This document shows positions 1 through 32,000 of a DNA stretch of 32,000 nt, in pieces. The notes under the pieces are model-generated. The model was not told where the DNA came from, did no database searches, and saw only the letters and a list, made by a program, of their open reading frames with translations. The translations under genes were made by a program, and so were the position numbers. This stretch comes from Candidatus Heimdallarchaeota archaeon B3_Heim (lineage in GTDB: Archaea > Asgardarchaeota > Heimdallarchaeia > Hodarchaeales > Hodarchaeaceae), in NCBI GenBank assembly GCA_003144275.1, contig NJBF01000002.1:1-32000 (forward strand), written 5' to 3'. Position 1 is the stretch's first letter. The number at the start of each line of letters is the position of its first letter.

Positions 1-2
1 TC

Positions 3-528
3 CTGCCCTGGGACACTTGGCTAAAGGGCTATTTTCAGGACCTGGTTGACCTTGGCCTGACCAGGCTCAGGTTACTCTCTTCGGCCCAAACCAGAATGGT
101 GTGGGAGCAGAGCATACGCCACGCCGGTACTCAAGACGGAATACTGAAACCGGGTGCGGCCGCCCGGTCTGCGGACGCAGCATGGAGCTTGCTTCACTCC
201 TGGGATATAAGCCACGATCAGTTGTTGTCCGGGGCCACGAGAGAGAGCGAGGATTTTGCCGCTTGGATGTCTGCCTTTAGGCGGCGCTGTAAACATGAGG
301 AGTGGATCGATGAGGCGGCGCTTCCAGATTTTCTGATGGAGCATGTTAAGCCCGGTGGTATCTTTCCATCTGAGACGATCATTCTGGCCGGTTTCGATGA
401 GATAACACCCCAACAGCAGCGGTTCCTGGAGGTGCTAACCGGTGCCGGCAGCGAAGTAAAGCGGCTGATGCCGGATGGCAGAGACTCAGTTGCGCTAAGG
501 GTTGCCCTGGCGGATACAGGTCAGGAGC
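3..528 (+). CDS. Partial bacterial-type AddB/RexB-like DNA repair protein (TIGR03623-like), internal N-terminal-region fragment; open at window start, truncated at ~528
   Basis: Frame is open from position 3 (LPWDTWL...LLSSAQTRMVWEQSI). Motifs AWSLLHSW, FAAWMSAFRRRC..EEWIDEAALP, LAGFDEITPQQ and LADTGQEL resemble this family as I recall it. GC is 55-67% in spot counts versus ~35% downstream. Confidence 0.65.
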
Positions 529-1319
529 TAAAAAAGCTCACTATCACAATTAATATCGATACTTATGAGTGGGAGCGAATCTTTTACCATGTGGAAAATC
601 TCTTAGATGTTTACTATGATTTCTCCCTGAAAAATGAACTAGTAGTCCCGTTAAAGGGGGTAAATACATTACCTGAGATTACTAGCTTTCTAGCTACCTT
701 CTCGTTGGAATATTACCCCAGTATCAGTGATATATCCGCAACATTTCAGCTACTCAATACGGAAATGTCTCAGGTTCTTAATATCCCCCCATTGGAGGTG
801 GTAGGGATTCCCCGCGATTTTTTATTGCATGTATTACCATTAGAAACTCTGCAATACCGAAATCGTTTTGTCTTAACAGTGTATTACCTTACCAATATCC
901 CTCCTCAAAACAAGCTTTATGTAACTCTCCACTTGGTTACCAGTCTTCAGATTGCATCTCTTACTCTTCTAGGTGCGACAATGACGACTACTAACGAGGA
1001 TATGAAAACTTTACACAAAGTGGGAATGATTTTGGATAAAAATTTCACTCAGGTTGGTCTTAAACTCCATATGGAGGAGGTTTCCGAAGAAATGGTCGGG
1101 GAAATTACCATCCAGATCGACTCTGTAACTCTATCAGTGGATTCCTCCAATTCTGGAAAAGTCTTATTTCGAGAAATAAAGTTGCCTCCTCATCCCATTC
1201 CCGAGGAAGTGATGTCAGTAGTGTTACTGTCGGTTCTTTTCGGTGTTCCACTATATATAGTGTACAAACACCAGGAAAAAGAGGCAAAAAAGCGCTTGCA
1301 TATTTTACGGGAGGGGTAG
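529..1319 (+). CDS. C-terminal part of an archaeal beta-rich surface/secreted protein with a C-terminal transmembrane anchor (5' end missing at the junction)
   Basis: AT-rich part of ORF 96..1319. It ends VMSVVLLSVLFGVPLYIVY followed by the basic tail KHQEKEAKKR. Confidence 0.6.
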
Positions 1320-1440
1320 AATTATAGTATCGAAAAACGAAATAATTGAATGGTTAGTAGGATTTGATTGTTATTTCTTTGGCTATTTAGTTTTCGATAA
1401 TTTCTTCATTGCTTTCATATTAGCGATTATTAGCTCCTTT

Positions 1441-2019
1441 ATGATAATGATGTATCTATCTGCACAGGAACGCACAACTTTCCAAAATAAGAAGCAGGGT
1501 ATAGATATTCCAGTCTATGAATCAGAAATGCTCCCTAATACAATATTACTAGATGACGACAAAGAGCTATATTCATTCACTGGCTTTTTATTTCTCTCTA
1601 CGATTGATGATGACATTTCGGTAGCTACCATACGCTTACAAAGCCAATTTGGTATCTTCCATATCTATAGTCAACTAGGAGCTACTTATCTTCTCTTTTA
1701 CAAATATCCGATCACTCAATCATGGCCAAATTTACCTGAAGTTAAGAAAAAATATATCCTTCAGCAGACCAGGCAACACATAGAGAATTTTGAAAGAGTT
1801 TTACATGAAATGATCCCTGGTATAAAGCATCGGTTTCTCACGATCGAAGAATTAAGAGAGGAACTTGCATTGGGACATAGTCATCAACAACTCCTTGATT
1901 TTCGTCCTTCCTCGGATCCTGCAATTACTCAAACAGCAGTAAAAGCTACTGATATCCCCTCTACTGATCACAAAGTTCAGCAACCACAAGAACTCACCCC
2001 TAAGCTTGTGGTAAAGTGA
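1441..2019 (+). CDS. Hypothetical protein
   Basis: 192-aa ORF with genome-typical composition; no recognised motif. Confidence 0.6.
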   Translation: MIMMYLSAQERTTFQNKKQGIDIPVYESEMLPNTILLDDDKELYSFTGFLFLSTIDDDISVATIRLQSQFGIFHIYSQLGATYLLFYKYPITQSWPNLPEVKKKYILQQTRQHIENFERVLHEMIPGIKHRFLTIEELREELALGHSHQQLLDFRPSSDPAITQTAVKATDIPSTDHKVQQPQELTPKLVVK

Positions 2020-2074
2020 AGTAAGATAATTAAAAGATTGATCGCCAAGGGAAAGAGGTGACACTGAGAGCAAT

Positions 2075-3352
2075 TTAAATTTGTCTTTGTAATTTCCGTT
2101 TCTGGATAATTTTGGGTTTGGGATGTAATTGTATGAGGCGATGTTTTTGTTGTAACAGAGCTGGTTCCCAGGTATAGGCTGGTTCTTTGGTCTTGGGAAA
2201 ACCATACTGATAATCTAAAAATCTGAATGTTGATGGTTCTAGTGCTTCAAATGTGCAAAAGTAAGGGGTCATATCTCTTCGTAGAGCGTGGATTTTTTGT
2301 TGCAGTTTTTCACTCATATGTTCATTATTCTCAATAATTACGTCTGCTGTCTCCCAGATGGCCCCATGAACAATATTTGTAATTTCTTTGGCGGTTAATC
2401 CCAACATTGATTGTATCAATGCCTGTCCGTCTTTTGAATAGAAGTCTAGCTCTACTCCCGCTTTATTCGTAATGCTTGTAATTAGCTGCAGTATCGTGGC
2501 TTCGTTTGGAGATGGAATGTATACTCGTCTATCAAATCGTCGCATCATTGCTCCCTCCAATCGGTCGGGTCGATTGGTCGTGGCAATCACTGTTACTTTA
2601 TTTGGACTGTCGTGTTTCTTATATTTATAGCCGTCTAATGCTGTTAATAACGCTTTCCGAACTCGTGTCATCGCCTCTGACTCTCCTCGAGTATTTCCTG
2701 CTATGGCATCAAACTCGTCAAAAAGCAAAATGCACCCCTCTGGTTCGGCATGGGCTTTATGAAACAACTGGTCAATATTTTTTTCACTTTCTCCAAACCA
2801 TTTACTGATAATCTTCCCTGGAGTTACGTCATAAAGAGGTAACCCAGTTTCTTTGGCTTCATCAGTTGCTAACAAAGACTTTCCGCAACCTGGAGGACCA
2901 AAAAATAGAATACTACGTGGAGGATTGTTACTGAGCATCCAGATATCCGATCGGTTCAATGGTAATTCGATTACGAGTTTTAATGTTTGTTTGGCCAGCT
3001 TTAATCCAATCGTTTCTCGTTGAAACTTCTTAGCTTCGTACTGTGTCCTCATAGAAGAAATCAAACTATCAATACTATTCTTAGAAGGTGCTTCCTGGTT
3101 AATTGTAATGTTTGAGCTCTTCTGATTTGGTTCAAGAGCGACTATTGTCTGTTCCAGTATTTTCAATTCTGTATCCCATAAATTATGGGTCAGAAAATCT
3201 GGATTTCCATTTAATTCTTTTTTGAAAAGTTTTTGGGACTGATTAAAATAATCCAGTGCTTCAATTGGGCTATTTTGTAGTAAGGAAGATTGACCTAGTA
3301 GATAATTCTTGTGTGCATCTAATAGGCCTCCTCGAATAAGGTCAGGTGCCAT
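2075..3352 (-). CDS. Vps4/katanin-clade AAA+ ATPase with a helical (MIT-like) N-terminus
   Basis: Walker A GPPGCGKS, pore loop SKWFGESEK, Walker B ILLFDE, GESEAMTRVRKALL, sensor TTNRP, arginine finger RRFDRRVYIP. Confidence 0.85.
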   Translation of the reverse strand: MAPDLIRGGLLDAHKNYLLGQSSLLQNSPIEALDYFNQSQKLFKKELNGNPDFLTHNLWDTELKILEQTIVALEPNQKSSNITINQEAPSKNSIDSLISSMRTQYEAKKFQRETIGLKLAKQTLKLVIELPLNRSDIWMLSNNPPRSILFFGPPGCGKSLLATDEAKETGLPLYDVTPGKIISKWFGESEKNIDQLFHKAHAEPEGCILLFDEFDAIAGNTRGESEAMTRVRKALLTALDGYKYKKHDSPNKVTVIATTNRPDRLEGAMMRRFDRRVYIPSPNEATILQLITSITNKAGVELDFYSKDGQALIQSMLGLTAKEITNIVHGAIWETADVIIENNEHMSEKLQQKIHALRRDMTPYFCTFEALEPSTFRFLDYQYGFPKTKEPAYTWEPALLQQKHRLIQLHPKPKIIQKRKLQRQI

Positions 3353-3461
3353 TTCAATATTTTATTAGAAATTCGCTTTATATATCTGAAAATTTTATAT
3401 TTTTCTTCGGTCTCCATTCTGAATATTTAAGTTTCAAACACTAATCAATTATTGAACTACT

Positions 3462-4343
3462 TTGGCCATGATATTGGAACTTCTCATTGAAGAGATTAGT
3501 GGTGGTTTGGTGGGTTGGTATCTTTATCAATTTGATCTATCGACCCCATTCAAAGCAATTGGCTATATTCTTCTGAATTTCATCATTGTGAAAGGGATTC
3601 TAACTCTTTTTCCATTTCTCAACCCTCTAGTAGATTTTTTGACCTGGCCCTTTAAGTGTAATAACCTGTTTTCGCATATCCACGTAACTCGTGAATTGGA
3701 TGAGGAAATTAAGCAAGGAGCGAAACTCAATCCTGCAGCTGCTTCACAAGCCAATGAAGAGGAGCGACGAGTAGAGTATGGGGTCTATAATCGTTTTGAA
3801 CTGGATAAACGGGCGGTGGGGTCAAATTTCTATTTTTCAGGAACAACGGTAGAAGATACAAGTAAAATAGCGATGGCCTCATCGAAGCAGGCCCTATACT
3901 TTTTTTTGATCTATCTTGCAATCCTCCCATTTGTAGAATTACTTGGAATTCTGGGTTTTATTATTCACATGTACTCTTCACTGGTTCTTTTTCACGCATT
4001 ACTCCCTAGTGCCAATGAACAGATGATGATCTTTTATGAGATGATGCGCGGAGGTCATATTCCTCCATTGTGCATGTACTGGTTCTATGTGGTGTTTGTA
4101 GTCGTCTTCCTCGAATCAACTCTCCGATCAGGGGGAAATGCGTTGCTAGGATTGTTTTCTGCGATTTTATGGACGTATAGTTACTTTTTCTTTCTTATGT
4201 TTATCGTACGTTGGTTTAATAAACACCCGAAGCAATATTATCCTGTTTTACTTAAGATTCCCGATAGTAGCGCAAAACACAATGATTCAATAAAGGATCG
4301 TGGTGTAAAATCCTCTCTCTCTTCGGAAATGAACTATGAATAA
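3462..4343 (+). CDS. Polytopic membrane protein, hypothetical (start may be ATG 3468)
   Basis: 293-aa ORF with about 5-6 long hydrophobic segments. Confidence 0.7.
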   Translation: MAMILELLIEEISGGLVGWYLYQFDLSTPFKAIGYILLNFIIVKGILTLFPFLNPLVDFLTWPFKCNNLFSHIHVTRELDEEIKQGAKLNPAAASQANEEERRVEYGVYNRFELDKRAVGSNFYFSGTTVEDTSKIAMASSKQALYFFLIYLAILPFVELLGILGFIIHMYSSLVLFHALLPSANEQMMIFYEMMRGGHIPPLCMYWFYVVFVVVFLESTLRSGGNALLGLFSAILWTYSYFFFLMFIVRWFNKHPKQYYPVLLKIPDSSAKHNDSIKDRGVKSSLSSEMNYE

Positions 4344-4396
4344 GAAATCGTTGCCTATAAAATTAAAGAAATGAGGGAGCTGAGAATAAGCTCCTT

Positions 4397-5707
4397 CTAT
4401 TCATCTATATAATCCTTTAAATCTACTTTGGGAAATTCTGCTCTAGCAAAACTCTTACCTTTTGTTTTAAGGGGAGCAGTTAAGTCAAATCCAATCTTAT
4501 TGGTGATTTTTGTCCCAGGTTCTGCACTTGGATCTAAGCTGGATCCCGGTTCTTTACCAATATCGACTAAATCCCTCTCAGCTTGAAAACGAGTGGCCAT
4601 TGACCATTCTACCTCGAGAGGGTCATAAATATTAATATCTTTATCCACGACGAATACATGCTTGCAGCTTCGATGGCCTTGGAAGGCGGCCTGTATTGCT
4701 TTTTTACCGTCGTCCTCTTCTTTTTTGTCAATTTTAACAATTGCATGTAACCATGAAGAGCCACCAGGATTAACATTCACATCGATACACTTTACACCTG
4801 CTTCATTCACTGTTTTGAAAATTGTGGGTTCTCGGGGCATTCCCATTAAGACTTTATGTTCTAATGCTCCAGGGATCAATGCTTGCCATATAGGATTCTT
4901 CCTATGGGTAATTTTCCTCACTTCGAACACAGGTTCGTCTCGAATTATATCGTATGTTTCAGTTAAATCTATGAAAGGTCCTTCATCTGATCGATCCTTC
5001 ATAAATACCCGTCCTTCTAATACTACTTCGCACCCTGCAGGTATTCGAACATCGACTGATTTTGCTTTCACCACTTGAGTTGGAGCCAAGGCATTAGCAA
5101 TTTCTAATTCATTTATTCCAGTTTTTACTGAAGTCGCGGCCCCTACTAGAATATTAGGTGTGTTTCCTACGCAATAAACTGCATCCACTTCACCAGTCCT
5201 CTCTAAAAACTTATAAAAATCTCTACCCTTGATGATTCTCGTACTCATTCGATTTTTAGAAAATTGCATGGCCCGATGGAAATCTAAATTCTGTCCGTAT
5301 TCAGGATCTTTCGTTACCACGACTGCAGATGAAATATAACGGCCTCCATCTCGCTCATTGTGTTTTAAGATAGGTAATCTATCTAAATCCACTTGTTCCA
5401 TTACGAGTTCCTGACAAGGAGCACTTGTAACCTCCTCAGGAGCACTCCGATTATCAATGGCTTCTGTTAGTTTTGGTATGAGTTGATCGGTAGAGATACC
5501 AAAATAATTTGCTATACTGATCTTTGTACTGAAAATATTTCCTGCCACACGGAAATCAGAATAACCTTTTACGTTTTCAAATAGAATAGGTGTTGGTTCA
5601 GCTGTTTTCAAAACAGCAGCTGCCTCAATATCTATATCCACATCCTTTTTGATTTTAGTAATTGCGTTATTCTTTTCTAATTGTGTAATATATTCTCGAA
5701 AATCCAT
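4397..5707 (-). CDS. ubiD: UbiD-family prFMN-dependent decarboxylase, likely anhydromevalonate phosphate decarboxylase
   Basis: Motifs GGRYISS, EGPF..LT..YD, KHVFVVDKDINIYDP.EVEW..ATRFQ. Lies 35 nt downstream of mevalonate kinase on the same strand. Confidence 0.88.
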   Translation of the reverse strand: MDFREYITQLEKNNAITKIKKDVDIDIEAAAVLKTAEPTPILFENVKGYSDFRVAGNIFSTKISIANYFGISTDQLIPKLTEAIDNRSAPEEVTSAPCQELVMEQVDLDRLPILKHNERDGGRYISSAVVVTKDPEYGQNLDFHRAMQFSKNRMSTRIIKGRDFYKFLERTGEVDAVYCVGNTPNILVGAATSVKTGINELEIANALAPTQVVKAKSVDVRIPAGCEVVLEGRVFMKDRSDEGPFIDLTETYDIIRDEPVFEVRKITHRKNPIWQALIPGALEHKVLMGMPREPTIFKTVNEAGVKCIDVNVNPGGSSWLHAIVKIDKKEEDDGKKAIQAAFQGHRSCKHVFVVDKDINIYDPLEVEWSMATRFQAERDLVDIGKEPGSSLDPSAEPGTKITNKIGFDLTAPLKTKGKSFARAEFPKVDLKDYIDE

Positions 5708-5742
5708 TTTGATTTACACCTGTATTATTATTTTGACTAAAT

Positions 5743-6681
5743 TTAAACTCCTATTTTTGTTTTCCAAGCTGCATAACCTGCGGTCTTCAATGCATTGTAA
5801 ACTTTATCCTGAAGCTCTGCTCCTGGAGTTAACATATTTATATTTCCCCCACGTCCTGTACCTGTAACTTTCGCACCCAACGCACCCGCATCTCTAGCTA
5901 TTTTTACCATCTTATCTAACTTTTCATTAGAAACAGTTATTTTTTGTAACAATTCATGATTTTTATTCATGAGCTTGCCTACTTGCTCTAAATTCATCAA
6001 TTCGAGTGCATGACGGCCATCTTTAGCTACTGATTTATACTCTTTCACTATTTCTGCAAACCATTTGGGATTTTCTTCTTTCTTTTCACGTACGTCAGCG
6101 ACTACTACACTTGTATTGGCTGTCATCCCTGAACTTGCTATTACCATATCGACAGGTTTAGAAAGTTTAATGGTTTCCATTGTGTTCGGCCCTCCGTGTA
6201 AATTTTTCACGAAATAGACCAAACCACCAAATGTTGACGCTGTATTATCAATACCACTTGGAGTTCCATGATATCCTTTTTCACCTTCATAAGCAGCTTC
6301 GTTGATTTGAGTATCATTCCATCCCATCTGGTAAGTGTCATTTACGGCTCTCGCTAACGCCACACAACTAGCCGCGGAAGCTCCTACACCACTGGCGCAA
6401 GTTAATTTTCCACCTAAAGTGATTTTCAACTTCTCTTTCTCAAGATCTACGCCCATAAAGGTCAGGACATTGTTTATTGAAATTTTTTGCTCGTCAAATT
6501 TCTTTTTTTTATACCCAGGCACTTCTGGCCGGTTATCAATTAGCTCATATCCCTTCCCCGCTTCAATTTCTACGGTTGCTTCTGTAGAGTCGCCAATTGC
6601 AGAAGCCATTGCAGGTAAACCATAAACGACAAAATGCTCGCCGAATAGTATTGTTTTACCAAAACCTGAACCCGTTCCCAT
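5743..6681 (-). CDS. mvk: Mevalonate kinase (GHMP family)
   Basis: GKTILFGEHFVVYG, SGVGASAA, HGTPSGIDN, GAKVTGTGRGG. SD GGTGA lies 9 nt before the ATG. Confidence 0.93.
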   Translation of the reverse strand: MGTGSGFGKTILFGEHFVVYGLPAMASAIGDSTEATVEIEAGKGYELIDNRPEVPGYKKKKFDEQKISINNVLTFMGVDLEKEKLKITLGGKLTCASGVGASAASCVALARAVNDTYQMGWNDTQINEAAYEGEKGYHGTPSGIDNTASTFGGLVYFVKNLHGGPNTMETIKLSKPVDMVIASSGMTANTSVVVADVREKKEENPKWFAEIVKEYKSVAKDGRHALELMNLEQVGKLMNKNHELLQKITVSNEKLDKMVKIARDAGALGAKVTGTGRGGNINMLTPGAELQDKVYNALKTAGYAAWKTKIGV

Positions 6682-6843
6682 TTTTATTTTTCACCTAAAT
6701 CCTCTATTAGTCATTTTTCCTTGTTATTGCCGAAATAAATCTATCTTTTTCGATATTTTCAGATAAAAATTTTTCCTCACTTGCCTTTTTTTGTCTAGCT
6801 AACTGAGAAAAGTTGATATAAAAATTTATTTCGGAGTACAATT

Positions 6844-8064
6844 ATGAGAACTTTGCTAGATTTCGCTTTAAATGATAAAGTGTGCTTAACTCGTGTAGAT
6901 TTTAACTGTCCGCTTAACGATGATAAAAAAATTCTTGATTATACCCGAATTAAAGCCCATGCTGAAACTGTTAAGGCCATATCTGACAATTTGGGAAAAT
7001 CAGTTATAATTGCTCATCAAGGACGACCAGGAAGTTCTGATTTTACCAGTTTGGCACAACACTCAGAAAAACTACAATTGGTCCTATCAGAAAAATATAA
7101 AGTGGATTTTATTGGACAAACTCACGGAGTTGAGGTTGAACAGAGAATTTCTCAAATGAATTCGGGGAATATACTCGTTCTTGAAAATGTGCGACAAGTA
7201 GAGGGAGAAACCAAGAATAAAACTTCTCAGGAACATGCAAATAATGTTTATATCAAAAGTTTAGCAAAAGTAGGGGATATCTTCATTAATGATGCTTTTT
7301 CAGCTACTCATCGCTCTCATATGAGTTTAGTTGGATTCACTGGTATCTTGCCTTCTGCTGCAGGGCTCATCATGGAAAGGGAAGTCTCAAATCTCCAACG
7401 TGTGGTAGATAATCCTCAAAAGCCATGTGTATTCATATTAGGTGGAGTAAAACCTGAAGACTCATTTAAAGTCGCTGATTATGTCCTAAGAAATGACATT
7501 GCCGATGCGGTCTTAACAGGAGGAGTAATATCTGAAATTTTATTAATTGCCATGGGAAAATCATTAGGTATTCCATCCATGGATTTCTTAAAGAAAAAGA
7601 ATTTACTACAGTTCGTCGATCCAGCAAAAAAGTTGCTATCAGAATTTACAGATAAAATTGAGATTCAACAAGATTTTGCCGTAGATGAAAACGGTCGAAC
7701 GAATTACACTATGAAAGATCTTCCCCTTAAGGCTTCAATTCTTGATATTGGTGAAAAAACAATTCAACTTTATACCGAGATTATTCAAAATTCCTCAACC
7801 TGTGTTTTTAATGGTCCCATGGGTAAATTTGAAGATCCAGAATTCGCAAAAGGCACCCTAGAAGTGTTCAAAGCTATGAGTAAATCGCAAGGTTTTTCTC
7901 TTGCGGGCGGTGGACACAGCATTTCAATTTTGGAAAAAAATAAGCTTAAACTTTCATACATGAGCACCGCTGGTGGTGCTATGATCCGTTTTCTGATGGG
8001 AAAGACACTTCCTGCCATTGATGCTCTTTACACAAATGCACAACAGTTTTCAGTTGAGGATTAG
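6844..8064 (+). CDS. pgk: Phosphoglycerate kinase (archaeal type)
   Basis: RVDFNCP, AHQGRPG, LENVR, FINDAFSATHRSH, NGPMGKFE, GGGHS, STAGGA. Confidence 0.97.
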   Translation: MRTLLDFALNDKVCLTRVDFNCPLNDDKKILDYTRIKAHAETVKAISDNLGKSVIIAHQGRPGSSDFTSLAQHSEKLQLVLSEKYKVDFIGQTHGVEVEQRISQMNSGNILVLENVRQVEGETKNKTSQEHANNVYIKSLAKVGDIFINDAFSATHRSHMSLVGFTGILPSAAGLIMEREVSNLQRVVDNPQKPCVFILGGVKPEDSFKVADYVLRNDIADAVLTGGVISEILLIAMGKSLGIPSMDFLKKKNLLQFVDPAKKLLSEFTDKIEIQQDFAVDENGRTNYTMKDLPLKASILDIGEKTIQLYTEIIQNSSTCVFNGPMGKFEDPEFAKGTLEVFKAMSKSQGFSLAGGGHSISILEKNKLKLSYMSTAGGAMIRFLMGKTLPAIDALYTNAQQFSVED

Positions 8065-8268
8065 ATTTTTAGATTATTAACACATCGTACTTTATCTTCT
8101 ATAATTGTTAAAAGATGAATAATTCCTTTTTCACTCTTTGTTTTTTAGGTGCTAAAAGAAAAAGGAAGAGTTACAGATTCTGTGACTAAAATTAACGAAT
8201 ATTCTTCATATCGGAAAAGATAAAAAAAGAGAATTGAATTATTATACTAAATTCAGAAAAATGTTGAG

Positions 8269-8796
8269 TTGATCATGGTTAAGTCTGAAGAAGTAAAACA
8301 AATTCAAAGCGATTTGGATCTTGTGACTAAAACGGCTAAAGTTTTAGCTACTAAGTTAGAAAAAATATCTCAGAGATTAGACGAAATGATGACTTCTTTG
8401 CAGACGACAGGAGGAGTTACAGGCTCAGCTGTTCAAAAATCTGTTTCTAAAGCAGCACCTAAAGTGCAAAAATCCGTTAAAGCGGCTCCAGCTCCACGAC
8501 CTGAACCTCAGAGGCCAAAAAAGACAATAGCATTTGATAGTACAGGCAGCAAAGCTGGTAGATACCTAGATGCGTTTTTAACACAGCTTCAGGAGCTTAA
8601 AAGAGGAAGAGAAATATGTGATGCGTTATCTCAACTACGAGATCAAGTCATGCAATCTGCAGAAGTTGGATTTCATCCAGCATTCCACGAAATGGGAAGG
8701 GAGGCAAATCGGTTAAAAAACATGGGTGTAATATCAGAGGAAGAGAGAGAAGTTATTATTGAAAAAGTCTATGATTGGAAAGAACGCATTGGATGA
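8269..8796 (+). CDS. Hypothetical protein: N-terminal coiled coil, Ala/Pro/Lys linker, C-terminal helical domain (start may be ATG 8275)
   Basis: Heptad-like LDLVTKTAKVLATKLEKISQRLDEM, low-complexity KAAPKVQK..APAPRPEP, amphipathic helices at the C-terminus. Confidence 0.7.
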   Translation: MIMVKSEEVKQIQSDLDLVTKTAKVLATKLEKISQRLDEMMTSLQTTGGVTGSAVQKSVSKAAPKVQKSVKAAPAPRPEPQRPKKTIAFDSTGSKAGRYLDAFLTQLQELKRGREICDALSQLRDQVMQSAEVGFHPAFHEMGREANRLKNMGVISEEEREVIIEKVYDWKERIG

Positions 8797-8827
8797 CCAT
8801 CATTTCAAAATATGTAGATTCGATTGT

Positions 8828-9346
8828 TTACCCTGATCTAACATGGTTTCCACATTTATTACAGAAGAAGGCATTACCTGGGAGGGTTGACCCACATGAT
8901 GAACATTTACGCTTATTATCCATGTAGGATGGGGTGGAGGAAAACACTGGTTCTTTTTCGTTCTCATTTTTTGTAGTAAATGGACTTGAACTAAACGGAG
9001 AGAAGGCAGCAGCTGAAGAATCATCAGCTGGGGGATCGAAAAAGGACTGTTCGGGTGTGGAAGCTCTTTCCTCTGCAAAATCAACTCGGCCTGTGAGATG
9101 GTCTAATTTGTCAGAAATTTGAGACATGATTGGTATAAATGGACATGAGATTCCCTGCCCGATATCCATTGATGGTGTAATAGAAGAAGATTCGGGACTA
9201 ATAAGCTTAAACCCAATACGTAACCCTTCTGTTTTTTCATTGATGGCAATACCTTGCTCAAGTAGACCTCGGATTACTTCTTTTGCAGAATAAGAGCGGC
9301 CGCGAATGAGAATCCTACCGGAGATTTGATCAAGGGGTTGGTTCAT
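8828..9346 (-). CDS. Zinc-ribbon domain protein
   Basis: C-terminal CSSCG...FCNKCG after a Ser/Pro-rich linker. Confidence 0.75.
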   Translation of the reverse strand: MNQPLDQISGRILIRGRSYSAKEVIRGLLEQGIAINEKTEGLRIGFKLISPESSSITPSMDIGQGISCPFIPIMSQISDKLDHLTGRVDFAEERASTPEQSFFDPPADDSSAAAFSPFSSSPFTTKNENEKEPVFSSTPSYMDNKRKCSSCGSTLPGNAFFCNKCGNHVRSG

Positions 9347-9728
9347 ACCATTGAGTCCTCATTTAGTAAATGAACTGACGAAGATAATAAGAAAAAATAT
9401 CATGCGCGTATTATTGAATTTTCATAAATAGATAGGAATTATTGATTATTCACTGCAGTTTCTTTCAAAGTTCTAATCAATCTGTAGAATAAGGAATCTG
9501 CAAGAAATCTTAAAAAAAACAAAAACTAATAATGAATATTATTATCCCTTAATCCCGTGCAAGAAAATTGCTTAATAAAGCTATTTTTATCAAGATAGTA
9601 TTACGTTTAATTGAGAATTACGAATTCCTTGAGAACAACATTTTTGAAAATGAATAATTTTTAAAAGGATAAGCTGAAAAGACTAGAAGTGACAAAAAAA
9701 AGCATGTCACTAACGTTGAGGTGAAAAA

Positions 9729-9971
9729 ATGCCTGCTGCTTTTGTATTAGTTAATGCCGAAATTGGATCAGAAGATGATGTATTAGAAGAATTAAAAAGT
9801 ACCAGAGGTGTTGTTGGTGCTTGGATAGTTTACGGTGTTTACGACATCGTTGCTAAAATTGAAGCAGATACCATGGAGAAACTCAAGGAAGTCATTACGA
9901 CAAACATTCGTGGCCTTGAGAATGTTCGTTCAACCTTAACAATGATTGTAGTTGATACGGCAAATCAATAG
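9729..9971 (+). CDS. Stand-alone Lrp/AsnC ligand-binding (RAM) domain protein
   Basis: AFVLVN, VYGVYDIVAKI, VRSTLTMI; no HTH. SD GAGGTG at 9718-9723. Confidence 0.9.
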   Translation: MPAAFVLVNAEIGSEDDVLEELKSTRGVVGAWIVYGVYDIVAKIEADTMEKLKEVITTNIRGLENVRSTLTMIVVDTANQ

Positions 9972-10157
9972 CAGAATGATCGGTATAAGAAGACTGGTTT
10001 GAACATTCACGAATAAAAATGCCTGTTCAATCTCATCTATCATTCTCTTCTTTTTTTCCTAAAGACAACGTCATTTCTCCCATTTTAATTTCCTCTTCCT
10101 TGAAAAGATATTTAGGTGATATTGACTTAGAATTTCTCAAATACTTCTGGTGAATAT

Positions 10158-10856
10158 ATGAAACAACTTATGACAAGCATTTATTGGCTCCTTGGTCAAG
10201 GATTTGATTGTAACGTATTCATTATTGAGGCAAAGCAAGAATCAATGATGATAGATACAGGCGCAGGTAATGCTTTGAATCAAAGATTTGGTGCAAGCTC
10301 ACCAAATATTGAAACACTTAAACAAGCGATAAAAACGAAACGAGTTACGCACATTTTTCTGACACATGGTCATATTGACCATATTGGTGGGATTTCTTCA
10401 CTTCAATCTGAGGTGAATTGCACAATATCTGCTTCGTATGAGGAAGCCAGACATTTAACTTCAGGTAACAGTCCATACCTTGATCCGATAATGAATTCAA
10501 CTTGTTCTCCCATCAAGATAACCAAGAAATATGGAGAGGGGGATACAATCACAGTTGGAAATCACCATTTTCAGGTGTTAGAAACACCAGGACATACAAA
10601 AGGATCGTTATCTCTTTACGAACCTGACAAGAAAATACTCATTAGTGGTGATACAGTTTTCCCTCAAGGATCCTTTGGAAGAACTGATCTTCCTTCTGGA
10701 TCTAGTTCAGAGCTTCTAAATTCATTAAAGCGTTTATCTGATCTTGAAATCCATGTTCTTTTACCAGGCCATATGCCTCCTATCATTTCCCAGACACCCA
10801 TTAATTCTATTAAAGATTCATTCCGTAATGCCCAAACTATGCTTTCGTATTATTGA
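10158..10856 (+). CDS. Metallo-beta-lactamase-fold hydrolase
   Basis: IDTG, THGHIDH, TPGHT, SGD, PGH. Confidence 0.92.
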   Translation: MKQLMTSIYWLLGQGFDCNVFIIEAKQESMMIDTGAGNALNQRFGASSPNIETLKQAIKTKRVTHIFLTHGHIDHIGGISSLQSEVNCTISASYEEARHLTSGNSPYLDPIMNSTCSPIKITKKYGEGDTITVGNHHFQVLETPGHTKGSLSLYEPDKKILISGDTVFPQGSFGRTDLPSGSSSELLNSLKRLSDLEIHVLLPGHMPPIISQTPINSIKDSFRNAQTMLSYY

Positions 10857-11348
10857 AATAATTTGTTTACAGGTATCTTCAATGCTTCTTTCATCATTTT
10901 GAATTTCATAAATTATCTCTGGTGGATAAAATTCTGTAAAGTCATAAAATAATACATTCATGATTTCTGCTTCGAGATTTGACTCAATTTTCTCCTCAGA
11001 GTAACACCGTGTTTCAAGTCGTTTCCGTAATGTGGGGGTAGAGGAATGTAGAATAATGATATAATCGATTGGAAGTTTTAGTAATACCATTCCGCTAGAT
11101 ATACAAATTTTATTTGTAGTTCTAAGTTTCCTCAATAGTTCTTTAGTTAAAAGCTCATCATCGACAATTAGGGTATCACGATTAATATCATAGCCAAGAT
11201 ACAGCCCTTCCTTTATGATAAGATCATTTAGCTCCAGAAAATCAAGATTCAGATTACGTGACAAATTTTTTGCTACAGCTGTCTTACCAGTTCCAGGTGT
11301 ACCAGTAATATAAATACGTAACACAGAATTGTCACTCATAACAACCAA
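10818..11348 (-). CDS. AK6/hCINAP/Fap7-like adenylate kinase
   Basis: ITGTPGTGKT and RLETRCYSEEKIESNLEAEI. The His-containing Walker B typical of the family is not evident. Confidence 0.8.
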   Translation of the reverse strand: MVVMSDNSVLRIYITGTPGTGKTAVAKNLSRNLNLDFLELNDLIIKEGLYLGYDINRDTLIVDDELLTKELLRKLRTTNKICISSGMVLLKLPIDYIIILHSSTPTLRKRLETRCYSEEKIESNLEAEIMNVLFYDFTEFYPPEIIYEIQNDERSIEDTCKQIISIIRKHSLGITE

Positions 11349-11474
11349 CTACACTTTATTTGTTAAACTCAGTCTTAATTTACTCCCGATTCTACTTTAT
11401 GTAGGTTTAAATTATGATCTTAATAAAGAGGGTGTAGAAAAGAGAGGATTCTATCCCGAGAATGGTAATGTATC

Positions 11475-13955
11475 GTGAGCTCAACAATTTCAATTGTAGC
11501 GGAAAAACCCTCTATTGCAAGAGCATTAGTTAGAGCATTCTCTATCGTATATAAAATGAAATTTAAAAGCCGAAAAGGTGAAACTCGCTATAATTATATC
11601 TTTGAAGCCTCAATTGAAGAGCAAAAAATCAAGTTTACAATTGAAACAATCGAATATCGATTAAAAAAGGGGGATAAAATACTAGTTTCCAGCGTTACTG
11701 GGCACATTCTCAACTTTGATTATCCCCCACCTTTTGATAAAGATACAAATTGGCATAATTCTGATCCTATCGAAATGGTCGAAATTGAGCCTATTGAAAA
11801 AGCTATTCATGATAATATGATTGACCATCTATTAAATATTGGATCCACTTCCAATGTACTAATAGTTGCAACCGATTGGGATGGTCATGGGGAGGCGATA
11901 GGTCGAGAAATTGTTGAGGTGGCGAGTAGAAATAATAAGAAAATTCGTCATGGTAGAATGAGATTCACAAGCACCAATCCCTTATCTCTCCAACGTGCAT
12001 TTGAATCGCAAACTGGGTTAAATTGGGACTGGATACGACAAGTTGACTCACTGAGAAAGCAAGATCTAAGAATGGGATCTTCTATCACCCGTTTTTTAAC
12101 TGTAGGGGTTCAAGATCGAGGTATACATAATCAGATGATTTCTTACGGCCCATGTCAGACAAGTGTATTGTATTTAATTACTAGTCGATACATCGAGAAT
12201 AAATCATTTATTCCTGAACAATTTTGGAAAATTTCCCTCAAGACTATGGTGAATGATAAGCCATTATTCCTCGACTGGCATGGTAACCCATCTAGCGATG
12301 AAGAAACTATCAATGATATTATAAATAAACTTGAAAAAGAAGAAACGGTGGTTGTTAGTGATTTTAATGAAGAAATAGGCTCAGTTCGAAGACCACTCCC
12401 TCTGGATACAGATACTCTTGAAGCAGAGTGTTCCAATTTTTTTAAAGTAAGTCCGAAGCAAATTTCTGATATCGCAGAACGTCTTTATAATAATGGATTT
12501 ATTACCTACCCAAGAACTGAAAGTTCATATTATCACGAAAAAGATTTAACGAAATTAACCAATATATTTGCCGATCATACCGAATTTGGTGAAATTGCTC
12601 AAGAATGTATAAATCTTGGGGGAGTGACCAACCCGTCAAAGGGACGTTTTACGAAAGATCACGAACCTATTAAACCTGTTAAAGCAATCACAAAAAAAGA
12701 TTTGGAGAAAACATTTGCGAAGACTCCTTCAATTATTAACTTATCTTGGGCAATATATTCTTACATTGTATGGAGATTTCTTGCAACTGTTCATGTTGAT
12801 GCAAAAACCCTTGATCAATACATAATTTTAACTGTTGGTGGAGAAGATTTCAAAGGTAAGGGGAAATTGATAACAGAATTAGGGTTCCTTAAATTCTATC
12901 AATATCGGAATATTGTTTCCTCAGAAATACCGAAATTAGAAAAACTCACTAATTTTCCTTTTGAAACAAATAAACACGTAGGGTTTACTACCCCACCACC
13001 ATTATGGAACGAATCTATGCTAATTCGAAAAATGTCAGAATTAAACCTAGGTACTGACGCCACCCGATCATCTCACATTGATACAGTTCAAAAACGTAGG
13101 TACACTATTCCAACTGGTACTCAGCGGATATTAATTCCTACTCCACTGGGTTTAGCCCTATATCATGTACTTAACAACAATGCACAAGACTTAATCCTTC
13201 CTGAAATTCGAGGAAAAGTAGAATCATGGACACAGCAAATTCGAGAGCACAAAAAAACAGCTGAAGAAGTAGATAAATTAGTAATTGATTTAACTACGCA
13301 AGGTATCATGGCTATGAAATCTAATGAAGAGGATATCTTTTCAACCTTAGCTACAAGCTTTAAAGAGATGACAGGAGTGGGAAATGTCTTAGGAGTGTGT
13401 CCAGACTGTGAAGGAGATTTAATATTAACTCAAGGAAAAAAAGGATCACGATTCTTAAGATGTGCAAATCCTCTTTGTGAAGCAAGTTTTCCTCTTCCAA
13501 AGAAAGGAGAATTAGTAAAATTAGAGGATGAATTCTGTAGGATATGTAATGCTACTCCTTTGTTAGTTACTGTAAAATATCACAATTGGGTAATGTGTCC
13601 AGTTTGTTGGACACGAGAGGCGAGTTCGGATCGTCCTTGGTTTTGTAGTGATTGTAATCGTGAAGAATGCCCGTATTCAGGCTCCTGGAAAGCTAAGACA
13701 AGCGACGAACCTTTAGGTAAATGTCCTGAGTGTAATGGAAATGTTTCCCTTCAAATTAATGATGGTACTGCACAAATAGAGTGTAACTCATGTAATAAGG
13801 TCTGGAAAACCCCCAAACTTCGCCCTAAAATGTCTATTACACTGGGAAAGGCGTGTACAAAATGCGGAAGGAAGACCTTATCAGTTGTAAAACAAGGTAA
13901 AAAGCCTTATCGATTATGTGTTTTCTGCTCTCTTTTTTATTTTGATGATTATTAA
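11475..13955 (+). CDS. topA: Type IA DNA topoisomerase, topoisomerase III (TOP3B-like), with a C-terminal zinc-finger array
   Basis: VAEKPS, SVTGH, ATDWDGHGEAI, SYGPCQT, GFITYPRT (catalytic Tyr codon 12507-12509), LGTDAT. Nine CxxC-type motifs from 13398 onward. Confidence 0.93.
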   Translation: MSSTISIVAEKPSIARALVRAFSIVYKMKFKSRKGETRYNYIFEASIEEQKIKFTIETIEYRLKKGDKILVSSVTGHILNFDYPPPFDKDTNWHNSDPIEMVEIEPIEKAIHDNMIDHLLNIGSTSNVLIVATDWDGHGEAIGREIVEVASRNNKKIRHGRMRFTSTNPLSLQRAFESQTGLNWDWIRQVDSLRKQDLRMGSSITRFLTVGVQDRGIHNQMISYGPCQTSVLYLITSRYIENKSFIPEQFWKISLKTMVNDKPLFLDWHGNPSSDEETINDIINKLEKEETVVVSDFNEEIGSVRRPLPLDTDTLEAECSNFFKVSPKQISDIAERLYNNGFITYPRTESSYYHEKDLTKLTNIFADHTEFGEIAQECINLGGVTNPSKGRFTKDHEPIKPVKAITKKDLEKTFAKTPSIINLSWAIYSYIVWRFLATVHVDAKTLDQYIILTVGGEDFKGKGKLITELGFLKFYQYRNIVSSEIPKLEKLTNFPFETNKHVGFTTPPPLWNESMLIRKMSELNLGTDATRSSHIDTVQKRRYTIPTGTQRILIPTPLGLALYHVLNNNAQDLILPEIRGKVESWTQQIREHKKTAEEVDKLVIDLTTQGIMAMKSNEEDIFSTLATSFKEMTGVGNVLGVCPDCEGDLILTQGKKGSRFLRCANPLCEASFPLPKKGELVKLEDEFCRICNATPLLVTVKYHNWVMCPVCWTREASSDRPWFCSDCNREECPYSGSWKAKTSDEPLGKCPECNGNVSLQINDGTAQIECNSCNKVWKTPKLRPKMSITLGKACTKCGRKTLSVVKQGKKPYRLCVFCSLFYFDDY

Positions 13956-14135
13956 TCCATTTCTGAAAACTTCGGATTCCATGTAAATTCACTTGTATTT
14001 ACGTTAAATTCTTTTTTAATTCAGATCTCTTCTAATCACGAAAATAATCAATATTCAATCATAGATGAATAGAATAATATAAAATACCACAAGGGATAAA
14101 GGAAATTCATCTGCATTCAGTAGCTTGATTAAAAC

Positions 14136-16466
14136 TTGAATGCCGAGAAATCATCTCTTTCAGTGGTATATATGAGTTCTAGTAAAAACTTCGGTAGAGA
14201 TTCCGCCCCCTCTGCAATTCGCTACCTTGTGCTATTAAGCGCACTTGTTTCAGGAGTAACAGCCCTTTCATTTCTTCCAAAATTGGCTGCTCCTAATACT
14301 GCAGAATCGAACTTTCTTGAAGTAGCTATTCCTGTATTCACGGCGTTTGCATTGGTTTCTGTTCTTGAATGGTTTTTATTAGGCCGTTCCCGGAAAATGA
14401 GAGGCCCTTATGGGTTTGCATTTGTGATGGAGATTTTAAAAACGGTTGCTCTGGGAGTGGGAGCAAATGAATATGCTAGAAGTGTTGAAGGAGGATCTTC
14501 TGGAGATTTTTTACTGTTACAATTAACGACAATTGCCATTCTCTTTATGCTTGCCCTCACGAAATTTGCGAGAACCCGAATTGAGGAACTGGCACAAAGA
14601 GATATTAGTAGGCACATTCTGAATTTATTACCAACCATTCTAGTCATTCTCCTTTTTATGGGAACCTATGTTTCTGAAATTGCAGGTCTTGGTACACCCC
14701 GTCAACGCCGTGATTTCGATACATATACTGATAAACCAATTAATTGGGATATGTTTAACACCACCCCTACTTGGGATGCTACCTATATTCTGGAAAATCT
14801 CCTAGATCAGTTCACAGCAGGATTAACTGCTCCTGATATAGTTTTATTTAATGTAACTAGTGACGACCCTACTGATTCTACAGAACCGCCTGCTTATTGG
14901 CGAATATCCAATTTAGACGATTACGAATATACTGATAAACCTCCTTACACCACCGATTGGAATCCAAGTACATCAGTAAAACGCGATACATTTACTTACT
15001 CCAGTGTTGTTCCCTCGGATTCTCGAACTGCACGTTTCACAGTGGAAACGCCTTTAAATCTCAATAGCATAACAGCTGATGTTACCATTCATCCAAGTTT
15101 TCCGAATATGTTACCTACGACTTGGAATGGACCCATGGGATCCTATGTAAGCTCTAATGACTTCAAATTGTATGATAGTGACGATGTTCAGGTATTTCCT
15201 GTAAATCCGTCAGATGAACGTGTAAAGGAAGTTTTTCCCAACGCAGATCCTGACGACCTATTTGGGATCTATGCTAATTTGCAGGTTGCAGATACATCTA
15301 GTGAGGCAGGACGTTTTGAATATATCATGGATTACCAGGCACCTGATATTCAAACAGCCGCTGCATTCTCCTTAACCCGTTCAGAAGCAGATTATCTACG
15401 ATGTGGGATACACCCTGTTACTTGGGAATCAATTAAATCGCGTTATCTTCAGACTCCACAGGTAGTTCCGTTCGGTTTCGCAAACTATGCTGCTTGGGCA
15501 CCATTAGTTGCTAGTACAGCTTCAGATTGGAATGAATCTCAACAAACAGTATTTGGTCAGTCATATGCTAATATGCTAAAATTTGGGAATCAAAGCGAAT
15601 TCACATTTGATACGGATATGTGGCTTGGCGAACAATTGGGATTGATGGCTCATCCAGCTGAATACGAGGATTATAATCAATGGTTTCTCGAAAGAGGTTC
15701 GGGAGTATCTTTACACTTTGCCTCAGCCTATACCATAATTAATCGTATCCAAAAAATTCCTACTCGCGTCGTTATAGGATATTTGGCGGGAAACGACTCT
15801 TATATCTATGGTGGGAAACGTGCAGTCACCTCCCGATTCTTACATGCTTGGGCAGAAGTATTGGTTCCAATAGACCCAAACCCCTTATTACCAGGTGATG
15901 AACGCGTTGAATGGATGAGTTTTGATCCGCTTCTGAGCCAATTGGCTGAACAATATGGTTTCGAGCTTCCCACAGATATTATCCCAACGTCAAGTGAAGA
16001 ACAAACCACATTTATTCGTGCAGATTATGACTTGGAAACAAAAGGTTTAGCACAAGCTTATGTTGATAATGCTCTTGCACAGGCGACAGGTGACTGGATT
16101 TTTGGTAGATGTACGGTTAATAACAGTGTGTTAGGCCAGGGAGCGACTCTTCATGATGGGGATCACGTCATTATATCTACACGTTTTATTTCGGTTCCCT
16201 CAGCCGCTACATGGTTACCTTACAACAATGCAACCGTGTCATTTTACATTGCAACCACAACTGAAAATGCCACTGGAAATATTGAAGATGTTGGTACTCC
16301 AATCGGTTCAGGTATAACTACATCAAATGGAGTGGTAACGATATCTTTGGATATTGATATTGCAACCCATGGGGTTAGAACAGTCAATTTTTATGCTCTG
16401 ATTCTACTAGGCTCAACTCCAGTGCGGAAATTTGCCGTATCGTTTTCATATAGTATCACTTTCTAG
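14136..16466 (+). CDS. Membrane-anchored transglutaminase-like (TgpA-type) protein
   Basis: About 4 N-terminal TM helices; core HFASA...IPTRVVIGY...HAWAEV...WMSFDP. Confidence 0.8.
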   Translation: MNAEKSSLSVVYMSSSKNFGRDSAPSAIRYLVLLSALVSGVTALSFLPKLAAPNTAESNFLEVAIPVFTAFALVSVLEWFLLGRSRKMRGPYGFAFVMEILKTVALGVGANEYARSVEGGSSGDFLLLQLTTIAILFMLALTKFARTRIEELAQRDISRHILNLLPTILVILLFMGTYVSEIAGLGTPRQRRDFDTYTDKPINWDMFNTTPTWDATYILENLLDQFTAGLTAPDIVLFNVTSDDPTDSTEPPAYWRISNLDDYEYTDKPPYTTDWNPSTSVKRDTFTYSSVVPSDSRTARFTVETPLNLNSITADVTIHPSFPNMLPTTWNGPMGSYVSSNDFKLYDSDDVQVFPVNPSDERVKEVFPNADPDDLFGIYANLQVADTSSEAGRFEYIMDYQAPDIQTAAAFSLTRSEADYLRCGIHPVTWESIKSRYLQTPQVVPFGFANYAAWAPLVASTASDWNESQQTVFGQSYANMLKFGNQSEFTFDTDMWLGEQLGLMAHPAEYEDYNQWFLERGSGVSLHFASAYTIINRIQKIPTRVVIGYLAGNDSYIYGGKRAVTSRFLHAWAEVLVPIDPNPLLPGDERVEWMSFDPLLSQLAEQYGFELPTDIIPTSSEEQTTFIRADYDLETKGLAQAYVDNALAQATGDWIFGRCTVNNSVLGQGATLHDGDHVIISTRFISVPSAATWLPYNNATVSFYIATTTENATGNIEDVGTPIGSGITTSNGVVTISLDIDIATHGVRTVNFYALILLGSTPVRKFAVSFSYSITF

Positions 16467-16732
16467 TTCTGTTTGGGAAAATTATCTTTGACCAAAATGA
16501 TTATTTTTGCATTAGAACACTACATAGGTATGATTCAGTTTTTGCCTTCCGCTGTAATACCATTATTTGTTCTCAATTTTGTATTAGAATTCGGATGTAG
16601 AATCCCATAAAAAAATCAATACATATAAATATAAGGCAAATTTAGATGATTTTATAGATATACTTGTGTGTCTTATAATTAAACACTGAAACAAGCAAAT
16701 ATCTGTTAACATTAATGGAGCACGATTAAATT

Positions 16733-17032
16733 ATGTCCAAAGATAAAGTTTACGGATACGGAATATCCATAATTACAATAATATTACTTCTATTATACAC
16801 ATGGTTTCTACCTATTCAAAAATACTTTCCAGATGTTGTAGAAGCTTTTAATCCACTAGGCACTACGCCAACAGATGCAATGCTATGGCCTGTTTACTTG
16901 GCAACCCTAATGATTGGCTTTATCATCGCTTGGATTGGAATTACTATGGCTACTACTCCACCACCAGAGCCCATTGACCTCGATGATTTAAATCTTGAAG
17001 ATGAAGATTTTGATGAAGAAGACAAAGATTAA
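16733..17032 (+). CDS. Small two-TM membrane protein with an acidic tail (archaeal WIG.TMATTPPP family; DPM2-like)
   Basis: DKVYGYG...LYTW in TM1, WIGITMATTPPPEP after TM2, D/E-rich C-terminus. Confidence 0.7.
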   Translation: MSKDKVYGYGISIITIILLLLYTWFLPIQKYFPDVVEAFNPLGTTPTDAMLWPVYLATLMIGFIIAWIGITMATTPPPEPIDLDDLNLEDEDFDEEDKD

Positions 17033-17077
17033 TCATCCTCATTTTTCCTTTTTCTAATAATTTTGAAGTAATTTTTT

Positions 17078-18139
17078 TTAAACTACAGGATCGGGAATTC
17101 CCAGAAGGTTATCTAACATATTTGGGAAATAAATTGCAATTAAAAAAAGTACAACGATGATGATTCCTGTAACCATTAGTTGTTTATCCAATAATAACCT
17201 TTCTGCCTTTCTACTGGCAACAGAATTCCTTGAAATCAAGTACAAAAACCGAAAGAAGAGAAAAGTAATCAAAGGTAATGCTACAACAATAAATACGGTT
17301 TCTTTTGGATGCCTTTCAATAAGATAGATGAAGATTGCTAAGATTTCAATGGCTGTTATAGTTGAAAGACTTTGATTCAGTAATTCAGGAGTGTAACTTG
17401 TAAAGACAGCTTTATGTTTACTTGCCTCTGTTCCTAAAAATGCAAGGTCACCTTTACGTTTTGCTAAAGAAAGCATCATGGCCGTAATAAAACATAGAAT
17501 AATCAACCATGGAGATACAGATACTGTGATAAGAACCGCTCCTGCAATAGCTCGCCAAACGTAGTTTACTGAAATTGTCACGATATCAGCAAATACTATA
17601 TCTTTCAAGAGAAGAGAGTAAAGTTGACTGGTTACAAATAATCCTACTAATACAAGGAAAAACGCCGTTTTTGACGGAATAATGATACGACCTTCTTGGA
17701 AAATCTCACCCTCTTGAATTTGAGGTGTATGAAGGATTATTTGGGTGGATGTTAATGGAATTAGGTAGACCAGCCCTATTGTTATCACAACTAATACGAA
17801 CATCAACCCGAAGGCTTCAGTACTCGAAACCTTACCTGAAGGAATTGGGCGATAGGATTTTTCGGGATGATGGCGATCCTTTTCTCTATCACGAAAATCA
17901 TTGATTATGTAATTTAAGGAAGAGACAAGACAAAGGATGATAAAAGCCATAATCATAGGAAACCATAAATCAACTCGAAACAAATTTTTAGAGAAGAATA
18001 ACCCAAAAAAAACTAATACATTCTTGTAATACTGGTGAGGACGAAAAAGAACAACGATTGCCTTAAGACGTTCATTAACCGTATATCGGGGAATTTGATT
18101 TATAGTGGTTGAATTATTGTTCAAAAAAGTTTTCTCCAT
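17078..18139 (-). CDS. UbiA-family transferase, decaprenyl-phosphate phosphoribosyltransferase-like
   Basis: RPHQYYKNVLVF, YIINDFRDREKDRHHPEK..RPIPSG, DIV, LSLAKRK.DL. Confidence 0.85.
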   Translation of the reverse strand: MEKTFLNNNSTTINQIPRYTVNERLKAIVVLFRPHQYYKNVLVFFGLFFSKNLFRVDLWFPMIMAFIILCLVSSLNYIINDFRDREKDRHHPEKSYRPIPSGKVSSTEAFGLMFVLVVITIGLVYLIPLTSTQIILHTPQIQEGEIFQEGRIIIPSKTAFFLVLVGLFVTSQLYSLLLKDIVFADIVTISVNYVWRAIAGAVLITVSVSPWLIILCFITAMMLSLAKRKGDLAFLGTEASKHKAVFTSYTPELLNQSLSTITAIEILAIFIYLIERHPKETVFIVVALPLITFLFFRFLYLISRNSVASRKAERLLLDKQLMVTGIIIVVLFLIAIYFPNMLDNLLGIPDPVV

Positions 18140-18177
18140 GCGAGTTCATTGCAAGATATCATAAATTTCTAATTTAT

Positions 18178-18546
18178 TCATCCTGTGCTATATTGAAGCA
18201 ACTCAAAAAGCACCATACCGGGATCAAGATCGTCTCCAATAGCAGCTAAGATATTATCTAAGTCTATTCGCAATACAACAAGATAACGATTCGCACGGCC
18301 TTCTTTTGCCACAATTCCACGATTATTTTTCATTACCATTTCGTAAATTTCATCATTAGCTAATCTAATAGGCATAGCAATTTCTGATTCCATCACAGCT
18401 TGAATATTAGATTTTATGATAGCATTCACGAAGGATTCCTCTCCAATACGCTCAACAGCTTCATAATTTTTACTAAAATGTATTAAAGCTTTTAATTCCA
18501 GCTCATCATGGATAGAGTTAAGTGTGAATGGCGATTTCTGCGACAT
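18178..18546 (-). CDS. Hypothetical protein
   Basis: 122-aa ORF, co-directional with the UbiA gene; no recognised motif. Confidence 0.6.
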   Translation of the reverse strand: MSQKSPFTLNSIHDELELKALIHFSKNYEAVERIGEESFVNAIIKSNIQAVMESEIAMPIRLANDEIYEMVMKNNRGIVAKEGRANRYLVVLRIDLDNILAAIGDDLDPGMVLFELLQYSTG

Positions 18547-18606
18547 CGTTGATCCATTAACCTAAAAAAATCTAAAAATTTTAATTTTTCTTAAGAGCGA
18601 TACTAA

Positions 18607-19023
18607 GTGAAACACATAAGTACTTTTCAAACTGCAGAATTGGTATTAATTCCTATTACATTTGTCTTCAGTCAAATATTGATAATCTTATTTGGATTGT
18701 CAATTATAGGTGAAGATACATGGACTTTTATGGGATTTCCGATGGTTGTTGGGGGTTTAATAGCAATATCCCTAATTATTGTATTAAATAATAAAGTTGA
18801 GATTAATAAATTTTGTCAACTAGAAATTATTTTTAGGATTATTACCATCATAGGAGGAGTTTTATTTATTTTAATCCTGGGGTTGCAGATTATTTTCCAA
18901 GCAACTGGAATCTTGATATTTTCTCTCCTCTCACTTGTAATATCAATCATTGGAGATATGATGACCATTCAATGTATTTATTTCTTGCAGAAATTCGTTA
19001 TTGGGCGGGATCGTTCAGAATAA
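18607..19023 (+). CDS. Hypothetical 4-TM membrane protein
   Basis: Four hydrophobic segments. Its 3' end overlaps the convergent ACD gene by 26 nt. Confidence 0.55.
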   Translation: MKHISTFQTAELVLIPITFVFSQILIILFGLSIIGEDTWTFMGFPMVVGGLIAISLIIVLNNKVEINKFCQLEIIFRIITIIGGVLFILILGLQIIFQATGILIFSLLSLVISIIGDMMTIQCIYFLQKFVIGRDRSE

Positions 19024-19702
19024 TTCGAGCATCGACAACAGTCACACCCTTATCCGTAGCAAAAATTGGATTAAGGTCTAACTCTTCAATTTCAGGAAAT
19101 TTTTCAATGAACTTTGAAGTTTTCATTAATAATTCAATTAACGCTTTCTTGTCAACTACTGGCTGACCACGAATACCATCCAGTATTTTTGCTGCCTTAA
19201 TCTCCGAAATCATTTCAGTTGCATCTTCTTGCTCAATTGGAATTAACCGAAATACAACATCTTTCAAAATTTCTACATAAATTCCCCCAAGACCAAATGC
19301 CAAAATAGGTCCAAACATTGGATCCTGGGTAGAACCAATTAATAATTCGATTCCAGATTCCATCTTTTCAATCAAAAAGCCTTCTATTCGAGCATTGGGA
19401 AGAGATTTAGCAATTTTTTCTTTCATTATCTCAAATTGTTCTTTTAATTCCTCAACACTTCTAATATCAGTAATCACTCCTCCAATATCTGATTTATGAA
19501 GGATATCCTCAGAGCTAACCTTTAGTACAATAGGAAAACCTATTTTTTTCGATTCAGATATTATTGCTTCTAGAGATTGTCCATAACCTGTTGGATTAAC
19601 TGGAAATCCTTCTTTTATTAGAATGGTTTTTGATTCCTGAACTGTTAATACCTTTCTTTTCTGTTGTATTGCTGAGGTTAGGATTTTTTTAGCTTCGGAC
19701 AT
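18998..19702 (-). CDS. acdB: Acetate--CoA ligase (ADP-forming) beta subunit, ATP-grasp
   Basis: GFPIVLKVSSEDILHKSDIGGV, DPMFGPILAFGLGGIYVEILKDV, ELDLNP, VDARI. Confidence 0.93.
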   Translation of the reverse strand: MSEAKKILTSAIQQKRKVLTVQESKTILIKEGFPVNPTGYGQSLEAIISESKKIGFPIVLKVSSEDILHKSDIGGVITDIRSVEELKEQFEIMKEKIAKSLPNARIEGFLIEKMESGIELLIGSTQDPMFGPILAFGLGGIYVEILKDVVFRLIPIEQEDATEMISEIKAAKILDGIRGQPVVDKKALIELLMKTSKFIEKFPEIEELDLNPIFATDKGVTVVDARIILNDPAQ

Positions 19703-19812
19703 GTTTTTACCTTCTTACTATTCTCTTATCGAGTTTCATATATTACCTCATATCAGATGGTAAGGATGTCGCTCCTGATAAGAACACTGAACGAAAATAT
19801 GGAGGAATGGGG

Positions 19813-20754
19813 TTACTTTAAACTTTTTGTTAATAAGCCTGTAACTCCAGAGATTTGATTTTCTTCATTTAAATCACCTTTTAATATAACAACAAATTCA
19901 TTCTCATTACTGAGGATTTCTGTATGATCATTAATAATTGAATAAATTGTTGCTTTTGTCCCGAGACTTCTAACTCCTGCTAATATTAGTACCCATTTTT
20001 CTGTGTGTATAGGATTCCGAAAAATTGCTATTAAGGCTTGATTTGGTTCTGAAAAATCTTCCTTCCCTGACACTAACCTATTTTCAGTAAAATAGACATT
20101 AAACTTTTGCTTCAGCGTTTTATTAAACTTGGCCGTTAATTCGTTTGTAATATGCCCTCCTATAAGAATCAGATTACTTGGTTTTGCTGGTTTCCCTGAC
20201 AAATAATTCAGATCGGTAACGACAAGATTCGAGTTAGGGTGGTGGTATGTATTTGCTAATTTAGTACCAAGATACCAACATAATTCACCCACAAGATGGC
20301 CGTCGCGGGATATAGCATCATATTTTCCATGAGGAACCGAGCTTCCCACAACAATTCTTGCATCAAACTCCCTAGGTGTGCAGAATCGTGGTAGAAATAA
20401 TTTTTCAAAAACTGACTCTTCTACTTTAGAACCATTATTTAGTAATGTGAGTAAGAAGTCAGTTGCGACAGGTCTTAGTAACTTGGCTCTTCCTTGTTTT
20501 ATAGAGCGTAATCCTTTAAGCTCAATTAAACCTGCTTTACGTAATTGCGTTAGATGGTAGTGAATTTTCGATTCAGAAATATTTAATTCCTTTGCTAACT
20601 GTTTTGCATAAATAGGTTCATCTTGTATCAGTAGTTTCATTATTTTCCAACGTAATCTATGGGCAAGGACAATAGCTTGTGATGGGTCAATAACATAAAG
20701 ATGATTTTTCATATATTTTACTCCATACATACTCGGATCTTGGACAGGAAGCAA
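19813..20754 (-). CDS. ArsR-like winged HTH fused to a C-terminal S-layer_C-like domain (start uncertain)
   Basis: AKQLAKELNISESKIHYHLTQLRKAGLI, then IVVGSSVPHG...RDGH and NLILIGG..TN..T. Confidence 0.7.
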   Translation of the reverse strand: MLPVQDPSMYGVKYMKNHLYVIDPSQAIVLAHRLRWKIMKLLIQDEPIYAKQLAKELNISESKIHYHLTQLRKAGLIELKGLRSIKQGRAKLLRPVATDFLLTLLNNGSKVEESVFEKLFLPRFCTPREFDARIVVGSSVPHGKYDAISRDGHLVGELCWYLGTKLANTYHHPNSNLVVTDLNYLSGKPAKPSNLILIGGHITNELTAKFNKTLKQKFNVYFTENRLVSGKEDFSEPNQALIAIFRNPIHTEKWVLILAGVRSLGTKATIYSIINDHTEILSNENEFVVILKGDLNEENQISGVTGLLTKSLK

Positions 20755-20930
20755 AAAGAACTGCCTCTAAAAAAACTGACTCAAAATGAACTAGAATAGT
20801 AATTAATCAAAAAAGGTAGTTTGTTTCGTTTTTATTTCTGGAATTCTTTAGTACGAAGTACAGGATTAACGGGGTGAATTTCCTTCTGGAGAGCAAAAAC
20901 AATTTCTAAAACTGATTTGAATGTATTATC

Positions 20931-20966
20931 TACTTCAAGTAAATCTTAAGATAAGACATTTAAATA
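20931..20966. promoter_or_regulatory. Two adjacent palindromes and a TATA-like box between the divergent HTH gene and glmS
   Basis: TACTTCAAGTA (20931-20941), ATCTTAAGAT (20943-20952), TTTAAATA (20959-20966). Confidence 0.35.
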
Positions 20967-21043
20967 CCTTTTATTGTAAAGTTTAACATCAGAATAATTT
21001 CTATCTATTCATTTAATCTCATTTCCGGGTGGAAGTATTTTAT

Positions 21044-22873
21044 ATGTGTGGAATCATTGCTATCACTACTCGCAGAAAAACCAATGTCTCAAAAATGATC
21101 ACTTCAGGCTTGAAACGGCTAGAATATCGCGGTTATGACAGTGTAGGTATTGCAACAATCAGTGAGGGTAAAATCCAAACAATGAAAGATGCAGGTACAA
21201 TAGATCAAGTAACCAGCAGACTCTCTTTTGATACACTTGAAGGAAGTACAGGTATTGGACATACACGATGGGCAACTCATGGTCCACCTACTCGTATAAA
21301 TGCGCATCCTCATGCTGATTGTTCAGATTCGTTAATGGTAGTTCATAATGGAATCATTGATAATTATCTATCTCTTAGAAATGATTTAAAGAAGCAAGGT
21401 CATAAATTTAAATCCGAGACAGATACAGAAGTTCTTGCACATCTGATAGAGGAAGAATTCAAATCAGAAAAAGGCCCCAATGCAGTTATCCAAGCTTTCA
21501 AGAAAGCATTAGACAAAATCGAAGGTACTTATGCGATAACATTAATTCATACAGCTGACCCTACAAAAATATTTTTAGCTCGCAAAGATAGTCCACTTGT
21601 TATTGGAGTACAGGATGATACAAAGTTCGCTGCGAGTGATATTCCAGCATTTTTAGAATATACTAAGAATGCTATTGTACTTAAAAATGGTGAAGTTGCC
21701 ACATTAACACCAGAGGCAGTCTATATCGAGAAAAACGGGTTTAGAGTTCAACCGAAACCGTTTATTGTATCTTGGACTGCAGAAAGTGCACAAAAAAGTG
21801 GGTACCCCCATTTTATGCTAAAAGAAATTCATGAACAGCCTATTGCATTGCAGAATACCCTGAATGTAAATGTCAAAGCTCTTGAAGAGGCCACGAAGAG
21901 AATTCTTGAAGCAGAGAAAATCATTATTCTGGCGGCAGGGACAAGTTATCACGCGGGACTTTCTGGATATTACCAATTTCAACGCTTACTAAAACAAAAA
22001 CCTATATATCCAATAATTGCTTCGGAATATGAGACCTACAATCACCTCGTTGATGAAAATACGTGTATTCTAGCAGTAAGCCAATCTGGTGAAACTTTAG
22101 ATGTAATGAAGGGCCTTACTGCTGCAAGAAAAGCTGGAGCAAAGATAATTTCGATAGCAAATGTCATTGATTCGTCAATACCCAGATTAAGTCAAGTTGC
22201 TCTTTACACAAAAGCTGGGCCAGAAATAGGAGTTGCAGCTACCAAAACTCACACTGCACAAGTAGCCCTTCTTGCGAGGTTATCACTACAATTAGAGTAT
22301 TCATTGAATGTATGGAATCAACAGGAATTTTCTTCTATAATTACAGATTTCACTTCAGAAGTCCCTTCCATTACACGAACGGTAATCAATCAGAACGAAT
22401 TTAAAGCAAAACAGCTAGCTTCCATTATATCAGACCAAAATCATTCATATTTTCTTGCGAGAGGAAAAAATTTACCAATTGCTATGGAAGGAGCATTAAA
22501 ATTAAAAGAAATATCTTACATTCATGCAGAGGCTTTTCCTGCTGGAGAAAGTAAACATGGTCCGATTGCTATCGTAGAACCTAAATTTCCTGTCTTTATT
22601 ATATCACCAAAAGATGAGACAAGGAAAAAAATGTTCAGCAATTCGGAAGAGATGAAAGCTCGGGGAGGATATATCATCTCCATAACGCATAAAGACCAAG
22701 AAATTGTTAAAAGATCTGATCAAAGCTTTCTGATTCCTGAATCTAGTTCTCCCTTAATTACACCTATCTCATATGTCATTCCATTACAGATGATCTCATA
22801 TTACGCTGCTGTCCATCGAGGTTTTGACCCTGATAAACCCAAAAACCTCGCTAAAACAGTTACGGTAGAATAA
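21044..22873 (+). CDS. glmS: Glutamine--fructose-6-phosphate aminotransferase (isomerising)
   Basis: The true start is ATG 21044, giving the MCGI Ntn nucleophile. Motifs LEYRGYDS, GHTRWATHG, VSQSGET, EGALKLKE, NLAKTVTVE. Confidence 0.98.
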   Translation: MCGIIAITTRRKTNVSKMITSGLKRLEYRGYDSVGIATISEGKIQTMKDAGTIDQVTSRLSFDTLEGSTGIGHTRWATHGPPTRINAHPHADCSDSLMVVHNGIIDNYLSLRNDLKKQGHKFKSETDTEVLAHLIEEEFKSEKGPNAVIQAFKKALDKIEGTYAITLIHTADPTKIFLARKDSPLVIGVQDDTKFAASDIPAFLEYTKNAIVLKNGEVATLTPEAVYIEKNGFRVQPKPFIVSWTAESAQKSGYPHFMLKEIHEQPIALQNTLNVNVKALEEATKRILEAEKIIILAAGTSYHAGLSGYYQFQRLLKQKPIYPIIASEYETYNHLVDENTCILAVSQSGETLDVMKGLTAARKAGAKIISIANVIDSSIPRLSQVALYTKAGPEIGVAATKTHTAQVALLARLSLQLEYSLNVWNQQEFSSIITDFTSEVPSITRTVINQNEFKAKQLASIISDQNHSYFLARGKNLPIAMEGALKLKEISYIHAEAFPAGESKHGPIAIVEPKFPVFIISPKDETRKKMFSNSEEMKARGGYIISITHKDQEIVKRSDQSFLIPESSSPLITPISYVIPLQMISYYAAVHRGFDPDKPKNLAKTVTVE

Positions 22874-22887
22874 AACGAAAAAATAAA

Positions 22888-23247
22888 TTACCTGTATAGA
22901 ACTCGTTCTATCGTCTTTGAGGATTGTTCTTTTTTCGTTTCAGTTTCCTCCTCATCATCTTGATCCATAGGTATTCGATAAAACTTATTCTCATTCCCAA
23001 CCTGAACATAGATCGCCCCAGGATATTTGTTTTTATTTTCTAATTTCTCTTTGAATTGACCGAAAAAACGAACAATTTCATCTTTAGTCTCAGATACAGC
23101 TATTACTCGGCTTCCATACAGCAATACCCATTTACCCTTACATATTGCTTTTCGTAAGAGGGCCTGCATACTCCAGTAAGATGCTTCTTCATGGAGAAAG
23201 TAATCTAAAATCGTCAAACAATTGCATCCATTTTCTTGATGAATCAC
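22888..23247 (-). CDS. DUF5678-like small protein
   Basis: EEASYW.MQALL....KGKWVLLYGSRVIAV pattern, then YVQVG.E. Confidence 0.45.
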   Translation of the reverse strand: MIHQENGCNCLTILDYFLHEEASYWSMQALLRKAICKGKWVLLYGSRVIAVSETKDEIVRFFGQFKEKLENKNKYPGAIYVQVGNENKFYRIPMDQDDEEETETKKEQSSKTIERVLYR

Positions 23248-23501
23248 AATCTGTCAAGAAAAAATCAAGTCACATCTTAGAACTTAAGTTAAAAAACGTT
23301 ATGGTTAGCAGAAATTTCAATATTAACGCTTCATTTCTTCCAATATTGCAAATGGTGATTCGATTTCCACTATGAATAGTTCATATCGGAAGAAACTTAA
23401 AAATGAAAAAGAATTCATTTCTACTTTTCAAATTTCTCAGCTAATTCTAATATAGTATCAAATAAGAGCGGAAGATTTGAGAAATATAAATTTCTGAAAA
23501 T

Positions 23502-23981
23502 TTAAATAGGTTCAAACAGAATCCAGAAGTGTATAGCAAATCCAGTTAGTATACCCATGACAATAAGGCGAATTGTAGTACCGATAATTCGTTCTCTTAT
23601 AGTTCTTTCTTCACTCGTCTCGACAAAGAAAATCAACCAGAAAACCGAGAATATTCCACCAAATGAAAACAGTAAAGCTAATGGGTAATATAATCCTTGA
23701 TCAATGAACGGAGCCCAACCAGAGAATTCGTCTTCAGACGTTTCCGTAGAATCAGTAGTATCGGTAGTATCGGTAGTATCAGTAGTATCGGTAGTATCGT
23801 TTTCTAGGAGAATGTCAAATGCAATATAAAAGTTAGGTGTTTCAGTTTCTGGAACGACCGTTATTTTGTTAATATCACCATTCTCCTGTTGATAAGCTGA
23901 TAGAGGGGTTACAATAAATACTGTGAACAGAGTTAATGCAAAAAGACAAATAGCGACATGTCGAATACCCTTAGAGGTCAT
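23502..23981 (-). CDS. Membrane protein with signal/TM helix, DTT-repeat linker and two C-terminal TMs
   Basis: Hydrophobic N-terminus, (DTT)5 DST linker, two C-terminal hydrophobic helices. Confidence 0.75.
   Translation of the reverse strand: MTSKGIRHVAICLFALTLFTVFIVTPLSAYQQENGDINKITVVPETETPNFYIAFDILLENDTTDTTDTTDTTDTTDSTETSEDEFSGWAPFIDQGLYYPLALLFSFGGIFSVFWLIFFVETSEERTIRERIIGTTIRLIVMGILTGFAIHFWILFEPI
23751..23799. repeat. 9-bp tandem repeat ATCRGTAGT x5 plus a partial copy, encoding (Asp-Thr-Thr)n on the minus strand
   Basis: Units start at 23751, 23760, 23769, 23778 and 23787. Confidence 0.95.
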
Positions 23982-24193
23982 TGTTTTTCTTTACTCCAAG
24001 AATCAGGCTGAAGAAATCGCCCTTTTCATCGATTCTTGCTTAAATGTAGTTGTTTAAAAAAACTTACTTAATGTTCGAGCTTCGTCAATTTTCTTTATTG
24101 ATCTGTCAAATTGAGGGGAAAAGAATAAAGAAAAATAATTAAACTTCTCTTACTGCCTTATTACTTTTTCATAACGGACTAAAGATAAACAAT

Positions 24194-24266
24194 GCGCTGA
24201 TAGTCTAGTCTGGTAGGACTCCAGCCTTCCAAGCTGGCTACCCGGGTTCAAATCCCGGTCGGCGCA
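24194..24266 (+). tRNA. tRNA-Gly(TCC), no intron, CCA not encoded
   Basis: Acceptor GCGCTGA/TCGGCGC-A; anticodon arm CCAGC-CTTCCAA-GCTGG; T arm CCGGG-TTCAAAT-CCCGG. Confidence 0.97.
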
Positions 24267-24282
24267 TATTATAATTAAGGTA

Positions 24283-25524
24283 TCAAGTGACAACATATCT
24301 TAAAATTACGCATATGCCACCGAAACTTTCTATCTGACGTCCTTCTTCCGTTTGTGAACTTATAATCTCCACTTGTGTACTTGTCTTTTCTGCAAGATCA
24401 CCAAGGTCCATTATCAGGTCTTTTAGCACAACGTTCCAATTAACACTTTTGCATTGAGAGCACTGGTCTTTTTGTAAAGTAGAACTAAAGTTATCTACAT
24501 CAATTGGATCTAATGTTTTTTCTATAATATGGTTGCAATTTTTACATGTTGCAATTACTCGCGTTTTATTTACGCTTTCTGAAATTAATAATACCTCTAC
24601 TGCTCCCATTATTAGGTTCTCTCTAACCTGTTGTTCCCCATAATTGGCTTTTCCTGCAATAAGAGCATCTTTGAACCTTCGTACTAGCTGTTTTTCTTCC
24701 ATAATTGCAATTCCCTCCAAGACTTCCTCGGAATTTTCGACCAGTTCATTAATGCCACCTTCATCCCCGCCATATCCTAAATTTTTGATACCCACAACTT
24801 TATCTCGCAATCTGGGGTCAAAATGTTCAATAATTTGATCTTTGGTTTGACCTGGACCACCAATGATTACTCCTTTCAATTCATATTTAGCATCTTCAAG
24901 GAAGTATTGCTTCATTTCATCTGCTACTCGTTTTAAGTAACGAGCAATTGCTTCAACTCGCAGTCGAGCATACCGAACACTACTTTGACCGCCTTTTCTA
25001 TGTTTTTTTGCAGCTCCACTTCGTGTACTCTTAATAATCTGGACATGATCTCCCTTTAAGGTGGCAATAGTAGCTTTAGCACTGTCTATAGCTAATAGTG
25101 CAAAAACATCTTTTTCTCCCAATTTTTCAATCAGATGCTCAACATGGAATCGATTATCGCAAACATATAGCTTTCGTGAAATGGGATCTTTGGGTTCGAA
25201 AACGTAAGATTCTAACTTAAAATCCTTATGTCCAGAATCAGCAGTAGCACCCGCAAATATAGCCAATCCTGACTCTGGTGCTTTGTGTCCGTATAATCTA
25301 AGTTTTCCAATTACGTTTCTTAGAGCTGAGACAACGTTTTTCTGAGTAAATTTGCTTCTAATATTGGTAGCAGTGCCAATTTCATCTGATAATTCTTGTA
25401 CAAAATCTGCGATAGCACGATTTGGAGGAACATAAAGAGAAATCAGACATGTACTCCCATCAGGAGATTCTTTCTCTTTTAATTCTTTTAATTCCCTTTC
25501 ATATTTATAAGCTCTATAAGAAAT
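24283..25524 (-). CDS. prf1: Peptide chain release factor aRF1, 413 aa if initiated at ATT 25524
   Basis: The ORF track gives only 24283..25266, but the frame stays open 86 codons further upstream, encoding LISLYVPP and TATNIRS. Also YVCDNRF, GGQ, and the CxxC..CxxC insert. Confidence 0.95.
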   Translation of the reverse strand: MSYRAYKYERELKELKEKESPDGSTCLISLYVPPNRAIADFVQELSDEIGTATNIRSKFTQKNVVSALRNVIGKLRLYGHKAPESGLAIFAGATADSGHKDFKLESYVFEPKDPISRKLYVCDNRFHVEHLIEKLGEKDVFALLAIDSAKATIATLKGDHVQIIKSTRSGAAKKHRKGGQSSVRYARLRVEAIARYLKRVADEMKQYFLEDAKYELKGVIIGGPGQTKDQIIEHFDPRLRDKVVGIKNLGYGGDEGGINELVENSEEVLEGIAIMEEKQLVRRFKDALIAGKANYGEQQVRENLIMGAVEVLLISESVNKTRVIATCKNCNHIIEKTLDPIDVDNFSSTLQKDQCSQCKSVNWNVVLKDLIMDLGDLAEKTSTQVEIISSQTEEGRQIESFGGICVILRYVVT

Positions 25525-25533
25525 TGTAAATTT

Positions 25534-25538
25534 CTCCT
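25534..25538 (-). promoter_or_regulatory. Shine-Dalgarno AGGAG, 9 nt upstream of the in-frame ATT of aRF1
   Basis: Minus strand reads TAGGAGAAATTTACA-ATT-TCT; the 9-nt spacing matches that of mvk. Confidence 0.65.
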
Positions 25539-25679
25539 ATAATATTACTAGTAAGGATGTATTCTCCCCGTACTCCATATTTCTTTCTTTCAACACACTA
25601 ATAAAAGTATTATCAATGATAATAGCGAAAGAAGGGGAGAACGCACTTTTTGATTACAATTATGCAAGATCGAGTGAAA

Positions 25680-26690
25680 TCACAATCTCGTTTTTTCTTC
25701 ATACACAGGTTTGAGTACCCTCTCAAATTGAGAGTAATTTTGCAATAGAGCATTAAGAGTCAGTTTTTTCCAATCACATATAGCTGAATATTCCACCAGA
25801 TCCAGTCCTAATAGTGAGGAGGAAGAATCATTTAGGAGAATAGAGATTTCTTCAAAGAGATTTTCTAGCTTCTTTATATGCAAATTTATGCTTTTTTTCT
25901 TACGTTCCCTGAATAAAACCAAGTCTTCAAAGAGATTTATTTCTTTACCAACAAGAGTGGGAGTGGTTAGATCAATGTGATCTGGTAGCATTTGAATTTG
26001 TTGATTTAAATTCATTGTATGTCCAATTAGTAATATACGATGCCAATAACTGGACAAACCTAAATAATTTTGCGTAGGTTGAAGATAATCTAGATCTATT
26101 GAGATGTACACCTTTTTCTCAGCAATCCACTCTAAAAATGAATTATCTTCACTTAATTCTGTCAGCTCTGAAGCAATATACGGTACAGAAGAGCGCGCAT
26201 AATTCAACTCATAAAATGTATCAGCCCAGCCCCCAATAATTGAAGTTCGTTTTGCGATATTTTCTGTAAGCCAGGCTCCATGAATACCTGTATAATTCCC
26301 TAAATCCAAATGAGCATCAAATGTAATTATTCTAAAGTTATCCTTATGCCTTCTTAAAAGTAATTGAGCTTTATAGCGGGAAGGAGCATGTGACGTCGCT
26401 AATGTTAACTTCTTATTGCTGATCTTCCAAGAATTATCTGGAATATCTGTAAAAGAATTTGTACCTAGAATATTAGTGTGGGGTGGATTGTTGAGGAGTT
26501 GTTTGAAATGATTTTCAAACGTACTATTGATAAGTCCGCTAAAATCGATACCAAGGTGATTTTTCCGAATTTTTTGGATCTGTCGCCAGGCCCAATATTC
26601 CTCAGCCCAAAACTGTGTTACTCCATAGGTTGTATCTGGGACACAACTAGGGAAATGGGCACCGTTTGTAAATTGTTTAGATTTATTCAA
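25680..26690 (-). CDS. Divergent arginase/ureohydrolase-family protein
   Basis: IITFDAHLD, VYISIDLD and GLDLVEY motifs; no GGDH. Confidence 0.62.
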   Translation of the reverse strand: MNKSKQFTNGAHFPSCVPDTTYGVTQFWAEEYWAWRQIQKIRKNHLGIDFSGLINSTFENHFKQLLNNPPHTNILGTNSFTDIPDNSWKISNKKLTLATSHAPSRYKAQLLLRRHKDNFRIITFDAHLDLGNYTGIHGAWLTENIAKRTSIIGGWADTFYELNYARSSVPYIASELTELSEDNSFLEWIAEKKVYISIDLDYLQPTQNYLGLSSYWHRILLIGHTMNLNQQIQMLPDHIDLTTPTLVGKEINLFEDLVLFRERKKKSINLHIKKLENLFEEISILLNDSSSSLLGLDLVEYSAICDWKKLTLNALLQNYSQFERVLKPVYEEKTRL

Positions 26691-26696
26691 TTCAGT

Positions 26697-27377
26697 TCAA
26701 CGATTTTGAATTACAGTACCCACATTTACTCCTTCAATCGCTTGTTCAATTTTATTCATTACTTTTGGACAAATAATTATCCGAATATTGGAACGTTCAC
26801 AAATTTTTGCTGCAATCAGTGTGAAAGGGGCATTTGATCCTGCTCCTAAAGAAAGGGGAGAAATTACTTCATAAAATTCTTTATAGGTTAATTCAATGAA
26901 TTTCTTTGCATCAGGATAATTTCGAGGATCTTTATCATATATTCCATCTACATTAGTAACATTAATCAAAATTGGTGATCCGAAAAGATCAGCAACGATT
27001 GCTGCATCTTCATCAGTCTTTACTGCGGGTAAAAATCCACCAGATAAGCCAACATCAAAATGTCGCATTTGTTGTCTTAATTCCTCAATAGTTCTGGGTA
27101 AAATTGGAGAAGAAAAACCTTTAAAATAGTAGGATAGCAACTCAGCGTTTAACCATGTCGCCGCAATACCTATGTAATCACGTTCACCCTCAGTCAGCCC
27201 TTGAGGGAGAGCATGGATGTAATCTCGGGCAACTTTTCCCCCTCCACAAACAATCATAAACCTATATCGTGGAATAAGTTTTTCAATGACCTTAGAAAAC
27301 TCTTCTAAGAAATTAACATCAATCTGGCCTGGATTAATGATTGAACCACCCAAAGAAAGTGTAATTACTGGTTTCAT
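26697..27377 (-). CDS. pyrH: UMP kinase
   Basis: SLGGS, VCGGGKVARDYI, DYIGIAATWLNA, TNVDGIYDKDP. Confidence 0.96.
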   Translation of the reverse strand: MKPVITLSLGGSIINPGQIDVNFLEEFSKVIEKLIPRYRFMIVCGGGKVARDYIHALPQGLTEGERDYIGIAATWLNAELLSYYFKGFSSPILPRTIEELRQQMRHFDVGLSGGFLPAVKTDEDAAIVADLFGSPILINVTNVDGIYDKDPRNYPDAKKFIELTYKEFYEVISPLSLGAGSNAPFTLIAAKICERSNIRIIICPKVMNKIEQAIEGVNVGTVIQNR

Positions 27378-27595
27378 TCTGATTTACTCCGAATACTTCT
27401 TAATGGAAATCTGTCTTACTACTTTAAAGTACTTCTCCTAGATTTAATAGATTTTTGATCTGATAATAATTTCTATTTTAACAGAAGAAAAAGGAATTTA
27501 GATCAATATAGTCTAGCTAAAATCACAATAGATCACTTATTCCTTAAAGAAGAGTCCATAATCAAATATCTAATAAAAAGGGAGGAAGAAAGTAG

Positions 27596-27791
27596 TGCCG
27601 AGGGCGCGAATTTCAGGTAGAGACACCTGTTCCCTATAAATGCCTTTTGAACGCACGGCAACTGGATTTCTGACGATTTAAAAAATCTTCAGACTTCAGT
27701 CCAGCGCTTACGGGATTCATCTCCATTTATGGAAACGATCCTCCCGGGTTACTCGTCTACTCACAGGAGTAAACTCTAAGCTACCTCGGCA
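27596..27791 (-). ncRNA. Candidate ~196-nt structured RNA of unknown family
   Basis: Terminal 8-bp helix (27596-27603/27784-27791), five hairpins and a 5-bp bridging helix. About 47% GC in an AT-rich intergenic region. G-U pairs favour the minus strand. Confidence 0.6.
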
Positions 27792-27797
27792 ATGTAT

Positions 27798-27986
27798 TTA
27801 GGTTATCCTTCGACGGTGGTTAAAATTCTTTCGTTGCCAAGCATACCGCCTTAGCTTTGGACTTGGGTATCCACAGGATGCACATCGACCTTTTCGCTTG
27901 TGAAAACTACGGTTTCCACAGCGTCTACATTGCATATGTGTCCTATGCGATGTTCGTTTTCCTCGTGAGGTTGTTCCTTTTGTCAT
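27798..27986 (-). CDS. rpl37e: 50S ribosomal protein L37e
   Basis: MTKGT.S.GKR...TH..CRRCG..SFH..K..CASCGYP. Confidence 0.98.
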   Translation of the reverse strand: MTKGTTSRGKRTSHRTHMQCRRCGNRSFHKRKGRCASCGYPSPKLRRYAWQRKNFNHRRRIT

Positions 27987-28030
27987 TTTGTTCCAGCTCT
28001 ATAAATTTTCAATTAATCTAAGACACAAGT

Positions 28031-28273
28031 CTACGATGGAGGCGAGATAAGGATTACGTTGTCTCCCCTAAGAATGATATTTCCAAGGGATTCTGTACGT
28101 TCTTCTTCACCTGCTTCTTCGTTGCCAGCATGAATCATTTCAGCGTTTTCTAAATATAAATTGAGATGGGGATCATAACTACGTAATGTACCACGAATCT
28201 CACGTTTACCTCTAACTTTAAGGATCACAGTTTGATTCAAAGCATCTGTTAAAACATCTAAAGGTCGACTCAT
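28031..28273 (-). CDS. Sm-like archaeal protein (SmAP/Lsm)
   Basis: Sm1 motif G.LRSYDPHLNLYL and Sm2 motif IILRGDNVILISP; sits in the conserved position before rpl37e. Confidence 0.96.
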   Translation of the reverse strand: MSRPLDVLTDALNQTVILKVRGKREIRGTLRSYDPHLNLYLENAEMIHAGNEEAGEEERTESLGNIILRGDNVILISPPS

Positions 28274-28316
28274 TTCTAATCACTCTAACAAGAAAGGAAA
28301 TCATGTACTGAGGATA

Positions 28317-28452
28317 TGCTCCGACCGGGATTTGAACCCGGGTCATCTCGCAGGAGACTTCTTGTGTAATCCTATATCGAGGCGAAAGCCCAATATGATT
28401 AGCCGTGGGTATCGAACTGATGCCCTCATGGGCCAAGCTACACTATCGGAGC
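28317..28452 (-). tRNA. tRNA-Glu(TTC) with two non-canonical introns: 28399-28428 (position 21/22, 30 nt) and 28345-28375 (position 44/45, 31 nt)
   Basis: Removing both introns gives a 75-nt cloverleaf: GCTCCGA/TCGGAGC-A, anticodon arm TTGGG-CTTTCGC-CTCGA, T arm CCGGG-TTCAAAT-CCCGG. Each junction forms a 4-bp helix flanked by 3-nt bulges. Confidence 0.88.
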
Positions 28453-28682
28453 AGAAACCCTTACACTATAGCCTTTTCTTGGCAGTTCTTCCCCCCTTGC
28501 TTTAAACTAAAAAGGTTTCTTACACTTCTTAGATGTTTATTTCTCTGCATTAGTCCCTTACAAATAAAGAATTGTGATAGTTACCACGAGAAGAACTATA
28601 GATAATTTAAATTTTAAAATCAACCAACTTCAGAGGTGAAAAACCCATAATATGCAAAAAAAGTAAAAAATTTAAGCTATAT

Positions 28683-29087
28683 ATGAATCAAAAAAACGTG
28701 GTATGGTTATTAGGTATTTGGACGTCTGAACAAATGGCTCCCTCGAAGCAAAGGAAAAAACGAAGGTCGAGAACAGAAAAGCAAACAAAAAAACACCTCT
28801 TTTCTGAAGCTATTAATTATCTCCTCCGAAGAAGTATAGAGCTTCGATTAACAGATCCTGATATGTCAAGAAACCATTATTTATCTGCCAAAAAAATGGG
28901 AATGCGAGGTAGATTTCATCTTCCCAAACCGTATCGACTGCTTTATTGCCATAAATGCCTTACTCCAATTACCAGTGAGACAATAAGAGTACGGTTAAAT
29001 AGTAAGAAGAAGCAGATTCACTATCAATGCTTATTATGCCGAGCGGAACATCGTTTTGGATATAATAACCAAATACAGAAAAAGTGA
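28683..29087 (+). CDS. rnp4: RNase P protein subunit Rpp21 (start may be ATG 28734)
   Basis: HLPKPYRLLYCHKC....IRVRL......YQCLLC...RF.Y. Confidence 0.88.
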   Translation: MNQKNVVWLLGIWTSEQMAPSKQRKKRRSRTEKQTKKHLFSEAINYLLRRSIELRLTDPDMSRNHYLSAKKMGMRGRFHLPKPYRLLYCHKCLTPITSETIRVRLNSKKKQIHYQCLLCRAEHRFGYNNQIQKK

Positions 29088-29422
29088 TTTTTATGTTTGT
29101 TGCTATTTATACAACTTTTTCAACCCTTAAGGAAGCAAAACAGTTTAGTAGAATGGTAATAGAAAAACGACTAGGTGCTTGCGTAAACATTATTTCTGAC
29201 GTAATCTCATTTTACCGATGGAAAGAAATTATCGAGGAAGAAAATGAATTGATCGTCTGGATAAAGACTCGTGAAACTCTTGTTGAGAATGTAGAAAAAT
29301 TGCTGAAATCGGTTCATTCGTATGAAACTCCTGCCTTTATTGTATACAAAATTCATACAGGGAGCGAAGAGTATCTACACTGGCTCCGTGAGGAAACTGA
29401 GAAATCAAACATCGACAGATAA
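29084..29422 (+). CDS. cutA: Divalent-cation tolerance protein CutA
   Basis: RLGACVNI, SFYRWKE, IKTR, HSYETP, YLHWL. Confidence 0.95.
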   Translation: MIFMFVAIYTTFSTLKEAKQFSRMVIEKRLGACVNIISDVISFYRWKEIIEEENELIVWIKTRETLVENVEKLLKSVHSYETPAFIVYKIHTGSEEYLHWLREETEKSNIDR

Positions 29423-30439
29423 TTGAAATTTTTTATCAAATTTCTCGATAGATATTTTTGCACCAGTTAGATTCTCTATAAGATTAATATTTGTTCTAGT
29501 ATGCTTTGTGAGAATTGGAGTCGTGAAAGTACTAGATGAACTTGCTAAAGCCATCACAGGCAAAACCTGATCTGCTAAGAACTTATCGACACTGCACTGA
29601 TTGGATAACGTCGAAAAATAATTCTGGAAAGCAGTTTGTCCAACCATTTCTGCTGACCTTCTTTTTTCACCAACTGCATCCCCCGCAATTATTGCATTAC
29701 CAGTGGTAGAATATACAAGAACGCCAGAACCAGGATTTTTAGCGTCTGAAATGGAAATATTAGTTGTAGCATCAATATCATGTTCAGCTAGATTGTGTTG
29801 AATTTCTTCTGCTTGCCTTTCAGCTACTCTGGCATTTTTTAAATGAGTTGTTGCAATGGAGGAAATAGTGGTATTCTTTAACTCTTCTCCTTGTGTTAAA
29901 TTAACTCCAGTCAATTTTGAAGGAGAATTCATTGAAACCGTCACTTCTGCTCCCCCTTTAGGAAAAAATCCGTGTTGATTTACTGACAACTCCAAGTGAT
30001 AATTCATCTGTTTGAAGATTTGCCAAGTTACATTTTGAATATAATCGACGGTAGGTGCCCATTTTCCAAACGTTCCCCCACCCTGAAAGCTGATAGTGAC
30101 TCTATGATCAGCGGATGCAAGCATCCCTACCTGAAAAACTTGTAGGATAAGTCCAATACTGCCTGCAGTGGGAATGTTGACAGAAAGATTCGATTTCCAT
30201 TCCGACCCAGGATGAAAAGTAATTGATTCACTTCCAATTTTTCCACCCACCAATTCACCACCACATAAGTCCGTTAAAGCGCGTAATCCTAAAAGATGCT
30301 GGGGTCGAAGTCCTGACACGGGTCTCTTCTTGCGAATATTTTCAATGGTAACTGCTTCTTGATTAACTAAAGCAAGAGCTGTAGCAATACGTAATACTGA
30401 ACCTCCACCCTCACCTTGGCTACCATCAATCAAACGCAT
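29405..30439 (-). CDS. rtcA: RNA 3'-terminal phosphate cyclase
   Basis: IDGSQGEGGGSVLR, IR.KRP.SGLRPQH, GFFPKGG, VAERQ, VDKFLADQ, HTRTN. Confidence 0.96.
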   Translation of the reverse strand: MRLIDGSQGEGGGSVLRIATALALVNQEAVTIENIRKKRPVSGLRPQHLLGLRALTDLCGGELVGGKIGSESITFHPGSEWKSNLSVNIPTAGSIGLILQVFQVGMLASADHRVTISFQGGGTFGKWAPTVDYIQNVTWQIFKQMNYHLELSVNQHGFFPKGGAEVTVSMNSPSKLTGVNLTQGEELKNTTISSIATTHLKNARVAERQAEEIQHNLAEHDIDATTNISISDAKNPGSGVLVYSTTGNAIIAGDAVGEKRRSAEMVGQTAFQNYFSTLSNQCSVDKFLADQVLPVMALASSSSTFTTPILTKHTRTNINLIENLTGAKISIEKFDKKFQLSVDV

Positions 30440-30520
30440 TACAAATTCTCCAATTTAAGAGTCAACCAAGTTAAAAAGATACGAAGTATATCAAAGAAAG
30501 AGGAGAAAACGAAAATAACT

Positions 30521-30682
30521 CTACCCTGCTCGTTCTTTCCGCTTAGGACGAAGTCTTGTTGATCGACAACGGCGACATTTAGTTGCATTAGCAGGATTTC
30601 TAGCGTAGCACTTACGACAGATCATCATATCAAGGAGAGCACTACGTACAATGTCTCTTTTCTCTGGATCGGTGATAGGCAA
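30521..30682 (-). CDS. rpl40e: 50S ribosomal protein L40e (53 aa, TTG start, no ubiquitin fusion); absent from the ORF track
   Basis: My translation: MPITDPEKRDIVRSALLDMMICRKCYARNPANATKCRRCRSTRLRPKRKERAG*. Confidence 0.95.
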   Translation of the reverse strand: MPITDPEKRDIVRSALLDMMICRKCYARNPANATKCRRCRSTRLRPKRKERAG

Positions 30683-31110
30683 TGAATACAGGACTCCATT
30701 TCTTAAATATGGGCATCAAAAATCAAAAATTTAAACTGTCAATGTTTAAATAATGAATTATGACCGTTTTAAGGGATTTAATTGAGTGTTAAAATCTTAT
30801 TTGTAGATTTCATTTGAAAAAAGTTGGAGAAAAATATCTCAAACAAGGAAAAATCTAATGTCGTAAAACATTCAATACCCCTAATTCTATAGGAGGAAGT
30901 ACTCGGATGGAAGAGAAACAGAAATTCCATCAGAAATGGTTGTCTCCTAACATGGTTAAAAAAAACACCTCCAAACTACCACTTTTAACCGACTAAAATC
31001 ATAATTTTCCCATTTCTATTTGGAAAAGACACTCTGTTTCTATTTAAGAGAGGGAAGGAAGAGATTGAAGTGAAAGGTGAATAAAGTCGGCAAACAAACT
31101 TCCTATCAAA

Positions 31111-31186
31111 CACACCCACCCGAGAGTTTCCAGTCGAGAATTCGGAAAATTCGACAAAATTCAGAATCTTTCGGAATACGGGTGTG
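31111..31186. repeat. Four ~10-bp-spaced TTCNNAA-like units flanked by the inverted repeat CACACCC/GGGTGTG
   Basis: TTCGGAA 31141, TTCGACA 31150, TTCAGAA 31160, TTCGGAA 31170; arms at 31111-31117 and 31180-31186. Confidence 0.6.
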
Positions 31187-31255
31187 AGAACCGCCGTATT
31201 TCCTTTCTATCTATTTCCAGAAAAGCTTAATATAATATTATATTTATGATTAGTC

Positions 31256-31576
31256 TTGAAATACAATTTCCTAATTGGTGATACCCGTATGCAATATTAC
31301 ATGAGTGTGAGCGAAATACAAGATCGAGTTAAAACCCTTCTTAATCATTTTACTGGCAGTTATAATTCCAAATCTCCTTTTTTTAATCCTGAATTAGTTG
31401 CTTCTTTAAAGAAAGCCATGGATCCTACTTTATTAAACAATGAACAAGTCGCTGATGAAATTCTCACTGTGTTCTTAAACTCGATTATCCTCGCTGGTCA
31501 GTTGGGTATTGACATTGAAACAAAGATCAATGAATATTTGGTTCAACTTGAACGTGAAGCCCTAGTTGCCATGTAA
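31256..31576 (+). CDS. Degenerate MazG-like (all-alpha NTP-PPase) protein, start uncertain
   Basis: EQVADEILTVFLNSIILAGQLGIDIE resembles the E..AD......LA..LGID.E pattern. Confidence 0.45.
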   Translation: MKYNFLIGDTRMQYYMSVSEIQDRVKTLLNHFTGSYNSKSPFFNPELVASLKKAMDPTLLNNEQVADEILTVFLNSIILAGQLGIDIETKINEYLVQLEREALVAM

Positions 31577-31686
31577 GTCTATTTTATTCTTTTTTAGATA
31601 AAGATCCAGGCATTTATGCCTATTTCTTCTTCTTCCTGTTAATAAGGGTTTTATATAGGGCAGAAATTATGTTATGAATTTCTAGA

Positions 31687-32000
31687 TCACCCAAAAAGGT
31701 TGAGAATGGCCTCGATTGATGTTCCCCCAAAGATCATCACGATTAGAATTCCCGAGATTAGTAACCCAATTCCTCCAAAAATTGGTAAAGGAAGACCTGG
31801 TAGAGCTCGTTCTTCTTTTAGATATTGAAAAGTATAGTAAGCTCCTCCAAGAAGACCTATAACTGCCATCAACAACGGTATCGGGTTATTTAATTCTGCA
31901 CTGATGATTACAGCTGCACTAACAAACATACTGAAAAAAGCGAAATCACCGAGCCCGATACTAATCAAGGGTGTGGAATATACAGGTAATGCTGGCATAA
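31687..32000 (-). CDS. C-terminal part of a presenilin/SPP-family (A22) intramembrane aspartyl protease; 5' end lies beyond the window
   Basis: IGLGDF (GxGD) and RALPGLP (PAL-like) motifs within TM segments. Confidence 0.85.
   Translation of the reverse strand, partial: MPALPVYSTPLISIGLGDFAFFSMFVSAAVIISAELNNPIPLLMAVIGLLGGAYYTFQYLKEERALPGLPLPIFGGIGLLISGILIVMIFGGTSIEAILNLFG

What the first reader, a model, noticed from the sequence alone, without database searches (positions are those of the whole stretch)
11475..13955. Archaeal topoisomerase with a TOP3B-type core and the full TOP3B-like zinc-finger tail
The core has VAEKPS, SYGPCQT and GTDA, with GPCQT being TOP3B-like. The tail (13398-13955) has CPDC, CANPLC, CRIC, CPVC, CSDC..C, CPEC, CNSC, CTKC, CVFC. 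This maps in order, with similar spacing, onto human TOP3B as I recall it: CGKC, CSHC, CPLD, CPYC, CNEC..C, CVEC, CNKC, CSVC, CVFC; compare also FPLPKKGEL with YTLPQNGTI. No RGG tail is present. TOP3B is the eukaryotic dual DNA/RNA topoisomerase, so this may be an archaeal orthologue of the beta paralogue specifically. I cannot verify whether this has already been published.
Basis: partly seen in the sequence, partly recalled or inferred. Interest (0 to 1): 0.75.

Follow-up and report, generated by a model that had tools for sequence, protein, structure and literature searches.

The report
Asgard Top3 with eukaryote-type zinc tail
This is a real, intact type IA DNA topoisomerase gene of a Hodarchaeales (Asgard) archaeon whose five-zinc-site tail matches the tails of both eukaryotic TOP3 enzymes, so it looks like a relative of their common ancestor, not an archaeal TOP3B.

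Summary
It is a complete type IA topoisomerase, with Toprim E10, D134 and D136, catalytic Tyr345, and a 190-aa tail holding 19 conserved cysteines in five zinc modules.

The family occurs in 23 of 24 Hodarchaeales genomes searched. It was not found in 44 other Heimdallarchaeia genomes.

The tail is collinear with TOP3B tails. Its model superposes on the solved human TOP3B C-terminal domain (Z 12.8, 2.4 Å, 96 residues). But the same tail is found in protist TOP3A, upstream of the GRF fingers, and in other Asgard Top3 clades. Profile scores are at least as high against these as against TOP3B.

"GPCQT" is an ancestral state. Site-heterogeneous ML trees join TOP3A and TOP3B (100/99 and 100/100) and leave the Hodarchaeales clade outside. 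A Hodarchaeales+TOP3B clade is rejected with core plus tail (AU p 1.4e-6) but not with the core alone (p 0.055-0.13).

No RGG box, no Pfam TOP3B-ribbon match and no RMI1/TDRD3-type OB partner were found.

Verdict: a co-orthologue of both eukaryotic paralogues. An Asgard-eukaryote Top3 link is already published (PMC12680538). The tail homology adds modestly to it.

The parts
11475..13955 (+). Complete ORF of the type IA topoisomerase (826 aa, GTG start, stop included)
   Evidence: Homologues of 822-831 aa align over 100% of its length.
11493..11969 (+). Toprim domain (residues 7-165), with E10 in VAEKPS and D134/D136/E140 in TDWDGHGE
   Evidence: Pfam PF01751, 35.7 bits against a cut-off of 23.1. 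Motif positions. Aligned to TOP3B VAEKPS and LDCDKEGE.
12048..13271 (+). Topoisom_bac core (residues 192-599, domains II-IV), including SYGPCQT (223) and GTDATR (526)
   Evidence: Pfam PF01131, 288.6 bits, profile 12-409 of 411. Same span found in the genome search.
12507..12509 (+). Codon of the predicted catalytic tyrosine Tyr345 (GFITYPRTESSYY)
   Evidence: Aligned to GYISYPRTETTHY of human TOP3B. PMC11743793 used a Y336F mutant of TOP3B. That Y336 is the Tyr of this motif, and is the catalytic residue, is my own knowledge. Position.
13398..13478 (+). Zinc module 1: C4 ribbon (C642, C645, C663, C668), followed by the conserved LPxxG motif
   Evidence: Sub-threshold PF01396 hit at 641-676. 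Superposes on the TOP3B C4 finger.
13536..13607 (+). Zinc module 2: four cysteines (C688, C691, C708, C711). In human TOP3B this site is three Cys plus an Asp.
   Evidence: PMC11743793 describes the human site.
13644..13670 (+). Zinc module 3: three-cysteine loop site (C724, C727, C732), as in human TOP3B CNECTHPSC
13722..13793 (+). Zinc module 4: C4 ribbon (C750, C753, C770, C773)
   Evidence: The model block is confident.
13854..13928 (+). Zinc module 5: C4 ribbon (C794, C797, C815, C818). The protein ends 8 residues later, without an RGG box.

Best explanation
The gene encodes an active type IA topoisomerase (Topo III type) that is a Hodarchaeales-wide second paralogue, alongside a canonical 686-aa Asgard Topo III elsewhere in the genome. 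By inference from the conserved catalytic set, it cuts one strand of DNA (possibly also RNA) with Tyr345. It would form a 5'-phosphotyrosine link with Mg2+ held by Toprim E10/D134/D136, pass another strand through the gate, and reseal. The 190-residue tail folds into five zinc modules: C4, C4, a 3-Cys loop, C4, C4. By analogy with the solved TOP3B C-terminal domain, these would pack against the core and add a nucleic-acid-binding surface. In evolutionary terms the protein belongs to the archaeal Top3 group nearest to eukaryotic TOP3. It branches outside the TOP3A+TOP3B pair, so it is a co-orthologue of both. Its tail is the ancestral tail of that whole group. TOP3B kept it almost unchanged, protist TOP3A kept it and added GRF and CCHC fingers, and animal and fungal TOP3A reduced it. 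Shown here: domain content, catalytic motifs, tail homology, tree position and distribution. Inferred: enzymatic activity, zinc binding and the role of the tail.
For: Domains and catalytic motifs. Two type IA genes in the genome. Distribution: 23 of 24 genomes of the order at E<=1e-100. All 16 same-genus genomes sampled match, 15 of them at E=0, whereas the 44 other genomes of the class searched do no better than 1e-32 to 1e-48 (42 with any match). Trees under LG+C20+F+G4 PMSF: with the core alone (89 x 597), TOP3A+TOP3B has 100/99 and the Hodarchaeales clade 100/100 lies outside, in a 99/96 group with P0124, P0125, P0128 and Nitrososphaerota. With core plus tail (50 x 794), TOP3A+TOP3B has 100/100. 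AU tests against Hodarchaeales+TOP3B: p 1.4e-6 and 2.6e-4. Conserved-column count: Hodarchaeales = TOP3B but not TOP3A in 3 columns; in 2 both archaeal outgroup sets share that state and in the third only the distant set does. TOP3A = TOP3B but not Hodarchaeales in 16 columns, including the eukaryote-only W132 and C135. Tail: same cysteine offsets in TOP3B, protist TOP3A, and Asgard f23 and P0128. End-to-end profile alignments give scores of 105 (B), 161 (A) and 135 (f23). GRF/CCHC fingers confirm the TOP3A identity of the protist sequences. The AF2 tail model has pLDDT 87.9. It matches TOP3B 618-717 with Z 12.8, rmsd 2.4 Å over 96 residues; the next unrelated hit has Z 6.0, and E. coli Topo I reaches Z 5.5 over 40 residues. 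Human TOP3B C-terminal domain architecture and its core contacts: PMC11743793. Genuine archaeal context: synteny is conserved across the genus, GC is uniform, and homologues carry Hodarchaeales names.
Against: With the core alone, the AU test does not reject Hodarchaeales+TOP3B (p 0.134 under the full mixture; p 0.055 under PMSF). Rejection therefore rests on adding the short, cysteine-rich tail. Eukaryote sampling came from representatives most similar to the query and contains no animal TOP3B, because PDB sequences could not be imported. The order of the three lineages (eukaryotes; the Hodarchaeales group; Wukongarchaeota+f19) is unresolved (82/39, a polytomy). It is therefore not shown that Hodarchaeales hold the closest archaeal relative. 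The tail-less Nitrososphaerota sequences that join the Hodarchaeales group sit on a long branch (0.96-1.21), which may be an artefact. The hhalign scores compare profiles of different depth (32 TOP3A rows against 13 TOP3B rows), so 'better to TOP3A' should be read as 'at least as well'. No activity, zinc content or expression was measured.
Confidence: 0.8

Rival explanations
1. One reading: the protein is the archaeal orthologue of TOP3B specifically. This would mean either that the TOP3A/TOP3B duplication predates the split of Hodarchaeales and eukaryotes, or that a TOP3B-lineage gene was transferred into Hodarchaeales.
For: The best PDB sequence hit is TOP3B, with the alignment running into the tail. 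The first eukaryotic hit in the large database is a TOP3B at 97% coverage. Tail spacing is nearly identical to TOP3B. The structural match has Z 12.8. The core-only AU test does not reject it.
Against: TOP3A+TOP3B is supported at 100/99 and 100/100. With core plus tail the AU p is 1.4e-6 and 2.6e-4. No derived character is shared with TOP3B alone: 2 of the 3 shared columns carry the state of both archaeal outgroup sets, and the third (395) that of the distant set only. TOP3A and TOP3B share W132 and C135, which Hodarchaeales lack. The tail also occurs in TOP3A and other Asgard Top3. There is no PF23546 match, no RGG, and PF08585 was not found in the genome. The higher TOP3B score is what a slowly evolving, architecture-conserving paralogue would give.
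Confidence: 0.05
2. The tail resemblance is generic. Any string of topoisomerase C4 zinc ribbons would line up, so the tail says nothing about a special link to eukaryotic TOP3.
For: Zinc ribbons are repeats, and alternative hhalign registers also score. Euryarchaeal Topo III tails reach a score of 140 over 155 columns. The Foldseek E-values for E. coli Topo I and for TOP3B are similar, about 1.5e-3. Pfam sees only a weak PF01396 hit.
Against: The alignment with eukaryotic tails is end to end and in a single register. It includes the unusual 3-Cys loop site and the invariant LPxxG proline, and 19 cysteine columns are conserved across 40 sequences. The euryarchaeal alignment has 9% identity and similarity 0.26, against 0.45-0.63 for the others. 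The euryarchaeal cysteine pattern is different: 39, 85, 105 with C....C. By VIA-align TOP3B gives Z 12.8 over 96 residues, against Z 5.5 over 40 residues for E. coli Topo I.
Confidence: 0.07
3. On origin: the gene is not vertically inherited from the Asgard ancestor of eukaryotes. It entered the Hodarchaeales stem by transfer, from a mobile element or virus or from a stem eukaryote before the TOP3A/B duplication. This is compatible with the functional reading above.
For: Within the class it was found only in the order Hodarchaeales. Its nearest non-Hodarchaeales relatives, P0128 and P0125, lie on contigs full of small unannotated ORFs. One lies next to a 1391-aa PolB; the other lies among TFIIB, PCNA, ERCC4 and a TnpB gene. 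[quoted passage not shown]
Against: A patchy distribution is equally explained by loss. The element-like nature of those contigs was not tested. No relative of P0128 was found in IMG/VR. Synteny is stable across the order's main genus.
Confidence: 0.3

Closest known systems
Eukaryotic DNA topoisomerase 3-beta (TOP3B; PDB 9cah, 5gve)
   Same: Same type IA core with identical catalytic motifs. Same order and spacing of the five zinc modules. The modelled modules 1-3 superpose on TOP3B 618-717 with Z 12.8 and rmsd 2.4 Å.
   Different: About 28% identity. It branches outside the TOP3A+TOP3B pair. Module 2 has four cysteines where human TOP3B has three Cys and an Asp. It has no RGG box and no PF23546 match. 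PF08585 (RMI1/TDRD3-type OB) was not found in the genome.
Eukaryotic DNA topoisomerase 3-alpha (TOP3A), protist form
   Same: Same core, with GPCQ retained. Same five-module tail, including the intact CxxC of module 2 that most TOP3B have lost. Highest profile score against the Hodarchaeales tail, 161.
   Different: TOP3A adds GRF and CCHC fingers after the tail and has F instead of T after GPCQ. Animal and fungal TOP3A have reduced or lost the five-module region.
Eukaryote-related Top3 of the 'Heimdall clan', Sifarchaeia and Wukongarchaeia (Nat Ecol Evol 2025, PMC12680538, Extended Data Fig. 4f)
   Same: The same phenomenon: extra, polyphyletic Top3 copies in Asgard archaea, one set of which is related to eukaryotic Top3. 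My trees likewise place the Hodarchaeales, Wukongarchaeota and f19 sequences in one 99/97 clade with eukaryotes.
   Different: The main text of that paper does not describe the C-terminal zinc tail or resolve alpha from beta. Its supplement was not available here.
Canonical archaeal Topo III (e.g. Saccharolobus, PDB 6k8n; the window genome's own paralogue L001:1168-3228)
   Same: Same enzyme class and domain order.
   Different: It has GRVQ instead of GPCQ and one ribbon or a short two-ribbon tail with different spacing. It is much more distant, at 4e-33 in PDB, and forms a separate clade.

Membership tests
Type IA DNA topoisomerase (Topo III subfamily) | Toprim domain with the acidic metal-binding residues (E, DxD) | tested here: met
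   PF01751 above cut-off. E10, D134 and D136 are aligned to those of TOP3B.
Type IA DNA topoisomerase (Topo III subfamily) | Topoisom_bac core with the catalytic tyrosine in the YPRTE motif | tested here: met
   PF01131 at 288.6 bits over nearly the full profile. ITYPRTES at 343, aligned to the TOP3B catalytic-tyrosine motif.
Type IA DNA topoisomerase (Topo III subfamily) | Mg2+-dependent single-strand passage activity | not testable with these tools
   Needs a biochemical assay.
TOP3B orthologue group | Core branches with TOP3B to the exclusion of TOP3A | tested here: not met
   TOP3A+TOP3B has 100/99 and 100/100 with Hodarchaeales outside. AU p is 1.4e-6 and 2.6e-4 with core plus tail. With the core alone it is not formally rejected: p 0.134 and 0.055.
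TOP3B orthologue group | First ribbon matches Pfam Zn_ribbon_TOP3B (PF23546) | tested here: not met
   No PF23546 hit at E<=1. Genuine TOP3B proteins score 46-63 bits. None of the Hodarchaeales homologues carries it.
TOP3B orthologue group | Five zinc sites in the order C4, 3Cys+1, 3Cys, C4, C4 | tested here: met
   The feature is not exclusive to TOP3B: it is also present in protist TOP3A and in Asgard f23 and P0128.
TOP3B orthologue group | C-terminal RGG box | tested here: not met
   No RGG in the protein, which ends 8 residues after the last cysteine.
TOP3B orthologue group | TDRD3-type DUF1767/OB-fold partner encoded in the genome | tested here: inconclusive
   PF08585 found nothing at E<=1 in the 94%-complete genome. 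A divergent OB-fold partner could be missed.
TOP3A orthologue group | GRF and/or CCHC zinc fingers after the ribbon region; F after GPCQ | tested here: not met
   No PF06839 or PF00098 hit. The protein has GPCQT and branches outside TOP3A.
Eukaryote-related archaeal Top3 clade (Hodarchaeales, Wukongarchaeota, f19 and relatives, plus eukaryotes) | Groups with eukaryotic TOP3 to the exclusion of canonical euryarchaeal and Asgard Topo III | tested here: met
   A 64-row clade with 99/97 support and a 42-row clade with 100/96.

The most novel reading that the evidence does not exclude
The Hodarchaeales enzyme preserves the pre-duplication state of eukaryotic TOP3. On this reading the five-zinc C-terminal domain, until now described as a peculiarity of TOP3B, was already assembled in Asgard archaea or in their mobile elements. 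TOP3B would be the conservative paralogue and TOP3A the innovator. Tail-dependent properties of TOP3B, such as clamping of the core by the C-terminal domain and perhaps dual DNA/RNA activity, would then predate eukaryotes and could be tested in an archaeal protein that needs no TDRD3.
Probability: 0.35. Interest if true: 0.55.

Novelty: new member of a known kind. Interest (0 to 1): 0.4.

Why it matters
TOP3B is the only known RNA topoisomerase of animals, and the origin of its cysteine-rich tail has been unclear. A 2022 survey stated that its fingers share no further similarity with other topoisomerase zinc repeats (PMC9369019). The same five-module tail sits on an order-wide Asgard enzyme, on other Asgard Top3 clades and on protist TOP3A. 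That dates the tail to before the TOP3A/TOP3B duplication. It also offers a simpler archaeal protein in which to study what the tail does. The finding does not show an archaeal 'TOP3B', and the general Asgard-eukaryote Top3 relationship is already published, so the advance is incremental.

Tried and rejected
- Single-sequence AlphaFold of residues 600-826 gave pLDDT 45.5 and was unusable. It was replaced by a 40-sequence alignment model.
- Foldseek against the PDB gave no hit at E<=1e-3. The E. coli Topo I rows had rmsd of 13-18 Å. VIA-align was used to rank the hits instead.
- Pairwise BLAST of the tail against one TOP3B and one TOP3A was uninformative, both at about E 0.002-0.003.
- treekit's AU test under the full C20 mixture did not finish for the core-plus-tail set. 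I reran it by hand with the stored PMSF site frequencies.
- PF08585 (RMI1/TDRD3 OB domain) found nothing in the genome.
- An IMG/VR scan with P0128 found no relative.
- The supplement of PMC12680538, which holds the Top3-specific text, is not held.
- Contamination by eukaryotic DNA was considered and rejected. The gene is present with conserved neighbours across the genus and in 23 of 24 genomes of the order, and it lies in a window of uniform 35-40% GC around it.
- The earlier-findings look-up held no note on this gene.
- Expression (sequencing runs) and complex prediction were not attempted.
Full report
**Observation.** The window holds one uninterrupted ORF at 11475-13955 on the + strand (826 aa, GTG start).
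- The tail holds nine cysteine motifs between residues 642 and 818, i.e. window 13398-13928.
- There is no RGG.
- The later human motifs lie beyond the solved construct. TOP3B from other eukaryotes has CxxC pairs at almost the same offsets as the query.

**What it is.**
- Pfam finds Toprim (7-165) and Topoisom_bac (192-599) well above their cut-offs. It finds a sub-threshold Zn_ribbon_Top1 at 641-676 and no match to the TOP3B-specific ribbon model PF23546.
- NCBIfam matches archaeal Topo I/III models, all below their equivalog cut-offs.
- The catalytic set is intact: E10, D134, D136 and Tyr345 in ITYPRTES.
- Named homologues place the organism in the Hodarchaeales, an order of Asgard archaea. 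An earlier scan note on a neighbouring window agrees.
- The genome (3.95 Mb, 94% complete) has two type IA genes: this one, and a 686-aa enzyme with a single ribbon on contig 44.
- The 826-aa family is present in 23 of 24 genomes of the order, including a second family at 44-45% identity.
- Forty-four other genomes of the same class were searched. Forty-two have only a distant match (1e-32 to 1e-48) and two have none.
- The neighbours (MBL-fold hydrolase, AAA_18 kinase, transglutaminase-like protein) are conserved across the genus. This shows stable residence but suggests no functional partner.

**Is the core of the TOP3B type?**
- Sequence searches put TOP3B slightly ahead of TOP3A: 1.4e-66 against 7e-59 in the PDB.
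- An ML tree of the core (89 sequences, 597 columns, LG+C20+F+G4 PMSF) joins TOP3A (22 sequences) and TOP3B (15) with 100/99 support.
- The same tree places the Hodarchaeales clade (100/100) outside that pair. It sits with three unnamed metagenomic proteins and tail-less Nitrososphaerota enzymes (99/96). All of these, plus Wukongarchaeota and an Asgard family f19, form a 99/97 clade with eukaryotes.
- Adding the tail (50 sequences, 794 columns) raises TOP3A+TOP3B to 100/100.
- Forcing Hodarchaeales+TOP3B costs 37-52 lnL units with the core alone. That is not significant: AU p 0.134 under the full mixture and 0.055 under PMSF.
- With core plus tail the cost is 106-116 units, which is significant: p 1.4e-6 under PMSF and 2.6e-4 under LG+G4.
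- I counted columns that are strongly conserved within each group. Only three have Hodarchaeales = TOP3B but not TOP3A; in two of them both archaeal outgroup sets share that state, and in the third (395) only the distant set does. Sixteen have TOP3A = TOP3B but not Hodarchaeales, including W132 and C135, which only eukaryotes possess.
- The 'GPCQT' signature is ancestral. Protist TOP3A has GPCQF, only animal and fungal TOP3A have GSCQF, and several archaeal lineages have GPCQT/S.

**Is the tail TOP3B-like?** Yes, but not only TOP3B-like.

| Tail, offsets measured from core position 600 | Cysteine motif offsets |
|---|---|
| Query | 43, 64, 89, 109, 125, 151, 171, 195, 216 |
| Cryptosporidium TOP3B | 43, 63, -, 108, 126, 146, 170, 194, 216 |
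| Protist TOP3A (Apiculatamorpha, P0183) | 47, 72, 94, 116, 134, 154, 178, 201, 226 |
| Asgard family f23 (Top3 in the canonical clade) | 42, 64, 86, 106, 116, 143, 160, 182, 204 |
| Unnamed protein P0128 | 43, 68, 91, 107, 122, 153, 173, 199, 225 |

- The protist proteins are genuine TOP3A. They carry GRF and/or CCHC fingers after this region and sit in the TOP3A clade.
- Profile-profile alignments of the Hodarchaeales tail are end to end and cysteine to cysteine with all of these. Local scores are 105 against TOP3B, 161 against TOP3A and 135 against f23. The TOP3A profile is deeper, so I read this as 'at least as well'.
- In a 40-sequence alignment spanning these groups, 19 cysteines and the proline of LPxxG are invariant or nearly so.
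- The alignment-based AlphaFold model of residues 630-826 is confident (pLDDT 87.9).
- Its first 100 residues superpose on human TOP3B 618-717 with Z 12.8 and rmsd 2.4 Å over 96 residues. That is far above the next, unrelated rows (Z 6.0) and above E. coli Topo I (Z 5.5 over one 40-residue ribbon).
- The published TOP3B structure describes exactly this series: a C4 finger, a site with three Cys and an Asp, a three-Cys loop site, and two further predicted C4 fingers (PMC11743793). In the query the second site has all four cysteines, as in protist TOP3A.
- No solved structure covers the TOP3A five-module region, so structure cannot separate alpha from beta.

**Mechanism.** The enzyme is most likely an active Topo III-type strand-passage enzyme whose five zinc modules extend the nucleic-acid-binding surface and pack on the core as in TOP3B. 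Enzymatic activity, zinc binding and any RNA activity are inferences. Many type IA enzymes have RNA topoisomerase activity (stated in PMC8185306), so such activity would not by itself make this a TOP3B. PF08585 (RMI1/TDRD3-type OB domain) was not found in the genome.

**Comparison with the literature.** A 2025 study of Asgard replisome genes already reports that Top3 is a polyphyletic multi-copy gene in Asgard archaea. It reports that one eukaryotic Top3 clade is related to Top3 of the 'Heimdall clan', Sifarchaeia and Wukongarchaeia, and that HGT around eukaryogenesis is probable (PMC12680538). My trees agree. I found no description of the tail homology there. A 2022 survey regarded the TOP3B fingers as unrelated to other topoisomerase repeats (PMC9369019). 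The new element is therefore the demonstration that the five-module tail is shared by Hodarchaeales, other Asgard Top3, TOP3A and TOP3B.

**Origin.** The restriction to one order, and the context of the nearest relatives, leave room for a mobile-element route. P0128 lies at the end of a 160-kb contig, beside a 1391-aa PolB and many small unannotated ORFs. P0125 lies among TFIIB, PCNA, ERCC4 and TnpB genes. I did not establish this.

**Verdict.** It is a new member of a known kind and of moderate interest.

Noticed in passing
L035 and L036, 1-9612 (P0128 at 6001-8556): P0128 is one of the closest non-Hodarchaeales relatives and has the same five-module tail. It sits at the end of a 160-kb metagenomic contig, next to a 1391-aa family B DNA polymerase and a run of small ORFs with no Pfam match. 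This looks like a large virus or mobile element. No relative was found in IMG/VR.
   Followed up: partly
L037, 1-18265 (P0125 at 8001-10265): P0125, the sister of P0128, lies among TFIIB, PCNA, an ERCC4-like nuclease, a TnpB/IS605 gene, a DNA methylase and many unannotated small ORFs. This is an archaeal replication/repair island or mobile element.
   Followed up: no
L001:1168-3228 (-), contig 44 of the same genome: This is the genome's second type IA topoisomerase (686 aa, GRVQ motif, one Zn_ribbon_Top1). It sits on a very long branch (1.99 substitutions per site) within the canonical Asgard Topo III clade.
   Followed up: partly
L025, L026, L031, L032 (Asgard family f23) and L028-L030 (f18): The cores of the Top3 proteins of these Asgard families group with the canonical Asgard Topo III. 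Yet f23 carries a nine-motif, five-module tail like the query, and f18 a shortened version. The tail type is therefore older, or more mobile, than the eukaryote-like core.
   Followed up: partly
P0077-P0084, P0089, P0091 (Nitrososphaerota, about 590 aa): Tail-less Nitrososphaerota/Aigarchaeota type IA enzymes group with the Hodarchaeales clade at 97-99% support, but on a branch about 1 substitution per site long. This may be long-branch attraction.
   Followed up: no
window 10158-16466: The gene order MBL-fold hydrolase, AAA_18 kinase (opposite strand), Top3, transglutaminase-like protein (776 aa) is conserved in 12 or more genomes of the genus at 46-96% protein identity.
   Followed up: yes
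window 1-2000: GC is 0.43 in the first 2 kb, against 0.33-0.40 elsewhere. The ORF at 96-1319 has no Pfam match. An earlier scan note (e1-5444628) suspects a chimeric join near position 530.
   Followed up: no
window 24194-24266 (+): A single tRNA gene was detected by Rfam (66.9 bits).
   Followed up: no

Follow-up and report, generated by a model that had tools for sequence, protein, structure and literature searches.

A probable AUU start codon on the aRF1 gene in a clade of Hodarchaeales

In the window, the whole stretch of 32,000 nucleotides that was analysed, the gene for the release factor aRF1 has no canonical start codon ahead of its N-terminal domain, and its translation probably begins at AUU (25524-25522, minus strand), as judged from comparison with related genomes. 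The arrangement is best described as a putatively long-lived near-cognate start, led by a Shine-Dalgarno (SD) sequence, on an essential release factor, in a genus with a low but noticeable rate of such starts. In archaea, aRF1 is the sole factor reading all three stop codons and acts at termination, and its amount affects every gene. The AUU start had been put forward in the first-pass annotation; as a proposed start it gains good comparative support from the conserved AGGAG-N9-ATT, from the aligned column of ATG codons and from purifying selection. A search of the accessible literature turned up no archaeal gene reported to initiate at AUU, let alone one with AUU as its only start, which counts against the reading.

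The aRF1 gene and its start region

The names of homologues place the organism in the Hodarchaeales (Heimdallarchaeia, Asgard archaea). The genome (G000) is a metagenome-assembled genome (MAG), 94% complete and in 103 contigs. The aRF1 gene and the elements around its start are as follows.

24283-25524, minus strand: coding sequence of aRF1, 413 codons read from ATT and then the TGA stop (translation)
25264-25266, minus strand: TTG, the first canonical in-frame start, codon 87 counted from ATT (direct read)
25495-25497, minus strand: codon 10, AGG here and ATG in near-identical strains (25496 C>A, contigs of three runs and G013)
25522-25524, minus strand: ATT, the proposed initiation codon, aligned with the ATG of 16 genus orthologues
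25534-25538, minus strand: AGGAG, SD sequence placed 9 nt before ATT (16S rRNA 3' end GGATCACCTCCT)
25537-25539, minus strand: in-frame TAG closing the upstream frame, homologous to the ATG of sister lineages

The product read from ATT to the TGA at 24285-24283 scores 392.1 bits against the aRF1 equivalog model TIGR03676 (cut-off 234.7), with residues 5-411 matching model positions 2-402/403, and its best match among solved structures is Halobacterium aRF1 (4af1). The GGQ motif of peptidyl-tRNA hydrolysis is present as KGGQSS, and stop recognition is represented by TATNIRSK, a NIKS-type motif with Arg for Lys, and by YVCDNRFH (YxCxxxF); all of these align to 4af1 and eRF1. The gene has a single copy, with one match in the genome at its 94% completeness and a second match that is pelota-like. 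By sequence comparison, the aRF1 gene is intact and under strong purifying selection. Most aRF1s of the genus carry NIRS instead of NIKS. Domain C of the genus aRF1s (24400-24560 in the window) holds a CxxC...CxxC insert, and residues ~327-371 are absent in G001 and G016 (L021, L022) and in the 364-residue protein P0058.

Read on the minus strand, the in-frame sequence is TAG (25539-25537) GAG AAA TTT ACA ATT (25524-25522) TCT TAT AGA. Direct reading agrees with the first-pass annotation on the layout of this region: no in-frame ATG, GTG or TTG occurs from TAG 25539-25537 to TTG 25266, the stretch skipped by a start at that TTG encodes the stop-recognition domain (LISLYVPP and NIRS are read there), and AGGAG at 25538-25534 sits 9 nt before ATT. 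The normal length of the 413-residue protein is likewise borne out by its translation and by the end-to-end TIGR03676 match. A start at TTG 25266 would, by coverage of the model, remove the entire stop-codon-recognition domain. Only five codons separate TAG from the conserved N terminus in this genome, ATT being the sole one among them a single mismatch from AUG. Entry by frameshifting finds no feeding ORF in the other upstream frames of the window sequence. Some 87 codons without a canonical start would arise by chance at roughly 1% per gene, unremarkable in a genome of 4000 genes; the gap counts as more than chance because it is kept in relatives.

Among 198 starts fixed by orthology, ATG accounts for 64%, TTG for 21% and GTG for 16%, and the spacing, counted from the last base of GGAG, is most often 8-10 nt; in aRF1 it is 9. 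The initiator tRNA is present and ordinary (A1:U72, three G:C pairs in the anticodon stem, CAU). A defect of aIF1 as the cause is rejected, since aIF1 is complete, starts at ATG and differs in this clade by conservative changes only.

In the proposed mechanism, the AGGAG nine nucleotides upstream would place the 30S subunit at AUU, which the ordinary initiator Met-tRNA would read with a third-position mismatch, thereby giving a normal-length, Met-initiated aRF1 at a presumably lower efficiency per mRNA. The output would then depend on the stringency of start-codon selection by aIF1: as it is aIF1 that rejects AUU in Sulfolobus solfataricus, the aRF1 level should, if AUU is used, follow initiation stringency and not termination capacity. 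The rejection of AUU by Sulfolobus solfataricus aIF1 in vitro (Asano 2014, PMC4705826) counts against an AUU start. We take the weak start of aRF1 to be a tolerated state, about neutral or of slight benefit, in a lineage able to live with near-cognate starts.

Conservation and origin of the ATT

Contigs of four sequencing runs from four studies, covering 25522-25539, show no difference at ATT, AGGAG or TAG, which answers the suspicion of a sequencing error raised earlier. A check of start codons in relatives finds AGGAG-N9-ATT identical in five clade genomes (G000, G013, G020, G018 and G003), and a sixth lineage, the metagenomic protein P0002 with the same EKFNISY N terminus, reads ..QEKFNISYRAYK. 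ATT is kept in all five genomes of this clade; 16 genus orthologues and all sister lineages use ATG.

Pairwise dS among the ATT lineages is 0.9-1.6 over the first 200 codons, so that synonymous divergence is saturated, with dN/dS of 0.02-0.03, which indicates that the N domain is translated, essential and strongly constrained. Across these lineages, 11 of the 14 nucleotides of AGGAGAARTTTAYN are invariant, as against 36% of third codon positions, and AGGAG is unchanged in all five clade genomes despite the high dS. Half of the all-Ile columns of aRF1 (7 of 14) also retain a single codon, so that the invariance of ATT is by itself weak evidence. Clade and genus alike keep residues 2-9 (SYRAYKYE), and codon 10 is CAG in G018, G020 and G003. 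The retention of a weak AUU start by an essential factor over more than one substitution per synonymous site would be notable if true. Standard gene callers truncate or miss such genes: the public aRF1 entries of the clade start at Met10, start at an upstream TTG or are cut, and in the 404-residue P0001 the caller began at the codon-10 Met.

MSY(K/R)QYK is the N terminus in 16 other genus genomes, where the ATG aligns exactly with the ATT column. In the sister lineages (P0003-P0009 and P0012; DNA L032-L034), the protein starts ME(A/D/V)ITISY or MKTEDVTISY, so that the Ile is internal and the ATG lies five or seven codons upstream; the sister DNA L032 reads ..AATATTATATGGAGG.. where this genome reads ..AATATTATAGGAGAA.. 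The position of the sister ATG is occupied by TAG here, by CAG in G018 and G020, and by GAG in G003. In the aRF1 tree, the ATT genomes form one clade (100/98) within a group supported at 100/100 that includes the sister lineages, and all remaining members of this group start ME(A/D/V)ITISY or MKTEDVTISY. The nesting of the ATT clade, together with TAG, CAG or GAG at the sister ATG, points to a single loss of the ATG by the clade. The idea of the ATT as a recently mutated ATG has to be given up, the nearest sisters having an internal Ile at this position and their ATG five codons upstream. A GGAG that once encoded Met-Glu would have been left 9 nt ahead of an ATT. The AGGAG derives from the ATG-GAG-G coding sequence of the sisters, and its presence is therefore partly inherited and not newly selected.

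Start positions of aRF1 have moved repeatedly in the group (0, -5, -7). In G012 (L013, G012:C13), aRF1 also has no canonical start and reads GGAGGT, 9 nt, then ACG TCG TAT, whereas its relative G011 has ..ACA ATG AGC TTT; the difference resembles a 3-nt deletion that removed the ATG. Based on this single MAG, 83% complete, the case looks like a second, independent aRF1 loss of ATG, as far as the sequences suggest. Two 403-residue entries (P0024 and P0048) were considered as further losses and dismissed: their contigs show a normal ATG AGC TAT, and the gene caller had picked Met11.

Upstream region, suppressor tRNA and alternative explanations

The region ahead of the AUU holds the following elements, together with a mini-ORF that overlaps the 5' end of the gene.

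25576-25578, minus strand: in-frame ATG opening a 13-codon frame, MEYGENTSLLVIL, that ends at TAG (direct read)
25599-25606, minus strand: TATA-like box TTTTATTA, conserved in the clade
25561-25642, minus strand: inverted repeat TTCTCCCCTTCTTTC ... GAAAGAA ... GGGGAGAA flanking the TATA-like box (alignment fold, 16 pairs)
25488-25502, minus strand: out-of-frame mini-ORF ATG AAA GGG AAT TAA, rejected as a functional element

The ATG at 25578-25576, 13 codons before TAG, is absent from the first-pass annotation. Of the five clade genomes, only G000 and G013 keep its frame whole: codon 3 is TAA in G003 and G020, G020 has a second TAA, and G018 has ACG in place of the ATG. In G018 and P0002 the frame is open to an upstream TTG, formally a canonical alternative, which by its position relative to the promoter would lie upstream of the predicted transcript start. 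From the TATA-like box, matched by T-rich boxes at a comparable distance in other members of the genus, transcription is predicted to start near 25575-25580. The inverted-repeat region and upstream intergenic sequence are far more conserved than synonymous sites. An alignment fold of the leader RNA predicts stems in which no compensatory change was found. One sequencing run labelled metatranscriptomic is probably DNA; its contig is 253 nt long.

The mini-ORF at 25502-25488, once suggested to add termination-sensitive coupling, loses its ATG to ACG in two of the five clade genomes (G018 and G020), the difference corresponding to TAT/TAC wobble of the aRF1 frame. A uORF in the ATG-type relatives (MEEFVKDQY..TGA) was also set aside, since its ATG is not kept, L008 having ATT in its place and L006 and L015 no counterpart; its TGA belongs to a GGTGA SD, and the stretch is accordingly read as conserved 5' UTR.

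The genome carries an intron-containing tRNA-Gln gene (C10:37765-37873) with the amber anticodon CUA. Among the 17 genus genomes read at this gene (L113-L129), CUA occurs in G000, G013, G020, G003, G018 and G004, and CUG in the 11 others, including G012, the genome with ACG at the aRF1 start; the tRNA of G009 is normal. All five genomes with the ATT-start aRF1 are thus CUA genomes, the extra one being G004, whose aRF1 starts with ATG. In the aRF1 tree, G004 branches as the sister of G019, a CUG genome, and far from the ATT clade, which suggests that CUA arose twice, once without any change in aRF1. The branch shared by CUA and ATT amounts to a single event and so proves nothing. A suppressor competes with aRF1 at UAG, which makes a link mechanistically plausible, and its presence in the ATT clade renders release-factor dosage directly relevant to readthrough. 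A functional link between the loss of the aRF1 ATG (AUU start) and the CUG-to-CUA change of tRNA-Gln, in which a lowered or stringency-dependent aRF1 level would set UAG readthrough and the in-frame UAG between a 5'-terminal AUG and the AUU would add, in G000 and G013, a prfB-like competition of aRF1 with the suppressor on the aRF1 mRNA, is nevertheless rather improbable. If true, the linked AUU and CUA would represent an early and regulated step towards reassigning a stop codon, in archaea closely related to eukaryotes.

Genome-wide reassignment of TAG is dismissed: TAG still ends 22% of 507 orthologous ORFs here, compared with 17% in G009, and no signal of in-frame TAG paired with Gln was found in these ORFs. 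A candidate UAA suppressor, called by ARAGORN as 'tRNA-Stop(tta)' (C80:40049-40151), is tRNA-Lys(UUU) with a 37/38 intron.

An adaptive device specific to aRF1, in which the AUU start serves dosage or feedback, by holding the release factor at a low level or coupling its level to initiation stringency, and possibly co-evolved with tRNA-Gln(CUA), is an unlikely explanation. It draws on the ATG not having been restored in any lineage by a single T-to-G change over a summed synonymous length of ~2.5 (from pairwise dS), on the repeated start shifts in the group, on the independent G012 loss with ACG 9 nt after GGAGGT beside the ATG of G011, and on the division of CUA and CUG between the five ATT genomes and 11 other genus genomes. 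The non-reversion implies that ATG is not strongly favoured, and does not show that AUU is selected. Near-cognate starts occur on unrelated genes and in G009, where the aRF1 start and the tRNA are normal; aRF1 has no known role in start selection; TAG stops are not depleted and do not pair with Gln; and the co-occurrence in the clade is one event, with G004 combining CUA and an ATG-start aRF1 and G012 combining ACG and CUG. Production of aRF1 in G000 and G013 partly or mainly from AUG 25578, by readthrough of UAG 25539 by tRNA-Gln(CUA) in a prfB-like loop, would be favoured by the in-frame ATG with a single TAG as the only block, by the suppressor gene itself, by CAG (Gln) as the homologous codon in G018, G020 and P0002, and by a predicted transcript start at or beside this ATG. 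The reading is very unlikely, as the upstream frame is broken by TAA (G003, G020) and ACG (G018) and the genome has no UAA-reading tRNA; stops in upstream frame 0 are only mildly fewer (0-2, against 3-5 in other frames, over 43 codons), and the conserved SD-N9-ATT is left unexplained. With TAA or ACG in three of the five genomes, it is rejected as a mechanism for the whole clade.

A different non-AUG codon or a downstream site (AGG 25497, with ATG there in sister strains) as the start would yield a product at least 9 residues shorter. The ATG at codon 10 in contigs of three runs and in G013 speaks for such a start, as does the TIGR03676 match, which begins at residue 5 of the 413-residue product, so that a few N-terminal residues are probably dispensable. 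Against it stand codon 10 itself, CAG in three clade genomes and AGG here with no preceding SD, and the conservation of SYRAYKYE in clade and genus, which leave this option only a slim chance. A pseudogene, or an assembly or sequencing error at the site, could be suspected in a MAG in which other genes carry frameshifts or nonsense codons. This is extremely improbable given the same sequence in five species-level genomes and in four independent assemblies, the low dN/dS and the status of the gene as the only aRF1 in the genome.

Known systems and candidate near-cognate starts elsewhere in the genome

An SD-led AUU start is also found on E. coli pcnB. E. coli infC resembles the case proposed for aRF1 here in carrying an SD-positioned AUU on a housekeeping gene, read by the initiator tRNA, with weak initiation that depends on a fidelity factor (PMC4705826). 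The difference is that IF3 is itself the fidelity factor and closes a feedback loop, a role that aRF1 is not known to have; moreover, unlike infC and pcnB, the present case involves archaeal machinery (aIF1, aIF1A, aIF2) and an AUU that is clade-specific and not family-wide. The analogy with infC, on which the idea of autoregulation had been built, is not supported: IF3 itself rejects AUU, whereas aRF1 has no known part in start choice, discrimination in archaea being the work of aIF1 (PMC4705826). No sign of autoregulation by the weak start was seen, near-cognate starts being present also on unrelated genes here and in G009. A literature search on Asgard non-canonical starts and on aRF1 autoregulation found nothing specific.

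The bacterial prfB gene likewise encodes a class I release factor with an in-frame stop by an SD-like sequence, which here reads UAGGAG. In prfB (RF2), the ribosome undergoes a +1 frameshift at an in-frame UGA. The aRF1 gene differs in that its upstream frame is unconserved, it has neither a slippery site nor a second frame, and what is conserved is the AUU downstream; an early in-frame stop of the prfB type was not found conserved in relatives, the pair of ATG 25578 and TAG 25539 occurring only in G000 and G013. Within the eukaryotic family, plant eRF1-1 is controlled by a loop of readthrough and NMD. Recoding in the eRF1 family also occurs in the release-factor genes of Mimivirus and Megavirus (PMC3521657). 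Synthesis of these family members and, putatively, of the present aRF1 depends on an unusual translation event, theirs being readthrough or frameshifting at stops and this one lying at initiation.

Near-cognate initiation in eukaryotes, governed by eIF1 stringency, involves the same set of codons (AUU, AUC, AUA, CUG, ACG) that appears at start sites of the genus, and aIF1 is the homologue of eIF1. The archaeal cases differ in relying on SD pairing and not on scanning, in concerning ~0.3-0.5% of genes, and in being sole starts of ordinary genes and not uORFs or extensions. These frequencies come from stop-to-stop ORFs of the whole genome compared with 2 Mb of the complete relative G009 (793 orthologue pairs), giving ~0.5% of genes here and ~0.25% in G009. 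In E. coli only a handful of such starts are known, and the rate here would be several-fold above that. The survey suggests that start-codon stringency in the Hodarchaeales may be looser than assumed.

Three further genes of this genome show conservation extending well upstream of the first canonical start, with CTG, ATC or ATA as candidate starts. In an HD-domain gene (C80:45632, plus strand; L097:1632), CTG stands where G009 has ATG, behind GAGATGA and two codons after an in-frame TGA, and is kept in all five clade genomes (L104-L109). In G000 and G013 alone, an NMNAT gene (C80 ~57256, minus strand; L097:13256) has its GRFxPFHxGH motif ahead of any canonical start, with ATA or ATC behind AAGGAGG as candidates; G020 has TTG, and G003 and G018 have ATG (L098-L102). 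A DUF2064-like gene (C78 ~2540, plus strand) has GGAGG, 7 nt and ATC, compared with GGAGG, 7 nt and TTG in its G009 counterpart (G009:C1 ~1,622,600). In G009, where aRF1 has a normal ATG start, a GNAT gene has ATT behind an AGGAG-containing stretch, at the position of the ATG in G000 (C44), and an MBL-fold gene is a possible further case.

The remaining survey matches correspond to a frameshift, a nonsense codon, fragments or a conserved promoter. Among those set aside, the conserved 33-codon 'extension' of a 370-residue gene (C80:66634) is a non-coding promoter or UTR with a T-rich box and a hairpin, and a pyrG stub is ambiguous, an in-frame TTG overlapping its SD. An out-of-frame ATG within the SD-like stretch of the HD-domain gene is also conserved. 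A flavoprotein gene of the INGSPKK.. type (C47:22005, plus strand) has an in-frame TGA at the codon that is GGA (Gly) in G009, seven codons past the initial ATG; a nonsense allele, an error and reinitiation at the next ATA are all conceivable. A GPH/MFS-type transporter gene (C101:24425, plus strand) is split, in comparison with its 470-residue G009 orthologue, by a frameshift of one base within a run of CCCC.
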